A stretch of 64,000 nucleotides of DNA from contig CAXRHT010000002.1 in assembly GCA_964230645.1 (NCBI GenBank), positions 544,001 to 608,000 on the forward strand. The letters are read 5' to 3'. Position numbers and translations under genes: made by a program. The notes beneath the pieces are model-generated. The model did no database searches and was not told the origin of the DNA. It saw only the letters and a list, made by a program, of their open reading frames with translations. Positions within the stretch are counted from its first letter, which is position 1; the number at the start of each line of letters is the position of its first letter. Of the stretch, positions 1 to 64,000 are shown one piece after another. Source of the stretch: Bdellovibrionales bacterium. GTDB lineage: Bacteria; Bdellovibrionota; Bdellovibrionia; Bdellovibrionales; JAGQZY01.

Positions 1-676
1 GCAGCCCTTGGTAACAACAGACCGCAAAGATTATAAGTCCACCCACGAGATTCTTTAAGAAAAACACAAAGATATCACTAAAATCGGCGGCTTGAGATAA
101 AGAGGTAAAAAAGACGTCAAAGGGCATACCTTTAATCACGCGACAAACCATAGCACCCGAAAGAGCGGAAAAACTAACGAAGTAAAAGGCAAGGCAAAGC
201 ACACTTATAACCCCACCAATGAGACGGGGAAAAATAACAAAGCTCATGGGATTAATGCCCATCGCTCTTAAAGCATCCATTTCTTTATTGACCTGCATCG
301 AACCCAGTTCAGAAGCTACCGCTGTTCCCGATCTTGCAATCACTATCAATGCTGTCAGGAGCGGTCCAATTTCGCGCACAACAATCATCACCATAAATTT
401 ACCAACGGCATCCACTCCACCGATAAAAGTCATTTGCATAATGGCCTGAAGCGCGATCAAAGCCCCCGAGCCAATGGCTAAAAAACCAATTAAGGGCATG
501 GCTTGCCAGCCGGTGAAATAAATTTGGGCCGAGATCACTCCATAAAGAGTTCGCCAACCTTGATTTCGCCCCACCAACGTGGACCGAAAGCTCAGGTAGG
601 TCATTAAAAACAATCTCCAGATGTAGTGGAGATTTTGAAAGACTTTCTGACCCATGCGATCAACAGTAGCGATCAT
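1..676 (-). CDS. mlaE: MlaE-family ABC transporter permease (runs off window start)
   Basis: Not in the ORF track. Manual translation from ATG 676: MIATVDRMGQKV...IVVREIGPLLTALIVIARSGTAVASELGSMQVNKEMDALRAMGINP, the MlaE signature. Confidence 0.92.
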   Translation of the reverse strand, partial: MIATVDRMGQKVFQNLHYIWRLFLMTYLSFRSTLVGRNQGWRTLYGVISAQIYFTGWQAMPLIGFLAIGSGALIALQAIMQMTFIGGVDAVGKFMVMIVVREIGPLLTALIVIARSGTAVASELGSMQVNKEMDALRAMGINPMSFVIFPRLIGGVISVLCLAFYFVSFSALSGAMVCRVIKGMPFDVFFTSLSQAADFSDIFVFFLKNLVGGLIIFAVCCYQGL

Positions 677-881
677 CAATTAACCTTTGTTAAACAATTC
701 ATAAACACTTGTTCCTTATCGGTGGAATCTAATTTTTTTATTAAGATTTTAAGGGGTTAGGAAAGATTCTAGACTCTCAATTGGTCCTGATTTTTTAATT
801 GATTTGTCTCAGTGAGAGTCATTGTATGGCATGAGAACTGAGAGCAAGACCAACGACCCAAATTCTGATAGAGTGATTACT

Positions 882-1187
882 ATGAAGGTAGGTCTCATTT
901 TATTTTTCTTGGTATTTTTGTCTGGACTCACCCTCGCTCAAGCCAACTGTGAACCTAAAAAAAAGTGGCAGAGTTGTAAGAAGACTTCCGATTGCCAATT
1001 GATCCCTCCCCATCCTTGCCATGAATCTCATGGAATCAATAAAGACTTTTTGAAAGAATTTAAAAAATGGCACAAAAATCGTCATGCTGATGAGTTATGT
1101 ATGAGAAGACCCGACGCTCCGGCGGATGCTAATAAAGTTAAATGTCTAAAAAATCGATGCGCTTCTTTTCATTCAAAAGAACCATAG
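882..1187 (+). CDS. Small secreted Cys-rich hypothetical protein
   Basis: Signal peptide from ATG 882 (MKVGLILFFLVFLSGLTLAQA); multiple Cys (CKKTSDC...C...CLKNRC). Confidence 0.65.
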   Translation: MKVGLILFFLVFLSGLTLAQANCEPKKKWQSCKKTSDCQLIPPHPCHESHGINKDFLKEFKKWHKNRHADELCMRRPDAPADANKVKCLKNRCASFHSKEP

Positions 1188-1748
1188 ATCATAAAAAACA
1201 GTTTTAAATGTTTCTAAAACCACCCGTGTCCAGTGCACTTTGAACTTCCTCCCTACCGTTGAACGACGATAAATAGGGATTTCCTTGGGAAAATGGGAAC
1301 GGAAAGTTTGATAAGCCCGGTGCATATGAATGCGAGAGGTAATTAAGACTACATCTTTACAGTTAAGGGCTTCGACCAAAGGCAATGCCTGTTGAGCGTT
1401 ACCGTAGGTCGTTAAAGAGCGCTTTTCAAGGATGATGTCATCACTATCAATATCGCCATAAAATGGTTTTTGTGGGAATAGATCACGAAGTTCCGCCGAA
1501 GGGTTTACTCCTGAGATAATGATTTTTTTTATTTGTTTAAGATAAAGCAATTCAAAGGCATCCCCTATTCGGTTGGGACCGCCTGTTAAAACGACCCCAC
1601 AGTCGGCCTGATGATCCTCAAGCCAGGCTGTGATCGGATAGCTGCTAATGGTTTTTAGGTGACTCACAGAAAAAAGAGAAAGAAGGGCCGCAAGCACGAA
1701 AACATTAAAAAATATTACAATTGCGAGTATCTTTCTCTTTTTCATCAA
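1173..1748 (-). CDS. YdcF/DUF218 (ElyC/SanA-like) protein
   Basis: N-terminal TM; VVLTGG, IISG, LEKRSLTTYGNA, LITSRIHMHRA motifs. Confidence 0.88.
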   Translation of the reverse strand: MMKKRKILAIVIFFNVFVLAALLSLFSVSHLKTISSYPITAWLEDHQADCGVVLTGGPNRIGDAFELLYLKQIKKIIISGVNPSAELRDLFPQKPFYGDIDSDDIILEKRSLTTYGNAQQALPLVEALNCKDVVLITSRIHMHRAYQTFRSHFPKEIPIYRRSTVGRKFKVHWTRVVLETFKTVFYDLWFF

Positions 1749-2126
1749 TTACTTACGAGCCAAAAGCTCCACTTCCACATTCACCCCTTTAGGAAGGGCT
1801 GCCACTTGAATACAGGAGCGTGCCGGAAAAGGCTCTTCAAAGTAGGTGGCGTAGATTTCATTTACTTTTTGAAAATCATTAAGATCGGTTAGAAAAATGG
1901 TCGACTTGATCACATCTTTCCAAGAGTAGTCGGCCGCCTTTAGGACTTCCTCTGCATTTTGCATCACCTGCTTGGTTTGCTCTTGAATGTCTCCTGTTAA
2001 AATATCCCCTGTTTCAGGAACAATGGGAATTTGCCCCGAACAGAACAATGTTCCATCCACTTCAAGAGCTTGTGAGTAAGGACCGACGGGAGCCGGAGCG
2101 GACTTGGTTTCAATAACTTTTTTCAT
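1749..2126 (-). CDS. ridA: RidA/YjgF family enamine/imine deaminase
   Basis: APAPVGPYSQA, SGQIP, FPARSCIQVAALPKGVNVE. Confidence 0.95.
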   Translation of the reverse strand: MKKVIETKSAPAPVGPYSQALEVDGTLFCSGQIPIVPETGDILTGDIQEQTKQVMQNAEEVLKAADYSWKDVIKSTIFLTDLNDFQKVNEIYATYFEEPFPARSCIQVAALPKGVNVEVELLARK

Positions 2127-2144
2127 GAAAGATCTCCTTTACTA

Positions 2145-2636
2145 TTAGAAATAAAATATAATTCCACCGCGGAGAGGATGATCCCCAATGGTACGAAAAA
2201 GAGTTCCATTGGAATCGCTACGAATTCCTACCCCCGCTTCGAAGGTAAAGCCTAAGCTCTCAAGGCCTGTGAAAAAGAACTCTCCTCCGAGAAAGCCCAT
2301 GAGCTCGAAGCCAGAGTTGTTCTCTCCTGCGATCTCAGTACTCAAAAGGCCCGCTCCTCCACCAATATAAAAATTCATATTACTTTCGGTAAAAATAATG
2401 CGGTAAAGCTTGGCCAGAAGACCGAAGCGAGAGTTATCTTGCTGGGTGTTCACCCCAACGGCTAGCGACATTCCGGTGCGAGAGTTAGGATAGTACTGCG
2501 CCGTGAGTGCTGGAAGGTCAGTGGAGAGTTGATTGGAATACCCCACACCCAAGCGGTTGGCGAGATCGACCCCAAAGGCTGTTGATGAAAAACATAATGT
2601 TGCTGAAAACACTAGCAGAATGCGTTTAAAGAGCAC
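2145..2636 (-). CDS. Small outer-membrane beta-barrel protein
   Basis: Signal peptide, amphipathic Gly/aromatic strands, C-terminal FYF; SD GGGGAG before GTG. Confidence 0.7.
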   Translation of the reverse strand: MLFKRILLVFSATLCFSSTAFGVDLANRLGVGYSNQLSTDLPALTAQYYPNSRTGMSLAVGVNTQQDNSRFGLLAKLYRIIFTESNMNFYIGGGAGLLSTEIAGENNSGFELMGFLGGEFFFTGLESLGFTFEAGVGIRSDSNGTLFRTIGDHPLRGGIIFYF

Positions 2637-2755
2637 GTTCTCCCCTTTCTAATTGGAACTGAGAGTCTATTAAAGACCAATCTCAAAAAAATTCAACGAA
2701 TAACTCTTGATTTCCTGAATTTCTAAGGCTACTTGTACCCCCTACCCAAAAAAAT

Positions 2756-2831
2756 GGGGCGTTAGCTCAGCTGGGAGAGCGCGACGCTGGCAGCGTCGAG
2801 GTCGCAGGTTCGATCCCTGTACGCTCCACCA
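2756..2831 (+). tRNA. tRNA-Ala (GGC)
   Basis: GGGGCGT/ACGCTCC acceptor stem with G3:U70, D arm TAGCTCAGCTGGGAGAGC, anticodon arm CGACG-CTGGCAG-CGTCG, T loop GGTTCGATCCC, encoded CCA. Confidence 0.98.
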
Positions 2832-2834
2832 ATC

Positions 2835-2955
2835 TTTTCAAAGACGACCATGGGTCGCCTAAAAAAATCCCAGATAAAAAGAAATTCCATCAAAAATTAA
2901 AATATAAAGTGAAAGCAAAGCCCAAGCCAGGGCGACCCATGGTCGTCTTTGAAAA
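2835..2955. repeat. Perfect 25-bp inverted repeat pair immediately after the tRNA
   Basis: TTTTCAAAGACGACCATGGGTCGCC (2835-2859) and its reverse complement (2931-2955) around an A-rich spacer; each arm holds a CGACC-ATG-GGTCG mini-hairpin. Confidence 0.9.
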
Positions 2956-3139
2956 CCTTGGAGAAGCGAACAGTGCTCGCCCCAGCTCCCGAGGGTGTCG
3001 ATAGCCCTGGCAGCGGAGAGCCGTGCCCGCACTAAAATTGCCCCCAAGGGCAAATTTAGTGCGGAGCATGTTCGAGGCTCAGCCCGCGCAGGCGGGCTAT
3101 GTCGAGAACCGGCGGCAAGGCCGCCTGCCCGAACCAAGG
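2956..3139. other. GC-rich branched foldback element (structured RNA or MITE-like)
   Basis: Closing CCTTGG/CCAAGG; central hairpin 3027-3043/3048-3064 (16/17); nested ATAGCCC/GGGCTAT and GAGCC/GGCTC stems; side hairpin GGCGGCAAGGCCGCC. Confidence 0.6.
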
Positions 3140-3333
3140 CTTAAAGCTTTGCCGGATACCGTATACCGAAGCCGGTATTCTGGATACCGTCCATTACCCT
3201 GTTTAGCTTTTGTGAATACTGAGAGCCACCCTATCCCCAAGAAGAATACCACTATGCCTATTAAAAATTATCGGCCCCAAAAGGAGCATGCTATCTAAAT
3301 CCTTAAGCAAAACGACATCTCGGAGGAGGAGAT

Positions 3334-3858
3334 ATGAAAGCATTTATTTCGATTTTTATAACAATGGTGTTAAGTCACATGGCCCAAGCTGATTCCATCA
3401 TCGGACAACCCGCACCGGGGCAGTGTAGTGACCTTCATAGGCTTGAGTGTCGACTAGGAAACAATGAATTATCCTTAACCCTGACTCTCAATGGCCCTGG
3501 AGCTGATGGCAAAAATGATGGCTGCGCTATTGCAAAAAAATATGTAGGACTGGTTGATATTATCGCTTCTGAAGGTGATCCACTGACAGACCACAGAATT
3601 GATTTTTTCCCAAAACTTAGCGGAGGAAACTATATTCAAATAATCAACCCTGTTGGCAAAGACATCTCTGAGTATCACGTTGAATTTTTTGATGAGATGG
3701 CTAAAGCCCTCTACAAAGACTTGATGGTGAACAATTTGAATCTCAGCATCACATACGATCGCAACTTTCAAGTTCTCGACATTCAAGGGGTTGTGGCTGG
3801 GGCTAAAGATAACGGCCAGAAATTTGCCTTCAGTGGCTCTCAAATGAGCTGCCAGTAA
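3334..3858 (+). CDS. Secreted hypothetical protein
   Basis: Strong SD GGAGGAG; signal peptide ending AQA; followed by hairpin 3867-3895. Confidence 0.75.
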   Translation: MKAFISIFITMVLSHMAQADSIIGQPAPGQCSDLHRLECRLGNNELSLTLTLNGPGADGKNDGCAIAKKYVGLVDIIASEGDPLTDHRIDFFPKLSGGNYIQIINPVGKDISEYHVEFFDEMAKALYKDLMVNNLNLSITYDRNFQVLDIQGVVAGAKDNGQKFAFSGSQMSCQ

Positions 3859-4176
3859 ATATCAAGACCCCCAATGTAGAGACTTCGGGGGTTTTCAACT
3901 CAACTTTTTTCTATCACAAACAACTTGAAGAATCCTCCTGATCAGATTCACTGCTGCAGCCAAAAAACAATAAGAGCAAATAATTTCATAATTCCCTTCT
4001 TTACTAACTTAGTGCATTTAATGGGTTTATGATGGGAAAATTACAATCTATTTCCCGAAAATCGCATCTTAAAGAGACAGTGAAGTCACTAGCATGTCAT
4101 CCACTGCCGGTTCGCTGCATCTTTGCCAGAAGTCGGTTTGGTAAAATAGCTTCGATAGGAGAGTTTTTAAAAAAAT

Positions 4177-4677
4177 CTACTTTTTTGCGAAACGAAAGAA
4201 TCGTTCAGGTACAAAATCAAGATCGAATTTTTTTCGACACTGTGGAAAGTTTCCACAATTTGATTCTGTGACTTTATCAGCCAGTCGATCAATATCCTCA
4301 TCGATTTTTTCCACTCTTTGTAAAACCTCGAACTCACTCTCACACTCTTCGCAGTAAAGAGGAACAAAGACACTTTCGACTTTAGAATTTTGCGGGAGAA
4401 ATCCCTCGATCAAATTAATCTGGTCCACTAAAATTCGATGACAATTGTGAAAAGAAATTTCACTCTTCACTCGATCATCAATTTCATCGACAAACCGCAC
4501 CCATTTTTTAATTCCAGAGGAATTTATTAAATCAACACCACCAAAATCAAAAATGATTTTATCTCCACTCGGAAATTCTGAGATCTCCGGCAAATCGGCC
4601 GATTCATCTAAAAAACCTTGGAGTTTTAGTACACCTGTACCATCTTTTGTTGTAGAAAATTCGTAGGAAAAACTCAT
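4177..4677 (-). CDS. STAS-like (anti-anti-sigma) domain protein with C-terminal Cys cluster
   Basis: LKLQGFLDE...FDFGGVDLINSSGIKKW with STAS phospho-Ser motif; CEEC...C...C tail; start taken at MSFSYEF. Confidence 0.8.
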   Translation of the reverse strand: MSFSYEFSTTKDGTGVLKLQGFLDESADLPEISEFPSGDKIIFDFGGVDLINSSGIKKWVRFVDEIDDRVKSEISFHNCHRILVDQINLIEGFLPQNSKVESVFVPLYCEECESEFEVLQRVEKIDEDIDRLADKVTESNCGNFPQCRKKFDLDFVPERFFRFAKK

Positions 4678-4723
4678 ACTTAATTCTAAGCACAATAGTT
4701 ATTGAAAACAACTTAAAATCATT

Positions 4724-6694
4724 TTAAGCCGCCTGATCGTCTGTAATGTCCGCAAATGACAGCACGATTTGAAGCTCGGCTCCCGGATAATCCTCATTGT
4801 TGAAGATATTTATTTCTCCACTGTACTTGGCAACGATGGCTGCGATGGCAGCCATTCCGACACCTCGACCACTAGTTTCGGACACATTTTGTGCGGTCGA
4901 TACCTGATCAAGAAAAACGACATTTTCAATTCGACCGACAACTTTTTGAGTGGCTTGATCGAGTTGATCGAATTTTTGTTTTAATTTCTTTGTATCCAGA
5001 CCGGCGCCAAAATCCTTCACTCGTAAATACAGTCTTGATTCCGATATGAAAGCACAAATTTCGATTTCAATATTGCGATTCAATTTTGGTAAGACGTAGC
5101 CATGATCCACGGTATTTTGAACCGCATGATGCAACAAGGTGGTAAGATCATTTTTTAAGTGAACCGGCCATTCTTTAACCTGATCGTCGATTAAAAAGCG
5201 ATCCCACTGTATACCTTGATTGCGCGTGATACTTTTCTTAATCATAGATAGAGGCTCAGAGAGAACCCACTCCCCAGAACTCTCTCTATTCTCAAAGATG
5301 CTTCTTTTTGCCTCCAAAAACTCTTCGCAAAGAAGATTGAAGGACTGAAAAACCTCAGACTGCGCAAAGTTTAAGTTTTTGTCTGCGATAATTTCACTCT
5401 CTAGCTCATGAACTCGCGCTGAAAGCTTTGAAAAGCCCAAACTGCGGGCTTCACCTTTAATGCCATGAAGATCACTGAGTAGAGAAGCTTTGTCAGGTTC
5501 CTGCTGGGAGGCCATCACAAAAAGCTCAAGCTTAGTCAAAAAACCTAGTGTGGAATTGAGTCCTACCTCTCTCACCGCAGATATGATTTCCCGCAAGTGA
5601 GCCTCGATTTTCCTGTGCCGCTCGAGGTCTTTTTGGGTTTTCTTTTCTTCGGTCACATCATCAACTGTGACAATAACCTTTTCAACGACATCATCGTTTA
5701 ATACCGCTGTCCAGGAAAGACGCAGCTCCCTCTTGTCACCATAAACAGAGGTCGAATAGTCCTGAGTGAGGTTATTACGATTTAATTCCCAATTGATTTC
5801 ATCTTCACCTAAAATATTTAGAAGCGTCGTCTTATTGATGTCTCTTTCTTCTTGCGTGAGACTAGAGTTTTTAAATAAAAAATCAAGGATCGACTCTCCT
5901 GTGGGTTCCATGGCTGTGAAGATCTTTTTCACTTGCCCAGAGTACTGACTGTCGACCTTCAAATCCCGGTCAAACATCAAAATCCCGATATTGACATTTT
6001 CAAAAATACTATCAATCTGTGATTTCTGATTTTTGATTGTGTGAAAGGCTTTTTCTAGAAGCTTTTCGTGTTTATCCGCCAAGGACTTTTCAATCCACAG
6101 GACTACGATGATAAGTCCTGTGATCATCAGCGTATCATTGATAATAAGAGAAAAATGAAAATCAGAGGAGTGAAGCCCTGTCACTGGAAGGACTTGTTTG
6201 TGGGACAAATAGTCTAAGATGGGTAACACCAAAAAAGTGAAAAAGGCCACCGGAATTCGAACTTTCAGAGAATATTTCGAAAAGGCTATAACGGAATAAA
6301 TTAAACCGAGGTAAATAAAATGGTAACCGTTAAAACTTTTGCCGAAAACAACGACTGCTTGCGCCGCATAGCCGACAATCATACACAATCCAAAAATGTG
6401 AGCCACTAAGATCTTACGGAGATAATGAAAAAGAGGGACGCCAAAACTAATCGACATCAACCCCCAATACCAATAGCGGTAAAATGGATCTAAACCGAGT
6501 TTTACCAGCTGGTTGGATAGGGCAAAGCCAAGGACAAGCCCTAAATAGACCATGACGTTACTATAAATAATAACGCGCTTAACTGAAGTGTCATGATGGG
6601 GCTCTACCCCTAGCCACACCGCCTTCTGTATACAAGCCTTGAAAAGAGATAATGCCTTTTTAATTTTTCCATCCATAGGGTAAACTATCCTCAC
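4724..6694 (-). CDS. Membrane-bound CheA-like histidine kinase (TM sensor, PAS-like, Hpt, HATPase)
   Basis: About 6 TM segments; Hpt LHGIKGEARSLG; HAVQNTVDHG, DFGAGLD, SETSGRGVGM ATPase boxes; no CheW domain; alternative start 6676. Confidence 0.88.
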   Translation of the reverse strand: MRIVYPMDGKIKKALSLFKACIQKAVWLGVEPHHDTSVKRVIIYSNVMVYLGLVLGFALSNQLVKLGLDPFYRYWYWGLMSISFGVPLFHYLRKILVAHIFGLCMIVGYAAQAVVVFGKSFNGYHFIYLGLIYSVIAFSKYSLKVRIPVAFFTFLVLPILDYLSHKQVLPVTGLHSSDFHFSLIINDTLMITGLIIVVLWIEKSLADKHEKLLEKAFHTIKNQKSQIDSIFENVNIGILMFDRDLKVDSQYSGQVKKIFTAMEPTGESILDFLFKNSSLTQEERDINKTTLLNILGEDEINWELNRNNLTQDYSTSVYGDKRELRLSWTAVLNDDVVEKVIVTVDDVTEEKKTQKDLERHRKIEAHLREIISAVREVGLNSTLGFLTKLELFVMASQQEPDKASLLSDLHGIKGEARSLGFSKLSARVHELESEIIADKNLNFAQSEVFQSFNLLCEEFLEAKRSIFENRESSGEWVLSEPLSMIKKSITRNQGIQWDRFLIDDQVKEWPVHLKNDLTTLLHHAVQNTVDHGYVLPKLNRNIEIEICAFISESRLYLRVKDFGAGLDTKKLKQKFDQLDQATQKVVGRIENVVFLDQVSTAQNVSETSGRGVGMAAIAAIVAKYSGEINIFNNEDYPGAELQIVLSFADITDDQAA

Positions 6695-6753
6695 TAGTAG
6701 AGTTATCGGAATTCTTCTCTCGATATATGAGAACTAGTTGGAAATGAATGTGA

Positions 6754-7326
6754 ATGGAGAATCAACATATGACCAAAGGCCAGTTCGAAGAAAGCCTGGA
6801 GAGCGCACTCATGAAATCTTCTCTGTCGAGAATCAAAACTTTCTGTCGGCAGGAGGATTTTCACCTCAACAAAAGTCCTGATGTTAGCAAAGATCACGCT
6901 CAAAAACCAAACCTCGTTCTTATTCTCATTTCCGGCCAAGATGTGCATATTACTCTTAAGGTATTTTTTGACGCAAAAAAATGCCCCTCTCTCACTGAGC
7001 AAACCCATGGACAATCCGATCAAGAGGATGAACAATCCCATCGCTCCGTTGACGTGGTAAAAGAACTTTCTAATTTGATCGCAGGCCACATCAAAATGCT
7101 TCTTGATCAAGCTGGCATTAATTGCGAGATCAGTTTGCCTATCTCCATGCGAGGTTATGATGAGATTTTCTTTAAAGATGATATCAATTTAGGTTTAAAA
7201 AAGAACCAATGGGAAATTTATCGCGAGTCAGAGAAATTGACATTCGTCTCTGTGGTGAGAAACTCCCTGGATAACGACATTGAACTTGAGTACGTAGAAG
7301 AATCAAGCACTATTGAACTGTTTTAA
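6754..7326 (+). CDS. CheX/CheC-like phosphatase-family protein
   Basis: DVVKELSNLIAGHIK (ExxN motif) and ISLP; precedes a CheY-like gene. Confidence 0.72.
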   Translation: MENQHMTKGQFEESLESALMKSSLSRIKTFCRQEDFHLNKSPDVSKDHAQKPNLVLILISGQDVHITLKVFFDAKKCPSLTEQTHGQSDQEDEQSHRSVDVVKELSNLIAGHIKMLLDQAGINCEISLPISMRGYDEIFFKDDINLGLKKNQWEIYRESEKLTFVSVVRNSLDNDIELEYVEESSTIELF

Positions 7327-7341
7327 AAAAGGATCCAATCA

Positions 7342-7707
7342 ATGGCAAAAATTTTAATTGCTGACGATTCAGAAACACTAAGAGTACAACTCCGCAATGA
7401 TCTGGAGAACGCCAAACACGAGGTCTTAGCGGCCGAAGACGGACTTGTCGCTATTAAAAAACTTCAGGAAAATTCAGACATTCAACTTTGTATATTGGAT
7501 GTTAATATGCCCGAAGCCAGCGGACTTGAGGTTTTAGAAAAAATGCGTGAAGAAAACTTGTGTCCGAAGGCATTGGTGTTCATGCTCACCACTGATTCAA
7601 GCCCGACCCTCAAAGAAAAAGGCAAGAGCTTAGGGGTAAAAGCCTGGATCACGAAACCTTATCAGAAAGAGTCTCTTTTAAACGTTATTGAAAAGTTGGT
7701 GGTATGA
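7342..7707 (+). CDS. Single-domain CheY-like response regulator
   Basis: ILIADDS, LDVNMP, MLTTD, AWITKP. Confidence 0.93.
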   Translation: MAKILIADDSETLRVQLRNDLENAKHEVLAAEDGLVAIKKLQENSDIQLCILDVNMPEASGLEVLEKMREENLCPKALVFMLTTDSSPTLKEKGKSLGVKAWITKPYQKESLLNVIEKLVV

Positions 7708-8900
7708 GATCGGATTTCTTAAGCAATGGATTCAAGGCCAGTGAGGAGCTTCTTTTATTATTAGAAGACGCTAAGAAAAAACTGGATTATTCAATCGATA
7801 AACTTCCCGGTATCTATTTTGTCTTCGATGAAGAGGGTGTGATTTACCGCAACAACTGGGAATTTTTAAAGTGTTTTGAAAAGTCTGAAGCTTTGAGTGA
7901 TAAAACCAAGCTCTTTGACCTTCTTGCTAAGGATGAAAAAGCAAGAATGCAAGAGTTAATGATGCTTAACCAAGAGCAATTTGAAAAGGTCATTGATCGT
8001 GAGTTTAGTTTTATCAATGGAAAAACCTATGCCCTTTCCACTTACGCCTGGAAAGTCTCCAAGTCCTCTAAAAAAGTTTTCTACACAGCTCACGGCCGAG
8101 ATGTTTCTGAGTTAAAAAATCTCTTACTTGAAAAAAATTATCTCATGAGAGAGGTGCAAGGAGCCGAACAAATCCAAAAGCTTATGCTTCCCGAACAAGA
8201 AGCCCAAATCGGAAAATCAGAAATTTCTTGTTTTTACCGCCCTGCTGCCGAGTGCAGTGGTGATTTTCTCCACTATAACGTTCATGACAATGGCCTTATC
8301 CTGTGGGCCGGCGACGTGACCGGGCATGGAGTGGGTGCAGCCATGATTTCAGGTTGTGTGCGCTCAGCCATTGCTTTGATGGAAGAGGATCCCGCCCAAT
8401 TGGATGTCTCTAAAGCCATGGAAAAAATCAACCGATCCCTTTTGAAAGTGGCCAATAACGAATATTGGATGTCTTTTCAAATTGTGGTTTTTGATTTTAA
8501 AAATAAAAAATTTCGATCCTGCCAAGCCGGACATACAGAAATCTACTGCTTGGATTTAGATCAAGTCCCCTTGGCAAAATGGCGAGATCTCAAAATTATT
8601 AACGCCGAACAATCTCACGTATTAGGAATGACCGAGGAGCCTAAGTTTATAGATTCCGAGCACGATCTCGACGCCAGCCGGATTTATCTTAGTTTCAGTG
8701 ATGGTCTTTACGAAACAACCAACAAAAAGGACGTTGTTTACGGAAAAAGAAGACTTCTTAAAGGCTTTCTCGAAGAGTATCGCAACAAACAAAACCTTAA
8801 GGCTTCAAAAGAAAAAGTGCTGGATAATATTTTAAATTTCTCTAATCACGCCCCACTGGCTGATGATCTCTCCTTTTGGGCTTTCTCCTATAAAGGCTAG
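7704..8900 (+). CDS. PAS + PP2C (SpoIIE/RsbU-type) phosphatase
   Basis: AEQIQKLMLP, SGDF, GDVTGHGVGAA, FSDGLYE, DDLS; ATGA overlap with the upstream gene. Confidence 0.92.
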   Translation: MRSDFLSNGFKASEELLLLLEDAKKKLDYSIDKLPGIYFVFDEEGVIYRNNWEFLKCFEKSEALSDKTKLFDLLAKDEKARMQELMMLNQEQFEKVIDREFSFINGKTYALSTYAWKVSKSSKKVFYTAHGRDVSELKNLLLEKNYLMREVQGAEQIQKLMLPEQEAQIGKSEISCFYRPAAECSGDFLHYNVHDNGLILWAGDVTGHGVGAAMISGCVRSAIALMEEDPAQLDVSKAMEKINRSLLKVANNEYWMSFQIVVFDFKNKKFRSCQAGHTEIYCLDLDQVPLAKWRDLKIINAEQSHVLGMTEEPKFIDSEHDLDASRIYLSFSDGLYETTNKKDVVYGKRRLLKGFLEEYRNKQNLKASKEKVLDNILNFSNHAPLADDLSFWAFSYKG

Positions 8901-9039
8901 AGAGAAAACAAACCGCGCTTTTTTTGTGCGGCTTGCAGACTCACTTCTTATCTTGAAAGATTTACCTCTCCCCTCATAAATCTTTCACTTCTCTTGCTAG
9001 GTCAGTGATTTTTCTAATGAACAGAGATAAGGATGGCTT

Positions 9040-9912
9040 ATGAATAGATATCTTATTAGCCTTACAATCGTTTACCTCACTGTTTCCGCATTCGGTGCAT
9101 CAGCCTCCACGGACTTCGCTTTTACCGAAGAGAATTGCCAAAAGCCCGACCTGATGCAACCAAGCTTCCACAAAGGACTCTTTTTTCCAAATGGTGAGTT
9201 AAGAGGTGAACGATCTCTGGCTTTACTCATGCCCGCTGAAGACATCGTAAGTTCCGCCCTCAGGGTTTATCAAAGAGACGAGAGGATGGCGCAAAGGATT
9301 TTTCTCGACTCTCAAAGTGGACAGTTTATTGGTGATCAAAAGTACTTGTTTGACCCCAAAACTCACAGCGAAGAGTTGTTTGGTCTTCCAAGAATTAATA
9401 TAGCCAGCGTCCTTGATCACTTACAAGAGATGTTAGCTAAAGGTTTTGCCCGAGTGATCTCCTACACCGATGCGGGACATTTGCATTTAAAAATACCCAT
9501 TGGGGTGAAAGAAGAAATTCTCGCCACGACCGACGATGAAAATGAACAGCTTTTAGCGATGCTGAAACATCCTGAAACTCTTTACCTCTACCATACTGCC
9601 GAAAAAGTAAAACTTCTCGATCACAATGACGAACCCTTAAGCCCTGAGCTTGGTTGGTGGTATCTTAATCGCAACGTTATTGGGTCACAGCTGGGTAATG
9701 AATCTATCTATACTGTGGTAAAGCAAGGAGATGGCTACAACACCTATAAGAACCCCGAGGGCTACACCGAATTTGGCCCAAGCATTTATATTCAAAGTAA
9801 TAAAAAAGGCTGCTTTCAAATCACTCATAAGGGGGAGCCTATTAATCTCGACCTTAGCTTTATGATGCCAGCCTCGGATCCTGAAGTTCTTGCTGCCTCT
9901 CCAGAGAGATAG
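9040..9912 (+). CDS. Secreted hypothetical protein
   Basis: SD AAGGA, signal peptide, 290-aa ORF; no recognised family. Confidence 0.7.
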   Translation: MNRYLISLTIVYLTVSAFGASASTDFAFTEENCQKPDLMQPSFHKGLFFPNGELRGERSLALLMPAEDIVSSALRVYQRDERMAQRIFLDSQSGQFIGDQKYLFDPKTHSEELFGLPRINIASVLDHLQEMLAKGFARVISYTDAGHLHLKIPIGVKEEILATTDDENEQLLAMLKHPETLYLYHTAEKVKLLDHNDEPLSPELGWWYLNRNVIGSQLGNESIYTVVKQGDGYNTYKNPEGYTEFGPSIYIQSNKKGCFQITHKGEPINLDLSFMMPASDPEVLAASPER

Positions 9913-9918
9913 CACGGT

Positions 9919-10140
9919 GGCACACTGCCTTCTTGTCGTCCTAAGGCACACTCCCTTTTTGTCGTCCTGAGGCACACTCCCTTTTTGTCGTCCTGAGGCA
10001 CACTCCCTTTTTGTCGTCCTGAGGCACACTCCCTTTTTGTCGTCCTGAGGCGAAGCCGAAGGACCTTAGAGCGATCGAGACTCCCAAGATCCTTCGGCTT
10101 CGCCTCAGGATGACATTGGAAATTAAGCCTCAGGATGACA
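9919..10140. repeat. REP/REPIN-like cluster with five tandem 26-bp units
   Basis: 5 x GGCACACTCCCTTTTTGTCGTCCTGA (first unit degenerate; 9919-10048) leading into GGCGAAGCCGAAGGA, then the inverted AGATCCTTCGGCTTCGCCTCAGGATGACA and a partial copy. Confidence 0.92.
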
Positions 10141-10311
10141 GTGGGTTTTCCATAGTCTGGCACCTAGAAAAAGAAAGAAAACAAAGAGTGTCTAAAGTTT
10201 TGTCAGTCCTGAATTTATTATCTGATCTTACAATTTTTACCCCATTTAGACTCTGTCCTGATATATTGAGGCCAATCGAGCTTTGTCACAAATATTGTGA
10301 AAGGGACCCTC

Positions 10312-10716
10312 ATGTTAAAGACCCTCGGGTTAATGCTTTTTTTTATTTTGTTAAGTGTGAATACACAGGCCAATACCCAGTCCCGACTACAAAGTACGGC
10401 TCACTTTTTTGAAGAGCTCGGAGGCACAGAGGCTGAAGTACAAGTTCTCTTTTGCGAACCACTCAACGAAAACTACTTTAGTTTTTTAGAAAAGATTCGT
10501 GAGGGCTATTCCATGACGGCCACTCTCTTTGAGAGAGAAATCATTAAAGCGGAAAATACAGGTAAGAGCTGGCTGCAAGAGCATTTGCGCCAAGGAAGCC
10601 TTGAACTTCACCAGGAGTTTGAACAAGCGCTTGCTCTTATCAGTGAGATCCTTGAGGAGCAACGAGGCGAACTCAACCACCAAGATCGACTGCAGTGGTG
10701 TCAACAAGTCCGTTAA
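10312..10716 (+). CDS. Secreted hypothetical protein
   Basis: SD AAGGGA; signal peptide MLKTLGLMLFFILLSVNTQA. Confidence 0.65.
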   Translation: MLKTLGLMLFFILLSVNTQANTQSRLQSTAHFFEELGGTEAEVQVLFCEPLNENYFSFLEKIREGYSMTATLFEREIIKAENTGKSWLQEHLRQGSLELHQEFEQALALISEILEEQRGELNHQDRLQWCQQVR

Positions 10717-10871
10717 TCAGCACTCACCTCTTTATCGAAGCACCTAAAACCTGTGTGTAGGAAATCCTCTTTCCCAGTAAATAATAATTAAAAGAATTCT
10801 ATCTCCTGGTCCACTGTCGGGTTTTACCCCTTCAGCCTAGAATTCTCGCCCCTCTCTCCCGATAAGAATCA

Positions 10872-11723
10872 ATGACTCGCATTTATTGTAGCTTTTTTTT
10901 GTTCGCCTTTTTTTTGATTCTAACGGCCTGTTCTAAACAGGTTCATAACACCCAGGCTCAAGTGGCCTCGGAGGTGACTCAAACTCCTGAGGATTCAAAT
11001 GAGGATCTTGACGAGCCTCTCCCCGAAGAGCCTGCGCCAAAGCTCTTAGGCACAAGCCTTTTTATAGGAGATTCCCTTTCGTCCAATACAGAATTTGCTC
11101 ACAGTATAGTGGATTTCATAAATAGTCCTGAGGACCACTGTGAGGCTTTCCAAGGCAGTACTCTTAATCAAGCCCAGTCCTATGCTCGACCGAGCGCGGC
11201 TGTTCGCCATTATGCCGAGCTGGGTTCAAACAAAGACTGGCTTTGTGAGCAAAAAACGATTTATCGCAATGGAACCGGGGTGAACTTTACAGGAGGAGAG
11301 CTTTGTCAGGGCACCGAGGGTGAAACTATTTTTGATAATCTTTTAGATGGTCATAAACCCCAAACACTAATTATTGCCCTTGGCACAAACAGCTTGGGTT
11401 TTTCAGCCACCTACATAGAGTCTGAAACCTCAAAAATGCTTACATCCATTGATAGCTCTAAAGAATGTTACTGGATTCTTCCAACCTATGTTTCATCTAA
11501 ATATCGAGATCGCATAGTAAAAACGAGAAATGCCATAAAAGCTGCCATTGAGAACACCAACAGTACCTGCATTCCTATTGATACCTTTGAAGCTATGAGA
11601 GTGCAGACTCAGTGCTCGTCTTTTTATGTGAGTGATGGAATTCACCATACAAATTGTGGCTCCGGTCTTTGGGCTGACGAGGCTATCAGTCAAATTTGTG
11701 CTTTAAACTCACCGACCCAATAG
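10872..11723 (+). CDS. SGNH/GDSL hydrolase lipoprotein
   Basis: Lipobox LTAC; FIGDSLS (block I), LGTNS (block III), DGIH (block V). Confidence 0.85.
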   Translation: MTRIYCSFFLFAFFLILTACSKQVHNTQAQVASEVTQTPEDSNEDLDEPLPEEPAPKLLGTSLFIGDSLSSNTEFAHSIVDFINSPEDHCEAFQGSTLNQAQSYARPSAAVRHYAELGSNKDWLCEQKTIYRNGTGVNFTGGELCQGTEGETIFDNLLDGHKPQTLIIALGTNSLGFSATYIESETSKMLTSIDSSKECYWILPTYVSSKYRDRIVKTRNAIKAAIENTNSTCIPIDTFEAMRVQTQCSSFYVSDGIHHTNCGSGLWADEAISQICALNSPTQ

Positions 11724-12380
11724 AGGCAATATAAATTCAGCGAGAGAATCCATAACCACTGCAAGGTTTTTCTTAAAGTCTTCAGCCACGTTTTCTCTGG
11801 CGTTGTCTGTAATGCCCCTAATTTCATAATAAGGGATATTATTGAACTGCGCGCAGCGCGCACCCCCAGCAGATTCCCACGCCACGGCTAGGGCTCCTGT
11901 TTTTTCAAACAATGACTCAGCTCTTTTGACCGAAACAATGTCCTCATCACCGGAGGCAAGCGCGCCACGGTGAATATCATAGGGAAACTTCTTCTCGTCC
12001 TTGATGACAATAGGCGAAGTTTTAAATCTCGGACTCTTTGACTCAGGTGTAAAAAAAGAATGGTAGTCATGTTCGATGATCTCTTCGACAATTAAAAGGT
12101 CTAAAGGTTTAAGCTCCTTGGACAAGGCTCCCGCAGCACCGATGGTAATAATTCTGTCCACCGTCTTCAAATTTTGTAGCCAAAATTGCGTCTGGATTCC
12201 AAATTGAGTCTTGCCATGTCCACCTTGGGCCAAAACCAAAGCGTGTTCCTTGTTTTGATGGGCACTTATTTTTTTATCCCCACAACTTACTTGAAAAGAC
12301 TCGAAATTCACGCCTCTCTTTTCAAGCGCTGCCATCAAATATTTTCGTTCTAAGGATAGAGGGGTTAGTAATAAGGTCAT
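11709..12380 (-). CDS. mtnN: 5'-methylthioadenosine/S-adenosylhomocysteine nucleosidase family
   Basis: GGHGKT, IGAAGAL, LASGD, AVAWESAG, IRGITDNA. Confidence 0.85.
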   Translation of the reverse strand: MTLLLTPLSLERKYLMAALEKRGVNFESFQVSCGDKKISAHQNKEHALVLAQGGHGKTQFGIQTQFWLQNLKTVDRIITIGAAGALSKELKPLDLLIVEEIIEHDYHSFFTPESKSPRFKTSPIVIKDEKKFPYDIHRGALASGDEDIVSVKRAESLFEKTGALAVAWESAGGARCAQFNNIPYYEIRGITDNARENVAEDFKKNLAVVMDSLAEFILPLLGR

Positions 12381-12461
12381 AGTGCCTAGTAAAACATTTG
12401 GCTTAAAACCGCAATCGATACTATCCCCCTCTGACTCATTTCATCGATCAAAATTAGACAT

Positions 12462-12494
12462 AAAAAAACCCTACTTATGGAAGTAGGGTTTTTT
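12462..12494. terminator. Intrinsic terminator with A/T tails on both sides
   Basis: AAAAAAACCCTACTT-ATGG-AAGTAGGGTTTTTT downstream of the 12520..12813 gene. Confidence 0.85.
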
Positions 12495-12519
12495 AATTTT
12501 TTTAAATTTAATTTTTAAA

Positions 12520-12813
12520 TTACTGACAAGTTGCTTTTGTGAAAACGTTGTCTTTGTATGCAGCAGCTTGAGCGATCATTTCACCATCAGCAGAATACAC
12601 AGTGTATACGAAAGCCGTCTTACCAGAAGAAGCTTTGGCTTTTGTTGTCACTCCGATATCAGAAGCAGCCACTTGCACTCCACAAGCTCTTTTTACTTTT
12701 CCTTTAGCCCACTCGCTTTTGTCTGGAAACTGCATATTAGGCATATCCATGTTTACGAAAGCAAAGGCACTTGTTGAAAAAAGGATGGCACAAATTGTTA
12801 CTAGTGTTTTCAT
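12520..12813 (-). CDS. Small secreted hypothetical protein
   Basis: SD GAGGGAG; signal peptide MKTLVTICAILFSTSAFA; followed by a terminator. Confidence 0.75.
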   Translation of the reverse strand: MKTLVTICAILFSTSAFAFVNMDMPNMQFPDKSEWAKGKVKRACGVQVAASDIGVTTKAKASSGKTAFVYTVYSADGEMIAQAAAYKDNVFTKATCQ

Positions 12814-13089
12814 AATTTTCTCCCTCATTAGGTACGTTGTTGCATTCTTTTTTTAATCAGCGCAGCATGCTTTTGCAAACAAAAACCCGGCTGCGAAAAA
12901 AACCTATAAAAAAGTAAAAAGGTGGCTAATTTGGTAGCGAAACTTCTACAAAGCCTTTAGTTTTCACAACGATTTCAATGGCTTAAAACAGGCCTCCAGC
13001 AACACTCCCAGTACCCTGACGGTGAAAGTCTTCCTGTTTTTTGACAAGGAGCACCACTATCTGTCAAAGATAACCCCCTTTCAAAAATA

Positions 13090-15084
13090 TCAAAACAGCC
13101 AACGCACACCTCCCACAAAGTTTCGGCCTGGTAGTAGCACTCTATCTTTCAAGAGGGAAACATGGTTTCGAGCTTTCACATCAGCAATGTTATTCACTTG
13201 AAAATACAGTTTTAGCAATGATTCTGAAGATAGTTTGAAAGTGTAGTTAAAATCAAAATTCAAAAGATTGTAACTAGATGTCGGCGTCTCTTGGGGAGCG
13301 GTTCGAGTTTGCTCAAAAACATTTCTCCAACTTAGGGAACTGGAAATGGCTTTCCGATCAAACTGCGCACCTAACCCTAGACGAATGGGAGATATCTGCG
13401 GCAAGGGTTCGTCGGTGGCCAGATTTTGACCATAAAGGTAATCCGCTGTGAATCGCAAACTCCAATAGGCATGGAGACGCTGACGCACCTCTAATTCCGC
13501 TCCATTGATTCGCGCTCTTTGCGATTGATAGTTGTATATCTCAAAGTCCTCGGGCGAATCTCCCGCGGTTCCACTCTCATCAGTATCGGCAAAAGTTCCC
13601 GAGGGATTTAAACTCACAAAGTTTGAGAACTCCTGATCAAAAACAGTGAAGCCCACATAAAAGTTTCGGGTCTTTCTTTTTATTGACCATTCTAATGCAA
13701 AGTTTGTTTCTTTTTCTAAGTCACTCTCCCCTACTTCAAAAATACCCAGAGCCAAATGGGGACCGTTGGAGAAGAGCTCTTGATAAGTGGGTGCTCTTTC
13801 ATTGTAAGAAAGATTAAAGCTAGTGGAGGTCTTTTGATTAAAACTATAAACGCCTCCAAGAGCAGCACTAGTAGTTAAAAAATCAGCGCTTTGATCCTGG
13901 GCTTGAGTGGGACCTTGATAGGCTTTTAGGTTAGTGCTCTCACCACGAAGGCCAAAGTTGAACTTAAAAGGTCTTAATTCAATTTCTTCAAAGGCAAAAA
14001 GAGCGATGGCTTCCTTGTCAGTCGTCGGTAAAAAGGCCTCTTCCCCCTGAGCGGAATACTCCAAAACTTGAGTCTGTAGGCCTAGAATTCCATGCCACCC
14101 GTCTTTATTGGCTTGGACTAATTCAACTCTTGATTCGTTACCCGTATTGTCAAAAATCGTTCCCGTCTCGCCACCTTCAAGTTCCGTGTGTTCATAGAAA
14201 GTTTGCGCAGATTTCACCCGAAGACCTGTAAAGAAGCCACTTAAACTTTTATGGCCAGCGAGATCAATACGACGTTGCTTCAGGTTGATATCAACATCAG
14301 TCTCGCTCACTACACCATAAGTATTTTCAAAAGAGGCATAAGAAACGCCCAAATAATTTTGTCGATCAAAAAAATAGGTCGAGCCAGCAGCCATGGCTCT
14401 CTGCTCGGTTTCAGAATTTTGAATTTCACCTTCCGGTGTGGCCGTGTTTCTGGCATTGGTGTACTGACCATCGACGTGAAACATCCAATCACTCACTCCG
14501 TAGTCTAATTTTCCCGAAACACTATTACCCTGGTTAACGGATTCGTATTTATCATCGAGGCCTCCATAGAGTCCTGGGAAATAGGACTTATGAATTCTTG
14601 AGTTGACGATATTAACCACTCCGCCCACAGCCGAGGAGCCGTAAAGGAGACTGATCGGCCCCCTCACAATTTCCACACTTTCTGAAGTCAGGGGATTCAT
14701 GGGAACCGCGTGATCCTCGCTAGTTCCGGAGGCATCCAGAATTCCAATTCCGTTCTGAAGAATACGAATTCTATCACCCTTAAGGCCTCGGATAACAGGT
14801 CTTGATGAGTTGGGACCAAATTGAGTGGAGTTCACTCCAAGCTCTTCTCTGAGGGTTTCACCGAGAGAGTTTTTGGCCTTCTCCATAAGCTCCTCACCAT
14901 GGAGATTGGTCACAGTGGGAATTGTATGGAGAATATCACTTCGCTCCTGGCCTCCCAGAACTTGAATGGGCCCTAGGTGGATAATGGAATCATGATGATG
15001 ATCACCATCCTCAGTGTGCTCCTCTTGAGCGTGAACAGAAAAAACGGACAGAAATACGGCTGAAATTAAAATAAATTGAGTCAT
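13090..15084 (-). CDS. TonB-dependent receptor, ZnuD-like zinc transporter
   Basis: His-rich N-terminus (EEHTEDGDHHHD); plug motifs SRPVIRG, SEDHAV, VEIVRGPISLLYGSSAVGGVVN; ELFSNGPHLA; C-terminal GRNF...WLF; start at MTQFIL. Confidence 0.92.
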   Translation of the reverse strand: MTQFILISAVFLSVFSVHAQEEHTEDGDHHHDSIIHLGPIQVLGGQERSDILHTIPTVTNLHGEELMEKAKNSLGETLREELGVNSTQFGPNSSRPVIRGLKGDRIRILQNGIGILDASGTSEDHAVPMNPLTSESVEIVRGPISLLYGSSAVGGVVNIVNSRIHKSYFPGLYGGLDDKYESVNQGNSVSGKLDYGVSDWMFHVDGQYTNARNTATPEGEIQNSETEQRAMAAGSTYFFDRQNYLGVSYASFENTYGVVSETDVDINLKQRRIDLAGHKSLSGFFTGLRVKSAQTFYEHTELEGGETGTIFDNTGNESRVELVQANKDGWHGILGLQTQVLEYSAQGEEAFLPTTDKEAIALFAFEEIELRPFKFNFGLRGESTNLKAYQGPTQAQDQSADFLTTSAALGGVYSFNQKTSTSFNLSYNERAPTYQELFSNGPHLALGIFEVGESDLEKETNFALEWSIKRKTRNFYVGFTVFDQEFSNFVSLNPSGTFADTDESGTAGDSPEDFEIYNYQSQRARINGAELEVRQRLHAYWSLRFTADYLYGQNLATDEPLPQISPIRLGLGAQFDRKAISSSLSWRNVFEQTRTAPQETPTSSYNLLNFDFNYTFKLSSESLLKLYFQVNNIADVKARNHVSLLKDRVLLPGRNFVGGVRWLF

Positions 15085-15093
15085 AGAGTCTTG

Positions 15094-15110
15094 TTGCAAT
15101 ACTTTTGCAT
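15094..15110. promoter_or_regulatory. Putative Fur/Zur-family operator (box 1)
   Basis: TTGCAA-TACTT-TTGCAT, about 10 nt upstream of the receptor ATG. Confidence 0.7.
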
Positions 15111-15126
15111 TAAGGTCTAGACTTTT

Positions 15127-15143
15127 TTGCAAATATGTTGCAA
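15127..15143. promoter_or_regulatory. Putative Fur/Zur-family operator (box 2)
   Basis: Perfect TTGCAA-ATATG-TTGCAA, 10 nt upstream of the tonB ATG. Confidence 0.75.
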
Positions 15144-15153
15144 TAAGTTATTT

Positions 15154-15753
15154 ATGAAATGGTCACTCCCATTAAGCCTTATATTGCATGGACTTCTGGT
15201 ACTCCCCTTTTTTTGGCCCCAAAGTAAAGAACCCACCTATAGCCAGGTTTCAACCATAGAACTTCTAGGGGCTCCGGCCCACAAACAAAAAAAGAGAGCG
15301 AAAAAAGTGCGGGGCTCAAAAAAGGTGAAAAAGCCAAAAGAAAAGAAAGAACAGGATTTTGCCAAATCCAGTGAAAGCACTCCGAAAGAGGGAAATGCCG
15401 AGGTCGACGCTCCCGAAATCGAAGGGGGGTCTCAGAGCGGAGGAACACGCTTGACCGTCGTAGCCCAGTACGCTCAAGACTTGCAACTCTTTATTGAGAA
15501 AAACAGATACTATCCCAGACGCGCCCTTGTAATGGAACAAACCGGAGTGGTTAAAGTAAAACTCACGATAGATGCTCAAGGCCATTTTACGGAAGTGGAG
15601 GTGGTAGAACCTTCCTCCCACGAGATTTTAAACCGAGCGGCAAAGAATCTAGTGACCGATTTGAGAAAATTTAAACCCCTGCCTTCCGTTTATCGAGGTA
15701 ATGGCACTTTCGTCATTCCTATTAACTACCAACTACAAAACTCAGGAATATAA
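15154..15753 (+). CDS. tonB: Energy transducer TonB
   Basis: TM with SLILHG, Lys-rich linker, YPRRA...GVVKVKLTIDAQG...SSHEILNRAA TonB-C domain. Confidence 0.9.
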   Translation: MKWSLPLSLILHGLLVLPFFWPQSKEPTYSQVSTIELLGAPAHKQKKRAKKVRGSKKVKKPKEKKEQDFAKSSESTPKEGNAEVDAPEIEGGSQSGGTRLTVVAQYAQDLQLFIEKNRYYPRRALVMEQTGVVKVKLTIDAQGHFTEVEVVEPSSHEILNRAAKNLVTDLRKFKPLPSVYRGNGTFVIPINYQLQNSGI

Positions 15754-15755
15754 TA

Positions 15756-16193
15756 ATGAACTTTGAAGAGTTAGAAAATCGATTGAGAGATAAAAAGATG
15801 CGAGTGACCCAGGCTCGAAAAGAAATCTTCTCCTTGTTACAAAAAAGCTCGAAATCTCTCACGCCCAAAGAAATTTTTGAGCAAATCAAAACCAGCAGTG
15901 GCACGGATTTAGCCTCCGTTTATCGTAACCTCACTTTGTTTCAAGAGATGGGGCTGGCTCACCGCTTTCAGGATGGTAGCTTCTCTAATTGCCATCACGA
16001 CCATCACGAACAAGATGGCCATCGACATATCCATTTTATTAGTCATTGCGTGGAATGTGGAAAAAAAGACGAGATTCAAAGTCACTCTAAAAAAGTTTGT
16101 TCGCTAGCTAATGAGATCGGCAAACTGAGCCACACTCTCACAACCCTAAACGAGGTTGTGGTTCAAGGACTTTGTACTAAATGCGATAAATAA
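15756..16193 (+). CDS. zur: Fur-family regulator, probably Zur
   Basis: RVTQARKEI, ASVYRNL, His-rich HHDHHE...HRHIH, CVEC and CTKC; located next to a zinc receptor. Confidence 0.85.
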   Translation: MNFEELENRLRDKKMRVTQARKEIFSLLQKSSKSLTPKEIFEQIKTSSGTDLASVYRNLTLFQEMGLAHRFQDGSFSNCHHDHHEQDGHRHIHFISHCVECGKKDEIQSHSKKVCSLANEIGKLSHTLTTLNEVVVQGLCTKCDK

Positions 16194-16246
16194 AAATGCA
16201 AGGACCTAGACCCTTGCTTTTATTCTTATGCAATTTTGCTTTTTTA

Positions 16247-18184
16247 TTAACGGTACTGAACTTCTTCGACATCAAAACCATGACGAGACACCGAGTAATC
16301 CGACTGAATCCTTAGAATAATCTGCTCCCCCGAGGCTGTGGGAGAAAACTCTCCATCGTGATTGCCATCCCATTTGCCTAGAAGGTGGCCTGAGCCATCG
16401 TAAAAGTAAACGAAATCGTAATTTTTTTCGGTTTCAAAACGTGAAAACTTCACTCGAATCTCGGTGGCCCCTTCTTGTCTGAAAACCACTTCTTCATCCA
16501 AATTGTTTTCATAAGGATGGGCCGTTGAAACAGGATCACGGAAACTTCTCCACTGATCACCACGAGGCTCGTCATCGTAGTGCACTCGGTCCACATCAAA
16601 GCCATATCGATTCACAGAATAGTCACTGATAAATTGTACGATAATCGTGTCTCCTGATGCCACTGGAGAATAACTGTCATCGTGATTTCCAGTCATCTCT
16701 CCAAGTTCGTTTCCAGAACCATCAAAGAAAAGAACTTTATCGTAACCACTTTCAAGATCAAAGCGATCAAAATGAAGGGCCACTCTCGAAGCTCCTGGAA
16801 CTCTGAAAGTATAGGACTGATTGGTGTCCTCAAGATAAGGATGATCTGTGGAAAGACTTTCCCCACGACTGTCCCACTGGCTGGGGTCATCGAAGTTTTT
16901 GGGAGGCAGAGTGTTTGTTAATGCGTTATAAGCATTGATAAAACCATGACTCACTTTATTTCTAAGAGCGTTGGTAGGAATGGAAGTTCCAAGGATACGC
17001 GCTTTGATTTCCTGATAATTCATCCCAGGAGCATCCGCGAGTAAAAGGGCTGCTACACCTGCGACATGAGGGGAAGCCATTGAGGTTCCGCTCAAGCTTT
17101 TTAGTCCATTCACACCCGTACTTAAGATATCCACCCCAGGAGCTGCCACATGCACGGAACGTCTCCCGTAATTGGAAAAACTCGCCATGCGACCTCTTGA
17201 GTCGACCGCCGCCACCGAGATCACATTGGGAACCTGGTAGCTGGCAGGATAAGAGGGTCTTGAGTCATTATTATTGCGATTGTTTCCTGCCGCGGCCACA
17301 AAAAGAATGCCGGCCTGCTCGGCTCTTTCAATGGCGAGTTTGAGGTTTTCACTATAACCTCCCCCACCCCAGGAATTATTCATGATATCGACACCTTTAT
17401 CCGTGGCATAGTCGATCGCCTTGAGAGCATCTTCGAGAGTTCCTCCTCCTTGTCCCTTTAAGAACTTAAGCGCCATGATGCGAACATTCCAGTTTACACC
17501 GACAACACCAATACCGTTATTTCCTTGGGCTCCGATGGTCCCCGCACAGTGAGATCCGTGATCGTTGTCATCCATAGGATCACTGTCGCTGTTGGCGAAA
17601 TCATAACCATAAATATCATCGACATAGCCATTGCCATCATCATCAACCCCTGGTTGACCATTAAGCTCGGCTTGGTTTTGCCACATATTGTTTCTAAGAT
17701 CCGGGTCTCGGTAGTTAACCCCTGTATCAATAACGGCTACAACGACGTCACGACTTCCAGTGGTGATATCCCAAGCGGCCTCGGCATCGATGTCCACTCC
17801 GCCATTGTTTTTATTGGCGTTAACAAGGCCCCAAAGATCTTGCAAAAAGGCATCATCAGGAGTCCTGGAGGCTTCATATATATAGTTAGGTTCAGCAATC
17901 TCAACCATGGGATGAGACTTTAACTCTTCTAGAACAGAGTCGACTTGTTGAAGCATTGTTTTTTTAACAACCACTGTGCGGGAGTTTTCTGAAACCACTC
18001 TTTTCATTTCCGCATCCAAACTTTGCATCATTGTGCCCATGGACTGCTGACTCATGGCTCCCACTGCAGGCTTTAGTTTTACAACGAACTCCCCGGCCAC
18101 ATAGGGTGCGTCGACGGCACCGTAAGCAAATGCTGGTAAAAACCAACTCAATATTAACCCAATTAATCGTCCTTGATTATTCAT
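16247..18184 (-). CDS. Secreted S8 subtilisin-like protease with two C-terminal CUB-like domains
   Basis: VAVIDTG, HGSHCAG, GTSMASPHVAG triad; two repeats of HPY...FDLESGYD...SDYSV. Confidence 0.95.
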   Translation of the reverse strand: MNNQGRLIGLILSWFLPAFAYGAVDAPYVAGEFVVKLKPAVGAMSQQSMGTMMQSLDAEMKRVVSENSRTVVVKKTMLQQVDSVLEELKSHPMVEIAEPNYIYEASRTPDDAFLQDLWGLVNANKNNGGVDIDAEAAWDITTGSRDVVVAVIDTGVNYRDPDLRNNMWQNQAELNGQPGVDDDGNGYVDDIYGYDFANSDSDPMDDNDHGSHCAGTIGAQGNNGIGVVGVNWNVRIMALKFLKGQGGGTLEDALKAIDYATDKGVDIMNNSWGGGGYSENLKLAIERAEQAGILFVAAAGNNRNNNDSRPSYPASYQVPNVISVAAVDSRGRMASFSNYGRRSVHVAAPGVDILSTGVNGLKSLSGTSMASPHVAGVAALLLADAPGMNYQEIKARILGTSIPTNALRNKVSHGFINAYNALTNTLPPKNFDDPSQWDSRGESLSTDHPYLEDTNQSYTFRVPGASRVALHFDRFDLESGYDKVLFFDGSGNELGEMTGNHDDSYSPVASGDTIIVQFISDYSVNRYGFDVDRVHYDDEPRGDQWRSFRDPVSTAHPYENNLDEEVVFRQEGATEIRVKFSRFETEKNYDFVYFYDGSGHLLGKWDGNHDGEFSPTASGEQIILRIQSDYSVSRHGFDVEEVQYR

Positions 18185-18479
18185 TGACCCCCCAAAAATT
18201 GAAATAAGATTTAATAGTCAAAAGAGTGTCCGTCGTCCCCTTGACGGATAAACTCCATTGTATCTAATAATTTAGACTTTCTTTAGGACGATGGGGTTAA
18301 AACAATTCCCACAAGTTCGCTCTTGCCTTAAATACTCTGTTGCCACCAAGACCTACGCCTGTAGCAACCCAAAGACGGCTTTGGAGGCCAATAATTTTAT
18401 TTTATCGATGGGTTAAGCGTTGAAAAAAGTCGAGGAAGTTCGTAATTAAAGAGTATTACTCAAGAAATAGGGAGGAAGA

Positions 18480-19235
18480 ATGGAGAAATGGACACTTATC
18501 ACAGGAGCCACTTCAGGAATTGGACGAGCCACGGCTTCCCTTTTGGCTAAAAATAAAACCTCCCTTATTTTAACTGGACGACGGTCGGAAAGACTGGCCG
18601 AAATCAAAACCCAATTGGAGGAAAATTTTTCCGCTAACGTTGAAACTCTTTGTTTTGATGTCTCCGATCGCAGAGCTTGCGAAAGTGTTTTTAAAGAAAA
18701 CGAAGAGCTGCTCTCTCAAACCCAAACCTTAATCAATAATGCGGGTCTTGCTCGCGGTGTTGAGCCAATGGACGAGGCCTCCATTGATGACTGGGAGGAG
18801 ATGATTAACACCAACGTGAAGGGGCTTCTCTACATGACTCGTCTTTGCCTTCCATTCTTAAAGAAAAATAGCCCTTCTCATATTGTGAATGTGGGCTCAG
18901 TGGCAGGAAGGTGGGCCTACCCGGGAGGCGGTGTTTACGCTTCAACAAAGTTTGCGGTAAGAGCCCTTTCCGAAGGTCTTCGCATGGACCTTAACGGCCA
19001 GAACGTAAGAGTCACTAATATTTGCCCGGGCCTTGTTGAAACTGAGTTCAGTAATGTGCGTTTAAAAGATGATAAAAAAGCCAAAGAAGTTTATGAAGGT
19101 ATGACTCCCTTAAAAGCCAAAGACATCGCCGAATGTATTTTTTGGTCTTTAGAGCGCCCCAGCCACGTCAACATTCAAGAAATGATCGTCTTTCCTACCG
19201 ACCAAGCCTCCGTAGGCATTGTGGACAGAAAATAA
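18480..19235 (+). CDS. Short-chain dehydrogenase/reductase (YdfG-like)
   Basis: TGATSGIG, NNAGLA, YASTK, PGLVETEFS, RPSHVNI. Confidence 0.92.
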   Translation: MEKWTLITGATSGIGRATASLLAKNKTSLILTGRRSERLAEIKTQLEENFSANVETLCFDVSDRRACESVFKENEELLSQTQTLINNAGLARGVEPMDEASIDDWEEMINTNVKGLLYMTRLCLPFLKKNSPSHIVNVGSVAGRWAYPGGGVYASTKFAVRALSEGLRMDLNGQNVRVTNICPGLVETEFSNVRLKDDKKAKEVYEGMTPLKAKDIAECIFWSLERPSHVNIQEMIVFPTDQASVGIVDRK

Positions 19236-19332
19236 TCTAATCAACGAAAGAAGACCGGCTCGATCCGACGGCCATCAAGATTCTAATAGAGTTGATCACG
19301 AAGACTAACTTCGAGACACTAAATTTCTTTTT

Positions 19333-19361
19333 TTGACAGTATGATGCGTGAGCAGTAATCT
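19333..19361 (+). promoter_or_regulatory. Sigma70-type promoter, likely giving a leaderless transcript
   Basis: TTGACA-N17-TAATCT, then 6 nt to ATG 19368. Confidence 0.7.
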
Positions 19362-19367
19362 AAAACT

Positions 19368-19694
19368 ATGTTTTTCGATACTCGGAAACCCCTTTTATGG
19401 ATCTTCTTTGCCGCCATTTTGATGGTGAGTTTTGGCCCCACTCTGGCCAAAGTTCTTGAGAAGCGCCCGCTTAAATCAGCGCCTCTATCAAAGCTTGAGA
19501 CTTCCGTAGAGATAGAAAAAGAAAGCAGTGAAAAGGACGACTTTTCAGAATCCTTTGATTGGGACCTAAGCTTTCCAATCGACTCTCTCAAATTTGAGTT
19601 TATAAAAACCACTCTAGGTTTTGAAAATTTAATAATCATCCATAAAAATTCGTATCTTGGTTATTTTTTAAGAGCCCCTCCCTTTATCCAATAG
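19368..19694 (+). CDS. Candidate RAPP-type translation-arrest leader protein of the sbtA operon
   Basis: N-terminal hydrophobic signal/TM, acidic middle, C-terminal YFLRAPPFIQ*; stop region complementary to the sbtA SD. Confidence 0.7.
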   Translation: MFFDTRKPLLWIFFAAILMVSFGPTLAKVLEKRPLKSAPLSKLETSVEIEKESSEKDDFSESFDWDLSFPIDSLKFEFIKTTLGFENLIIIHKNSYLGYFLRAPPFIQ

Positions 19695-19767
19695 TTACCT
19701 AAATTCTTTTTTCTAATTTTTGACTTGAACTGACTGATTCACAGTCTTTGATCTATTGGAGTATTCA

Positions 19768-20748
19768 ATGTTTGAATCTTTACTGGGTAATATCACCCAT
19801 CCACCCATCCTATTTTTCTTTTTAGGAATGGTCGCTGTCCTTTTGAAATCGGACCTAAGCATTCCGCCTGCTATTGGAAAATTTTTCTCCATCTACCTTT
19901 TGTTTGATATCGGCCTGAAAGGAGGAGAGGAACTCTTTCACTCTGGAATCACCACTGAGGTCATAAAAGTGATGGCCATCTGTATGCTGCTCTCTTTTGC
20001 CGTCCCTTGGATGGTCTATAAAATTCTAAGAAAAAAATTAGATATTGAAAATTCGGGAGCGATTGCCGCCACCTATGGCAGCATCAGTGCGGTAACCTTC
20101 GCCACGGCCATTTCATTCTTAAATTCCAAGGGTATTCACTTTGGTGGTTATATGGTGGCAGGTATGGCCCTTATGGAGTCTCCTGCTATTGTCTCTGGCC
20201 TTTTATTAATCGCTATTAACTCAAAACAAGTCAGTGAATCGGGGAAAGGCATCGATTGGAAAAAAGTATTACATGAAGCTTTTTTTAATGGTTCGGTCCT
20301 TTTGCTCGTAGGCTCTCTTGTTATCGGTTATCTCGGCGGCCAACAAGGAGAAGACGAATTAGCTCCTTTCGTGAATGGCATTTTTGCCGGTATGCTCTCC
20401 CTTTATATGTTGGACATGGGACTGACCGCAGGATCTAGATTAGGCTCCTTAAAACAATCGGGCCCCTATTTGGTCGGCTTTGCTCTTATATACCCACTTG
20501 TCGGTGGAATATTAGGTATTGCCTCAGCAGCACTTATAGGACTTGATGCCGGTGACGCACTTCTTCTGACCATACTAGCAGCTAGTGCCTCCTACATCGC
20601 TGTGCCCGCAGCCATGAGAATCTCTGTGCCCAAGGCCAATATGAGCCTACTACTTCCTATGTCCCTTGGAGTCACTTTCACTTTTAATGTGACCATAGGA
20701 ATTCCACTTTTTTACTTTAGCATTGAAAAACTTTGGAGTGTTTTATGA
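19768..20748 (+). CDS. sbtA: SbtA-family sodium-dependent bicarbonate transporter
   Basis: PPILFFFLG, IGLKGG, AATYGSISAVTF, MESPAI, LDMGL, SASYIAVPAAMR, TFTFNVTIGIP; SD GGAG 19758-19761 favours ATG 19768. Confidence 0.93.
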   Translation: MFESLLGNITHPPILFFFLGMVAVLLKSDLSIPPAIGKFFSIYLLFDIGLKGGEELFHSGITTEVIKVMAICMLLSFAVPWMVYKILRKKLDIENSGAIAATYGSISAVTFATAISFLNSKGIHFGGYMVAGMALMESPAIVSGLLLIAINSKQVSESGKGIDWKKVLHEAFFNGSVLLLVGSLVIGYLGGQQGEDELAPFVNGIFAGMLSLYMLDMGLTAGSRLGSLKQSGPYLVGFALIYPLVGGILGIASAALIGLDAGDALLLTILAASASYIAVPAAMRISVPKANMSLLLPMSLGVTFTFNVTIGIPLFYFSIEKLWSVL

Positions 20749-21014
20749 AATACGAATTAAAAATTGTTCACGATCGCCTTATTTCTATTAAACTAGATGA
20801 ATGGACCAAAGAAAACCGCATTGGTGGCTACACCACACTACTCGTGCATCAGTCTTTTGGAGCTCACCATGGGCGTTTCAATCTTGACAATCTGTCAGGT
20901 GAAAAATTCTTGAGTTTGTTGTATTTTGAGGAGAATCAAGAAAATCTAGCAAGAAGAATTAAAGCTGAAATGCAGGCAGAAGACTTCTTTGTGGTCTTAT
21001 CGGAGCTGTTATGA
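20745..21014 (+). CDS. sbtB: Divergent PII-like SbtB protein
   Basis: ATGA-coupled to sbtA; ELKIV...GGYT...FGAHHGR matches the SbtB pattern (KLVIV...KGYTV...GKGSR). Confidence 0.65.
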   Translation: MKYELKIVHDRLISIKLDEWTKENRIGGYTTLLVHQSFGAHHGRFNLDNLSGEKFLSLLYFEENQENLARRIKAEMQAEDFFVVLSELL

Positions 21015-21655
21015 AAAATTACGGACGCCTATTGTTGTTAATCTCTATTCTTTTAACAAGCTCATTGGGTCAAGCCGCCCGATCGAACTCTGGAATGTGG
21101 CTTGGTATTTTTCCTCATTTCAAAATAGCCGATAAGCAAAGAATTTCCCTGCAAGCCGAAGTCCGTAAGATTGGAGAGGAGCCTTTTGCACTGATCCGCC
21201 CCTCATACCACTATAATTTATCCGATTATGTGGTCCTGGGTGCCGGTTATGACCTCTTCACAGTTAGAAACACGGAGCAAAGAGTTTGGCCGGAGGTGGT
21301 CCTTAAAACCGCCTCCCCTGTTCTGAGTCAAAATCTTTCTCTTCGCATAAGGCAGGAGTTTCGCTTTATCAACAAAACGAGTGCCTCAGCCGAGCGACTA
21401 CGGGTCATGCTGCAAACCCATTTTATACTTTCACGCAAACATGGCCTGAGCGCTTTTATCTTCAACGAAGCTTTTTACTCGCAGTCCACCTTCTCAGGTG
21501 GTTCAGGAGACTTTGATCGTAACTGGTTAGGAGCCCGCATGCGCGTTCGAGGCAAAGAGGCCTACTACGAATTTGGTGGATTCTGGGAAAAGGTGAACGA
21601 CGCCACCTACTCGAGTGGCTTTGTTGGCGTGTTGTGGCTTGGTAAAAAGTTTTAA
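21011..21655 (+). CDS. DUF2490-like outer-membrane beta-barrel
   Basis: Signal peptide; GMW, IRP, EQRVW, RQEFRF, RLRV, FNEAF, FDRNWLG motifs; C-terminal F. Confidence 0.78.
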   Translation: MKNYGRLLLLISILLTSSLGQAARSNSGMWLGIFPHFKIADKQRISLQAEVRKIGEEPFALIRPSYHYNLSDYVVLGAGYDLFTVRNTEQRVWPEVVLKTASPVLSQNLSLRIRQEFRFINKTSASAERLRVMLQTHFILSRKHGLSAFIFNEAFYSQSTFSGGSGDFDRNWLGARMRVRGKEAYYEFGGFWEKVNDATYSSGFVGVLWLGKKF

Positions 21656-21677
21656 GTTGTTGCCTTTGGCCCCATTT

Positions 21678-21833
21678 TTAAAGGGGGTCTTCCGCCGGAG
21701 AATAATGGATAGCCGGCGGACCTAAAATGTAATTTTTAACTGGATTATCAAAGCTTAAAAACACAATGAGAATAAAAACAGACAGAATAAAAGTGAGTAG
21801 AAGAGACTGTATTATTTTTCTTTTCTTACTCAC
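21678..21833 (-). CDS. Unannotated 51-aa single-TM protein coupled to the RND gene
   Basis: GTG overlaps the RND TGA (GTGA); SD GAGGGAG; MSKKRKIIQSLLLTFILSVFILIVFLSFDNPVKNYILGPPAIHYSPAEDPL*. Confidence 0.65.
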   Translation of the reverse strand: MSKKRKIIQSLLLTFILSVFILIVFLSFDNPVKNYILGPPAIHYSPAEDPL

Positions 21834-24800
21834 TTCTCTCCCTCTTCTCGAATGACGACCCTTTTAGGTTTTATAAGAAGGTGGGCACAAGGCACCAAAT
21901 ACAGAGTGAAGAATGTCGAGAGTAGCACCCCACCGAGCACGGTAAGAGCCATCGGTACCCGCGTCTCACTTCCCGGGCCATAGGAAAGGGCTGGGGGCAC
22001 AGCGGCTGCAAGTGTCGCTGTTGTGGTCATTAAAATCGGACGAAGTCTTGTTGGACAGGCCTCTTTAAGAGCGTTAGCGAGTGTTTGCCCTTGATCTCTT
22101 AATTGATTGGTGAACTCCACAAGTAAGATTGAGTTCTTTTTAACAATTCCCATGGTCAGTAGAATTCCGATCGCACTATAAACATTCAATGACTGCCCCC
22201 CAAGGACCAGGCCAATAAACGAGCCTGTAAGACCAAAGGGAATGGCTATAAACACAATCATTGGATCAATAAAGGAGTTAAATTGAATGGCTAAAACCAT
22301 ATAGGCAATCACTAGACCTAAAAGCATAATAAGGACTGTTTCTAAGAGTTTGCTCTCTGGTGTCTCGTCAAAACGCACATAGTAATCCTCTGGCAGAACA
22401 TCACTGGCAATTTTTCGTACAGCACTGACGGCCTCCCCTAGGCGCACACCTTGTGCTAAGTCAGAGTCCACCCTGAGGCCACGAATACGATCTTCGCGGT
22501 AAATTTGTTGAGGACCTTCGGTTTCAATGACATCGACTACTTCGGTAAGACGCAAAAGCTCTCCCCGATTGTTGCGAATCAAAATTTTACTTAAATCCTC
22601 TTTTCTCTGCCTGTCCTCTTCTTGAAGCTGCACCCAAATATCAAAACGACGGTTACGATCCGTATACTGTCCAGCGACCGTCCCTCCAAAGGTGGCATTG
22701 ACGATATTAGCAATTTCGCTCACCTCTACCCCTCGGGATATTCCCTTTTCTCGGTTGGGCTGAACGTGAACCTCAGGGAGAGTGAGAACATCATCACTTC
22801 TTGTCCCGACCATGAGGTCGGTCGCAAGCATCTTTTTTTGAATTTCGAAAAAATACTCTTTTTGTTTTTCAGGGTCAGGGCCGTTGATGGTAAATTCCAG
22901 AGGACTTCCTCGGCGACCTTGGAAGGGACCACCCGAGCGATCGCGAATAAAAAACTTCATATCCTCTATGGACTTTACTTTTTCGCGCAGATCGGCCCCC
23001 ACTTCAAATTGGCTCAGACTGCGCTCTTCCCGATTTTTTAAAACCACAATTCCAATCCCCCGATTAGATTGCCCTCCGCGCCCAAAGCCTCCGACCGCCA
23101 TATAATAGCGATCAACAGCGGGGTGTTTTGAGACAATGGCTTCAAATTCTTTGACCTTACGTCCAGTGTAGTCAAGGGAGCTACCATCAGGGGCCTGGAA
23201 GCTTGTAAATAAAATTCCGGTGTCTTGTGGTGGAGCAAATTCAGTGGGTAGGACTTTAATAAAGTAAAGAGATCCAACAAAGACAAGAATCGAAGTGACT
23301 ATAGGCATCCACGGTCGAGCCAAACAAGCATTGAGTGTTCGACTGTAAAAGCGAGTCAATCCTTCCATGGTTTTCTCAAAGAACCTTCCAAACCAAGTGG
23401 TTCGCTCTTCGAGTTTTAAAAACTGGGAGCAACGCATAGGCGCAAGAGTGAGAGCTTCTAGAGAACTCAAACAAACAGCGACAGCAATCGTCACGGCAAA
23501 TTCAAAAAAGAAACGACCCTCAATAGAATTCATAAAAGTAATGGGCACAAAAATCGATACCAAGGCTGCGGTGGTCGCAATCACAGCAAAAGAAATTTCT
23601 CTAGAACCTTTAAAAGCCGCGTTGATGCGATCCCACCCCATTTGCATATAGCGCACGATATTTTCGAGCATAATAATGGCATCATCAACGACCACCCCAA
23701 TAGCAAGGGCTAAACCAAGAAGGGAGAAAGTATTAAGAGTAAATCCAAAGAGCTTTATAAAAATAAAGGTTCCTATAATGGCTGTAGGAATCGCTAAAAG
23801 AATATTGATCGTGGCCGACCAAGAGCCTAGAAAAATCCAACAGACAAGAGAGGTTAAAAAAGCTGAGAGAAAAAGGGTATAAATCAGTTCATTGACCGAA
23901 TCTCGAATAAACTGGGTGCGATCAAAATTGATATCAAGGACCGTTCCCTCAGGAAGGTCTTTATTGATTTCTTTGATCCTTTGTTTGACTAGATCCGCTG
24001 TAGCCACAGCGTTGACTCCCGTTTGCTTTTGAACGGCCATCCCTAGAGCCCGGCGTCCATTGAAACGCGAAGTTCGTCGAAGATTCTCAATACCTTCATA
24101 AACTTGGGCCACATCTTTTAATCGAAGATCCAAATAATTAGGCACTCCCCCACGGCGAGAGATCACCATATTTTCAAACTCGTCGACCTTCTCGGCCTCC
24201 CCCATAAGTCTCATATTTTTTTCTTGGTCTTTGAATTCGAGTCGACCGGCAGGAAGCTCCTGATGCTCTCTTGCCACACTACTAACGATGTCACCAGCTG
24301 TGAGCTGATAGCGGCGCAATTTCTCGGCGTTCAAATCGACTCTTAAAAGAGGTTCATGATATCCAAAGGCTCTCGTCTCGGCTACACCCTCAACCGTTGA
24401 TATGCGGTCTCTAATACGGTCTCGATAAAGAATCATAAGCTCACGGTCACTCAGGGTGTCGGAACTCACGTTTAAATACATGAGCGGCTCATCGGCAGCA
24501 TTGGATTTTGTCACAACAGGCGGATCAACTGCATCCGGTAACTCCCTTTGCGCTCTTCCCAGCAAGGTTTGAACTTCTTGCAGAGCAAAATCAATATCTC
24601 GATCGATATTAAATTCTAACGTAATGTTGGCTGTTCCCCGATCAGCCGTAGCCGTTATATTGCGAATGCCTTCCATAGACACCAGAACATTCTCGGCACT
24701 TTCAATCACATCTTTTTCGATAATTTCTGGAGTGGCACCGTCGTAGCCGTAACTAATTGTGATTGTGGGAAAGTCCACATCAGGGTTGTCATTGATTCCA

Positions 24801-24895
24801 ATGGTTCGAAAGGAGATGGCGCCGAAAAAAATTAGGGCGAACATTATAATCCAGGCAAAAACAGGACGGCGGATTGAAAGACTCGACAGACTCAA
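21830..24895 (-). CDS. RND efflux transporter (AcrB/AcrD/AcrF family)
   Basis: SIRRPVFAW, PDVDFP, GVVVDDAIIMLENI, GIVKKNSILLVEF, RLRPILMTT. Confidence 0.96.
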   Translation of the reverse strand: MSLSSLSIRRPVFAWIIMFALIFFGAISFRTIGINDNPDVDFPTITISYGYDGATPEIIEKDVIESAENVLVSMEGIRNITATADRGTANITLEFNIDRDIDFALQEVQTLLGRAQRELPDAVDPPVVTKSNAADEPLMYLNVSSDTLSDRELMILYRDRIRDRISTVEGVAETRAFGYHEPLLRVDLNAEKLRRYQLTAGDIVSSVAREHQELPAGRLEFKDQEKNMRLMGEAEKVDEFENMVISRRGGVPNYLDLRLKDVAQVYEGIENLRRTSRFNGRRALGMAVQKQTGVNAVATADLVKQRIKEINKDLPEGTVLDINFDRTQFIRDSVNELIYTLFLSAFLTSLVCWIFLGSWSATINILLAIPTAIIGTFIFIKLFGFTLNTFSLLGLALAIGVVVDDAIIMLENIVRYMQMGWDRINAAFKGSREISFAVIATTAALVSIFVPITFMNSIEGRFFFEFAVTIAVAVCLSSLEALTLAPMRCSQFLKLEERTTWFGRFFEKTMEGLTRFYSRTLNACLARPWMPIVTSILVFVGSLYFIKVLPTEFAPPQDTGILFTSFQAPDGSSLDYTGRKVKEFEAIVSKHPAVDRYYMAVGGFGRGGQSNRGIGIVVLKNREERSLSQFEVGADLREKVKSIEDMKFFIRDRSGGPFQGRRGSPLEFTINGPDPEKQKEYFFEIQKKMLATDLMVGTRSDDVLTLPEVHVQPNREKGISRGVEVSEIANIVNATFGGTVAGQYTDRNRRFDIWVQLQEEDRQRKEDLSKILIRNNRGELLRLTEVVDVIETEGPQQIYREDRIRGLRVDSDLAQGVRLGEAVSAVRKIASDVLPEDYYVRFDETPESKLLETVLIMLLGLVIAYMVLAIQFNSFIDPMIVFIAIPFGLTGSFIGLVLGGQSLNVYSAIGILLTMGIVKKNSILLVEFTNQLRDQGQTLANALKEACPTRLRPILMTTTATLAAAVPPALSYGPGSETRVPMALTVLGGVLLSTFFTLYLVPCAHLLIKPKRVVIREEGEK

Positions 24896-26133
24896 CGGAC
24901 ACGTCCTTTGGGGATGTCACCCACCAGGGCTTTCATTTGGGCCCATGTCATTTTCGTTTCAAAAATCTGTTGGGAGTAGGTTTTTCTAACGGCCAAGTAA
25001 TTGTCTAGAACTTGCAAAGCGTCCAGATCACTGACAAGTCCTCGGTCGGCTTCTTTTTGATGTTCTTGATAATTTTTCCGGGCCACTTTAACGGCCTCTT
25101 CAAACTGGTTCAAAGTTTTTTGATGGAGGAAGAATTGTTCTTTTAAAGAATCAAACTCAATTCGTTGTGAGCGTTTGATATCCACCAATTGAGCTTTGAT
25201 TTGTTTGGCCTGAAGTTTTCGAATTTGAATTTCTGAGGAATCGTTTCCTCCCTCATAGAGCTCCCACCTTGCATTGAGGGTAATATCCCAAGAGGAGTCC
25301 TGCAAAATCCCCGCGCGGTCTAAATAATAGTTGGCATTAGCATCCACTGTAGGAAGGTAAGAGCCTCGAGCGGAGGCAACCGCCCGCTCAGCATTTTCTA
25401 ATAAAATTTCTGTGGCTTTAACTTGCGGTGTTTCCCCAATCTGATTCTCCCAATTGTTTTTATAAGAGATTTTCCCGGGGTCTTGGTAATCAATCAGTTG
25501 AGGCTTTGTCTCTAACCCACAAAGAGTCTTCAGCTGATTAATGAAAACAATTTTTTGCCTTTCACTTTGTGATCTCTCCGCCAAAATTCGAGAAAGTTGA
25601 GACTGAGCGGCCAGAAGTTCGGTGGGTTTACTGCGTCCAATATTCACTCGGGACTTAAGAGTTCGAACTCGGTCCCTTAGAGACTTTTCCTGATCCAAAT
25701 AAATTTCCACGTCTTTCTGGGCCCGAAGGGCTTGATAAAAAGCCTGGGCCACCTGGGCAAAGAGAAGACGCAATTGCCTTCTCTTTTCTAACTCAGCAAT
25801 CTTGGGAAGCCTTTTGGCAATAGCAAGGTTGTAGTACTCCGAGCCCCCCTGAAACAGGGGTTGCGAGAGTGAAAGAAAAGCGGTGTGCTGGTAGGCTTCA
25901 CCAAAAGGACCCACATCCGCTTGATCTCGCCATACATTATTGGAGTTTGCTGATATGGTGGGAAGGACTTGAGCGTAGGCCTGATCTTTTTGTTCTTCAG
26001 CAATCTCAGTGGCCCACTCTCTTTCCCGAATGGTGGCTGTATTTTCAACGGCCGCCTGAAAAAAATCCTCGAGCGTTTGCGCCTCACCCCTCAGAGTCAC
26101 CCACTGTAAAAGAACCAGGAAAAAAGCAAACAT
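24892..26133 (-). CDS. TolC-family outer-membrane efflux protein
   Basis: Signal peptide, LPTIS, LSQPLFQGG, YLPTVD, WELYEGG repeats; overlaps the RND start. Confidence 0.9.
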   Translation of the reverse strand: MFAFFLVLLQWVTLRGEAQTLEDFFQAAVENTATIREREWATEIAEEQKDQAYAQVLPTISANSNNVWRDQADVGPFGEAYQHTAFLSLSQPLFQGGSEYYNLAIAKRLPKIAELEKRRQLRLLFAQVAQAFYQALRAQKDVEIYLDQEKSLRDRVRTLKSRVNIGRSKPTELLAAQSQLSRILAERSQSERQKIVFINQLKTLCGLETKPQLIDYQDPGKISYKNNWENQIGETPQVKATEILLENAERAVASARGSYLPTVDANANYYLDRAGILQDSSWDITLNARWELYEGGNDSSEIQIRKLQAKQIKAQLVDIKRSQRIEFDSLKEQFFLHQKTLNQFEEAVKVARKNYQEHQKEADRGLVSDLDALQVLDNYLAVRKTYSQQIFETKMTWAQMKALVGDIPKGRVR

Positions 26134-26248
26134 AGCACCCTTTTAAAAGTCTTGTGATCGAAATTAAATCACTTGATTGAACATAGCACAGTCGCCCTCT
26201 TTTTAGATTCATCTTGGCGCTCTTGGCCCCTTGTGTTAGATAGCCGAC

Positions 26249-27124
26249 ATGGAAACTGGACCCCAAAAAAATATTTCTCAAATCAGCTATCAAGAGCTTT
26301 TTAAGGATTTGTTTGAGGCTGTCACCGACCTTGAAAAAAAATGGTTCAAAACCTGTCGGGACCTCTTACTAGTGCCAGAGAAAGTCATCCATTCCTACTT
26401 GAACGAAGGCAAGACCCAGTATTTTTCTGTGTTCCGCTTTTTCCTGATGTCTTTGTTTCTTTCCTTTATGGCTTATTTGTTTTTTTACCAGCCCGTGAAA
26501 ATTGGGGGCCCTCTTTATAACGACCTGCTAGAGGGCTTCAAGCAAGGGGTGGGCCTGAAAGGAGCCGAGGCGAAAAGAAATTATGTGATCGATATAGAGA
26601 AATACAATTTTTTCTTCACCCAGTTTAGCGAACTCTTTACCAGGGTAACAAAACTTCTCTCGGCTCTGATTATTCCCTCACTTCTTGTGGGAATTTTTTT
26701 ATTTTTTAGAAAAAGGCAGTTTAACTTTGCTTCCCTTTTGGTGATCTCTCTTTTTTTAGGGGCGCAAGCTTCACTTATTGGGGCTGTGACTTTAACCCTC
26801 ATTGGCCTTTCGATGAGTGGCGTTTTTGAGGGCTCGGTTGAAATCAGCCTTTTCGTTCTTTTTGTGGAATCTCTTTATTTTCTCTACGCTCTTTACCGAA
26901 TCAACCGTGGTGAAATCTCAAAGCCCTTTCTTAGAAGTTTTGGAGCCACTGTCTTTTTGACCTCTTTTTACAGCCTCATGTCGATGGTGGCGGCGATTTT
27001 CGTCTATCTCTACGTGGGTTCTACCACCCCTAGCTTTTTAGTTAAAACCTACTCGGTTCCCGAGAGCAAAGCGCCCGTTCAAGAAAGCCCTTTTTACCCT
27101 GGTGAGGAAAAGCTCGCTCAATAA
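26249..27124 (+). CDS. DUF3667-like membrane protein
   Basis: FKTCRDLLLVPEKVIHSYLNEGKTQYFSVFRFFL followed by multiple TMs. Confidence 0.72.
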   Translation: METGPQKNISQISYQELFKDLFEAVTDLEKKWFKTCRDLLLVPEKVIHSYLNEGKTQYFSVFRFFLMSLFLSFMAYLFFYQPVKIGGPLYNDLLEGFKQGVGLKGAEAKRNYVIDIEKYNFFFTQFSELFTRVTKLLSALIIPSLLVGIFLFFRKRQFNFASLLVISLFLGAQASLIGAVTLTLIGLSMSGVFEGSVEISLFVLFVESLYFLYALYRINRGEISKPFLRSFGATVFLTSFYSLMSMVAAIFVYLYVGSTTPSFLVKTYSVPESKAPVQESPFYPGEEKLAQ

Positions 27125-27292
27125 TGCGAGGTATAATGATGGAAGAGCAGGTTTCCACTGTCCTCCTGATTGTTTTTTTGTGAGGGCAATCTAGGCATTG
27201 GATTTTGAACCCCTGCGCCTGTTCCCTTTTTTGGATTTATGGTAAACCCCTATTCTATTTAAACAAGTTAACACTCTAAAAGGAGAGGAATT

Positions 27293-27898
27293 ATGTTAGT
27301 TGGTCAAAAGGCTCCTGATTTCAAAGCCACCGCTGCGGTTAAAGGGGATTTCAAAGATGTTTCACTCAGTGATTTTAAAGGGAAATACGTTCTAATGTTT
27401 TTCTACCCTTTGGATTTCACATTTGTTTGCCCCACTGAATTGATGGCTTTCCAAAACAAGCTTTCTGAATTCAAAAATCGCAACACCGAAGTGGTTGGTT
27501 GCAGTGTCGACTCTCAGTTCACACACGCCGCTTGGACTTCCACCCCCAATAATAAAGGTGGAATCGAAGGTGTTGAGTACCCTCTTCTTGCCGATGTGGG
27601 TGGTCATATCTCTAAAAAATACGGAGTTCTTGCTGGTGAGTTTGACAACGAAGACGAATCCTACACTCCAGCCAATGTTTCTTACCGTGGAATGTTCTTA
27701 ATTGATAAAAAAGGCATTGTGCGCGCTCAGGTAATTACTGATGAGCCGGTTGGAAGAAACGTAGACGAAGCCCTTCGTCTTGTGGATGCTCTGCAGTTTT
27801 TTGAAGAGAACGGCACGGTTTGTCCTGCGAACTGGCAAAAAGGCGATCAAGGTCTCAAGAAAACCCAAAAAGACTTGGGTGAGTATCTTTCAAAGTAA
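27293..27898 (+). CDS. ahpC: 2-Cys peroxiredoxin (AhpC/Prx1)
   Basis: FFYPLDFTFVCPTE, GRNVDEALR, VCPANW. Confidence 0.96.
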   Translation: MLVGQKAPDFKATAAVKGDFKDVSLSDFKGKYVLMFFYPLDFTFVCPTELMAFQNKLSEFKNRNTEVVGCSVDSQFTHAAWTSTPNNKGGIEGVEYPLLADVGGHISKKYGVLAGEFDNEDESYTPANVSYRGMFLIDKKGIVRAQVITDEPVGRNVDEALRLVDALQFFEENGTVCPANWQKGDQGLKKTQKDLGEYLSK

Positions 27899-27926
27899 GG
27901 AAGCTCTATCTCAGCTTCGTTTATCA

Positions 27927-27954
27927 AAAGGCTCTTCATGGAAGGGCCTTTTTT
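27927..27954 (+). terminator. Intrinsic terminator after ahpC
   Basis: AAAGGCTCTTC-ATG-GAAGGGCCTTTTTT. Confidence 0.75.
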
Positions 27955-28765
27955 ATTTTACCTGATCAAGAAAAAACTGATTGAGTTTCTCTTCGTAAAA
28001 CCACCAAGTTTTGACAATGCTCCAAAAGTGACTAGAGTCGAATTCGTAGAGAGGCTCCGGGTTGAAAGCTTCCACCCAGTTTTTTTGATGCTCTGTTTTG
28101 ACCGTCTCGTCTTTGTTGGCGACAACAAGAGCTAGGCTTTTATTAGAAATGACTTCTTGATAGTTAAGTGCGTCCAGGTCGTCATCAATATTGGCGTTGA
28201 GTGCCTGGGCGTACTCCTCAGTGGATTCAAAACCAAACTTTTCTTTTCGTTTTTTACGGTACTCCTTGAGCGTGGATTCATCGGAGGTGGCAATCACTTC
28301 GTGAATGGGGCCCCCACCCGCGATTAAAAAACCGGCTTTGAGCTTTTCATGGCGACCAAGAGCTGTTGCACTATGAAGGGCTCCAACACTGGTTCCAACA
28401 ATTCCCATAAATGGAGCAGAAAAATTTTTTAAAACCGTATCGATGGCCTCTTGCCCACGGGAAAGGAGTTGTTGGTGGATTTCAAGAGATAGGGATTCTT
28501 CCCCTAGGCCCTGCCAGCCCTCGATGATCAAGGCTTCAAAACCACTCTGACAAAGACTGCCAGCATACTGTCGATCCAGAAAGTTACTTCCTCCTGTTGG
28601 GGGCATGATAAGAATCAGTCCCAATGAGTTTTCTGGAGAATAATAAGAAACTTTCACCTTATTGCTGCCTAGAACCATATCCTCGGCCCTACAGGAGGAG
28701 TGGCTTTTAGAAGCGCAACCCAGGTTAAACATGAGCAGACAAACGAACAGGCGAAAGTTTTTCAT
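27953..28765 (-). CDS. Alpha/beta hydrolase lipoprotein
   Basis: Lipobox LGC; GTSVG nucleophile; Asp (KDETV) and His (SSHF). Confidence 0.8.
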   Translation of the reverse strand: MKNFRLFVCLLMFNLGCASKSHSSCRAEDMVLGSNKVKVSYYSPENSLGLILIMPPTGGSNFLDRQYAGSLCQSGFEALIIEGWQGLGEESLSLEIHQQLLSRGQEAIDTVLKNFSAPFMGIVGTSVGALHSATALGRHEKLKAGFLIAGGGPIHEVIATSDESTLKEYRKKRKEKFGFESTEEYAQALNANIDDDLDALNYQEVISNKSLALVVANKDETVKTEHQKNWVEAFNPEPLYEFDSSHFWSIVKTWWFYEEKLNQFFLDQVK

Positions 28766-28782
28766 AAGGTCTTACTAACAGA

Positions 28783-29139
28783 TTAAGACTTGGCTTGCCA
28801 GGAAAGACACCAGCCTTTTGACTTCACAAGCTTACCTTTAAAAATTTGGCAGGGAGCCATTTCTGCTTTCTTAAGTGCTTCTTTTCCAAGAGGGGCACAG
28901 TCTTTATCACCTTGCATACACACATTGTATTTTGCACAGTTGTTACAGAAAGCTTTTTTGTCTGATCTCATCTTCGAAGCTTTGCTGGCATCATGCTTAT
29001 ATTGCATGGCATTGGCGAGAGTATCTTTCTCACTGATCAGCTCCATTTTGGATTTCTTTTTACCTGCTAAGGCCACATTGGGAAAAAGGGCTAAAAGAGG
29101 AAGGCTACCAAGAGCTTTGAGGGATGTTCTACGATTCAT
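28783..29139 (-). CDS. High-potential iron-sulfur protein (HiPIP), Tat-exported
   Basis: MNRRTSLK Tat signal; CNNC...CQIF.GK.V...GWC HiPIP ligand pattern. Confidence 0.88.
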   Translation of the reverse strand: MNRRTSLKALGSLPLLALFPNVALAGKKKSKMELISEKDTLANAMQYKHDASKASKMRSDKKAFCNNCAKYNVCMQGDKDCAPLGKEALKKAEMAPCQIFKGKLVKSKGWCLSWQAKS

Positions 29140-29270
29140 GGGATCTCCTTTTTTTCGAATTCCCTAGAAAGTTAAGTGCAAGTCAAATGAAAATCAATCG
29201 ATCACGCGCCGTATAGGATCGTTTACATGGCCTTGAACAAAATTACACAATTTGAAGGGGTTCAATGGGA

Positions 29271-29390
29271 GGATTCTTCGCTTCGCTCAGAATGACAGGG
29301 GGGACTCATTGTCATCCGGAGAAGATTCTTCGCTTCGCTCAGAATGACAATGGGGAATCAATGTCATCCTGAGGCGCAGCCGAAGGATCT
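29271..29390. repeat. REP-like cluster (same family as 9919 and 31824)
   Basis: 2 x GATTCTTCGCTTCGCTCAGAATGACA plus TGTCATCCTGAGGCGCAGCCGAAGGATCT. Confidence 0.9.
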
Positions 29391-29424
29391 TGCGCGCGGG
29401 AATGTTAGCTAGGTTTAACCAATT

Positions 29425-30249
29425 TTAGTGAAAACCCTTCTCCATTAGCTGATGCATGGAGCTTGCTACCTCTTGGGCTTTTTGAGCAAAATCATCTTTC
29501 TCTGAAGCGTAGAGAATCGCGCGCGAGGAATTAATAATCAGTCCTCCTTGATTGTCCACGCGCCTTCCGTATTCAATCACAGATTCGAGATCCCCTCCCT
29601 GCGCTCCAACACCGGGAACCAAGAACCAAGCCTCCGGAAAACGGTCCCTGATCTTTCTGAGCTCTTTAATGGCTGTGGCCCCCAGAACTAAACCTAAATT
29701 TTCGTTTTTATTCCAGGAGTTTAGAGCTCTTTCTGCAACGAAAGTGTAAAAGGGCTGACCATCGCCAACGGTGAGGTTTTGGAACTCTTTGGCTCCCTCA
29801 TTAGAGGTACGACAAAGAACAAAGACACCCTTTTTCTTATATTTCGAAAAAGGAGTGATGGTATCGCCCCCCATATAGGGATTTACGGTCACGGCGTCGG
29901 CTTGATAGCGCTCAAAAGCCTCCATGGCGTACATTTCCGCTGTGGTGCCTATATCGCTGCGCTTAGCATCCAGTAAAATCGAGCAGCTCGGATAATTTTG
30001 TTTAATATATTCAATAATTTGAGCCAACGAGCTCTCAAGCCCGTAAGCAGAAAAGTAGGCCACCTGAGGCTTAAAGCAACAGGCAAACATATGGGTGTGA
30101 TCAACGATTTCCTTAAGGAAATTAAAGACTTCCTCTGGTTTGCCGCGCATGGGTTTTGGCATTCGGTCCAAATGAGGGTCTAATCCCACACACAAATAGG
30201 TTTTTTTTAGTTTCTGCTCTTTTAGTAACTTCTCGAAGAAATCGTTCAT
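29425..30249 (-). CDS. pyrF: Orotidine-5'-phosphate decarboxylase
   Basis: LCVGLDP, KPQVAYF, LDAKRSDIGTT, VNPYMG, LCRTSN, LVPGVGAQGG, INSSRAI. Confidence 0.96.
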   Translation of the reverse strand: MNDFFEKLLKEQKLKKTYLCVGLDPHLDRMPKPMRGKPEEVFNFLKEIVDHTHMFACCFKPQVAYFSAYGLESSLAQIIEYIKQNYPSCSILLDAKRSDIGTTAEMYAMEAFERYQADAVTVNPYMGGDTITPFSKYKKKGVFVLCRTSNEGAKEFQNLTVGDGQPFYTFVAERALNSWNKNENLGLVLGATAIKELRKIRDRFPEAWFLVPGVGAQGGDLESVIEYGRRVDNQGGLIINSSRAILYASEKDDFAQKAQEVASSMHQLMEKGFH

Positions 30250-30345
30250 AACCCACCATAAAACTGACAATTTTTGTAAGAATGACTTATCCCCGAGCCA
30301 ATTTCAATGTGAGAAGCGAAAAAATAAGTTCAGAGCCCTCATTTT

Positions 30346-30361
30346 TGGCCTCCTTCTTGCT
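30346..30361 (+). promoter_or_regulatory. Putative sigma54 -24/-12 promoter
   Basis: TGGCCTCCTTCTTGCT (GG-N10-GC). Confidence 0.6.
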
Positions 30362-30388
30362 CATTTAATAGGAAAAAGGAGATCGAAA

Positions 30389-30517
30389 ATGCTTACCGTA
30401 TCTTTAGTTTTTACCTTAGTGATTCTCGTTTCGTTTGAGAATCTTTCTTCGGCTTTCATAGCCAGTGGGTCGTGGATTGCCTTATCCTTACTTATTTTTT
30501 CTGGAAGCCACTTCTAA
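30389..30517 (+). CDS. Unannotated 42-aa hydrophobic small protein
   Basis: SD AAGGAG; MLTVSLVFTLVILVSFENLSSAFIASGSWIALSLLIFSGSHF*; follows a sigma54-like promoter. Confidence 0.6.
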   Translation: MLTVSLVFTLVILVSFENLSSAFIASGSWIALSLLIFSGSHF

Positions 30518-30561
30518 GAGCCGTCTGGACAATTATTTTTTCACAGTCTACAAAGTAAGCT

Positions 30562-31818
30562 GTGATCTTTATTAAACTTTACCCCTTTATTTATTCGCCG
30601 CTGTTATGGCTGGTTTCTTTTTTCAAGTTTCTCAATCCTAAGATTAAAAAGGGCTTTGAGCTCAGAAAACCAAAAGCGAAAACCCCTCCTTGGCTCGACT
30701 ATGAAGCCGGTAGCCAACCCCTTTGGTTTCATTGTGCCTCTGGAGAATTCGAGTACGCCAAACCTGTTATTCGCACACTCAAACAAAAATATCCGCAAGT
30801 AAAAATACTGGTCACTTATTTTTCGCCATCAGTGGTGAAGTCATTGCAAGGGTCTGAAGATGTGGATTTTTTCTGCCCGATGCCTTGGGACCAAAAGAAA
30901 CACTGGCGCCGATTTATAACGCATCACCAACCCCGAGCCCTCTTAGTGGCGCGAACCGATCTATGGCCCATAATGCTCTCTGAGACACAGAAACAAAAAG
31001 TACCGAGACTTCTTTTTTCAAAAACGGCAAAGAAGAATCGTAGCTTCTTTAAAAAGTTTATGGAAAAAAGACTTCTTCCCCTCTTTGATGATGTGTTTTG
31101 TGCCAGTGTTGTAGATCAAGAAAATCTACGCAGCCTTCTACCTCGCATGTCCTCCATTCACAACTCCGGTGACACGCGCTACGATCAATGCCTTTACCGT
31201 TTGCAACATGGAAATTCTCTCAAACCTTTAAAGAATTTCAATAAAAAAGTTTTTATCGCCGGCTCCACTTGGCCCAGTGATGAATTCATTCTTGTTCCTA
31301 CCATTAAAGAGCGCATGGTTGATGTCAGTTTTATTATCGCCCCTCATGAGCCCAGCAGAAAACATTTATTAAAACTCACCGAGCTTCTTGCGGGGAAAGG
31401 AATTGGTTACCAATTTTACTCAGAGACTCAGAGCTGGAACCCCAATGAAGTGCTTATAATTGATGAAGTGGGAATATTAGCCGATCTTTACGCTTGGGGA
31501 AATTATGCTTTTGTAGGCGGCTCTATGGATCGTAGTGTTCATTCGGTCATGGAACCTCTGGCGCAAGGACTGTTGTGTTTTGTGGGTCCTGAACATGAGA
31601 ACAATAGAGAGGCGATGATCTTTAAAGAGGAAAAAATAGATCATATGACGCCTGTGCAAGTGGTGAGCGACAGTGATCTCATGCTTCGACGCTTTGAAAC
31701 CCTTTACCAGTCTTGGAGCCCACAGCACCAGATGGATTTAAAAATGAAACTTCGTGAAAAAGCCGGAGCTTCAGAGATTGTATTAAAGTGGATTGAGAAT
31801 AATGTTTCTTTTAGCTAG
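30562..31818 (+). CDS. waaA: 3-deoxy-D-manno-octulosonic-acid (Kdo) transferase
   Basis: LWFHCASGEFE, GDTRYD, AGSTW, IIAPHEP, VGILADLY, FVGGS, HSVMEP. Confidence 0.92.
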   Translation: MIFIKLYPFIYSPLLWLVSFFKFLNPKIKKGFELRKPKAKTPPWLDYEAGSQPLWFHCASGEFEYAKPVIRTLKQKYPQVKILVTYFSPSVVKSLQGSEDVDFFCPMPWDQKKHWRRFITHHQPRALLVARTDLWPIMLSETQKQKVPRLLFSKTAKKNRSFFKKFMEKRLLPLFDDVFCASVVDQENLRSLLPRMSSIHNSGDTRYDQCLYRLQHGNSLKPLKNFNKKVFIAGSTWPSDEFILVPTIKERMVDVSFIIAPHEPSRKHLLKLTELLAGKGIGYQFYSETQSWNPNEVLIIDEVGILADLYAWGNYAFVGGSMDRSVHSVMEPLAQGLLCFVGPEHENNREAMIFKEEKIDHMTPVQVVSDSDLMLRRFETLYQSWSPQHQMDLKMKLREKAGASEIVLKWIENNVSFS

Positions 31819-31823
31819 CGCTT

Positions 31824-32217
31824 TGTCATCCTGAGGTATAGCCACTTGTCATTTTGAGGTGCAACCACCTGTCATCCTGAGGCGTAGCCGAAGGATCTTT
31901 TAGCGAGAGAATATGCCACTGGAAAGATTCTTCGCTTCGCTCAGAATGACAAAAAAACGATAGTCATCCTGAGGTGCAACCATCTGTCATCCTGAGGCTT
32001 AGCCGAAGGATCTTTTTTCGAGAGAATATGTCACTAGAAAGATTCTTCGCTTCGCTCAGAATGACACAAAAAAACGCTTGTCATCCTGAGGTGCAACCAC
32101 TTGTCATCCTGAGGCGGAGCCGAAGGATCTTTTAGCGAGAGACTATGCCACTGGAAAGATTCTTCGCTTCGCTCAGAATGACAACGGGCTCAGAATGACA
32201 AAGAGCTCAGCATGACA
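31824..32217. repeat. Tandem array of three ~116-bp REPIN-like units plus truncated REP halves
   Basis: Full left REP TGTCATCCTGAGGC(N)AGCCGAAGGATCT at 31870, 31985, 32102, each followed by a conserved spacer and AGATTCTTCGCTTCGCTCAGAATGACA; located between convergent genes. Confidence 0.93.
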
Positions 32218-32228
32218 ATGAAATCTTA

Positions 32229-33029
32229 TTATTTAGTTAGGCAATCAGCGGAGATATAAACCTCGCCTGATTTTTTGTAGGCCTTGCGCCAATTGGTGCT
32301 GTGAGGATCGATCCAAAGCTTTCTTCCCGCGCTGATAACTCCCGCCTTATCGCTGAATGAGCTATCCTCTTGATACATCGTGCACTCTTTAGTAAATTTA
32401 TACATCCCGGCCTTAAAAGGTTTAAGCCCTGAGACATCGCGATCTTTTTGCTCCAAGCTTTGTTCGGCCTGCTCTTCAGCCTGCTCGAGTTTTTGTTCCA
32501 CAGAGGCTAACTCTGAAGGTGCGTCGTCCTCTTCAGGTTGATACTCCTGAACCTCTTCTTGTAGTTCTTGTTTTCCTGATTGCAAATACTCGTCGCGAAC
32601 TTGCTCCGTTTGGGGATCACTGATTTCTGCTTGTTCAAACTCTGGCACGGATTCTTCCACGGCATTGACGGGATCGACTTTTTCTTCCTCAACAGGGTCT
32701 TCTAAAACCATCTTAGGACTGTGAACCGCAGGTTCGGCCGCACCTTCTTCAATATCGCCTGTTTGAACATCATCAACAGCTGTTACCTCTGGGGTCTCTA
32801 AATCTTCGTCTCCTGCCTGCAAGAATTCTCTTTTAACATCCTCATAGGGAACATCTTCTTGCTCACCCTGGGTTGAAGAGGGAGAACGCTCAGAAGCCTC
32901 GGCGGGCTGGTAGCCTTTATCTTTCATATAGTCGGGCATCGGAGGTGGTGGAATGTCTTTTTCGTCAATTCCCCACGCCGTTGGAAAAACTAAGAACTGT
33001 ATGATTAAAATTTTAAGGAACCATTTCAT
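32229..33029 (-). CDS. Secreted acidic low-complexity protein with C-terminal SH3b-like domain
   Basis: Signal peptide; E/D/P-rich middle; C-terminal AGRKLWID...WRK...VYIS pattern. Confidence 0.65.
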   Translation of the reverse strand: MKWFLKILIIQFLVFPTAWGIDEKDIPPPPMPDYMKDKGYQPAEASERSPSSTQGEQEDVPYEDVKREFLQAGDEDLETPEVTAVDDVQTGDIEEGAAEPAVHSPKMVLEDPVEEEKVDPVNAVEESVPEFEQAEISDPQTEQVRDEYLQSGKQELQEEVQEYQPEEDDAPSELASVEQKLEQAEEQAEQSLEQKDRDVSGLKPFKAGMYKFTKECTMYQEDSSFSDKAGVISAGRKLWIDPHSTNWRKAYKKSGEVYISADCLTK

Positions 33030-33055
33030 ATAAAAAACTCCCGTTCACTAAAGTC

Positions 33056-33082
33056 CTATCGGTCTTTCCTTAGAAGGGGTTA
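33056..33082 (-). promoter_or_regulatory. Putative sigma28 (FliA) promoter
   Basis: TAAC-N15-ACCGATAG on the minus strand. Confidence 0.55.
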
Positions 33083-33168
33083 AGGCTAACTGGTTGAAAC
33101 AGGACGAAGGACTATAAAGGAGGCGGTCACAACCGATTTTTTAACAGCGTGACTTAAAATACTAATAA

Positions 33169-33927
33169 TTATTCAAAAAAATCGTAAAACCTCGGCTCAC
33201 AAGGGAAAGACTGGTAGAGCTTTTCAATCTCCTCCAAAAAGGCATCAGCGATCTCTTGTTCTCTTAGTCCCCTCTTTGATTGACTCGCCAGGAGAGCTGA
33301 GAGCTTATAGGACTGTAAGACTCCTTTTTTCTCGGCACAGGTTTCGCTCTCAGTAATTGCCACCTCAGAAAAACTTTTAAGAAAACGCTCTTGGTTCAAA
33401 GGTTCAAAAAAACTCTTTCTCTCTCGGGTCAATTCTTCCCATGCGTCGGCCAGTTTTGAAAACCGCATTTTTTTTTCAGAACATCCGAAGTACCGCACAT
33501 CAATTTCGCAGGTCTCTAAATCCCTCACTCGACAGTGGGTTTTAATAGCATCGGTGTGAAGCTCTATAACTTCGTCAAGAGAGGCTCTTTTTGGTTCAGC
33601 CCTTTTGCTAGCACCATCTTTTGTTAACACTTCACCGTCCTCTAAAACGACAAAAGAATGGTAGGCCTCAGGGTATCCTTTGCGAAAAATCACTCCCAAG
33701 GCTCCCACCGAAGACTCGACGGGCTCACACTGGTCTTTCAAAAAATGATCCATTTCATAACGATGAATGTAGCGTATCTCCTGCATAAGACCCAGTGCTC
33801 TCAGACTGGTGTTATGACAATTAGGACCAGAAAAAATCGGAATTTCACCAATGATAGAATCCACTCGATCAAGTGGGTTGGCGTAAACGGTATTTGTCAA
33901 TAGAAATAAGAAAACAAAAAGTTTCAA
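33169..33927 (-). CDS. Secreted protein, possible papain-like Cys-His fold
   Basis: Signal peptide; GPNCHN ... YHSF ... TKDG pattern. Confidence 0.6.
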   Translation of the reverse strand: MKLFVFLFLLTNTVYANPLDRVDSIIGEIPIFSGPNCHNTSLRALGLMQEIRYIHRYEMDHFLKDQCEPVESSVGALGVIFRKGYPEAYHSFVVLEDGEVLTKDGASKRAEPKRASLDEVIELHTDAIKTHCRVRDLETCEIDVRYFGCSEKKMRFSKLADAWEELTRERKSFFEPLNQERFLKSFSEVAITESETCAEKKGVLQSYKLSALLASQSKRGLREQEIADAFLEEIEKLYQSFPCEPRFYDFFE

Positions 33928-34052
33928 AGGCCCCCCTCTAAGATTTTTTCACTTTAGCTAAAGGAGGTTTGTTTTTCTATTTTCAACCAGAAAAGAGGAA
34001 ATCTCTTCAATACAGCATTAAAAGGATTACATCCTAAGCACTGAGACCGAGA

Positions 34053-35150
34053 TCAGCTCCTATTATTCCCCTTCTTCTTTTTTTTAGGATTATCCAAGGG
34101 GCCTATATTATTAGCCGTTTTTTTAAGATTCTCTCCCGAGTTTTCAATCAAACTCCAAAAAGCCTCGCTAGAATCAGCGTCAAATCCAGCCGGCGTCCAT
34201 AAGAAGGGAATTTCGGTGGCAACCTCGCCTTCCGTGATCGCATTGATGAGCCAATTGCCGAAACCGCCCAAATACTCAAAAATGACATGCCTTGTGGAGA
34301 CGTATTCTTTCTCCACTCCGAAGACCTCCAAATCTTTAAAAAAAGTTTTAAAGTATCCCCGTCCCTCAGGCACTGAACCATAGGTTTCAAAAATGACATC
34401 CATCTCGCCATTTTGTATATCAATGGGAATATAGTGTTTTAGGAGTTCATTTGTGGAAGCGAGTCTGAAATTTCCAATTCCGGCATTGACGTCAAAAGGG
34501 ATGTCGGGATTGACGATATTCACACCACCATTAAGCTGGATTGGAGCATGACCATTGAGTTCCCCTTTTATATCGAAGGGTGATAGGTTTTCTTTCATAT
34601 AGTCAGGATCGACAAGATGGGTAATCTTACCATTAATTTTTCCAATATGACTGGCCACGAGACCTTTAAGAGCACTGATTTTCAAATCCACCGAAGAGTC
34701 TTTGAGCCTTAACGATTGGATCGACAAAGGGACAATCTCATCCAGAGCCGCTTTCCAACTTTCTTTGCTTTCATCCGTTCCAGCCACATCGTTTTTTCCC
34801 GATTCGCCATCAACAAAAGTGACATCGGCTTTGTAAAGAGCAATGTCCATCAAAAGCCTTCCTTGAAAAAGTTGGCTCCAATTAATGGAAATATCACTAC
34901 GATTGATTTTAACAAAAGCCACTTCCGGTACGGCTTTTTTATAAAGAACAAACCCATCCAGAGTGTATTGTCCATTGATCAAATGAAGATCGAAATCCTC
35001 GATGGAACCTTGATAGTTTTCAAGGTCATGAGCCAGAACGTGATTGACATATTTTTTCCCGGCCCATGGAGCCAAAGCTCTTAAAACAAGAAGAGTGAGA
35101 ACGACACCAAAGAGTGTCCATTGTTTTTTGTTGAATCGCGGTTTTTTCAC
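34053..35150 (-). CDS. DUF748/AsmA-like periplasmic protein
   Basis: N-terminal TM, YQGSIEDFDLHL, ISINWSQLFQGRL, VATEIPF. Confidence 0.72.
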   Translation of the reverse strand: MKKPRFNKKQWTLFGVVLTLLVLRALAPWAGKKYVNHVLAHDLENYQGSIEDFDLHLINGQYTLDGFVLYKKAVPEVAFVKINRSDISINWSQLFQGRLLMDIALYKADVTFVDGESGKNDVAGTDESKESWKAALDEIVPLSIQSLRLKDSSVDLKISALKGLVASHIGKINGKITHLVDPDYMKENLSPFDIKGELNGHAPIQLNGGVNIVNPDIPFDVNAGIGNFRLASTNELLKHYIPIDIQNGEMDVIFETYGSVPEGRGYFKTFFKDLEVFGVEKEYVSTRHVIFEYLGGFGNWLINAITEGEVATEIPFLWTPAGFDADSSEAFWSLIENSGENLKKTANNIGPLDNPKKKKKGNNRS

Positions 35151-35231
35151 CGATATCTCCTTATACTAAAAAAAGGAAGCCAATCCTTTCAGACTCGCTT
35201 CCTTTTTGAACAAAAGAATTTCAATGGTTTC

Positions 35232-35846
35232 TTACGACTTCTTCGCAAGAACCAGCACTGCTTTTCTTGGCTTTCCTTCAGACTTAAAGACTCTAAACTT
35301 CTCTTTGCCTAGCTTCCCACCATGTTTTTCGTAAGCCAAAGTGGCTTTCAAATCCGTGCTGGTCGAATTAAACATATTGGAGAGCCAGTGGGCTTGCTCG
35401 GCCATATTAAATATAACCAAGTCCCCTTCGAAACCCGTGGATTTCACGAAGTTTTCGATAGAAAGAGAACGCATACTGGCGAGTTTCTTTTGATCAGCCG
35501 TAAGTTCCTTCCCTTTAGGTGGAAGGGGTTGATCAGCCCAAACAGCCAAGGTGAGTTCCATTGAATCTGGACTAGGATGTTGATTCACCAACTGCTCAAT
35601 CGAACGCTTTTGAGCGGGCGATAGAACAGCTGATGCTTTATTGAACTCAATACTTTGAGCCTTTAACTCTTCAGAAAGAACTGGGACAGGGTCCTTTGCC
35701 TCAGAGAAAGGGTTAATAATAAAGAGCATCAACACAGCGAGAACGCCTGTTGCAACAATTTCTTTGATACTAATCTTACCTTCTTCGGAGCCTCCTTCGA
35801 TAAAAAGTCTCCAAAAAATCTTCAGTTGTCGTTGTAGCATAGACAT
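35232..35846 (-). CDS. Membrane-anchored protein with OmpA-like C-terminal fold
   Basis: SD AAGGAG; TM; IEFNKASAVLS ... AVWAD ... LASMRS resembles the OmpA C-domain. Confidence 0.6.
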   Translation of the reverse strand: MSMLQRQLKIFWRLFIEGGSEEGKISIKEIVATGVLAVLMLFIINPFSEAKDPVPVLSEELKAQSIEFNKASAVLSPAQKRSIEQLVNQHPSPDSMELTLAVWADQPLPPKGKELTADQKKLASMRSLSIENFVKSTGFEGDLVIFNMAEQAHWLSNMFNSTSTDLKATLAYEKHGGKLGKEKFRVFKSEGKPRKAVLVLAKKS

Positions 35847-36118
35847 TCTCGTGTCTCCTTTGTCCGTGATCTTCACTTACCACTATAGATTTTCTAGAGT
35901 TGTTTTTCTTTTAGGGATTGAATTCTAAATGTGTTTGTTCATATACAACAGAAAGTCTAGCTTTTAGGCAAAATTTCGGTCTTCTCCCCTCTCTTTGCTG
36001 GTTACAGGGGAGTTTCTGGGGATGGGTTGTGCAAAAAATTTAACATTTAATGAAAACCATTGAGAACCAATTGAAAGCCCTTTGGCCTAGTCTTGAGGTG
36101 AAAGTGAGGTAGTTAGAA

Positions 36119-36544
36119 ATGGATTTAACTCTAAAAAATATCGTCGTAGGTTTTATTAGTAATAAAGACCGTCAGGCTTTCGAACAGGATTGGCGTAAAC
36201 CCCACGATTTGGAAGTTCAATATCTCAATGCCGAGGAGGCCTTTGATCTCGTGGACCCCGACAACAATAAAGGGAGTGCGTTCAAGGGACTGTTGAGAAG
36301 TGTACAGAAACACATAGGCGGCGGACCCTCCGAGTTTTTACGCGATGTAAAGAGCATGAGTGACGAAGAGTACCTTTTGGCTTTTGAATATCATAGTGAA
36401 GAAAGTCCGCTTACCATTGGAGACATTAAGGAGAGTTTTCTTAGACACAATGTCCGCCAGGCCAAGCACTTTGGACAGTACTCCGTTGAGCACCTAACTC
36501 TTGATCCTGGTCACCGTGAGGAAATGCCAGCAATTTCGAGCTAA
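36119..36544 (+). CDS. Hypothetical protein
   Basis: SD GAGGT; 141-aa ORF converging with the ZIP gene. Confidence 0.6.
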   Translation: MDLTLKNIVVGFISNKDRQAFEQDWRKPHDLEVQYLNAEEAFDLVDPDNNKGSAFKGLLRSVQKHIGGGPSEFLRDVKSMSDEEYLLAFEYHSEESPLTIGDIKESFLRHNVRQAKHFGQYSVEHLTLDPGHREEMPAISS

Positions 36545-37251
36545 TTCGATAAGGCGTGCCCCACTAAACCTACGGAAAAACCTATCAAAGTACCAAGAGC
36601 GGGTAAGTAAGCCCGCTTTAATTTTATCTGAGGGGCAATATCCTCGAAAATTAGGTAGAGAATCCCGCCACCTGCAAATGTCATCAGGCCGGCGAGAAGA
36701 TCCTCCCTCCCCACCAAAACAAAACATCCGCCAACCGCCGCGGCTACACCAAACGCAATGCTGGCAAAGAAAAACCCAAAAATTTTGCGATCATCCCAGC
36801 CTTTTTCTTTCATTTCCTTATAACTGCTAAAGCCTTCAGGTAGATTTTGACAACCAATTAGAACTGCAATGAATAAAGCCTCACTTTTTTGAGTCACAAC
36901 AACAGCCCCAACAGAGGTGGCTTCCGGCAGAAAATCAGACATCATCGCCACCCAATTACTCACAGGACTGTCTTTTTTCTTGAGATAAATATCGAGCAAA
37001 AGAAAGCTCACTCCGCCCATTAAAAATAAAAAAGTCAGATTAAAGGTTGAGAGCTTTTCAACCCCCTTTGGGATAAGAACAAAACAAATAGCCGAGAGTA
37101 AAGCTCCACCACCGATGGCTACAACAAATTTTGAAAACTCTTCTCCTAGTGCTTCGAAATATTTTAATTCCAAAAGTCCTAGAAAGCCCCCTAACGGAAC
37201 TGCCGCTCCCGCTAGACTTGTTAGAAGCAAAAGAAAATAGAGCTCCTCCAC
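36541..37251 (-). CDS. ZIP/ZupT-family divalent metal transporter
   Basis: GGGALLSA, DFLPEA, QNLPEG, FAGGGILYLIFEDIAPQ. Confidence 0.88.
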   Translation of the reverse strand: MEELYFLLLLTSLAGAAVPLGGFLGLLELKYFEALGEEFSKFVVAIGGGALLSAICFVLIPKGVEKLSTFNLTFLFLMGGVSFLLLDIYLKKKDSPVSNWVAMMSDFLPEATSVGAVVVTQKSEALFIAVLIGCQNLPEGFSSYKEMKEKGWDDRKIFGFFFASIAFGVAAAVGGCFVLVGREDLLAGLMTFAGGGILYLIFEDIAPQIKLKRAYLPALGTLIGFSVGLVGHALSN

Positions 37252-37252
37252 C

Positions 37253-38125
37253 CTAGTTGTCCATTTTAATCAGATCATGAAAGCGAGAGTAGTCCATGGT
37301 TACTGAGCCATCATCGTTATTGGTTAAAATATCCGAGAGTCTCTTTTTGCCGATAATTTCTGAGAAGCGATAAACGTGGGTGGCGTGAACAAGCTGAGCG
37401 GTTAGATCATCGATGCCCGTCATTGAGATAACAATGCGAACATTGAGCTGTTCCATTTGCTCCATACTTAGGTGTGCTAGAGGGCTCTCCTCATCAATTA
37501 CATGCATGACCGTCCAGCTCAAGGAAAATATGGGAGACTTTGAGCGCACAAGTCTTAAATCTCTGATTCTTTGCATGCTCACACCTTCTTGGGACTGCTC
37601 AGCAATAATAGCTGAGGCATCGATACTGGCATCAGCAATGTGACTGTCACGTGCATTGGCGACTCGAAACATCAGAGTTCTTTTTCCATCATAATTATGA
37701 ATGACACAATTATTAGTAAAAATAACTCGGGCCGTGGGTTTGGAAAACTTCGCTAAAGCCAAACCAGTGACAAGGGCTGCGAAAAAGAAGCCAAGAAGGG
37801 TGTCAAATATTACAATGATATTGGCGTATTGGGTGGCCGGCAGCAAATACCCATATCCGATGGTCGTACTGGTTTGAAAACTAAACACAAAACAGTCCCA
37901 CAAAGACCCCGGCCTAGCGTTGAGGATGGCATCTTCGCCAATAAAGTAGAGCCCCGCAAACATGAGGTTTAAAAAAATATAGACAACAGAGACAACAAAG
38001 AGAAACTCCCACCAGGAGGCTGCGAGCACATGGTGATAAGCATCTTTAAAAAGATTTTTCTTAAGGCCTTTTTTATTTACTTGCACCCGGAAAGGATTGA
38101 GCGAAGCATTCCATGGTTTGAACAT
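37253..38125 (-). CDS. KirBac-type inward-rectifier potassium channel
   Basis: DAYH...W, FSFQTSTTIGYG filter, KFSKP, LMFRVAN, WTVMHVIDEESPL. Confidence 0.93.
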   Translation of the reverse strand: MFKPWNASLNPFRVQVNKKGLKKNLFKDAYHHVLAASWWEFLFVVSVVYIFLNLMFAGLYFIGEDAILNARPGSLWDCFVFSFQTSTTIGYGYLLPATQYANIIVIFDTLLGFFFAALVTGLALAKFSKPTARVIFTNNCVIHNYDGKRTLMFRVANARDSHIADASIDASAIIAEQSQEGVSMQRIRDLRLVRSKSPIFSLSWTVMHVIDEESPLAHLSMEQMEQLNVRIVISMTGIDDLTAQLVHATHVYRFSEIIGKKRLSDILTNNDDGSVTMDYSRFHDLIKMDN

Positions 38126-39591
38126 TACTGTCCTTTACGCACTTCCCAAAGAGTGCCCTCAGCGGAATCACGGATATCAATGCCCATTTGAGTGAGCTCA
38201 TCGCGCAGCCGATCGGACTCTTCGTAGTTTTTGTCTTTTCTTGCTTGAATCCTTTTTGAAACCAACTCGTTAATCTTGTCCCGACTGAGTCCCTTTTGCT
38301 CTAAAAGCATATCATCCAGAGTGGTGAGAAAACTCTCCGGCTCTTCTTGAAAAAGCGAGAGCGGGTCGCCAAACTCAATCACAAAATCCGCAAAAAGCTG
38401 AGAGACCGTCGCCGAAGGTCCTTTTTTCTTAGAACCTTCAGGGACCAGTTGATTATAAAGTCTGACAGTATCAAATAACTGGGCCATAGCTTGAGGGGTG
38501 GCAAAATCATCGGCAAAGAACTTATTGATCGCCTCACGAGCACTTGAGATTTGCTCTATCATCTTTTCCGTCTCTGGAGTTTTAAGTTTCGTGTCCCCAT
38601 TGGCATAACTTTTAGCCTTCCTAAGAGACGAATAGATACGACCCAGAGCTGCGACCGAATTACTTATTGTTGCATCAGAGAAGTCGGCTTGCGAACGGTA
38701 GTGAACCGAAAGAACAAGATATTTAAAGATCTCTCCATTGTATTTTTCAAGAAAACTTCGCATGGTGCGAATATTACCAAGGGACTTAGACATCTTCGCC
38801 CCACTAAAAGTAAACATATTATTATGCATCCAGTATTTTACGTAAGGCTTATCTGTAGCCCCCTCACTCTGTGCAATTTCATTTTCATGATGAGGAAAAA
38901 TTAAATCCATCCCACCACCGTGAATATCAATTTGCTCCCCTAATAGAGCACGAGTCATGGCCGAGCATTCAATATGCCAGCCTGGGCGCCCTTCCCCCCA
39001 TGGCGAGGGCCAAGACTGCTCCCCCTCCTTAGCGGGCTTCCAAAGAGTAAAATCCAAAGGGTTTTTCTTTTTCGGGTCGACTTCAATACGAGAGCCTGAC
39101 TGCATGTCTTCAGGCTTTCTATGACTTAACTTTCCGTAGTCCTTAAAGTTTTCAATCGAGTAAAAAACCTCACCCTCAACTTCATAGGCCCGACCATTAG
39201 CAATGATTTCCTCAATCAAGGCCACAATGGCATCCATATGTTCTGTGACTTTAGGGTTATGAGTGTGAGCCGTTAGCTTCAGCGCTTTGAAGTCTTTCCA
39301 AAACTCATCAATAAAGCGCTCAGCAATGTCTTTAGCTGTTTTACCTTCCTCTTTGGCACGATTAAGAATTTTATCGTCCACGTCGGTGAAATTATAGGCA
39401 TAAGTCACTTTGTAACCGAGATGCTCCAACCAATTGCGAACAAAGTTATAAAAGACCGCTCCCCGAAAGTTCCCAACATGAAGAAAGTCATAAACCGTGG
39501 GCCCACAACAATACATTTTTACCTCCCCTTCCTTGAGGGGAACAAAATCTTCTTTCTTCTGTGTTTGGGAATTATAAATTCTAAGTTCCAT
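38125..39591 (-). CDS. cysS: Cysteine--tRNA ligase
   Basis: CGPTVYD, HVGN, GRPGWHIECS, IHGGGMDLIFPHHENE, KMSKSLGN. Confidence 0.98.
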   Translation of the reverse strand: MELRIYNSQTQKKEDFVPLKEGEVKMYCCGPTVYDFLHVGNFRGAVFYNFVRNWLEHLGYKVTYAYNFTDVDDKILNRAKEEGKTAKDIAERFIDEFWKDFKALKLTAHTHNPKVTEHMDAIVALIEEIIANGRAYEVEGEVFYSIENFKDYGKLSHRKPEDMQSGSRIEVDPKKKNPLDFTLWKPAKEGEQSWPSPWGEGRPGWHIECSAMTRALLGEQIDIHGGGMDLIFPHHENEIAQSEGATDKPYVKYWMHNNMFTFSGAKMSKSLGNIRTMRSFLEKYNGEIFKYLVLSVHYRSQADFSDATISNSVAALGRIYSSLRKAKSYANGDTKLKTPETEKMIEQISSAREAINKFFADDFATPQAMAQLFDTVRLYNQLVPEGSKKKGPSATVSQLFADFVIEFGDPLSLFQEEPESFLTTLDDMLLEQKGLSRDKINELVSKRIQARKDKNYEESDRLRDELTQMGIDIRDSAEGTLWEVRKGQ

Positions 39592-39627
39592 AGCCCACTT
39601 TCTATTTCCGATTATTTAAATAAAGAC

Positions 39628-39819
39628 AATTTTTGATTCAAATTTTGAAGCCTGGAGAAATTCAGCTCGTCATTTTGGAGGGGCTCGAGCAACGAGCGCT
39701 GCGTATCTCGGGCTGCGGCATGAAATGGCGCAGGTCGGGAGACGAAGTGCACCCGGGTGCGTGCCGCTCCGAAAGGACGAGCTGAATTTCTCCAGGCTTC
39801 AAAATTTGAATCAAAAATT
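39628..39819. repeat. Foldback element: 44-bp perfect inverted repeats with GC-rich branched core
   Basis: 39628-39671 is the exact reverse complement of 39776-39819; core hairpins GCTCG-AGCAA-CGAGC and GCACCCGGGTGC. Confidence 0.9.
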
Positions 39820-39897
39820 CCCGGCCCCCTTACTATAAAACCTATTTAAATACGTGGCAACGTTTGCACTTGGGTTTTTAAGTGGGTAGGAAGGGGT

Positions 39898-41265
39898 ATG
39901 TCTGTTGATGAATCTTATAAGGCGCAACCTATTTGGTCTGAACTTGGTCCTGGCTTCTCCGATTCTGTGGAGGGGGCTAGTTTCCCTAAACATATACTGC
40001 GCTACAGAAATCAAAAATGGGCCGGAAAAGTGGGCCTTTCAGGACTCACTGACCAAGAGTGGATCGAGCACTTTTCTGAGTTTAAACCCTTACCTGAAAA
40101 CTTAGAAAAGCCCCAGGCTCTCAGGTACCATGGTCATCAGTTCACCCACTATAACCCAGATCTTGGAGACGGACGAGGCTTCCTCTTTGCACAGGTACAA
40201 TACAAAGATAAAACCTTAGACTTAGGAACCAAAGGCTCCGGCCAAACCCCCTATTCTCGGCAAGGCGACGGAAGACTGACATTAAAGGGAGCCGTGAGAG
40301 AAGCCCTCGCCACCTCAGCCCTTGAAGGCTTTGGAGTGAACACTTCAAAAACCTTTAGTGTTGTTGAAACCGGAGAGGAACTCGTGCGAGGTGACGAGCC
40401 CTCACCGACAAGGTCGGCTGTGCTGTTTCGACTGAGTCACTCCCACATAAGGATTGGAAGCTTTCAACGACTGGCCCATTTTAAAGAAAAAGACAAAATG
40501 CAAACCCTCATAGACTACTGCCTTAAGCACTACTACCCTGAAGTAGGTAGAGAGGAATTCTTCCAGGCCGTTTGCGCGCGAATAGCGAGCACCACCGCTC
40601 AATGGATGGTTCACGGTTTTGTGCATGGGGTTCTTAACACCGACAATATTAATATCACTGGGGAAAGTTTCGATTATGGCCCCTATCGGTTCTTGCCTCA
40701 TTACGACACCTCTTTTACCGCCGCTTACTTCGATCACCAGGGTCTTTATGCCTACGGTCGCCAGCCTGTCATGGTTTTATGGAACCTCGAAAGATTGGCA
40801 GAATCTTTGACTCTCATAAACGATAAAGAAGAGACCTACAATAAAGGTTATGAGAAGTATAAAGAAGTTCTCAATGAAACCATTTATAACGAGTTCGCTA
40901 GGAAAATTGGAATTAAAGTCCCTGAAAATATCCAAAAGATAAAAAATCTTTTTCATCTTTGTCTGCAGTTTTTAGAAAAGTCAAAATGCCCCTACCAAGC
41001 TTTCTTTCATCATCTTTATTGCTGGCACCAAGATCTTAACCGCCCCCTTAAAGAATATTCTCCAGAGTTTTACGACTCCCCTTGGATTGAGGACATAGAA
41101 AAAGAGTTGGGTCTTATGGAGCGCTCCCCTCAAGCCAAAGAAAAATCCATCGATGACTATCAAACCTTGGTGATTGATGAGATCGAAAGCATTTGGTCTG
41201 AGATTGATACAAAGGACAATTGGCAGCCCTTTTATAAAAAGATCGATCAACTTGAAAAGGCTTAA
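39898..41265 (+). CDS. ydiU: Protein adenylyltransferase SelO/YdiU
   Basis: YHGHQF, LGDGRG, KGSGQTPYSRQGDGR, IRIGSFQ, GFVHGVLNTDN, DYGPY. Confidence 0.95.
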   Translation: MSVDESYKAQPIWSELGPGFSDSVEGASFPKHILRYRNQKWAGKVGLSGLTDQEWIEHFSEFKPLPENLEKPQALRYHGHQFTHYNPDLGDGRGFLFAQVQYKDKTLDLGTKGSGQTPYSRQGDGRLTLKGAVREALATSALEGFGVNTSKTFSVVETGEELVRGDEPSPTRSAVLFRLSHSHIRIGSFQRLAHFKEKDKMQTLIDYCLKHYYPEVGREEFFQAVCARIASTTAQWMVHGFVHGVLNTDNINITGESFDYGPYRFLPHYDTSFTAAYFDHQGLYAYGRQPVMVLWNLERLAESLTLINDKEETYNKGYEKYKEVLNETIYNEFARKIGIKVPENIQKIKNLFHLCLQFLEKSKCPYQAFFHHLYCWHQDLNRPLKEYSPEFYDSPWIEDIEKELGLMERSPQAKEKSIDDYQTLVIDEIESIWSEIDTKDNWQPFYKKIDQLEKA

Positions 41266-41437
41266 CCCATATTTGAGGCGCTTTTTCGGCAGAATTCTCA
41301 TTATGAGAGACAAAAATTGTCTATCCTTTTGAAGAAATTATAATCATTTGACAGCTATCTAAAATAAAATCACCTCCCAGAAAGCTTAAACCCCTATTTT
41401 ATCAGGTTTCAGCCGGGACTAACCGATGGTCCAACTA

Positions 41438-41453
41438 TGGCAACATTCTTGCT
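41438..41453 (+). promoter_or_regulatory. Putative sigma54 -24/-12 promoter
   Basis: TGGCAACATTCTTGCT (GG-N10-GC), just downstream of a sigma28-like ACCGATGG. Confidence 0.65.
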
Positions 41454-41500
41454 CTTATATCAGGTTGTTGACTAAGAATTTTTAAGGAGAAGGGTTTATT

Positions 41501-42616
41501 ATGTATTCAAATCACACGTGTCCTAGATGTGCTAATCCAATTAGCTTAGAAAGAATGCTCGGCAATGTTGTTGTCTGTTCCTGCGGTTGGAGTGGTGACA
41601 AATCTCATTTTGAGCCACCAAAGCGCAAACTTCCCATCAAAAAAGCAATGTATGGTCTATTGATCGCCGGACTGATCTACACAGGTGTAGAAGGTCGTAA
41701 ATGGGGAAAACATTTTCCTGAGCGTGTGTACTATCAAACAATTAGTGCTCTTAAAATGACAACAGCCAAAGACGAAGCTCGTATGGCGACTGTCTGTAAA
41801 GATATGAAAAAACACAAATGCGCCGCCGATGCTTACACAAAAGCTCTAGCAAAGGCCCCTAAGTCCTATAATCTAGCGGGAGCCTTAGGTGTTGAGCTCT
41901 CTCGCATCGGAGAGCATGATCGCGCGATTTTAACCTTTCAAAATTTCTTTAGCCATGAAGACGGAAACGATGTGCACAAACAGCATTTCGCAAGATCCCT
42001 TTCAGAGAAAGAGTATATTGTTGACGCCACCGAGTGGTATTACAAAGCCCTTCAAGCCAATGCTAAAAACTTCGACGCTGCTAAAGAGCTTATTCAACAT
42101 TTGGTTAAAAATGAGCAACACGTTGAAGCTTTGAGTGTCATTGGTCACTACAATGTTCTTTTCCCTAAAACGAGAAAAGAGTGGGCTAAAACCACGGACC
42201 AAGTGAAACAAGCTTATAACGACTACACCAGTAAGTATGCCATTGAAGAAATTAAAATTGCTGGAATTAATAAGTATCTTCATGCACCAGTAAAATTTGC
42301 GGGCCATAAAGACACGCAACTTTTTATGGTCGATCCTGAGTCTGAGTTTCTAACTGTAGACTTAAAGCAGATCCAAGAAATGGGTCTTGACTATAAGGAT
42401 CTTGGTGAAAAAGAAGTTATGGCTACCAATGGTCGCTACCTTAAGGGTACGCAGATTGTTCTTCCTGAACTTAAAGTCGGCCCTTTTGCTTTACAAAATG
42501 TCAAAGCTATTGCCTGCGACCGCTGTGCTTTTATGCTAGGAAAAGATGTGATGAAGCGTCTTAACTTTAAAGCTCAAACCAACAAGGGAATCAAGTATAT
42601 TACCCTTAAGCAATAA
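41501..42616 (+). CDS. Zn-ribbon + TM + TPR + retropepsin-like aspartic protease domain protein
   Basis: CPRC...CSC, TM, TPR-like helices, FMVDPES...TANG-like TNGR...LKVGPF...MLGKDVM. Confidence 0.8.
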   Translation: MYSNHTCPRCANPISLERMLGNVVVCSCGWSGDKSHFEPPKRKLPIKKAMYGLLIAGLIYTGVEGRKWGKHFPERVYYQTISALKMTTAKDEARMATVCKDMKKHKCAADAYTKALAKAPKSYNLAGALGVELSRIGEHDRAILTFQNFFSHEDGNDVHKQHFARSLSEKEYIVDATEWYYKALQANAKNFDAAKELIQHLVKNEQHVEALSVIGHYNVLFPKTRKEWAKTTDQVKQAYNDYTSKYAIEEIKIAGINKYLHAPVKFAGHKDTQLFMVDPESEFLTVDLKQIQEMGLDYKDLGEKEVMATNGRYLKGTQIVLPELKVGPFALQNVKAIACDRCAFMLGKDVMKRLNFKAQTNKGIKYITLKQ

Positions 42617-42640
42617 ATATTAAATTAAAATTAACTCTTC

Positions 42641-42672
42641 AAAAAGCCCAAGATCAACTTGGGCTTTTTTTT
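42641..42672. terminator. Bidirectional intrinsic terminator
   Basis: AAAAGCCCAAG-ATCAA-CTTGGGCTTTTT between convergent genes. Confidence 0.85.
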
Positions 42673-42992
42673 TAGCTGGTTACTTTTAGTCCCACAATCG
42701 AAACAATTAGCATAGATAAAAACAAAAGTTTTGATAACGGCATGGGCTCTTTGAATAGGAGTACACCCACTGCCACCACACCGAATGTGCCAATTCCCAC
42801 CCAAACAGCATAAGCTGTGCTTATGGGAATGTACTGACAAGCTCTAGCGAGAAAATACATACTGGCTGCTAAAAAAATGAGTGTAACAAGACTTGGAAGA
42901 AAGTTTGTCCAACCTTGAGTTCTCTTTAAACCCAAGGCCCAACAGATTTCAAACAAACCCGCTAAAAAAAGATAAAACCACGCTCCTGACAA
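42672..42992 (-). CDS. sugE: SMR-family guanidinium exporter Gdx (SugE)
   Basis: AWFYLFLAGLFEICWALGLK, PISTAYAVWVGIG, IVGLKV; upstream guanidine riboswitch. Confidence 0.93.
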   Translation of the reverse strand: MSGAWFYLFLAGLFEICWALGLKRTQGWTNFLPSLVTLIFLAASMYFLARACQYIPISTAYAVWVGIGTFGVVAVGVLLFKEPMPLSKLLFLSMLIVSIVGLKVTS

Positions 42993-43014
42993 AAGGACCT
43001 CCTTAAATTTGAAG

Positions 43015-43055
43015 GCGTCGTCTTGTCTTGACCGGGTACGGCGCGTCTCGTCCGG
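43015..43055 (-). ncRNA. Guanidine-III (ykkC-III) riboswitch
   Basis: Minus strand reads CCGGACGAGACGCGCCGTACCCGGTCAAGACAAGACGACGC, closely matching the recalled guanidine-III aptamer (CCGGACGAG..GCGCCGTACCCGGTCA.GACAAGACGGCGC); directly precedes the SD AAGGAGG of sugE. Confidence 0.92.
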
Positions 43056-43092
43056 AGCCCCAGCTTGCGATCAAACGGGGGCAAAAAATGAG

Positions 43093-43437
43093 TTAATATG
43101 GGAGTCTGGACTTAATGTATTGGACCATCTCAGAGCCAAAAACTTTCTGAAGTCTTTTCTCTGGAGGTGTATTAATAAGGTCAAAAACGCGCTTTTTTAC
43201 TTCCGGATGCTTTTGACTGAGAGCCGAAGACATCCCAACAAATAAGGCTTCAGCAGGGTGCTCAAAGGCCCACTGCACATTTTTTTCAAGCTGAACTTCT
43301 TTTGAAATCACTTTGGCTTTTCGTTTTACTTTCTTTTTATCCACATCGACCATATCTTCCATTGTGGCTGATTGCCTTTCTTCAGGCTCGTTGGTTCGGT
43401 CTTCAACATCCATATGTAACGTATCGTCTTTTTTCAT
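43093..43437 (-). CDS. Hypothetical cytoplasmic protein
   Basis: 114-aa ORF with SD AAGGGA; no recognised motif. Confidence 0.6.
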   Translation of the reverse strand: MKKDDTLHMDVEDRTNEPEERQSATMEDMVDVDKKKVKRKAKVISKEVQLEKNVQWAFEHPAEALFVGMSSALSQKHPEVKKRVFDLINTPPEKRLQKVFGSEMVQYIKSRLPY

Positions 43438-43675
43438 TGAATTATCCCTTCATTCTCAAACGCCACACTACCCTATTTTTTCTCGTTTGTAATTGTTTAG
43501 TATTTCAAGAAAGTGTGGATTTTTGGAAAAATCCTTTTTGAAATTTACTTTAGACCCCTTTTGTAATTATTTTATCCCACTACCCCCCTTACTCTTTATA
43601 AATCCTTCCTACCTTCACAGAAGAAATGCCGGGGTCAACGGCCTAATGCTAGACCCTTTGGTTGTAGGGGAAAAA

Positions 43676-44812
43676 ATGATTCGTTTTATCTTTCTGATAT
43701 TGAGCTTTAGCATGAGTGCTGGAGCGGCCCACGAGGTCGCCTTTGACGAGGTATGGAAACTCAATGACTCCCATCCCTTAAAAAAAGATTTGGATCTGAG
43801 TCTTTATATTTCTGAGCGCTCGGATTGGAGGAAATCAAAGATCAAGTCTCGCCTTTTGAGAGCCAATGAAATTCTCAATACTTGTGAGGTTCAGATCGCA
43901 AGGGTCTATGTGCATTCCTGGCTGCCTTCAAACCCTTTATTAAGACTTGATGAGTATATTTCTGAAAGCAAACACTACGATGGTCTTCGGCACGCCTCAT
44001 ACAAATCAAGAAAAGTAACAGACCTGCAACTCTTTTACTTTAAAGACTACTATGAAGGGATGACTAGCGGCCCAGCTCTTCCTTTAGCTGTTTATCCCAG
44101 TGAAAGAATTGAGCCTGTGACCTTCAATACCGCTTGGTTTCCTTATCTTTCAGCCCAAAGGCTACGCCCCCAGGGTTTTAAATACAACGAAGAGGCCCAC
44201 GAAATAGGACATATTCTCTTACAAACGGGACACACCCATCATGAGCATGAAAATATCCTGGCCAATGAATCTGAAAAACGTCGACCTTTGTTTTTGCCCC
44301 ACCAGTGCAATAAACTCCGCCAGCACCCGTCTTTAAAAGAGGGTTTGAAAGAAAAGGTCTACCCGCTCTTTGCCAGCTACTTCCATACATACTCTCGCGA
44401 TTTCTATATGACCGACTGGTGCTCACGCAACACTCAAAACCTAAGCCAAGCCTTGCATTCTCTTTTTGCAAAAGAAGATTTAAACGCCAAGCAGGTGTTT
44501 CTAATGCACAAGGAGGAAGGACGCTCACTTTATCCTCATCAAGCTCGAAAATTTATCTCGGGCTGGCGCTTTCATTCTTTTTTACTTTTAGACAACAACT
44601 GGGTTCTTGATTTGGACTACGGGAAAACTCCCCAAATAATCCCATTTAAACAGTATCTTACTTCAATGTTTGAAGAAGAATTCCAGGAACTAAAATATAT
44701 TCTCGTTGATCCGGCCGAAAATAGGGCCATCACCTACCACGAAGTATCAGCCCTTTTTTCCGCAAGGTCCTCAAAAAATATTTTGCAAACGAAAGACCTC
44801 TTCTATCAGTAA
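43676..44812 (+). CDS. Secreted zincin metallopeptidase fused to a Cys-His-Asp (glutaminase/transglutaminase-like) domain
   Basis: Start at MIRFIFL after SD AGGGG; HEIGHILLQTGH; C-terminal WCSRN / WRFHSFL / VLDLDY. Confidence 0.68.
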   Translation: MIRFIFLILSFSMSAGAAHEVAFDEVWKLNDSHPLKKDLDLSLYISERSDWRKSKIKSRLLRANEILNTCEVQIARVYVHSWLPSNPLLRLDEYISESKHYDGLRHASYKSRKVTDLQLFYFKDYYEGMTSGPALPLAVYPSERIEPVTFNTAWFPYLSAQRLRPQGFKYNEEAHEIGHILLQTGHTHHEHENILANESEKRRPLFLPHQCNKLRQHPSLKEGLKEKVYPLFASYFHTYSRDFYMTDWCSRNTQNLSQALHSLFAKEDLNAKQVFLMHKEEGRSLYPHQARKFISGWRFHSFLLLDNNWVLDLDYGKTPQIIPFKQYLTSMFEEEFQELKYILVDPAENRAITYHEVSALFSARSSKNILQTKDLFYQ

Positions 44813-44815
44813 GAT

Positions 44816-46132
44816 CTAGCACCCCCCCTGATTGTACTCTGGATATTTGTCTTTAAAGTAAGGGCAGATTTTGTTGTAAAGAATTTCAGTGAACTTCCGA
44901 GCTCCTGGTTTGGTGTAGTGAACGTAGTCATAATAATAAAGGGAGTCTTTGGGCATAAGCTTTGCCATATCGACTAGCTTCACCTGCGAGTCCCGAGCCA
45001 CCTTTCTTATAATATCGTTATAAGTTTCAAGCATGGTCCACATTTCATTTCCTGTAAGGCCTTGGCCCCACCCCACGTTGCCCGCTTGTAAGATCATACG
45101 ACCGAGGTTTACCCCTGTTCTCGGATCTACCGCCGGACCAAACAAGGCCGGCTGAGTGAGAAAAATGGGCTCTGAGCCTGCTTTGCGCGAAATAGCAATA
45201 AGTTCACGGAGGTTTTCCTCAACCCTCACTTGATTCTTTTTTTGTTTCGCCAATTCTTTTTGAACAAAGGCCATATTGTCATCGCGAGTCTCAAGTTTTT
45301 TTAAATGAACCTCATACTCATCGAGTTTTCTAAAATCAGATGTGTCGAATCCTTTTTCATAAAACTCAGGGAGGTAATGATGGCCTAGGTTTAACGACTC
45401 CGCCATTTTTTGCCTATACTGCTCTGAGAGATAGAGAAAAGTGAGAGAAAAGTCCCGGTAACGGTGAAAAAAATTGAAGAGTTTAAAGGTGAAGCTTTCA
45501 AACACCGCTTCAAAAGGCAAATTACTCACCTTCTTAACGTAATTCTCACCGGGCTTACTCCCATAATCGATGGGATTTTCTTGGCTAAAATAGTAGTCGT
45601 TCTGCTCGTTGGCGCCAATGAGAAACAAGATCACGTCAGGACTGACTCCCTCTGTGATAAAGTTTTTTAGAAAATCAATATGACCTTGAGTGGACTGACC
45701 ATCCACACCGGCATTCGCAAACCAGAAAGGTTCATAAATTTCATCCAACTTTTTGCCTAAAAGATCGACCCAGGTGGTGCCATCGCTTAAAACGATACAA
45801 GCGGTTGTGCTTCCCCCCATAGCCATAAAACTAAAACGGTCTTTGAAACTTTGAGGTGGGTCTTCCCCTCTCATCCCCAATCGATTCGTAGTAAGTGTGA
45901 TAATAGGATCAACTTTTTGGCTTGAGACATGCGGGACTTTGAAGCGAGAGCGGTTATCGACTTGTTGATCCTTGTTGGCTTGGTTTTCCATATAAACCTG
46001 AGGATCAAGTCTCGTTTGAAAACCAGTAAGAGAAAGGATCCCTTCGGTGGCTAAAAAAATGAATAACAGAAGGCCAATAAAAACAGAAAGATTGATGACT
46101 ACAATTTTTAGAAGCTTTTTAAGGGGCCGCAC
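44816..46132 (-). CDS. Membrane-anchored SGNH/GDSL hydrolase or acyltransferase
   Basis: TM, TNRLGMRG, MGGSTT, NAGVDG, IGANE, DYVHYT. Confidence 0.85.
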   Translation of the reverse strand: MRPLKKLLKIVVINLSVFIGLLLFIFLATEGILSLTGFQTRLDPQVYMENQANKDQQVDNRSRFKVPHVSSQKVDPIITLTTNRLGMRGEDPPQSFKDRFSFMAMGGSTTACIVLSDGTTWVDLLGKKLDEIYEPFWFANAGVDGQSTQGHIDFLKNFITEGVSPDVILFLIGANEQNDYYFSQENPIDYGSKPGENYVKKVSNLPFEAVFESFTFKLFNFFHRYRDFSLTFLYLSEQYRQKMAESLNLGHHYLPEFYEKGFDTSDFRKLDEYEVHLKKLETRDDNMAFVQKELAKQKKNQVRVEENLRELIAISRKAGSEPIFLTQPALFGPAVDPRTGVNLGRMILQAGNVGWGQGLTGNEMWTMLETYNDIIRKVARDSQVKLVDMAKLMPKDSLYYYDYVHYTKPGARKFTEILYNKICPYFKDKYPEYNQGGC

Positions 46133-46141
46133 TGTTGAGGC

Positions 46142-46633
46142 TTAAATTCCGATATCAGACAGAGCTTTTGAAATGTGGGTCACACCATGATTGTGCATCC
46201 AAGCATTGACTTGTGAGATAAAAGACTCTGTCGCACTTTCCTCTTCCTCTCCAAAAGAAGCATCAAAGTACTGCAACAAATCTTTTTCGGTGACGATCCC
46301 AGCGACTCGGCCATCTTGAGTGAGCACAACTGAGCCCACCTGGTGATCCACCAACTTTCCAAGAAGCTCTTTGCGACTCTCGGTGACCTCCGCTTTAATC
46401 ACGGGCTGAATCATCACCTCTTTTACTTTTATATTTTTTAAAAGCTCAGAAAAACTCTCATTTCTGTCTTGAACTTCTTTTCTAGCTAGAAAATCGGTCA
46501 CATCTGTTTTTGAAACCATCCCTATAAGCTTACCCTCTTCCACGATGGGCACATGGCTAATAGAATTGTGCTGAAAGCAACTCAGAAGTGTTTTCAGATC
46601 ATCGTTTCTCTCTAGTATAATGACTTCACTCAT
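46142..46633 (-). CDS. CBS-pair domain protein
   Basis: ISHVPIVEEGKLIGMVSKTD and VAGIVTEKDLL. Confidence 0.9.
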   Translation of the reverse strand: MSEVIILERNDDLKTLLSCFQHNSISHVPIVEEGKLIGMVSKTDVTDFLARKEVQDRNESFSELLKNIKVKEVMIQPVIKAEVTESRKELLGKLVDHQVGSVVLTQDGRVAGIVTEKDLLQYFDASFGEEEESATESFISQVNAWMHNHGVTHISKALSDIGI

Positions 46634-47433
46634 AGGGTCTCCCAGAAGCTTTGTAGTTCAGTGGCCAACCTCTTCGGGTTTTCCATATTCATCGAATGGC
46701 CTTGATTGTCCATGACTTTAAGTTTGGCATTGGGTAGACGCTCTTTATTTTGTTCCGCCATTTCCATTTTCAAAACTTCGTCTTTGTCCCCATGGAGGAT
46801 AAGGGTCGGTAGACTGATCTGATCCATTTTTGCAGTGATATCAATTTGATCACTCAGGACATCGATCACACCTTGCCACATGGGGTTATCACAATTCCAG
46901 GTGATATTAAAAAGCTTGGTAAACTCCTCGGAGGTTGGGTCGCATCCATCGATGGTTGCTGCTAAAACACCGCGAGCGTACTCTTTGTCAACCGACATTT
47001 TTCCAAAGTGAGCGAGCACTTGGTTTTTAGGAAGTTCTAATTCGAGCCCTGTACCGCCGACCGAGTCTAAAAGTGTCAGGCTTTTGAAAAGTTCTGGTTT
47101 CTGTAAAACAGCCATCATCGCGATCAACCCACCAGTGGAATGACCCACTAAATGGACCTCGCTCATCTTTTGATCTTCAATCAAGTTCACAACATCAGAC
47201 GCGCAAGTTTCAAAATTAATTTCAAGGAAACTTTCAATTCCTTTCGATTCCCCGTAACCGCGCCAATCCGCAGCCACCATAGAACCTTCTCCTTTATTCT
47301 GACTAAGAATCTCCATGGTGGGATACCACCACTCTTTGGAAGCGAGATTGCCGTGAATAAAAAAGACGTTGCGTGAGCTTCCATCGACTTTTGTGTAAGC
47401 GATGTTAAAGCCATTGCTATCGAAAGTGGCCAT
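46630..47433 (-). CDS. Alpha/beta hydrolase
   Basis: FIHGNLAS, DWRGYGES, GHSTGG, LHGDKD, GHS; SD GAGGAG. Confidence 0.92.
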   Translation of the reverse strand: MATFDSNGFNIAYTKVDGSSRNVFFIHGNLASKEWWYPTMEILSQNKGEGSMVAADWRGYGESKGIESFLEINFETCASDVVNLIEDQKMSEVHLVGHSTGGLIAMMAVLQKPELFKSLTLLDSVGGTGLELELPKNQVLAHFGKMSVDKEYARGVLAATIDGCDPTSEEFTKLFNITWNCDNPMWQGVIDVLSDQIDITAKMDQISLPTLILHGDKDEVLKMEMAEQNKERLPNAKLKVMDNQGHSMNMENPKRLATELQSFWETL

Positions 47434-47471
47434 TTTTTCTCCTCGAACCAAAAGTTCGGTTTGGTAGTTTC

Positions 47472-48221
47472 CTAAAGAGTCATGCCGCCATCAACACTTA
47501 GGACGGTTCCATTAATATAGGAGGCCGACTCGGATGCCAAGAACATACAGGCTTGGCTAATGTCCTCAACACTCCCCAGTCTTTGCACCGGAACCTTGTC
47601 GGTCATCGACTTTAGGACTTCTGGCGGCATAGCCGCTGTCATCTTGGTTTCAATGAAGCCCGGAGCAATGGCGTTACTGGTAAAACCTTTTCGCCCCAGC
47701 TCCTTGGCCCAAGTTTTAGTCAAACCAATAACTCCGGCTTTAGCCGCTACGTAATTGGTTTGACCAAAGTTTCCATAAAGTGCCACGACACTCGACATAT
47801 TAATAATGCGGTTATTTTTTGACTCGGCCTTAAAAGACTCTTTTGTGATAAGGGCGTGGGTGACATTAAAAAGACCCGTAAGATTGGTGTCGATCACTGC
47901 CTTGAAGTCGTCATGCGTCATCTTTTTAAAACTTTTATCTCGAGTGATTCCAGCATTGTTCACTAAAACATCAATGTCTTTACACTCAGAGGCTGTCTTC
48001 TCACACATTTCTGGATTCGTGACATCCACAGCAAAAGTCTTAAGTTGTGAGGAATACTGGGAGAGTTCCTTTGTGGCCACATCCAAAGTTTCTTGGTTGT
48101 AATCCCAGATCACAACATTGGCTCCCGCTTGTAAGAAATTTTTGGTGATCGCAAAACCAATCCCTTGCGCCCCACCGGTCACGAGTGCTGTCTTGTTACT
48201 GAAATCAAAATTGGATGCCAT
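47472..48221 (-). CDS. 3-oxoacyl-ACP/acetoacetyl-CoA reductase (FabG/PhaB-like SDR)
   Basis: TGGAQGIG, NNAGITRD, GNFGQTNYVAAKAG, IAPGFIET. Confidence 0.92.
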   Translation of the reverse strand: MASNFDFSNKTALVTGGAQGIGFAITKNFLQAGANVVIWDYNQETLDVATKELSQYSSQLKTFAVDVTNPEMCEKTASECKDIDVLVNNAGITRDKSFKKMTHDDFKAVIDTNLTGLFNVTHALITKESFKAESKNNRIINMSSVVALYGNFGQTNYVAAKAGVIGLTKTWAKELGRKGFTSNAIAPGFIETKMTAAMPPEVLKSMTDKVPVQRLGSVEDISQACMFLASESASYINGTVLSVDGGMTL

Positions 48222-48362
48222 GGAAGTCCCCCTTCAAAGATTTTGTCTATTACATAGGCGTTGCAAGCCGCCCATGGACGAAACAATTTGTTATTTCTGT
48301 TTGAGGAAATTGTCAAACTTTTGCCAATGGTTTATAAGCCAGACTCTTGCGGGGGGATTAGT

Positions 48363-49373
48363 ATGCATTCTATGGCCTCGGCCACAATCAAAAGTGTGGC
48401 CCACTATGTACCAGAGAGATTAGTAACCAATCAGTATTTCAATGATCTTTACAACAAAGACATCGATACTTTTTTAAAAGAAAGACGCAACATTCATCAG
48501 CGTTACTTTATGGCCGAAGACCAAGCCACATCCGACTTGATTGTTCCTGCCGCCGAAAGAGCTCTAGAAAAAGCAGGGCTTAAGCCCGATGATCTGCAAT
48601 TGATTATTGTGGCGACCGACACACCTGATTATGTTTCACCAAGTACTGCGGCTGTCGTGCAACATAAGCTCAAAGCCACAAAGGCCGGTTGTTTTGACAT
48701 GAACTCGGCTTGTGCTGGTTTTGTTACCGCCCTTGATATGGCCAACAAATACATTGTGGCTGATGAGTCCTACGAAAACATTCTGGTGGTGGGTGCTTAC
48801 GGGATGAGTAAGTTTTTAGATTGGGATGACTATAAAATCGCTTCGATGTTTGCAGATGGTGCTGGCGCTTGTGTGGTGAGCCGTAATTCAGGTAAGACCA
48901 AAGGCTTTATGGCATCGGAACTCTACGCTGATGGTCAGTACCATGATTATATGGGAATCTATAGTGGCGGAACTTTTGAACCTGTCACTCAAGATTCTAT
49001 TAAGAACAAACGTCACTTGCTAAATTTTGCTAAAAAAATTCCTGTCGAAACAAACGCTGTGCATTGGCCAAGGCTCACTCATAGTATTCTTGATCGCATT
49101 AAGAAAAAGCCAAGCGAGATTGATCATTTCTTCCTCACCCAACTGAATATCGACACCATCAACGCCGCACTCGACTCTTTGGGGCTCCCTCACGATAAAT
49201 CTCACAACGTGATGGATCAATTCGGTTATACGGGAAGTGCTTGCATTCCCATGGCGCTTTCCGACGCTTGTGAAAAAGAAAAACTCAAAAAAGGGGACCT
49301 TGTTTTTATGCTGGGCTCTGGAGGCGGAATGTCGATGGCAGCCCTTGCTCTTGAATGGGGTTATGACACATGA
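48363..49373 (+). CDS. KAS-III (FabH-like) protein with atypical catalytic residues
   Basis: PSTAA, FDMNSACAGF, FADGAGA; TQLN replaces HQAN and GYTGSA replaces GNTSA; SD GGGGG. Confidence 0.88.
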   Translation: MHSMASATIKSVAHYVPERLVTNQYFNDLYNKDIDTFLKERRNIHQRYFMAEDQATSDLIVPAAERALEKAGLKPDDLQLIIVATDTPDYVSPSTAAVVQHKLKATKAGCFDMNSACAGFVTALDMANKYIVADESYENILVVGAYGMSKFLDWDDYKIASMFADGAGACVVSRNSGKTKGFMASELYADGQYHDYMGIYSGGTFEPVTQDSIKNKRHLLNFAKKIPVETNAVHWPRLTHSILDRIKKKPSEIDHFFLTQLNIDTINAALDSLGLPHDKSHNVMDQFGYTGSACIPMALSDACEKEKLKKGDLVFMLGSGGGMSMAALALEWGYDT

Positions 49374-50875
49374 TCCATGAAGCTCATGCGGACTGGTTGG
49401 GGCGCTGGAATCTCTATTCTCCCGATCAAGTGGCTTTTAAAGATGTGGTGCAGTCAAAAAGCTACACCTATGCCGAGTGCTTTCGGATTGCCAATGGCCT
49501 TGTGCCCTACTTAAAAAGCTTGGGGGTGAAAAAGTCCACCCGAGTGGCCGTTTTTGCCCACAATCGCATTGAGACACTATTGTTATTTTTTGCATTACAA
49601 AGAATGGGAGCCATTTTAGTTCCGATAAACTTTCGACTGGCTCCCTCGGAGACGGACTATGTATTGAGTGACTCCGGCTCTGAGATCCTCTTTTTTGACC
49701 CCGAGTTTGCAGAGCTTGTCGATAAGCTTCGCACTCCCGTTAAGGCTATTAAAATGGCAGCTTTAAAAAAAGAATGTGAGTCAGCGTCTCAGTGCCAAGA
49801 GGTATTTCCCTTTCTAGGAGAATTTGAAGAGGCTTGTAAAATTCTTTACACCTCGGGTACAACAGGCTTTCCCAAAGGAGTGGTAATCACTCCAAAAATT
49901 CTTTTTTGGAATGCGGTGAACACCTCGCTTAGTCTCGATATCAAGTCCAATGATCGCACCGTTAATTTCTCTCCCTTTTTCCATACGGGTGGTTGGAATG
50001 TTTTATTAACGCCCTTTATCCATCAGGGTGCCACGGTTATTTTACTTCCTAAGTTTGATGCCGACCATGTGCTTAGGCTTTGTGAAACAGAAAAAGTGAC
50101 CCTGTTTTTTGGCGTTCCTACCACCCTAGGGATGATGGCGCGCTCTGAAAATTTTGAAAAAACCGATCTCTCCAGTGTTCGCTACGCCATTGTGGGCGGT
50201 GAGCCCATGTCTTTAAACATGATCCAACTTTGGCACAAAAAAGGAGTCGCTATTAGGCAGGGTTTTGGTTTGACCGAATGTGGACCCAATTGCTTTTCGT
50301 TAAGTGAAAAAGATGCTGAAGAAAAGATTGGTTCTATTGGGCGACCTAATTTTTATGTTCAAACAAGAGTTCTCAGTGAAGAAAATAAGGACGTGGAAGT
50401 AGGACAGGTGGGAGAGCTTCTTTTAAAAGGCCCCATGTGTATGACTCAGTACTGGCAGAACGAGGAAGCCACAAAAAATAGTTTCTTTGAAGGATGGCTC
50501 CGAACCGGAGACCTGGTTAAGCGAGATGAAAGTCACTTCTTTTATGTCGTGGGTCGAAAGAAAGAAATGTTTATCAGCGGTGGCGAGAATGTCTACCCGG
50601 CAGAGGTTGAAAAAGTGATCAGTCGTCACCCGGAAGTCAACGAAGTGGCCGTCCTTGGTGTGGAGGATCCACAATGGGGCGAGGTTGGTAAGGCTTTTAT
50701 CGTCTCTAAACACAAAAAAGAATTGGCCACGGAGGAATTGGTCAATTTTTGTAAAGAGCATTTGGCCAAATATAAAATCCCTAAACAGTTTGAATTTCTA
50801 GAGGACCTTCCCAAAGGAGATTCAGGAAAAATCTTAAAGAAAAATTTAAATCCAAGAACCCAAACACAATTGTAA
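49370..50875 (+). CDS. Acyl-CoA synthetase (AMP-binding enzyme)
   Basis: YTSGTTGFPKG, GFGLTE, RTGDL, GRKKEMFISGGENVYPAEVE, SGKILK. Confidence 0.95.
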   Translation: MIHEAHADWLGRWNLYSPDQVAFKDVVQSKSYTYAECFRIANGLVPYLKSLGVKKSTRVAVFAHNRIETLLLFFALQRMGAILVPINFRLAPSETDYVLSDSGSEILFFDPEFAELVDKLRTPVKAIKMAALKKECESASQCQEVFPFLGEFEEACKILYTSGTTGFPKGVVITPKILFWNAVNTSLSLDIKSNDRTVNFSPFFHTGGWNVLLTPFIHQGATVILLPKFDADHVLRLCETEKVTLFFGVPTTLGMMARSENFEKTDLSSVRYAIVGGEPMSLNMIQLWHKKGVAIRQGFGLTECGPNCFSLSEKDAEEKIGSIGRPNFYVQTRVLSEENKDVEVGQVGELLLKGPMCMTQYWQNEEATKNSFFEGWLRTGDLVKRDESHFFYVVGRKKEMFISGGENVYPAEVEKVISRHPEVNEVAVLGVEDPQWGEVGKAFIVSKHKKELATEELVNFCKEHLAKYKIPKQFEFLEDLPKGDSGKILKKNLNPRTQTQL

Positions 50876-50885
50876 GGAATTAATA

Positions 50886-51911
50886 ATGAATAAAATACTT
50901 TTTGTGCTGATCGGCCTACTTTTTACATCTCAAAGCTTTGCTTTCGACGAAGGGCTTTTTGAAGTCTCCGAGAATCATCATGTTTATTATCGTTATCAAA
51001 AGGCGGAGTCTGGCAAACCGACGATCGTTCTTCTTAACGGTCTCATTTATGCCATTGAAAACTGGGACGAGTACTTTGAGGAACTTTCAAAGTCTGGTGT
51101 AGGCGTTTTACAAATGGCCTATAGCACTCAACCGGAATCTCTGGTGGATTCCCAAGGGACTCCTTTTTATGCGGTTCCTGAACTCACCGCTTTTGGTTGG
51201 GTTCCTAAAGGGATTGAAACACAAACTTTGGTGGATGAGAGCATGACTGTGATTGATGCCCTTGGAATCGAGCGCTTTAGCCTTGCCAGTCTCTCCTATG
51301 GCTCCATTGTTGCCGCCGAAATGGCCGTGCAAGAAAAAGAAAGGATTGATCAACTCATCCTTATGGCTCCGGCCGTTATGAGTTCGGGTAGATACAATCC
51401 CTACGGACAGTCACGTCACAACTACTATACTATCTTAAAAGCGGCGGGAAATCCTGCCGCCGATATTTCTTATGACACCGAATTGTTCGGTACACTCTCG
51501 GCCATAATCACACCCTTAAAATATAACTTTGAAGATGTGTCGTTTACCTATTTCTTTGCGGGCGTTTATCAGATGGTGCGCTCATCAAAGTGGTTTGACT
51601 TAAAAGAGTACGCCGACGCCGATTTGCCACCCACTTATATGTTTCTGGCAAGCCTTGAGGACAAACCTCTTTACAAAGACCAACTCTTATTTTGGGAAAT
51701 GATGGATGAAAACAGTGCCAAAGAAGGTCTTGTCACTTTTGAGGGAAGCTTTCACGCCATTCCCGGTGTGGCGCCTGAAAAGTGTGCCGAGAAAACCCTT
51801 CTAATTCTTGAAGACAAACTAAAAGCCTCTGAGAGCAAAGTGAAAGTGGGAACGGGAAACCCTCCCGGGACTATGAAAGATAGTCTTGTAGACTTTTTCT
51901 CCAACTCCTAA
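50886..51911 (+). CDS. Secreted alpha/beta hydrolase
   Basis: Signal peptide; LLNGL, SLSYG nucleophile elbow, Asp (LEDK), His (SFHAI). Confidence 0.8.
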   Translation: MNKILFVLIGLLFTSQSFAFDEGLFEVSENHHVYYRYQKAESGKPTIVLLNGLIYAIENWDEYFEELSKSGVGVLQMAYSTQPESLVDSQGTPFYAVPELTAFGWVPKGIETQTLVDESMTVIDALGIERFSLASLSYGSIVAAEMAVQEKERIDQLILMAPAVMSSGRYNPYGQSRHNYYTILKAAGNPAADISYDTELFGTLSAIITPLKYNFEDVSFTYFFAGVYQMVRSSKWFDLKEYADADLPPTYMFLASLEDKPLYKDQLLFWEMMDENSAKEGLVTFEGSFHAIPGVAPEKCAEKTLLILEDKLKASESKVKVGTGNPPGTMKDSLVDFFSNS

Positions 51912-51920
51912 GGACCCTCG

Positions 51921-52847
51921 ATGAGAATTTTATTCTGCCTGTTTATTTTCCTCTCGGCTTCATCACTTCTCGCACAAGACAGTGAGGTAAAAACTGAAGC
52001 CAAGGCACCGGCGACTCCTTTTTTGCCTGACTTTAAAGTCAATGTGGACTTTCTTCACTATGACTTTCAAGGCCGCCACCCTGCCGATGGAAACATCTAT
52101 GGCTTTGAGGGTGTGACATTCACCTCCGAAACCAGCACTTTTACTTGGATGATGACGCCTCTTTGGCAACTTTCTTTGGCTCTGCAATATGTCGAAAAGT
52201 ATGCTGAAACAGAATTTCTCGGCACTCTTTATAAAGATCGCACACAGGGTTTAGGAGATACGCGTCTAAGTACGAGTCGGACTTTTATAGATGGCACAAA
52301 TATCTATATCGCTAGTCTTGGCGTGAGTCTGCCAACGGGTTCAGTGGGAGAGAAAAACCAGTATAACCCTGCCATCAACTACCCCTACAATATGCAATTG
52401 GGCTCTGGAACCTATGACCCTTTTTTAAGCCTTATGGGAATTAAAACCATTGGCCGTCATCAGATCGGTCTTCTCGGCATGGGAACCTTTCGTACTGGGC
52501 GCAATGACTATGGTTACCGCATGGGAGACGAATACCTGGCAAAAACTTGGTACACCTTTAACCTTCGTTCTTGGTTTGCCCCGGGCCTTTGGCTTAACTA
52601 CAACCATATCCAGCGCATCACCGGACAAGATCGAACCTTTGGACGCAATCTTTTTGTGCAGTGGTACCACTCGCCTCGGGACTTCTGGGACTTGAGCTTC
52701 AACATCAACTCCAACATAAAGCTCAGTAAGTATATCAGTCTCAAGGGCCTTGTGGGACGCCCCATTTGGCAAGAGAGTAAGAACATCGACAATGTGCAAG
52801 TTTACGCTCAGTGGTTTGCTCAGGTGGGTGTGGAGGCCCGATTCTAG
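51921..52847 (+). CDS. Outer-membrane beta-barrel, COG4313/SphA-like hydrophobic-substrate channel
   Basis: Signal peptide; GLGDT, GVSLPTG, MQLGSGTYD; C-terminal F. Confidence 0.75.
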   Translation: MRILFCLFIFLSASSLLAQDSEVKTEAKAPATPFLPDFKVNVDFLHYDFQGRHPADGNIYGFEGVTFTSETSTFTWMMTPLWQLSLALQYVEKYAETEFLGTLYKDRTQGLGDTRLSTSRTFIDGTNIYIASLGVSLPTGSVGEKNQYNPAINYPYNMQLGSGTYDPFLSLMGIKTIGRHQIGLLGMGTFRTGRNDYGYRMGDEYLAKTWYTFNLRSWFAPGLWLNYNHIQRITGQDRTFGRNLFVQWYHSPRDFWDLSFNINSNIKLSKYISLKGLVGRPIWQESKNIDNVQVYAQWFAQVGVEARF

Positions 52848-52860
52848 ATCGGGGCCAGTT

Positions 52861-53018
52861 TTGGGGCCTTTTCTCGCTTCTAATTTTCAGGGAAATGTCT
52901 GTAAATTAGGCACAGCTCCTGCTTTGCTGGCATCACCCTGCGGGTGAGAGCCTCCGGCTTGCCAGAGCCGTAATTTACAGACATTTCCCTGAAAATTAGA
53001 AGCGAGAAAAGACCCCAA
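52861..53018. repeat. Foldback element: 48-bp inverted repeats (1 mismatch) with T-shaped head
   Basis: 52861-52908 versus 52971-53018; head CTGGCA[TCACCC-TGC-GGGTGA][AGCC-TCC-GGCT]TGCCAG. Confidence 0.9.
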
Positions 53019-53104
53019 CATTGGTTTGATAACGCATGGGTCTTTTACCCTTTGGGGATTCGTTCTAGAATAGAATCGAATCTATTTTTGCTAAGGGGCC
53101 CTCT

Positions 53105-54466
53105 ATGGAAAAATCTACGGCTGAAAAAGCTCTCTCTTTGAACCTCATTCGTCCGCTCTATGGAACTATTGCTGAAATTGGTGCGGGGCAAGAGGTGGCT
53201 CGGTGGTTTTTTAAGGTCGGAGGGGCGGCTGGAACTATTGCCAAAGCTATGTCGGCTTACGACATGAAGTTTAGTGATGATATTTATGGACGGGAAACCA
53301 GTGGACGCTATGTGGTGGAGTCGCGTGTGCGGAAGATGCTTGAGCATGAGTACTCTTTGCTTGAAACAAGACTTTCTGATGAAGAAAACCGCAATAAATA
53401 TTTTTTCGCCTTTGCGGACACTGTAGCAGCTAAAAGTTTTAAATACACCGGTGATTGTCATGGCTGGATGGGAGTGCGCTTTCAACAAGGTCCTACGGAT
53501 AAACCGAGCCAAGTGATCATTCATGTGCGCATGCTTGATAAGACCAACCTTCACCAACAAGAGGCTTTGGGTATTCTCGGGGTGAATCTAATTTATGCCT
53601 GTTACAATTTGCACGACAAACCCGAGGAATTTTTAAAATCCCTCCTTCATGGGGAGCTTAAAAATCGGGTTGAAATCAATGTGATTCGATTTGAAGGTCC
53701 ACTTTTTGACGAATCTAAGGAAATCGAGAACAATCTACTTTTGTTCAAAAACAAGCTCACTCGCACCATCCTAATCCCTATCAACAAACAGGTCTCTCAC
53801 CTTGCCGAAGAGTTTTATGAAAAGCAGGTGATCATTCACCGTGGAAACTTTGGCCCTCCCTTAAAAACAGATATCGATATTCTACGATGTGCAAGGGATC
53901 ACTATTGCGGACAGAAAGTCGAAGGGCTCTGTGATCCCTATATGGTCAGCGAGGTGCGCTACGACCGCGATATCAATAATTTTGAGGCGCTTTTAAAGAA
54001 AGTCGAACTTTTGCAGAACTGTGATCAGAACATTCTCATTACCGACTTTGATAGAACTTACAAATTAACAGAGTACGTGGCAAAATTTACCAACAATCAT
54101 ATCAATGTTGTTTTTAGAACAACCAAAATCATTGAAATTCTTGAGAATGAAAGACTCGCCTCTCTTGACCGCTTGGCGCGGATTTTCAACGAACGTACGA
54201 GAATGTATATTTATCCTGTAGACTCAAATAAGGTGGATAAAACGCTGCAAGTTGACCCTAGTCAGCCGCTCTTTACTCTATCCAATTACAAACCCACGGA
54301 TTTAAATATAAATTTATATAGGCATTTGATCACCTCTCGTTATATACAGGAACTCACCAACTATGATGAAGACTTGGCCAAATGGGATAGTGAATCGGCC
54401 GCCTTGGTGAAGAAAAAAGACGCAAAAGTGTGGAAAAATTTACTGGCTTGCCAAGCCCCTGAGTAG
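53105..54466 (+). CDS. Conserved protein with CinA-like N-terminal and nucleotidyltransferase-like C-terminal regions
   Basis: YGTIAEIGAGQEVARWFF.VGGAAGTIAKAMSAYD, FFAFADTV, HGWMGVRFQ, QQEALGILGVNL, RGNFGP. Confidence 0.7.
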   Translation: MEKSTAEKALSLNLIRPLYGTIAEIGAGQEVARWFFKVGGAAGTIAKAMSAYDMKFSDDIYGRETSGRYVVESRVRKMLEHEYSLLETRLSDEENRNKYFFAFADTVAAKSFKYTGDCHGWMGVRFQQGPTDKPSQVIIHVRMLDKTNLHQQEALGILGVNLIYACYNLHDKPEEFLKSLLHGELKNRVEINVIRFEGPLFDESKEIENNLLLFKNKLTRTILIPINKQVSHLAEEFYEKQVIIHRGNFGPPLKTDIDILRCARDHYCGQKVEGLCDPYMVSEVRYDRDINNFEALLKKVELLQNCDQNILITDFDRTYKLTEYVAKFTNNHINVVFRTTKIIEILENERLASLDRLARIFNERTRMYIYPVDSNKVDKTLQVDPSQPLFTLSNYKPTDLNINLYRHLITSRYIQELTNYDEDLAKWDSESAALVKKKDAKVWKNLLACQAPE

Positions 54467-54531
54467 TCATTATTATAAATTGAATTTAGTTAGTAGCTTT
54501 TGTCCCTGAATTTTAGTTAGAAGGATTAAAT

Positions 54532-54879
54532 ATGAGCTTAATGAACTTACTTTATGTTTGGGTACTTTCAGCCGTTATTCTCTACTTCACCGCATTCCTC
54601 GTTCCTGGCTTTCGAATCCGTTCTTTTGGTCGTGCCCTTGCTGGCGCCTTGGTTGTGGGACTTTTTAATGCCACTCTTTGGTGGATTCTATTTATCCTCA
54701 CAATTCCATTAACAGTTCTTACCTTAGGTCTTTTCACTTTTGTCATTGATGCGATTGTCTTACGAATTGCCGCAGGACTCCTTAAAGGTTTTGAAATCAG
54801 TGGTTGGATTCCTGCCATTCTTGGAGCTTTCGTCTTAGCCTTACTTCAACTTCTTTTAAAAAGTTTTTTGAGCGTTTAA
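54532..54879 (+). CDS. YvlD/DUF360 (phage holin family 4-like) membrane protein
   Basis: LVPGFRI.SFG.AL..ALV.GL.N...ILTIPLTVLTLGLFTFVI. Confidence 0.85.
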   Translation: MSLMNLLYVWVLSAVILYFTAFLVPGFRIRSFGRALAGALVVGLFNATLWWILFILTIPLTVLTLGLFTFVIDAIVLRIAAGLLKGFEISGWIPAILGAFVLALLQLLLKSFLSV

Positions 54880-54889
54880 CTGGAGCATA

Positions 54890-55306
54890 ATGAGTTATAA
54901 AAGTATTTTTTTAATTCTATCTCCTCTGATCATCTTCGTGTTCTACTCTAATTGCGGATCGCGGGCAGAGCCGCCCGTCTACTCTTATATTCCATTGAGC
55001 ACGCTGCCTTCAGAAGAACTTAACAACAACCAAAGAAGCCGTATCATTTACGACTGCGCTGAATTTGACTACGAAGGCAACGAAAATATCGATATCTCGA
55101 AAGGCTGCACTTTTTTTAGCATGAATCCGATCGTTAATAGCCAGGCCGTCTTTGTTGATTACAAAGATTTTTCTGAGCAGGATTTAATGGAAAGAATCTC
55201 TGTTTTCTTTCCAGATTTTGAGAATGCTCCAGTAATTATACTCGAAGGTGATGGCGTTCTTGAGGAGGGTTTAAATAACCCGGGATTCAATCTTGTCATT
55301 CGATGA
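54890..55306 (+). CDS. Hypothetical lipoprotein
   Basis: SD GGAG; lipobox-like FYSNCG. Confidence 0.65.
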   Translation: MSYKSIFLILSPLIIFVFYSNCGSRAEPPVYSYIPLSTLPSEELNNNQRSRIIYDCAEFDYEGNENIDISKGCTFFSMNPIVNSQAVFVDYKDFSEQDLMERISVFFPDFENAPVIILEGDGVLEEGLNNPGFNLVIR

Positions 55307-55403
55307 CCATCACCAAGGTGAAACAACTAAGATTTAAATAAAGACGAGGGTACCTTGTAGCGAGCTTTGGACACCTTTACCCCTTACGGCTTCTTTTTAA
55401 TTA

Positions 55404-55419
55404 GGGCACAAGCCTTGCA
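55404..55419 (+). promoter_or_regulatory. Putative sigma54 promoter, likely leaderless
   Basis: GGGCACAAGCCTTGCA (GG-N10-GC); ATG 13 nt after the GC; no SD. Confidence 0.65.
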
Positions 55420-55431
55420 ATATAAGTTAAG

Positions 55432-57012
55432 ATGAATCTCAGGAACTATTTTTCAGTCATTCTAGTTTCGATCCTTTTGCTGGCCCTTCCGATCAGCAAA
55501 ACTCATGCGAAAACAAATACTTGCAAGATTATCTTCAGTGAAAACCGGTATTTGGGCTTTATTGGCGACCAGATTGAGTTCGTTCTGAACAGAGCCGAGC
55601 CTGAGACGTCAGCAGAAATTGTCACCCAAATGCAGTCTCTCCAGTCAGGTGAGTTCGTACCTCAAGAACAGTCCAATAAGCCCATCGAGGAAAGGCTGCA
55701 GACGAAAATAATGGCTGGGCAACCACTCGGGGAGTTAGCCGATGAGTTCAATCTTCCCATTGAGACTCTAGGTCTCTTTAACAGAAGCACCGGAAATTTT
55801 GAACCTGACAGGGCTCGGCCAAAACAGCCCTTGGCTTTGGAAAATGGTGACTCAAAATTAAAAGCTATTCGAATTAACTACGAGTTCAGCTATGGATCAG
55901 ATGGTAATGCGTTTCCAGCTTTGCTTTCTAATTATTTGAAAGTCCTGCAAGTCATCCCTGACTTAGAGCTTTGGGTTGCTCTTCGTGAGTTCGACAAAGT
56001 CGATTTTGAGAACATGATTAAAGACGTCCCATTAGAAATTAAAAATCGAATAAAAACAGTCACTACCTCTTCCCTACAAGTAGAACTGTGGGCTCAAGAC
56101 GGTTCGAAACCCTTTGAAGACGGAGAAAGCACTCTGCTACAAACCAATGGTAACAAAGTAAAAAGGAGAGACTATCGAAAAGTCGTTTGGGACATGGAAG
56201 AAAGTGGCCTGATCACAACCGAGACTAGCTACTTTCGGTTCGAAGGCGGGAATGTCATTGTTGGAGACGATCACATTTTCTTAGGAGTTGATGTTGTGAA
56301 TGATCTTGTTGAAAATATTGGGATGGATCGTCCTGAAGCCTTATCAGCTCTCTCTTCCGATTTCGGAAAAGAAGTTATTGAAATAGGAATTCCAAAAATT
56401 GGGTCTAATCCTGAACAACCTGAATTCCATATTGATCTGACCATGTCACTTGTGAGAGACCGCACTAGTGGAAAAGAAATTGTCTTGTTACAGTCTCCTT
56501 ATGCTCTTTTCGAACAAGTCCTGGGATTTCGTAATATGAGTGAAGCGAACGAGGTCAGCTTTCGCAAAAACATCGTTGATTTTCTTTTGAAGATTAAACA
56601 ACAAATTCAAAGTGGACAAAAAAAATCACTAAGCATCGGTGAGACAAGGTTTATCGAAGAGCTTTCCAAAATAAATCTCGCCGAATTACGTTTAAAAGAG
56701 GCTCAATCCTCTTTTATTGCCGACCTTATTGAGAAATCGAATTATGAGGTCAAAAAAATACCCGGATGGAATAACCTGAGCTGGACTCTCTCGACCTTCA
56801 ACTACACCAACCTCGTTTGGTCAGAAAACTATGTTCTTGCCCCGGAATATGAGATTGATTTTCTGGATCAATATGTCTACTCCATTTTCGAAGAACTAGG
56901 CTATCAAGTGATTCCAATGAATTCTGTCCAGAAATTAATTTGCAAAAGAGGGGGCATTCGTTGCGCTAGCGAAACCTACAGACAGCCTCCATTGAGGGAA
57001 TCTGCAAACTAG
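55432..57012 (+). CDS. Secreted pentein-superfamily enzyme (peptidylarginine/agmatine deiminase-like)
   Basis: Signal peptide; LWAQD, FEGGN, FHIDL, NYTN, GGIRCAS. Confidence 0.8.
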   Translation: MNLRNYFSVILVSILLLALPISKTHAKTNTCKIIFSENRYLGFIGDQIEFVLNRAEPETSAEIVTQMQSLQSGEFVPQEQSNKPIEERLQTKIMAGQPLGELADEFNLPIETLGLFNRSTGNFEPDRARPKQPLALENGDSKLKAIRINYEFSYGSDGNAFPALLSNYLKVLQVIPDLELWVALREFDKVDFENMIKDVPLEIKNRIKTVTTSSLQVELWAQDGSKPFEDGESTLLQTNGNKVKRRDYRKVVWDMEESGLITTETSYFRFEGGNVIVGDDHIFLGVDVVNDLVENIGMDRPEALSALSSDFGKEVIEIGIPKIGSNPEQPEFHIDLTMSLVRDRTSGKEIVLLQSPYALFEQVLGFRNMSEANEVSFRKNIVDFLLKIKQQIQSGQKKSLSIGETRFIEELSKINLAELRLKEAQSSFIADLIEKSNYEVKKIPGWNNLSWTLSTFNYTNLVWSENYVLAPEYEIDFLDQYVYSIFEELGYQVIPMNSVQKLICKRGGIRCASETYRQPPLRESAN

Positions 57013-57055
57013 TGTGATAAGCTTCGAGCTTCTTTGATTGAAAAAAGTTAAAAGC

Positions 57056-57607
57056 TCAAGCGCCTTTATTCTTGACCTTTCGTCTTTCCGAACCTTTACT
57101 CACTTGATTTTGATAGGCAATATCTCCGAACATTTCACGTGCTGCTTTATTATAGGCCAATGCCGCTTGCTCTTCGGTCCCGTAATCTCCTAGGTAGTGA
57201 GAACGTCCATTTTTTTCAATACGAGCGCGCCAAATCTTTTTACTTTTCACAAAAGACACACCTTTATACTTAGAAGTGCTTTTATCCGCTCTTTTAGGGA
57301 GCATGCGCTGGCGCTCTTTCATCGAGCAAACTATTAGATTGGATTTACGGTAATCGAGTCCACCTTGCCATCTTCGTGGATAAACAAGCTTTCCCTTGCG
57401 AGGCTTCATTATAAATTGCCCCAAAGTCATTGTGCGGACTTTATCACCTTTACGGATACTTGTGACAACCGAGGGTTTGTTCGCTTTACCTGTGTAAATC
57501 ACTCTCCAACTTTTAGCATCGATGTCTTCAAAATCCTCAGCGTCGACTTTTACTTTTTCGCCCGATTTCGTATTTAAGTACTTCCAAGGTTTTGTTTTTT
57601 TTGCCAT
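57056..57607 (-). CDS. AP2-domain DNA-binding protein with degenerate HNH domain
   Basis: KVDAEDF..., LDYRKSNL, SKYKGVS...WRARI...YLG.Y.TEEQAALAYNKAA..MFG; SD AGGAG before ATG 57607. Confidence 0.88.
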   Translation of the reverse strand: MAKKTKPWKYLNTKSGEKVKVDAEDFEDIDAKSWRVIYTGKANKPSVVTSIRKGDKVRTMTLGQFIMKPRKGKLVYPRRWQGGLDYRKSNLIVCSMKERQRMLPKRADKSTSKYKGVSFVKSKKIWRARIEKNGRSHYLGDYGTEEQAALAYNKAAREMFGDIAYQNQVSKGSERRKVKNKGA

Positions 57608-57636
57608 CAATGAAACTCCTCTAGTCGCATAATCTT

Positions 57637-57663
57637 TCATCGGAAGAATGCTAAACTCCTTTA
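57637..57663 (-). promoter_or_regulatory. Putative sigma28 (FliA) promoter
   Basis: TAAA-N15-TCCGATGA upstream of the AP2 gene. Confidence 0.6.
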
Positions 57664-57800
57664 AAAAAACAGCTTTTTTGACTTGTTCTGAGGCAAGCAG
57701 GCTTCAACCCAATAATTGCGGGACTTTGGGCTAGCCTTAAAGAGATTTAATAGAGCACTCTCACTGATTTTCTAGGGCTTTTTTGGTAATCTTGAAATTA

Positions 57801-58520
57801 ATGAGAACTCCTCAAAGATTCTGCATTTTTTTAATGGGCTTGTTTTTGCCGATCGTGGCCTCTGGTTTTGACGATACCATCAATCGCTTCAATCTTGACC
57901 TCCTTTACCATTACTCTCGAATCGAACGCTCCACCTTAGTTCAAACTCACAATTTCCAAAGTCGCCAAGGTGGAATGCTGCAATTCGAATACGAGGATGA
58001 AATTGATCTTTTTTGGCGTTGGTATGTTGGAGGAGACTTCACCTTCGCACGCTATGAAGCTTCGGCTACGACTCAATTCTCGCCCCAAGAGCGAATGCCC
58101 TGGCAGGCCTACATTGGAACGGGCTTTCAAATAGGAGCCCTTAAATCTTGGGAAATCTTTTTTGGCGCTGGGGGCTCAAGTGAGCACTACTTCGTAGGCA
58201 CGGGAGTGAACCAATTCGATTTCAGACAAACGGCCTCCCTCCGAGGACATCTGGGTTTGAGTTGGCGTTTTTTAAGTATGACAGGAGCGAGTGCAAAACT
58301 CCTCTTCCGCTACTCTCTTCCTCTGACACAAGTCAATCACAATGGTGCCGAAATGACTTACCGGGGAATTCTTGATGGCAATATCCGTTTACGCCATCGC
58401 TATGATTCTAGCTTTAGTTTTTATGGCGGCATACGATTTGAAGACTATAAACTCATGGATGAGTCCATTACCTATTTCACTAGCCGAGTTTATGCCGGAC
58501 TCGGACTGCATTTTCAGTAA
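57801..58520 (+). CDS. Outer-membrane beta-barrel hypothetical protein
   Basis: Signal peptide; alternating aromatic/Gly strands; C-terminal YAGLGLHFQ. Confidence 0.68.
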   Translation: MRTPQRFCIFLMGLFLPIVASGFDDTINRFNLDLLYHYSRIERSTLVQTHNFQSRQGGMLQFEYEDEIDLFWRWYVGGDFTFARYEASATTQFSPQERMPWQAYIGTGFQIGALKSWEIFFGAGGSSEHYFVGTGVNQFDFRQTASLRGHLGLSWRFLSMTGASAKLLFRYSLPLTQVNHNGAEMTYRGILDGNIRLRHRYDSSFSFYGGIRFEDYKLMDESITYFTSRVYAGLGLHFQ

Positions 58521-58574
58521 GAACATTACTTAAAAAAAATACTGTCTCAAAAAAAGACAAAACTCTCTGATTTC

Positions 58575-58601
58575 TAAGTTTATTTCCGAAAAGACCGATA
58601 A
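58575..58601 (+). promoter_or_regulatory. Putative sigma28 (FliA) promoter
   Basis: TAAG-N15-ACCGATAA upstream of the adhesin-like gene. Confidence 0.6.
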
Positions 58602-58629
58602 GCATATATAGATATAAATAAGGTTTTTT

Positions 58630-61482
58630 ATGTGGTCCGTTGGTTGTGAAGAAAAACATTTTATCTTTCTTAGGCGTAGTGTTGTCATTGCGGGCCAGTT
58701 TCTATTATCTCTTATTCTTTTTGCTTGCGGGGCTCCCCCACAACAGATTGATGAAGGCTCAGAAAGTCCAGCGCTCCTGGTCCTCTCTCAAGACTCAACC
58801 ACTCATCTGCCCAATTTAATCAATGGCACCTCTACACTCCACAGTATCACTCTGATTAATATGTCTGCCACAGTCCCTGCGGAAAGACTGGCTCTGAGTG
58901 GTTTACCGGGGCCTCCATTTGCTTTTAGCGGCGGTCAGTTTCCTGGCCTTGGTGGCACCTGTAGTGAAGTTCTTAATCCTGGTAATACCTGCACCATGGA
59001 ATTTGAAATCACACCCACTGTGAGCACAAGCTTTCAAAGCACTTTTCAACTCGACTACTTTGATGGACTTGAAGATGAGAGTTTGGAAATAACACTGAGT
59101 GGACAATCAAGAGACCCCTTTCCTGCTCAATTGGTCCTCAACCCCTCTTCTGATTTTGACTTTGGCCCACTAGCCATCGGAGGTTTTAGAGATCGAGTGA
59201 TCACTTTAAGTAACTCGGGGGAAATGGCAGCGACCTCGATTAATCTAACAGGACTGGCGGCTCCTTTTAGTATCGAAAATAATTCCTGTGGAACTACACT
59301 CGGAGCTGGAGAACAATGTCAGTGGAGAGTGCGATTTTCACCACTCACAGACTCTGTGAGTACTGACTCTTTGAGCTTGAACTTTTTTGATGGTGAACAG
59401 AATCAAAGTGAGGACATCAATTTCCAAGGGGAGGGAAGAATTGCTGGATTTCTAGCGATCAACGAGGGTTCAAGTTTTGACTTTCAAATTTTACTAGCCT
59501 CTCAGAGCTCCCAAAGAACTTTGACTCTCGAAAATACGGGTGGAGGCAATGTCAGTGGAATTTCTGTGGGTTCTATGAGTGCACCATTTGCCATCGTCAG
59601 CAACGATTGTCCCACTGCACTTAGCCCATCTGAGAATTGTGAGGTCGTTGTCTCCTATTCTCCCACCCAGACCCAACTCAGTCTAGAAAACTTGAATGTT
59701 AATTACTTCGATGGATTTGATCCTCAACAAAGCCAAGCTCAGTTTCGTGGCCAAGGATTTAACAACACCCTTAGCCTCAGCTTACTCTCCCCTGCATCAA
59801 CGCCTTCTAATGATGACACTCCGGAGCTTCAGATTGAAAACACCATCGACGGCCTACGCCTCCACCTCTACCAAAGTGCCAGTTGTGGCACACTTAATTC
59901 GAATCAAACTGCGTCGGGTTCACAGTTAACTTTTGAACCCACGATGGCTGAGGGTACTTATCAGTTTCATGTCCGAGCCGAAGACTCTGAGGGGAACTTT
60001 ACAGCTTGCTCCTCTGATTTTGTGGCCTTTGAGTACGACAACACGCCTCCCGCTCCCCCTAATACAATTAGTTTTCTAAGCTCTTATACAAGTCTTTCCA
60101 CTACCACTCCGACGATCTCTTGGTCTACTAGTTCAAGCCCTGATGTCGTGGACTACCAAGTGGCTATTAGCAATAGTTCTGGAGGTGGTAACAGTCATGG
60201 AGGATTCACTTCAAAAGGCAATGTCTTATCGGCCACACAAACGGGGCTTTCTCTAACAGAATGCGAATACTACTACGCGAGTGTACAAACTGAGGATCAC
60301 GTCGGCCTTATTTCATCGAGCTTTTCCGTCTCCCCTACTAGTTTTCGATATGACTCAGCCCCACCGAGTCCTCCTTCTTCACTTAACGAAAGTGGTGATG
60401 CGAGTACCACAAACTCGGCCACAGTTTCATGGAGTGCTGGGAGCGACGCCTGTGGAGTGTCCCACTATCTCGTAGCTATAAGCGAGGACCTCAATGGCAA
60501 CAACATTCTTGATCCGGGAGAGCTAGGTAACATTTTAGGTTTTACGGATGTGGGAAATATTACGACCCACCGTTTCAATAGCCTTTCTTTAAATAACGGA
60601 GTGACCCACTTCACCAGTATTAAAACGGTCGACACCACAGGCAGAGAGTCTTCGACTGTGACCTCTAAGCCATGGATTGCTTATGACCCATCCGAAGAAC
60701 TCCCGAATATGATTGCATGGCTTGACGCTAACGATCTCGCCACCCTTGTAGATAGTAACGGCAATAATGCTTTAAGTGGCTCTTTTAATGGAGAGGTGGC
60801 TTCCTGGCGGGATAAGTCAGACAGTAATACTTATCATCATTTTAATGCCATTGGTAGCTCGACAAGACCCAACTTTACCCCCTTCCAAGTCAACTTTGAT
60901 GGCTCAACTACCGGCCTTACCACTGCCAATCATGATGAGATTAATACCGATACAGTGAGACAAAGAAATTTAACGGTCGCTTTTAGAACCTCAAACGATA
61001 TTTCAAGTCGACAAGTTATTTATGAAGAAGGTGGAAGCATTCGGGGAATGAATATCTATCTTTTTAACAACCGACTCTACTGTGGATTCTATAATGACTC
61101 TGGTGGCAGCAACGGAGACGGCGACGGCAACCAACCTTTTGTCTCCGTATCAAGACCTATCTCAGCAAACACAACCTACTTTGTGACTTGGGTTTTTGAC
61201 TATAGTCACTTTGACGGAGCCGACGGACCTGATGGCGACCTTAAATGCTATGTCAACGGAGTCAATTTCGATTCCACTACGACAACTTCAAGACTTTTTG
61301 CTCATAGCGGAGCGGTTGGCTTAGGAGTCGTTAACAGTCAAACCGTTTTTGAAGATTACAGTGTTGCAAACAGCGGCAACAACTTCCTCGGAAGTCTTTA
61401 CGAAGTGATGCTCTTTAACGATGTGCCCACTGATGCTGATGTTGTAAATGTTCACACCTATCTTGATAATAAATGGAATTAA
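58630..61482 (+). CDS. Large surface lipoprotein/adhesin (three Ig-like choice-of-anchor-D repeats, Big/FN3, C-terminal LamG/ConA-like)
   Basis: LFAC lipobox; repeated FDFG/ITLSNSG/APF/C...C/FSP units; DNTPP and DSAPP linkers; AWLDAND...W.DKS...IYEEGG..RGMNIY...EVMLFN...YL.NKW. Confidence 0.82.
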   Translation: MWSVGCEEKHFIFLRRSVVIAGQFLLSLILFACGAPPQQIDEGSESPALLVLSQDSTTHLPNLINGTSTLHSITLINMSATVPAERLALSGLPGPPFAFSGGQFPGLGGTCSEVLNPGNTCTMEFEITPTVSTSFQSTFQLDYFDGLEDESLEITLSGQSRDPFPAQLVLNPSSDFDFGPLAIGGFRDRVITLSNSGEMAATSINLTGLAAPFSIENNSCGTTLGAGEQCQWRVRFSPLTDSVSTDSLSLNFFDGEQNQSEDINFQGEGRIAGFLAINEGSSFDFQILLASQSSQRTLTLENTGGGNVSGISVGSMSAPFAIVSNDCPTALSPSENCEVVVSYSPTQTQLSLENLNVNYFDGFDPQQSQAQFRGQGFNNTLSLSLLSPASTPSNDDTPELQIENTIDGLRLHLYQSASCGTLNSNQTASGSQLTFEPTMAEGTYQFHVRAEDSEGNFTACSSDFVAFEYDNTPPAPPNTISFLSSYTSLSTTTPTISWSTSSSPDVVDYQVAISNSSGGGNSHGGFTSKGNVLSATQTGLSLTECEYYYASVQTEDHVGLISSSFSVSPTSFRYDSAPPSPPSSLNESGDASTTNSATVSWSAGSDACGVSHYLVAISEDLNGNNILDPGELGNILGFTDVGNITTHRFNSLSLNNGVTHFTSIKTVDTTGRESSTVTSKPWIAYDPSEELPNMIAWLDANDLATLVDSNGNNALSGSFNGEVASWRDKSDSNTYHHFNAIGSSTRPNFTPFQVNFDGSTTGLTTANHDEINTDTVRQRNLTVAFRTSNDISSRQVIYEEGGSIRGMNIYLFNNRLYCGFYNDSGGSNGDGDGNQPFVSVSRPISANTTYFVTWVFDYSHFDGADGPDGDLKCYVNGVNFDSTTTTSRLFAHSGAVGLGVVNSQTVFEDYSVANSGNNFLGSLYEVMLFNDVPTDADVVNVHTYLDNKWN

Positions 61483-61615
61483 CAAACACCATTTTTGAGA
61501 GAACGTCTTAAAAAGAAACAATTGGACATTCTCAATTTTCGACGTCGAAATATTAGTGACTTTTTAGAGACTCAGACATTCTCTGCTCTCTAATGCCATC
61601 TATTTCTTTCTGATC

Positions 61616-61631
61616 TGGTCGCATTTTTGCA
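61616..61631 (+). promoter_or_regulatory. Putative sigma54 promoter
   Basis: TGGTCGCATTTTTGCA (GG-N10-GC). Confidence 0.55.
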
Positions 61632-61658
61632 ACCCTTAAAGCTATGTTTGGGGGTTCT

Positions 61659-62621
61659 ATGAAAATTATTGTTTTTTCACTTCTCATTTTTTTACCGATT
61701 GTTTTTCAAAACTGTTCGGATGCGAACTTCTCTAATTCGGATACCTTCTCAGGAAAACGACAGGCCTCAGAAAGTGATCTCTCATGCTCTGAAGGTTTGT
61801 GTGAAGACATTGGGTCCGACATTATTGATGAGGGCTTAGTCGACCAAGACGATGATACCGACTCAATTAATAGTGGAGACGGCAATAGGGACCACGATGA
61901 AAAATCACCAGGAGAGGGCGACTATGCCAATCGTGACGATCAAGCTCCCCCTTCTTATCCCAATACGGAAGAACCTAATCTACTGGAACTTATTGAACAT
62001 ATTTTTGCAGTTGAAGATTTAAAACCCTTAAGTTCAGAAACATGTGCTGAACTCTTTACAGCTCTAGAGGGTGGGATGAATCTCGATGGACAGAGCTTAA
62101 AAATAAACGCTAACTTCCAACGGGTCATAGTAAAAAATGCCGGTGATGTAAAGATCAACGGAAACACCAGACTTTTAGTGATCGATGGTGCTAAAAATGT
62201 GAAGGTCAGCGGTAACGTTGGGAGCTTGTGTATTCGAGCCCAGCATATCGATGGGATCAATGGTAATGTTGTTGGAGGTCGACAAGCTCACATCATAATT
62301 GGTCAAAACATTGATGGGCAAAAAGCTCTGGCTAAGAATATAAACGGCAATACAAGTGTATCAACCTTGGTTTTGGACATCGATGTTGAAAAGATTAACG
62401 GAAATTCCAATTACTTGAGTATTAAAAACTCTGATGTTGATAAAATTAACGGCAATACTCGTTCATTGCACATAGAGAACGTGACTCTAGAAGAACTAAA
62501 CGGAAATGCTGGCGAACTTGTTCTAAAAAAATCTCTCATCAAAAAGGTCAACGGGAATATCAGAAAACTTGAATATGATGAACAATCCGCTCTTTTGGAA
62601 ATTAACGGTAACATCAACTAA
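61659..62621 (+). CDS. Lipoprotein with C-terminal ~17-aa INGN beta-solenoid repeats
   Basis: FQNC lipobox; acidic linker; about 10 x (I/V/L)(N/S)(G/A)N repeats. Confidence 0.78.
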   Translation: MKIIVFSLLIFLPIVFQNCSDANFSNSDTFSGKRQASESDLSCSEGLCEDIGSDIIDEGLVDQDDDTDSINSGDGNRDHDEKSPGEGDYANRDDQAPPSYPNTEEPNLLELIEHIFAVEDLKPLSSETCAELFTALEGGMNLDGQSLKINANFQRVIVKNAGDVKINGNTRLLVIDGAKNVKVSGNVGSLCIRAQHIDGINGNVVGGRQAHIIIGQNIDGQKALAKNINGNTSVSTLVLDIDVEKINGNSNYLSIKNSDVDKINGNTRSLHIENVTLEELNGNAGELVLKKSLIKKVNGNIRKLEYDEQSALLEINGNIN

Positions 62622-63971
62622 TCAATCACGCTTCCACAAACCGCCAGTGGGACGACCCAACTGGCGTTCTAGAATATGTTTTACGTCCTTTGCCAAAATT
62701 CGCCCGTGAAGGACCTCACCTCCCACATAAACAATGGGACCCAAATGAATACCTAGGTAGTTGGCGTAGTCGTTGTGGTATTGGACCACTTTCTGCATGC
62801 TTTGATTCACTAAGCACTTCTTAATTGGCTCTACTTTTAAATTGAGTTTTTCTAAAGCACCATAAAGCTTATTCTCAGTCTGCTTGTCGAGTGAACCCAG
62901 GGTTAATTGAAAGTAGCGCCAAAATTTTTGTGGATAGGTCTGCCATACACAAAGATGAGCCTGGGTGATCGTATTTTGCAATTTATTGGAAGCTAAAAAA
63001 ACGGGGCGATAATAGAAACTAATCTCTGCACTATTCCCGAGAACTGGAATCATTTTCTCTAGCCACTCCGCTGAGGCCTTCTCCCTAGTCCCTCCAAGAA
63101 AGGTGATCTTCAAAGGACCTTTCCCTAACCTAGGGGTCCACTCCTCCTTGATCTCCAAACTGAAATTAGGCTTTTTTACGTCTACTAAAATTGGGAATTT
63201 GATTAAGTACTTCTCTAAAATATAGTCCAAGGCTCGTTTCTTGCGATCCAGTAAAAGTCGATCACGGGTGGCCCGGCGATTGAAGTCATTGTCTTCCATT
63301 GAATAGGTTTTGAGATAGGTATCAATGTCTTTTTTGGAAATCTTTTTTATCAAACGTTTGTAAACATGGTCTTCCCGAAATTTTTGTTCGGACACCCCTA
63401 GCTTCTGCGCTTCCGCCTTTAATATTTTTTGTTTGAGAATTTTATCGACGGAAGCCAGTTTGAAATGAAAGATCTCTGTGGCGAGCGAACCCCAAATGAA
63501 ATTGTTATAGTCGATATCCTTTTCGTAAATTTTTTGAGAATCGACTTCGGCAATGGCTTCACTCAGGTTGGGGGAGGAAAACTGAATTTTGGTTCCGCCC
63601 TGCAGCTTTACTCCGTACTGGTTGAGCAAGGAAGAGACTGAGCGAGAAACTTTGGAAAAGCGCAGATTTAATGTCTTTACTGGTTTTTTAGCCCTTGAAA
63701 CGAACTGTTGGTAGATCAAGACAAATTGCACATCTTTTTTCTTACTTAAAAAAGCGTCCATGGATGGAGAGAGTGACACTTCCCTCTCGGTGACTTCAAA
63801 AGATCCCGACTTCGCCATGATCCCGTCTGGAAGGTCTGTGAACTTGAAATACACTTCGCCGATCTCGCCTGGTTTTAGAGAGTCTGTTGATTTTTTGGAG
63901 CTCGGTAGAAATATGTAAATCAGACCTAAAACGACGATCAGGCCGATGGCAATGATGGCACTTTTTTTCAT
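62622..63971 (-). CDS. Membrane-anchored DsbA/thioredoxin-fold protein lacking CxxC
   Basis: N-terminal TM; LKAEAQKLGVS linker; P.LG..P..IT, HLCVWQ...KFW, IKKCL, GI..GPIVYVGG; no CxxC. Confidence 0.68.
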   Translation of the reverse strand: MKKSAIIAIGLIVVLGLIYIFLPSSKKSTDSLKPGEIGEVYFKFTDLPDGIMAKSGSFEVTEREVSLSPSMDAFLSKKKDVQFVLIYQQFVSRAKKPVKTLNLRFSKVSRSVSSLLNQYGVKLQGGTKIQFSSPNLSEAIAEVDSQKIYEKDIDYNNFIWGSLATEIFHFKLASVDKILKQKILKAEAQKLGVSEQKFREDHVYKRLIKKISKKDIDTYLKTYSMEDNDFNRRATRDRLLLDRKKRALDYILEKYLIKFPILVDVKKPNFSLEIKEEWTPRLGKGPLKITFLGGTREKASAEWLEKMIPVLGNSAEISFYYRPVFLASNKLQNTITQAHLCVWQTYPQKFWRYFQLTLGSLDKQTENKLYGALEKLNLKVEPIKKCLVNQSMQKVVQYHNDYANYLGIHLGPIVYVGGEVLHGRILAKDVKHILERQLGRPTGGLWKRD

Positions 63972-64000
63972 TCCTCTATTTTAAAAAATCATGGGGAAGT

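Follow-up and report, generated by a model that had tools for sequence, protein, structure and literature searches.

The window, the whole stretch of 64,000 nucleotides that was analysed, contains a small open reading frame (ORF) ahead of a predicted bicarbonate-uptake operon (Table 1). The leader ORF and sbtA are co-oriented and separated by a gap of 73 nt. The sbtA product scored 385.7 bits against PF05982 (cut-off 27), matched the Synechocystis SbtA structure 7cye with E 2e-23, and is a predicted bicarbonate transporter. In the available part of a study on SbtA2 homologues (PMC13187645), 2 of the 5 tested were non-functional in E. coli. The originally proposed sbtA and DUF2490 assignments were both confirmed by Pfam, and that of sbtB was upheld at the level of a family profile but not for the single protein. 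The 89-aa product alone had no Pfam, P-II or NCBIfam match; a 9-sequence profile seeded with it placed solved SbtB structures at the top (6wue, E 1.2e-6), and 6 of its 9 members match P-II. The Atlas neighbours of the 214-aa protein are DUF2490, one cluster having 26% OMP_b-brl, and this protein is likely an outer-membrane barrel. In a same-genus genome (L261) with the same flanking genes, one unrelated gene replaces the whole cassette including the leader, showing that the leader is inherited with the sbtA cassette. DabA was not found in the present genome; four genus relatives contain DabA and have no SbtA match.

Table 1. Positions of the leader, its putative regulatory elements and the downstream genes within the window.
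Feature	Position	Strand	Basis
Predicted promoter of sigma70 type (TTGACA, 17-nt spacer, TAATCT), ending 6 nt upstream of the leader ATG	19333..19361	+	sequence
Leader ORF, 108 aa, candidate RAPP arrest peptide	19368..19694	+	sequence, homologue P0002
Hydrophobic segment, residues 1-27, with T-L-A/K as a signal-peptidase-like site; Sec signal or anchor by prediction	19368..19448	+	
Glu-rich acidic tract, residues 44-66, no His/Cys, 38-60 residues before the P-site Pro	19497..19565	+	
Codons of RAPP; the predicted stall places Pro104 (19677-79) at the P site and Pro105 at the A site	19671..19682	+	
Stem 5' arm TCCAATAG, inside the predicted stalled-ribosome footprint	19687..19694	+	folds, shuffles
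Pyrimidine-rich spacer with weak 5-bp hairpin GACTG/CAGTC (19732-46)	19695..19746	+	possible Rho loading or pause site
Stem 3' arm CTATTGGA (19753-60) and sbtA Shine-Dalgarno GGAG (19758-61)	19753..19761	+	folds
Competing hairpin in which early codons of sbtA pair with the Shine-Dalgarno sequence and the start codon after blocking of the 5' arm	19757..19782	+	constrained folds; fold 19696-19790
sbtA-family bicarbonate transporter homologue, 326 aa	19768..20748	+	Sbt_1 PF05982, E 2e-115
Divergent SbtB/P-II-like protein, 89 aa, ATGA overlap with sbtA	20745..21014	+	9-sequence profile
DUF2490 protein, 214 aa, ATGA overlap with the sbtB-like gene	21011..21655	+	PF10677, E 7e-22

Judged from its conservation, the 108-aa ORF is a real, constrained gene, because its full-length homologue P0002 (67% identity) keeps LGYFLRAPP and because RAPP does not occur in the long ORFs of the genome (0 seen vs 4.55 expected in 914,057 aa). 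M1-W11 and V20-L40 are also invariant between the two proteins, and residues 79-96 differ in P0002 whereas the tail is kept, apart from a change of the last three residues from FIQ to IFQ. The leader ends in YFLRAPPFIQ, with RAPP as residues 102-105, three from the end, and it is the only free-standing small ORF of the genome with a RAPP or RGPP ending; about 0.04 such ORFs with a terminal RAPP would be expected by chance. The stall register in Table 1 follows the geometry given in the available part of PMC10951233. Of the codon differences listed for a low-depth contig from a related strain, the coverage of which stops short of the RAPP and stem region, a count by hand gave 6 that are synonymous and 4 that change the amino acid. 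An antisense ORF of 106 aa (19319-19639) was dismissed as a shadow, listed codon changes being synonymous in the plus frame. All coordinates originally given for the promoter, ORF, RAPP, stem arms, Shine-Dalgarno sequence (SD), ATG and GACTG/CAGTC hairpin were verified by sequence. The prediction of a conserved RAPP-type leader before the sbtA operon was borne out by P0002, by such leaders in two sbtA clades and by inheritance with the cassette. Taken together, the best reading of the ORF is an arrest leader of the RAPP class.

The leader matched no family in Pfam (up to E 1) or NCBIfam, and the DUF2946 profile did not match it; seven related leaders had no Pfam match except one at E 0.089 to an unrelated family. 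A sequence search returned 2 hits, the leader itself and P0002, and a leader profile run against 1.84 billion representatives recovered P0002 and, in a 474-aa protein, a single weak and partial match that was disregarded. As leader-based searches reached only P0002, relatives were sought through neighbouring genes. The nearest named Atlas clusters, at 0.92 and as a lead only, are SecM_small, DUF2946/CzcI and DUF6769. The best 12-residue hydropathy of the leader is 2.9, and substitutions in the N-terminal segment of P0002 are mainly hydrophobic for hydrophobic. The basic stretch KVLEKRPLK (net +3), invariant in P0002, comes right after the hydrophobic one, and by the positive-inside rule it could impede export or flip the topology.

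The predicted promoter consists of TTGACA (19333-38), a 17-nt spacer and TAATCT (19356-61), followed by a 6-nt gap and the leader ATG at 19368. A predicted promoter adjoins the leader ATG in 5 of the 6 sbtA leaders, compared with 63 of 1686 genes of the genome. Because the promoter adjoins the ATG, its predicted position implies a leaderless leader mRNA, and this geometry is a new point, absent from the original prediction. In the low-depth related-strain contig, the -35 box and both spacings are kept and the -10 box is altered to TATTCT. The consensus promoter scan does not list the leader promoter, the -10 box of which fits 3 of 6 consensus positions. An alternative -10 box, TATGAT (19340-45), was rejected and is broken in the related-strain contig. 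The scan found no internal sbtA promoter in 19695-19767, and the one promoter-like site within the leader (19621-49) does not rise above chance, 4.5 sites being expected and 5 found.

It had been proposed that the leader stop codon pairs with the sbtA SD in a stem that a stalled ribosome opens. The stem is predicted here: TCCAATAG is complementary to CTATTGGA, and the 8-bp match was equalled in 4 of 500 shuffles (p = 0.008). Its effect on the SD is less certain, given the competing hairpin. Pair probabilities of 0.86-0.98 fall to 0.32-0.55 when the fold extends about 30 nt into sbtA. Blocking of the 5' arm freed the SD by 2.9, 2.4 or 0.3 kcal/mol according to the stretch folded, the last value applying when 30 nt of sbtA are part of it. 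Re-pairing of the SD with the sbtA start explains the small gain. The fold of the whole region is no better than that of shuffled sequences (z 0.49 to -1.01). Among five other sbtA leaders, the switch is strong in L092 (SD gain 10-12 kcal/mol), intermediate in L051 and little or none in three, four of the five being without a switch of comparable strength. A gain of at least 1.4 kcal/mol was found in 2-3 of 6 sbtA leaders and in 9 of 15 dabA-type leaders. The first 35 nt past the leader stop are 69% pyrimidine, and the GACTG/CAGTC hairpin is one of 4 terminator-like sites compared with 3.2 expected, which is within chance.

Leaders with a hydrophobic N-terminus, an acidic tract and an xPP tail precede 7 of 94 sbtA loci, in two clades (5 of 7 and 2 of 4 members), and 78 of the 94 loci have no such leader. 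The tails are RAPP, RGPP, IAPP, TGPP and DLPP. Arg is irreplaceable in ApcA, ApdA and ApdP (PMC12992588); the IAPP and DLPP tails are without it. No cyanobacterial locus in the SbtA tree carries such a leader. An SbtA scan of the genome collection identified 36 loci, most of them from cyanobacteria or planctomycetes, and no locus passed the filter for an xPP leader. In 401 genomes of Bacteroidota, the phylum of genome G580, 2 matches were obtained at E 1e-95, neither with a leader. Regions upstream of carbonic-anhydrase genes had also been proposed for checking; the beta-carbonic anhydrase gene of this genome has no such leader. The same design lies ahead of 15 of 60 dabA regions, and it is present in 12 of 15 complete SulP-dabA operons vs 0 of 17 dabB-dabA operons, 4 of which carry a divergent LysR gene instead. 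This distribution suggests that the leader replaces a signal-specific regulator. In cyanobacteria, sbtA-sbtB is under LysR-type control.

The leader has no Cys, as originally noted for its middle part, and one His; P0002 is also free of Cys. Asp and Glu are concentrated 40-59 residues before the P-site Pro, with 96 observed vs 56.6 in shuffles for 21 leaders and 30 vs 17.5 for the 6 sbtA leaders. The distance from the Pro to the best acidic segment is 43-71 residues, a broad spread (67 in L092, 62 in L093). The acidic patch was considered as a mark of carbon leaders and rejected, as it also occurs in 31 metal-efflux leaders with the same net acidity at 40-59 (median 3 vs 3, p = 0.92). Acidity alone is thus no sign of pH or CO2 sensing, contrary to the role first suggested for the tract, which may be a generic part of arrest leaders. 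What differs is the composition. The median of His plus Cys is 0 in the carbon leaders vs 5 in the 31 metal-efflux leaders, and Glu:Asp is 89:23 vs 46:91, a contrast found among related leaders after several features were tried, so that its p-value overstates it. Metal leaders of the same phylum have His/Cys 35-59 residues before the Pro, where the carbon leaders carry the acidic tract.

The locus resembles the RAPP/RGPP secretory uORFs described by Fujiwara et al. (PMC12992588) in length (less than 300 aa), in a RAPP three residues from the end, in a putative localisation signal at the N-terminus and in the co-oriented downstream envelope gene. However, the top 30 downstream classes of RAPP ORFs in that study include no carbon-uptake gene, and its main text and part of its supplements do not mention bicarbonate, sbtA or carbonic; in at least 15 rows of its source table the downstream gene is a SulP, and acidic tracts occur in some of these. 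In the available parts of their reports, CruR of Bordetella (PMC9426467) and CutF of Rhodobacter (10.1101/2025.02.05.636593) are also exported leaders with a C-terminal proline-rich stall motif and a candidate sensor region about 45 residues upstream, the stall of which turns the downstream genes on. The original prediction attributed the melting of an SD stem to DUF2946-type leaders in general; from the same partial sources, this agrees with CutF, but CruR acts by blocking Rho-dependent termination. Unlike these copper homeostasis leaders, the present one carries no copper site of the CXXC or CXXXC type some 45 residues upstream of the stall motif, has no DUF2946 match and would target a predicted bicarbonate transporter. 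The RAPP/RAGP core is shared with SecM, ApdA and ApdP, from which the model of release by export pulling is borrowed, as far as the available part of PMC10951233 describes it. There is no similarity to them beyond the motif, and the downstream gene, Sbt_1, encodes no Sec or YidC component, so the export machine would receive no direct feedback. Cyanobacterial sbtA-sbtB operons (7cye, 6wue; SbtA2, PMC13187645) likewise join a transporter and a P-II-like partner, but those in the tree have no such leader, and DUF2490 is added here.

We consider it highly probable, from the sequence features, that the leader stalls at RAPP and that the stall is needed for sbtA expression. The ribosome would stall at the Pro-Pro while the chain undergoes export, cover 19687-94 and briefly free the sbtA SD during transcription, before the competing hairpin forms; the case for this co-transcriptional freeing is evenly balanced, Rho polarity being the main alternative, and both may act. 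Release could come from the membrane voltage, which would draw the acidic tract through the Sec channel. As there is no His/Cys metal site, voltage or glutamate protonation would set the release rate. According to the available portion of 10.1101/310698, an engineered D5 segment in SecM force assays shows a peak of voltage-dependent pulling when it lies about 50 residues from the stall site; those constructs are artificial, and no natural regulator using a voltage-pulled acidic segment was found in the literature searched. The available part of PMC10433871, citing Farha 2018, states that bicarbonate dissipates the pH gradient and increases the membrane voltage, so ample bicarbonate would lead to release and turn the operon off, and scarce bicarbonate would lead to stalling and turn it on. 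Voltage-driven release set by bicarbonate is a tentative part of the model. The full account, in which a RAPP-type leader stalls during export and thereby switches the bicarbonate-importer genes on, is our best explanation, and we put its chances at about even.

The same arrest leader could have a transcriptional output as in CruR, with the stem secondary. A ribosome loaded at the leaderless 5' end would trail the polymerase, a stall at RAPP would shield the pyrimidine tract from Rho, and release would lead to termination before sbtA. The genome contains Rho, and CruR is a precedent as described in the available text of PMC9426467. The five sbtA leaders with a promoter at the ATG have SD switches that are weak or vary with the stretch folded and a pyrimidine content of 51-89% over the 35 nt that follow the stop, while L092, the sole SD-led one, has the strong switch and 34% pyrimidine; this correlation is based on 6 related leaders. 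Around the stop C outnumbers G by 12, and 5.6% of genome genes reach 10, but this comparison is confounded, the excess being largely due to the Pro codons of the leader. The above-chance stop/SD match also argues against a secondary stem, and we regard this output as possible but rather unlikely.

Alternatively, the stalling leader might sense a ligand and not voltage, the carboxylate tract binding Na+, Ca2+ or Mg2+ or being protonated in the periplasm or cytoplasm. The tract is placed where same-phylum metal leaders have His/Cys, its position matches the CruR CXXC, 45 residues from RAPP, and CutF likewise detects a periplasmic ligand (PMC9426467 and 10.1101/2025.02.05.636593, available parts); a possible origin in a marine metagenome (one study) makes Na+ or Ca2+ plausible. 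Against this, the leaders share no fixed residue pattern, the profile search reached little beyond P0002, and SulP-dabA operons have the same design with transporters that differ from SbtA, which makes ligand sensing unlikely. Still more improbable is a generic monitor of export or membrane capacity that times membrane-protein synthesis at the translocon and carries no carbon signal. It would fit the acidic zone common to metal and carbon leaders and the many unrelated envelope genes preceded by RAPP leaders (PMC12992588), but not the Glu-rich, His/Cys-free version in two unrelated carbon-uptake systems, nor its absence from all 17 dabB-dabA operons with their four LysR genes. That the ORF is an ordinary small exported accessory protein with an incidental RAPP would suit its signal-like N-terminus and well-conserved N-terminal third; the avoidance of RAPP in long ORFs, the tail kept beside diverging residues 79-96 and the recurrence of xPP tails in otherwise unalignable leaders make it very improbable.

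RAPP-type leaders tested so far are protein-export monitors or copper sensors. As stated originally, arrest-peptide control of carbon uptake appears to be undescribed, no paper on it being found. A leader before a predicted bicarbonate importer points to carbon-uptake control without a transcription factor in non-photosynthetic bacteria. The comparison with metal leaders also points to a design rule, a common acidic chassis placed some 50 residues from the stall, to which His/Cys is added for metals and which has Glu alone for carbon. It is conceivable, though doubtful, that the leader is a natural voltage-sensing arrest peptide serving as a bicarbonate sensor, the metal-free Glu-rich design having been recruited to SbtA and SulP-DabA and replacing LysR. 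The leader unit occupies about 450 nt and, if voltage is its input, would be a genetically encoded membrane-potential switch.

The bicarbonate-importer cassette is headed by what, on sequence evidence, is a real and conserved RAPP-type leader, and this leader probably arrests the ribosome and controls the operon in cis. All coordinates of the original prediction were verified in the window sequence. The 89-aa ORF, predicted to be sbtB, had no family match alone in family profile searches, but a profile of it and 8 neighbours of related sbtA genes had SbtB structures as its top match (E 1.2e-6), and 6 of the 9 proteins matched P-II. "sbtB-like" is therefore a reasonable label, reached indirectly. 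Function in E. coli was shown for 3 of 5 SbtA2 homologues (PMC13187645, partial text).

Genes of the leader-sbtA operon
Feature	Coordinates	Strand	Remarks
Leader	19368-19694	+	First gene of operon
sbtA	19768-20748	+	PF05982 (E 2e-115); structure 7cye (E 2e-23)
89-aa ORF, sbtB-like	20745-21014	+	ATGA overlap with sbtA
DUF2490	21011-21655	+	ATGA overlap with 89-aa ORF

The protein collection held 1 leader homologue, P0002 (67% identity over 108 aa), in which LGYFLRAPP is invariant and residues 79-96 diverge. At the leader, a related strain's contig of 208 nt (depth 2.6, errors possible) carries P0002 residues, with 6 silent and 4 amino-acid-changing codons among the differences listed, which were derived by hand. 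In the genome's ORFs of at least 250 aa (914,057 aa in total), RAPP and RGPP were both observed 0 times against 4.55 and 4.89 expected, KAPP 2 times against 6.82, and AAPP 7 times against 6.5. No other free-standing small ORF in the genome ends in RAPP or RGPP. Judged by these comparisons, the leader ORF is a real gene. The basic segment KVLEKRPLK (window 19449-19475) directly follows the hydrophobic segment; P0002 keeps it unchanged, so that it is better conserved than the acidic tract, and it is absent from the other leaders.

The leader was also compared with known systems. By its sequence it falls in the RAPP/RGPP uORF class (PMC12992588, partial text). It lacks Cys and does not match the DUF2946 profile, which places it outside that family, and it is not a sec/yidC monitor either. 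The accessible part of that paper names no carbon gene among its top 30 RAPP downstream classes; its table has at least 15 rows with SulP downstream of a RAPP ORF, so published data in that part already place RAPP ORFs ahead of a family of transporters some of which carry bicarbonate. In agreement with the original prediction, a literature search, mostly outside subscription journals, turned up no paper in which an arrest peptide controls the uptake of inorganic carbon. Added here are SbtA as target, leader-cassette co-inheritance, the leaderless geometry and the metal-leader control.

Of 5 same-genus genomes searched with the upstream dehydrogenase as query, 4 gave a match. In G004 both flanks are syntenic (protease and dehydrogenase on one, RND gene on the other), and 1 unrelated 272-aa gene stands at the site of leader-sbtA-sbtB-DUF2490. 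The leader was matched in 0 of 5 same-genus loci, and SbtA in 1 of 12 other genus genomes, distantly (37%). DabA had no match in the window's genome and was matched in 4 of 6 genus relatives, all 4 without an SbtA match. As gene content indicates, the leader belongs to the sbtA cassette and is co-inherited with it.

Beyond P0002, the predicted conservation of a RAPP-type leader before sbtA was borne out by small ORFs with a hydrophobic N-terminus, acidic middle and Pro-Pro tail (xPP leaders) in two sbtA clades. In a quick tree of 94 SbtA proteins (built without 3 partial sequences, 1 + 4 duplicates and the distant L011; the labels of L092 and L088 were set by hand), the loci had an xPP leader (7), another acidic leader (3), a contig edge (6) or none (78). 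The xPP leaders occupy 5 of 7 loci in clade 1 (tails RAPP, RGPP, RAPP, IAPP, TGPP; SH-aLRT 96) and 2 of 4 in clade 2 (tail DLPP; SH-aLRT 100); because kin are not independent, these represent two origins or one old origin, not seven. The 3 other acidic leaders have an L(F/Y)L...(L/F)K(L/I/V)H-type tail. Acidic exported leaders with non-PP tails, (R/K)APKLYLLFxQLKLH or LFLxYCSxK(V/I)HC, lie 5' of Bacteroidota-type sbtA at L095:535-885, L088:1-285 and L101 (two tandem ORFs), and the RAPK of L095 looks like a bridge to RAPP.

Upstream regions were surveyed for 60 of 97 dabA matches, chosen among the better full-length rows, and 15 of the 60 had an xPP leader. Such leaders head 12 of 15 complete SulP-containing dabA operons, and 3 of the 15 leaders stand directly before dabA. 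None was found in 17 operons labelled dabB-dabA; a divergent LysR is present at 4 of these. A putative LysR gene, judged by its N-terminal sequence, is also divergent at the leader-free sbtA loci L005, L071, L076, L083 and L104, suggesting that leader and LysR may be alternative controls of sbtA. In a leader-free member of the window's SbtA clade, sbtA is preceded by two genes (L052:545-1389, sbtA strand), which we take to be a nickel superoxide dismutase and a maturation protease (motif HCDVPCG). At L092:581-3985, a 370-aa secreted protein without Pfam match separates the leader from sbtA, and the gene after sbtB encodes a hexapeptide-repeat protein; a similar 366-aa protein lies 3' of sbtB at L051:2840-3940, and SulP-dabA operons also have a gene of like size. 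The 370- and 366-aa proteins may be alternative outer-membrane channels to DUF2490.

A relaxed promoter pattern chosen after seeing the window's promoter (TTG start; -10 A2 and T6; 7 or more of 12 positions matched; 5-7 nt to the first in-frame ATG) fitted 5 of 6 sbtA leaders versus 63 of the genome's 1686 long genes. It fitted 1 of 15 dabA-type leaders, of which 4 offered no ATG for the test; at L051 and L053 the first ATG lies downstream of an earlier TTG start. The related contig carries an insertion and a deletion that together leave the spacer at 17 nt; its -10 box reads TATTCT, and the 6 nt ahead of the leader ATG differ in sequence but not in length. A standard promoter scan of the window did not list this promoter. 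From the promoter position, the sbtA leader mRNA is predicted to be leaderless.

How a stall would be read out was considered under the SD-stem model (10.1101/2025.02.05.636593, partial text), with stall geometry from PMC10951233 (partial text). The original prediction held that the leader stop region pairs with the sbtA SD region and acts as a switch. The predicted fold of the junction is this stem, and the 8-bp footprint-SD match was equalled by 4 of 500 shuffles; the overall fold was no better than shuffles, and the match had p < 0.01 in 3 of 21 leaders. When the 30-nt footprint was forced open, the SD opening cost fell by 2.9 kcal/mol if 3 nt of sbtA were included, by 2.4 with 15 nt and by 0.3 with 30 nt, because both the SD and the start codon pair again with codons near the start of sbtA. 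At the window locus SD release would have to act during mRNA synthesis. An SD gain of 1.4 kcal/mol was reached by 2-3 of 6 sbtA leaders (L092, 10-12) versus 9 of 15 dabA-type leaders. A CruR-type route, in which the stalled ribosome blocks Rho (PMC9426467, partial text), is possible: Rho is present in the genome, and spacers in five promoter-abutting leaders are pyrimidine-rich (51-89% of the first 35 nt), although Pro codons confound the C>G signal. For the leader class, SD release has good support; for the window locus the support is only moderate, and its chance of being the output there is about even.

Regarding the input, Asp and Glu in the 21 carbon leaders (6 sbtA, 15 dabA-type) peak 45-59 residues before the P-site Pro, with 96 observed at 40-59 residues against 56.6 +/- 5.9 (0 of 10,000 shuffles); the tract of the window leader spans 38-60. 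A D5 segment experiences voltage-dependent pull at ~50 residues (10.1101/310698, partial text). As a control, 31 xPP leaders were collected ahead of TolC and CusA homologues at 60 loci of the same phylum (where a locus offered two candidates, as happened twice, the last was used; L206 may be an ordinary protein). These metal leaders have 26-28% D/E at 50-59 residues, the same zone, and net acidity did not differ (p=0.92), which weakens the proposal that acidity marks a carbon sensor. Carbon leaders contained somewhat more D/E residues (median 5 vs 3, p=0.01), the His+Cys median was 0 vs 5, and Glu:Asp was 89:23 vs 46:91 in a post hoc comparison of related sequences. This suggests a shared chassis to which metal leaders would add a binding site that carbon leaders do not have.

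Dissipation of the pH gradient by bicarbonate is reported in PMC9741644 (partial text), and a compensatory voltage rise in PMC10433871 (partial text). More bicarbonate would then mean higher voltage, more pull, stall release and the operon off, which would be the right sign for feedback. Both papers cite Farha 2018. Membrane voltage as the input is a tentative proposal, rather less probable than otherwise.

The window's genome has two more xPP leaders, L197:233-652 and L198:278-661 (G000 C1:7132-7551 and C2:20177-20560), which are His- or His/Cys-rich, end in FRPP and precede a CusA-like RND gene and a TolC gene. Relatives of these leaders were found at 31 of 60 loci of this kind in the phylum. 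Most have an xRPP or xKPP tail, and a CH(L/F/M)GHC-like motif is frequent; the two tested had no DUF2946 match. At window 13090-16193, a minus-strand TonB-dependent receptor with a His-rich N-terminus is divergent from TonB and a Fur-family regulator with a His-rich insert, and this looks like an ordinary zinc-uptake locus.
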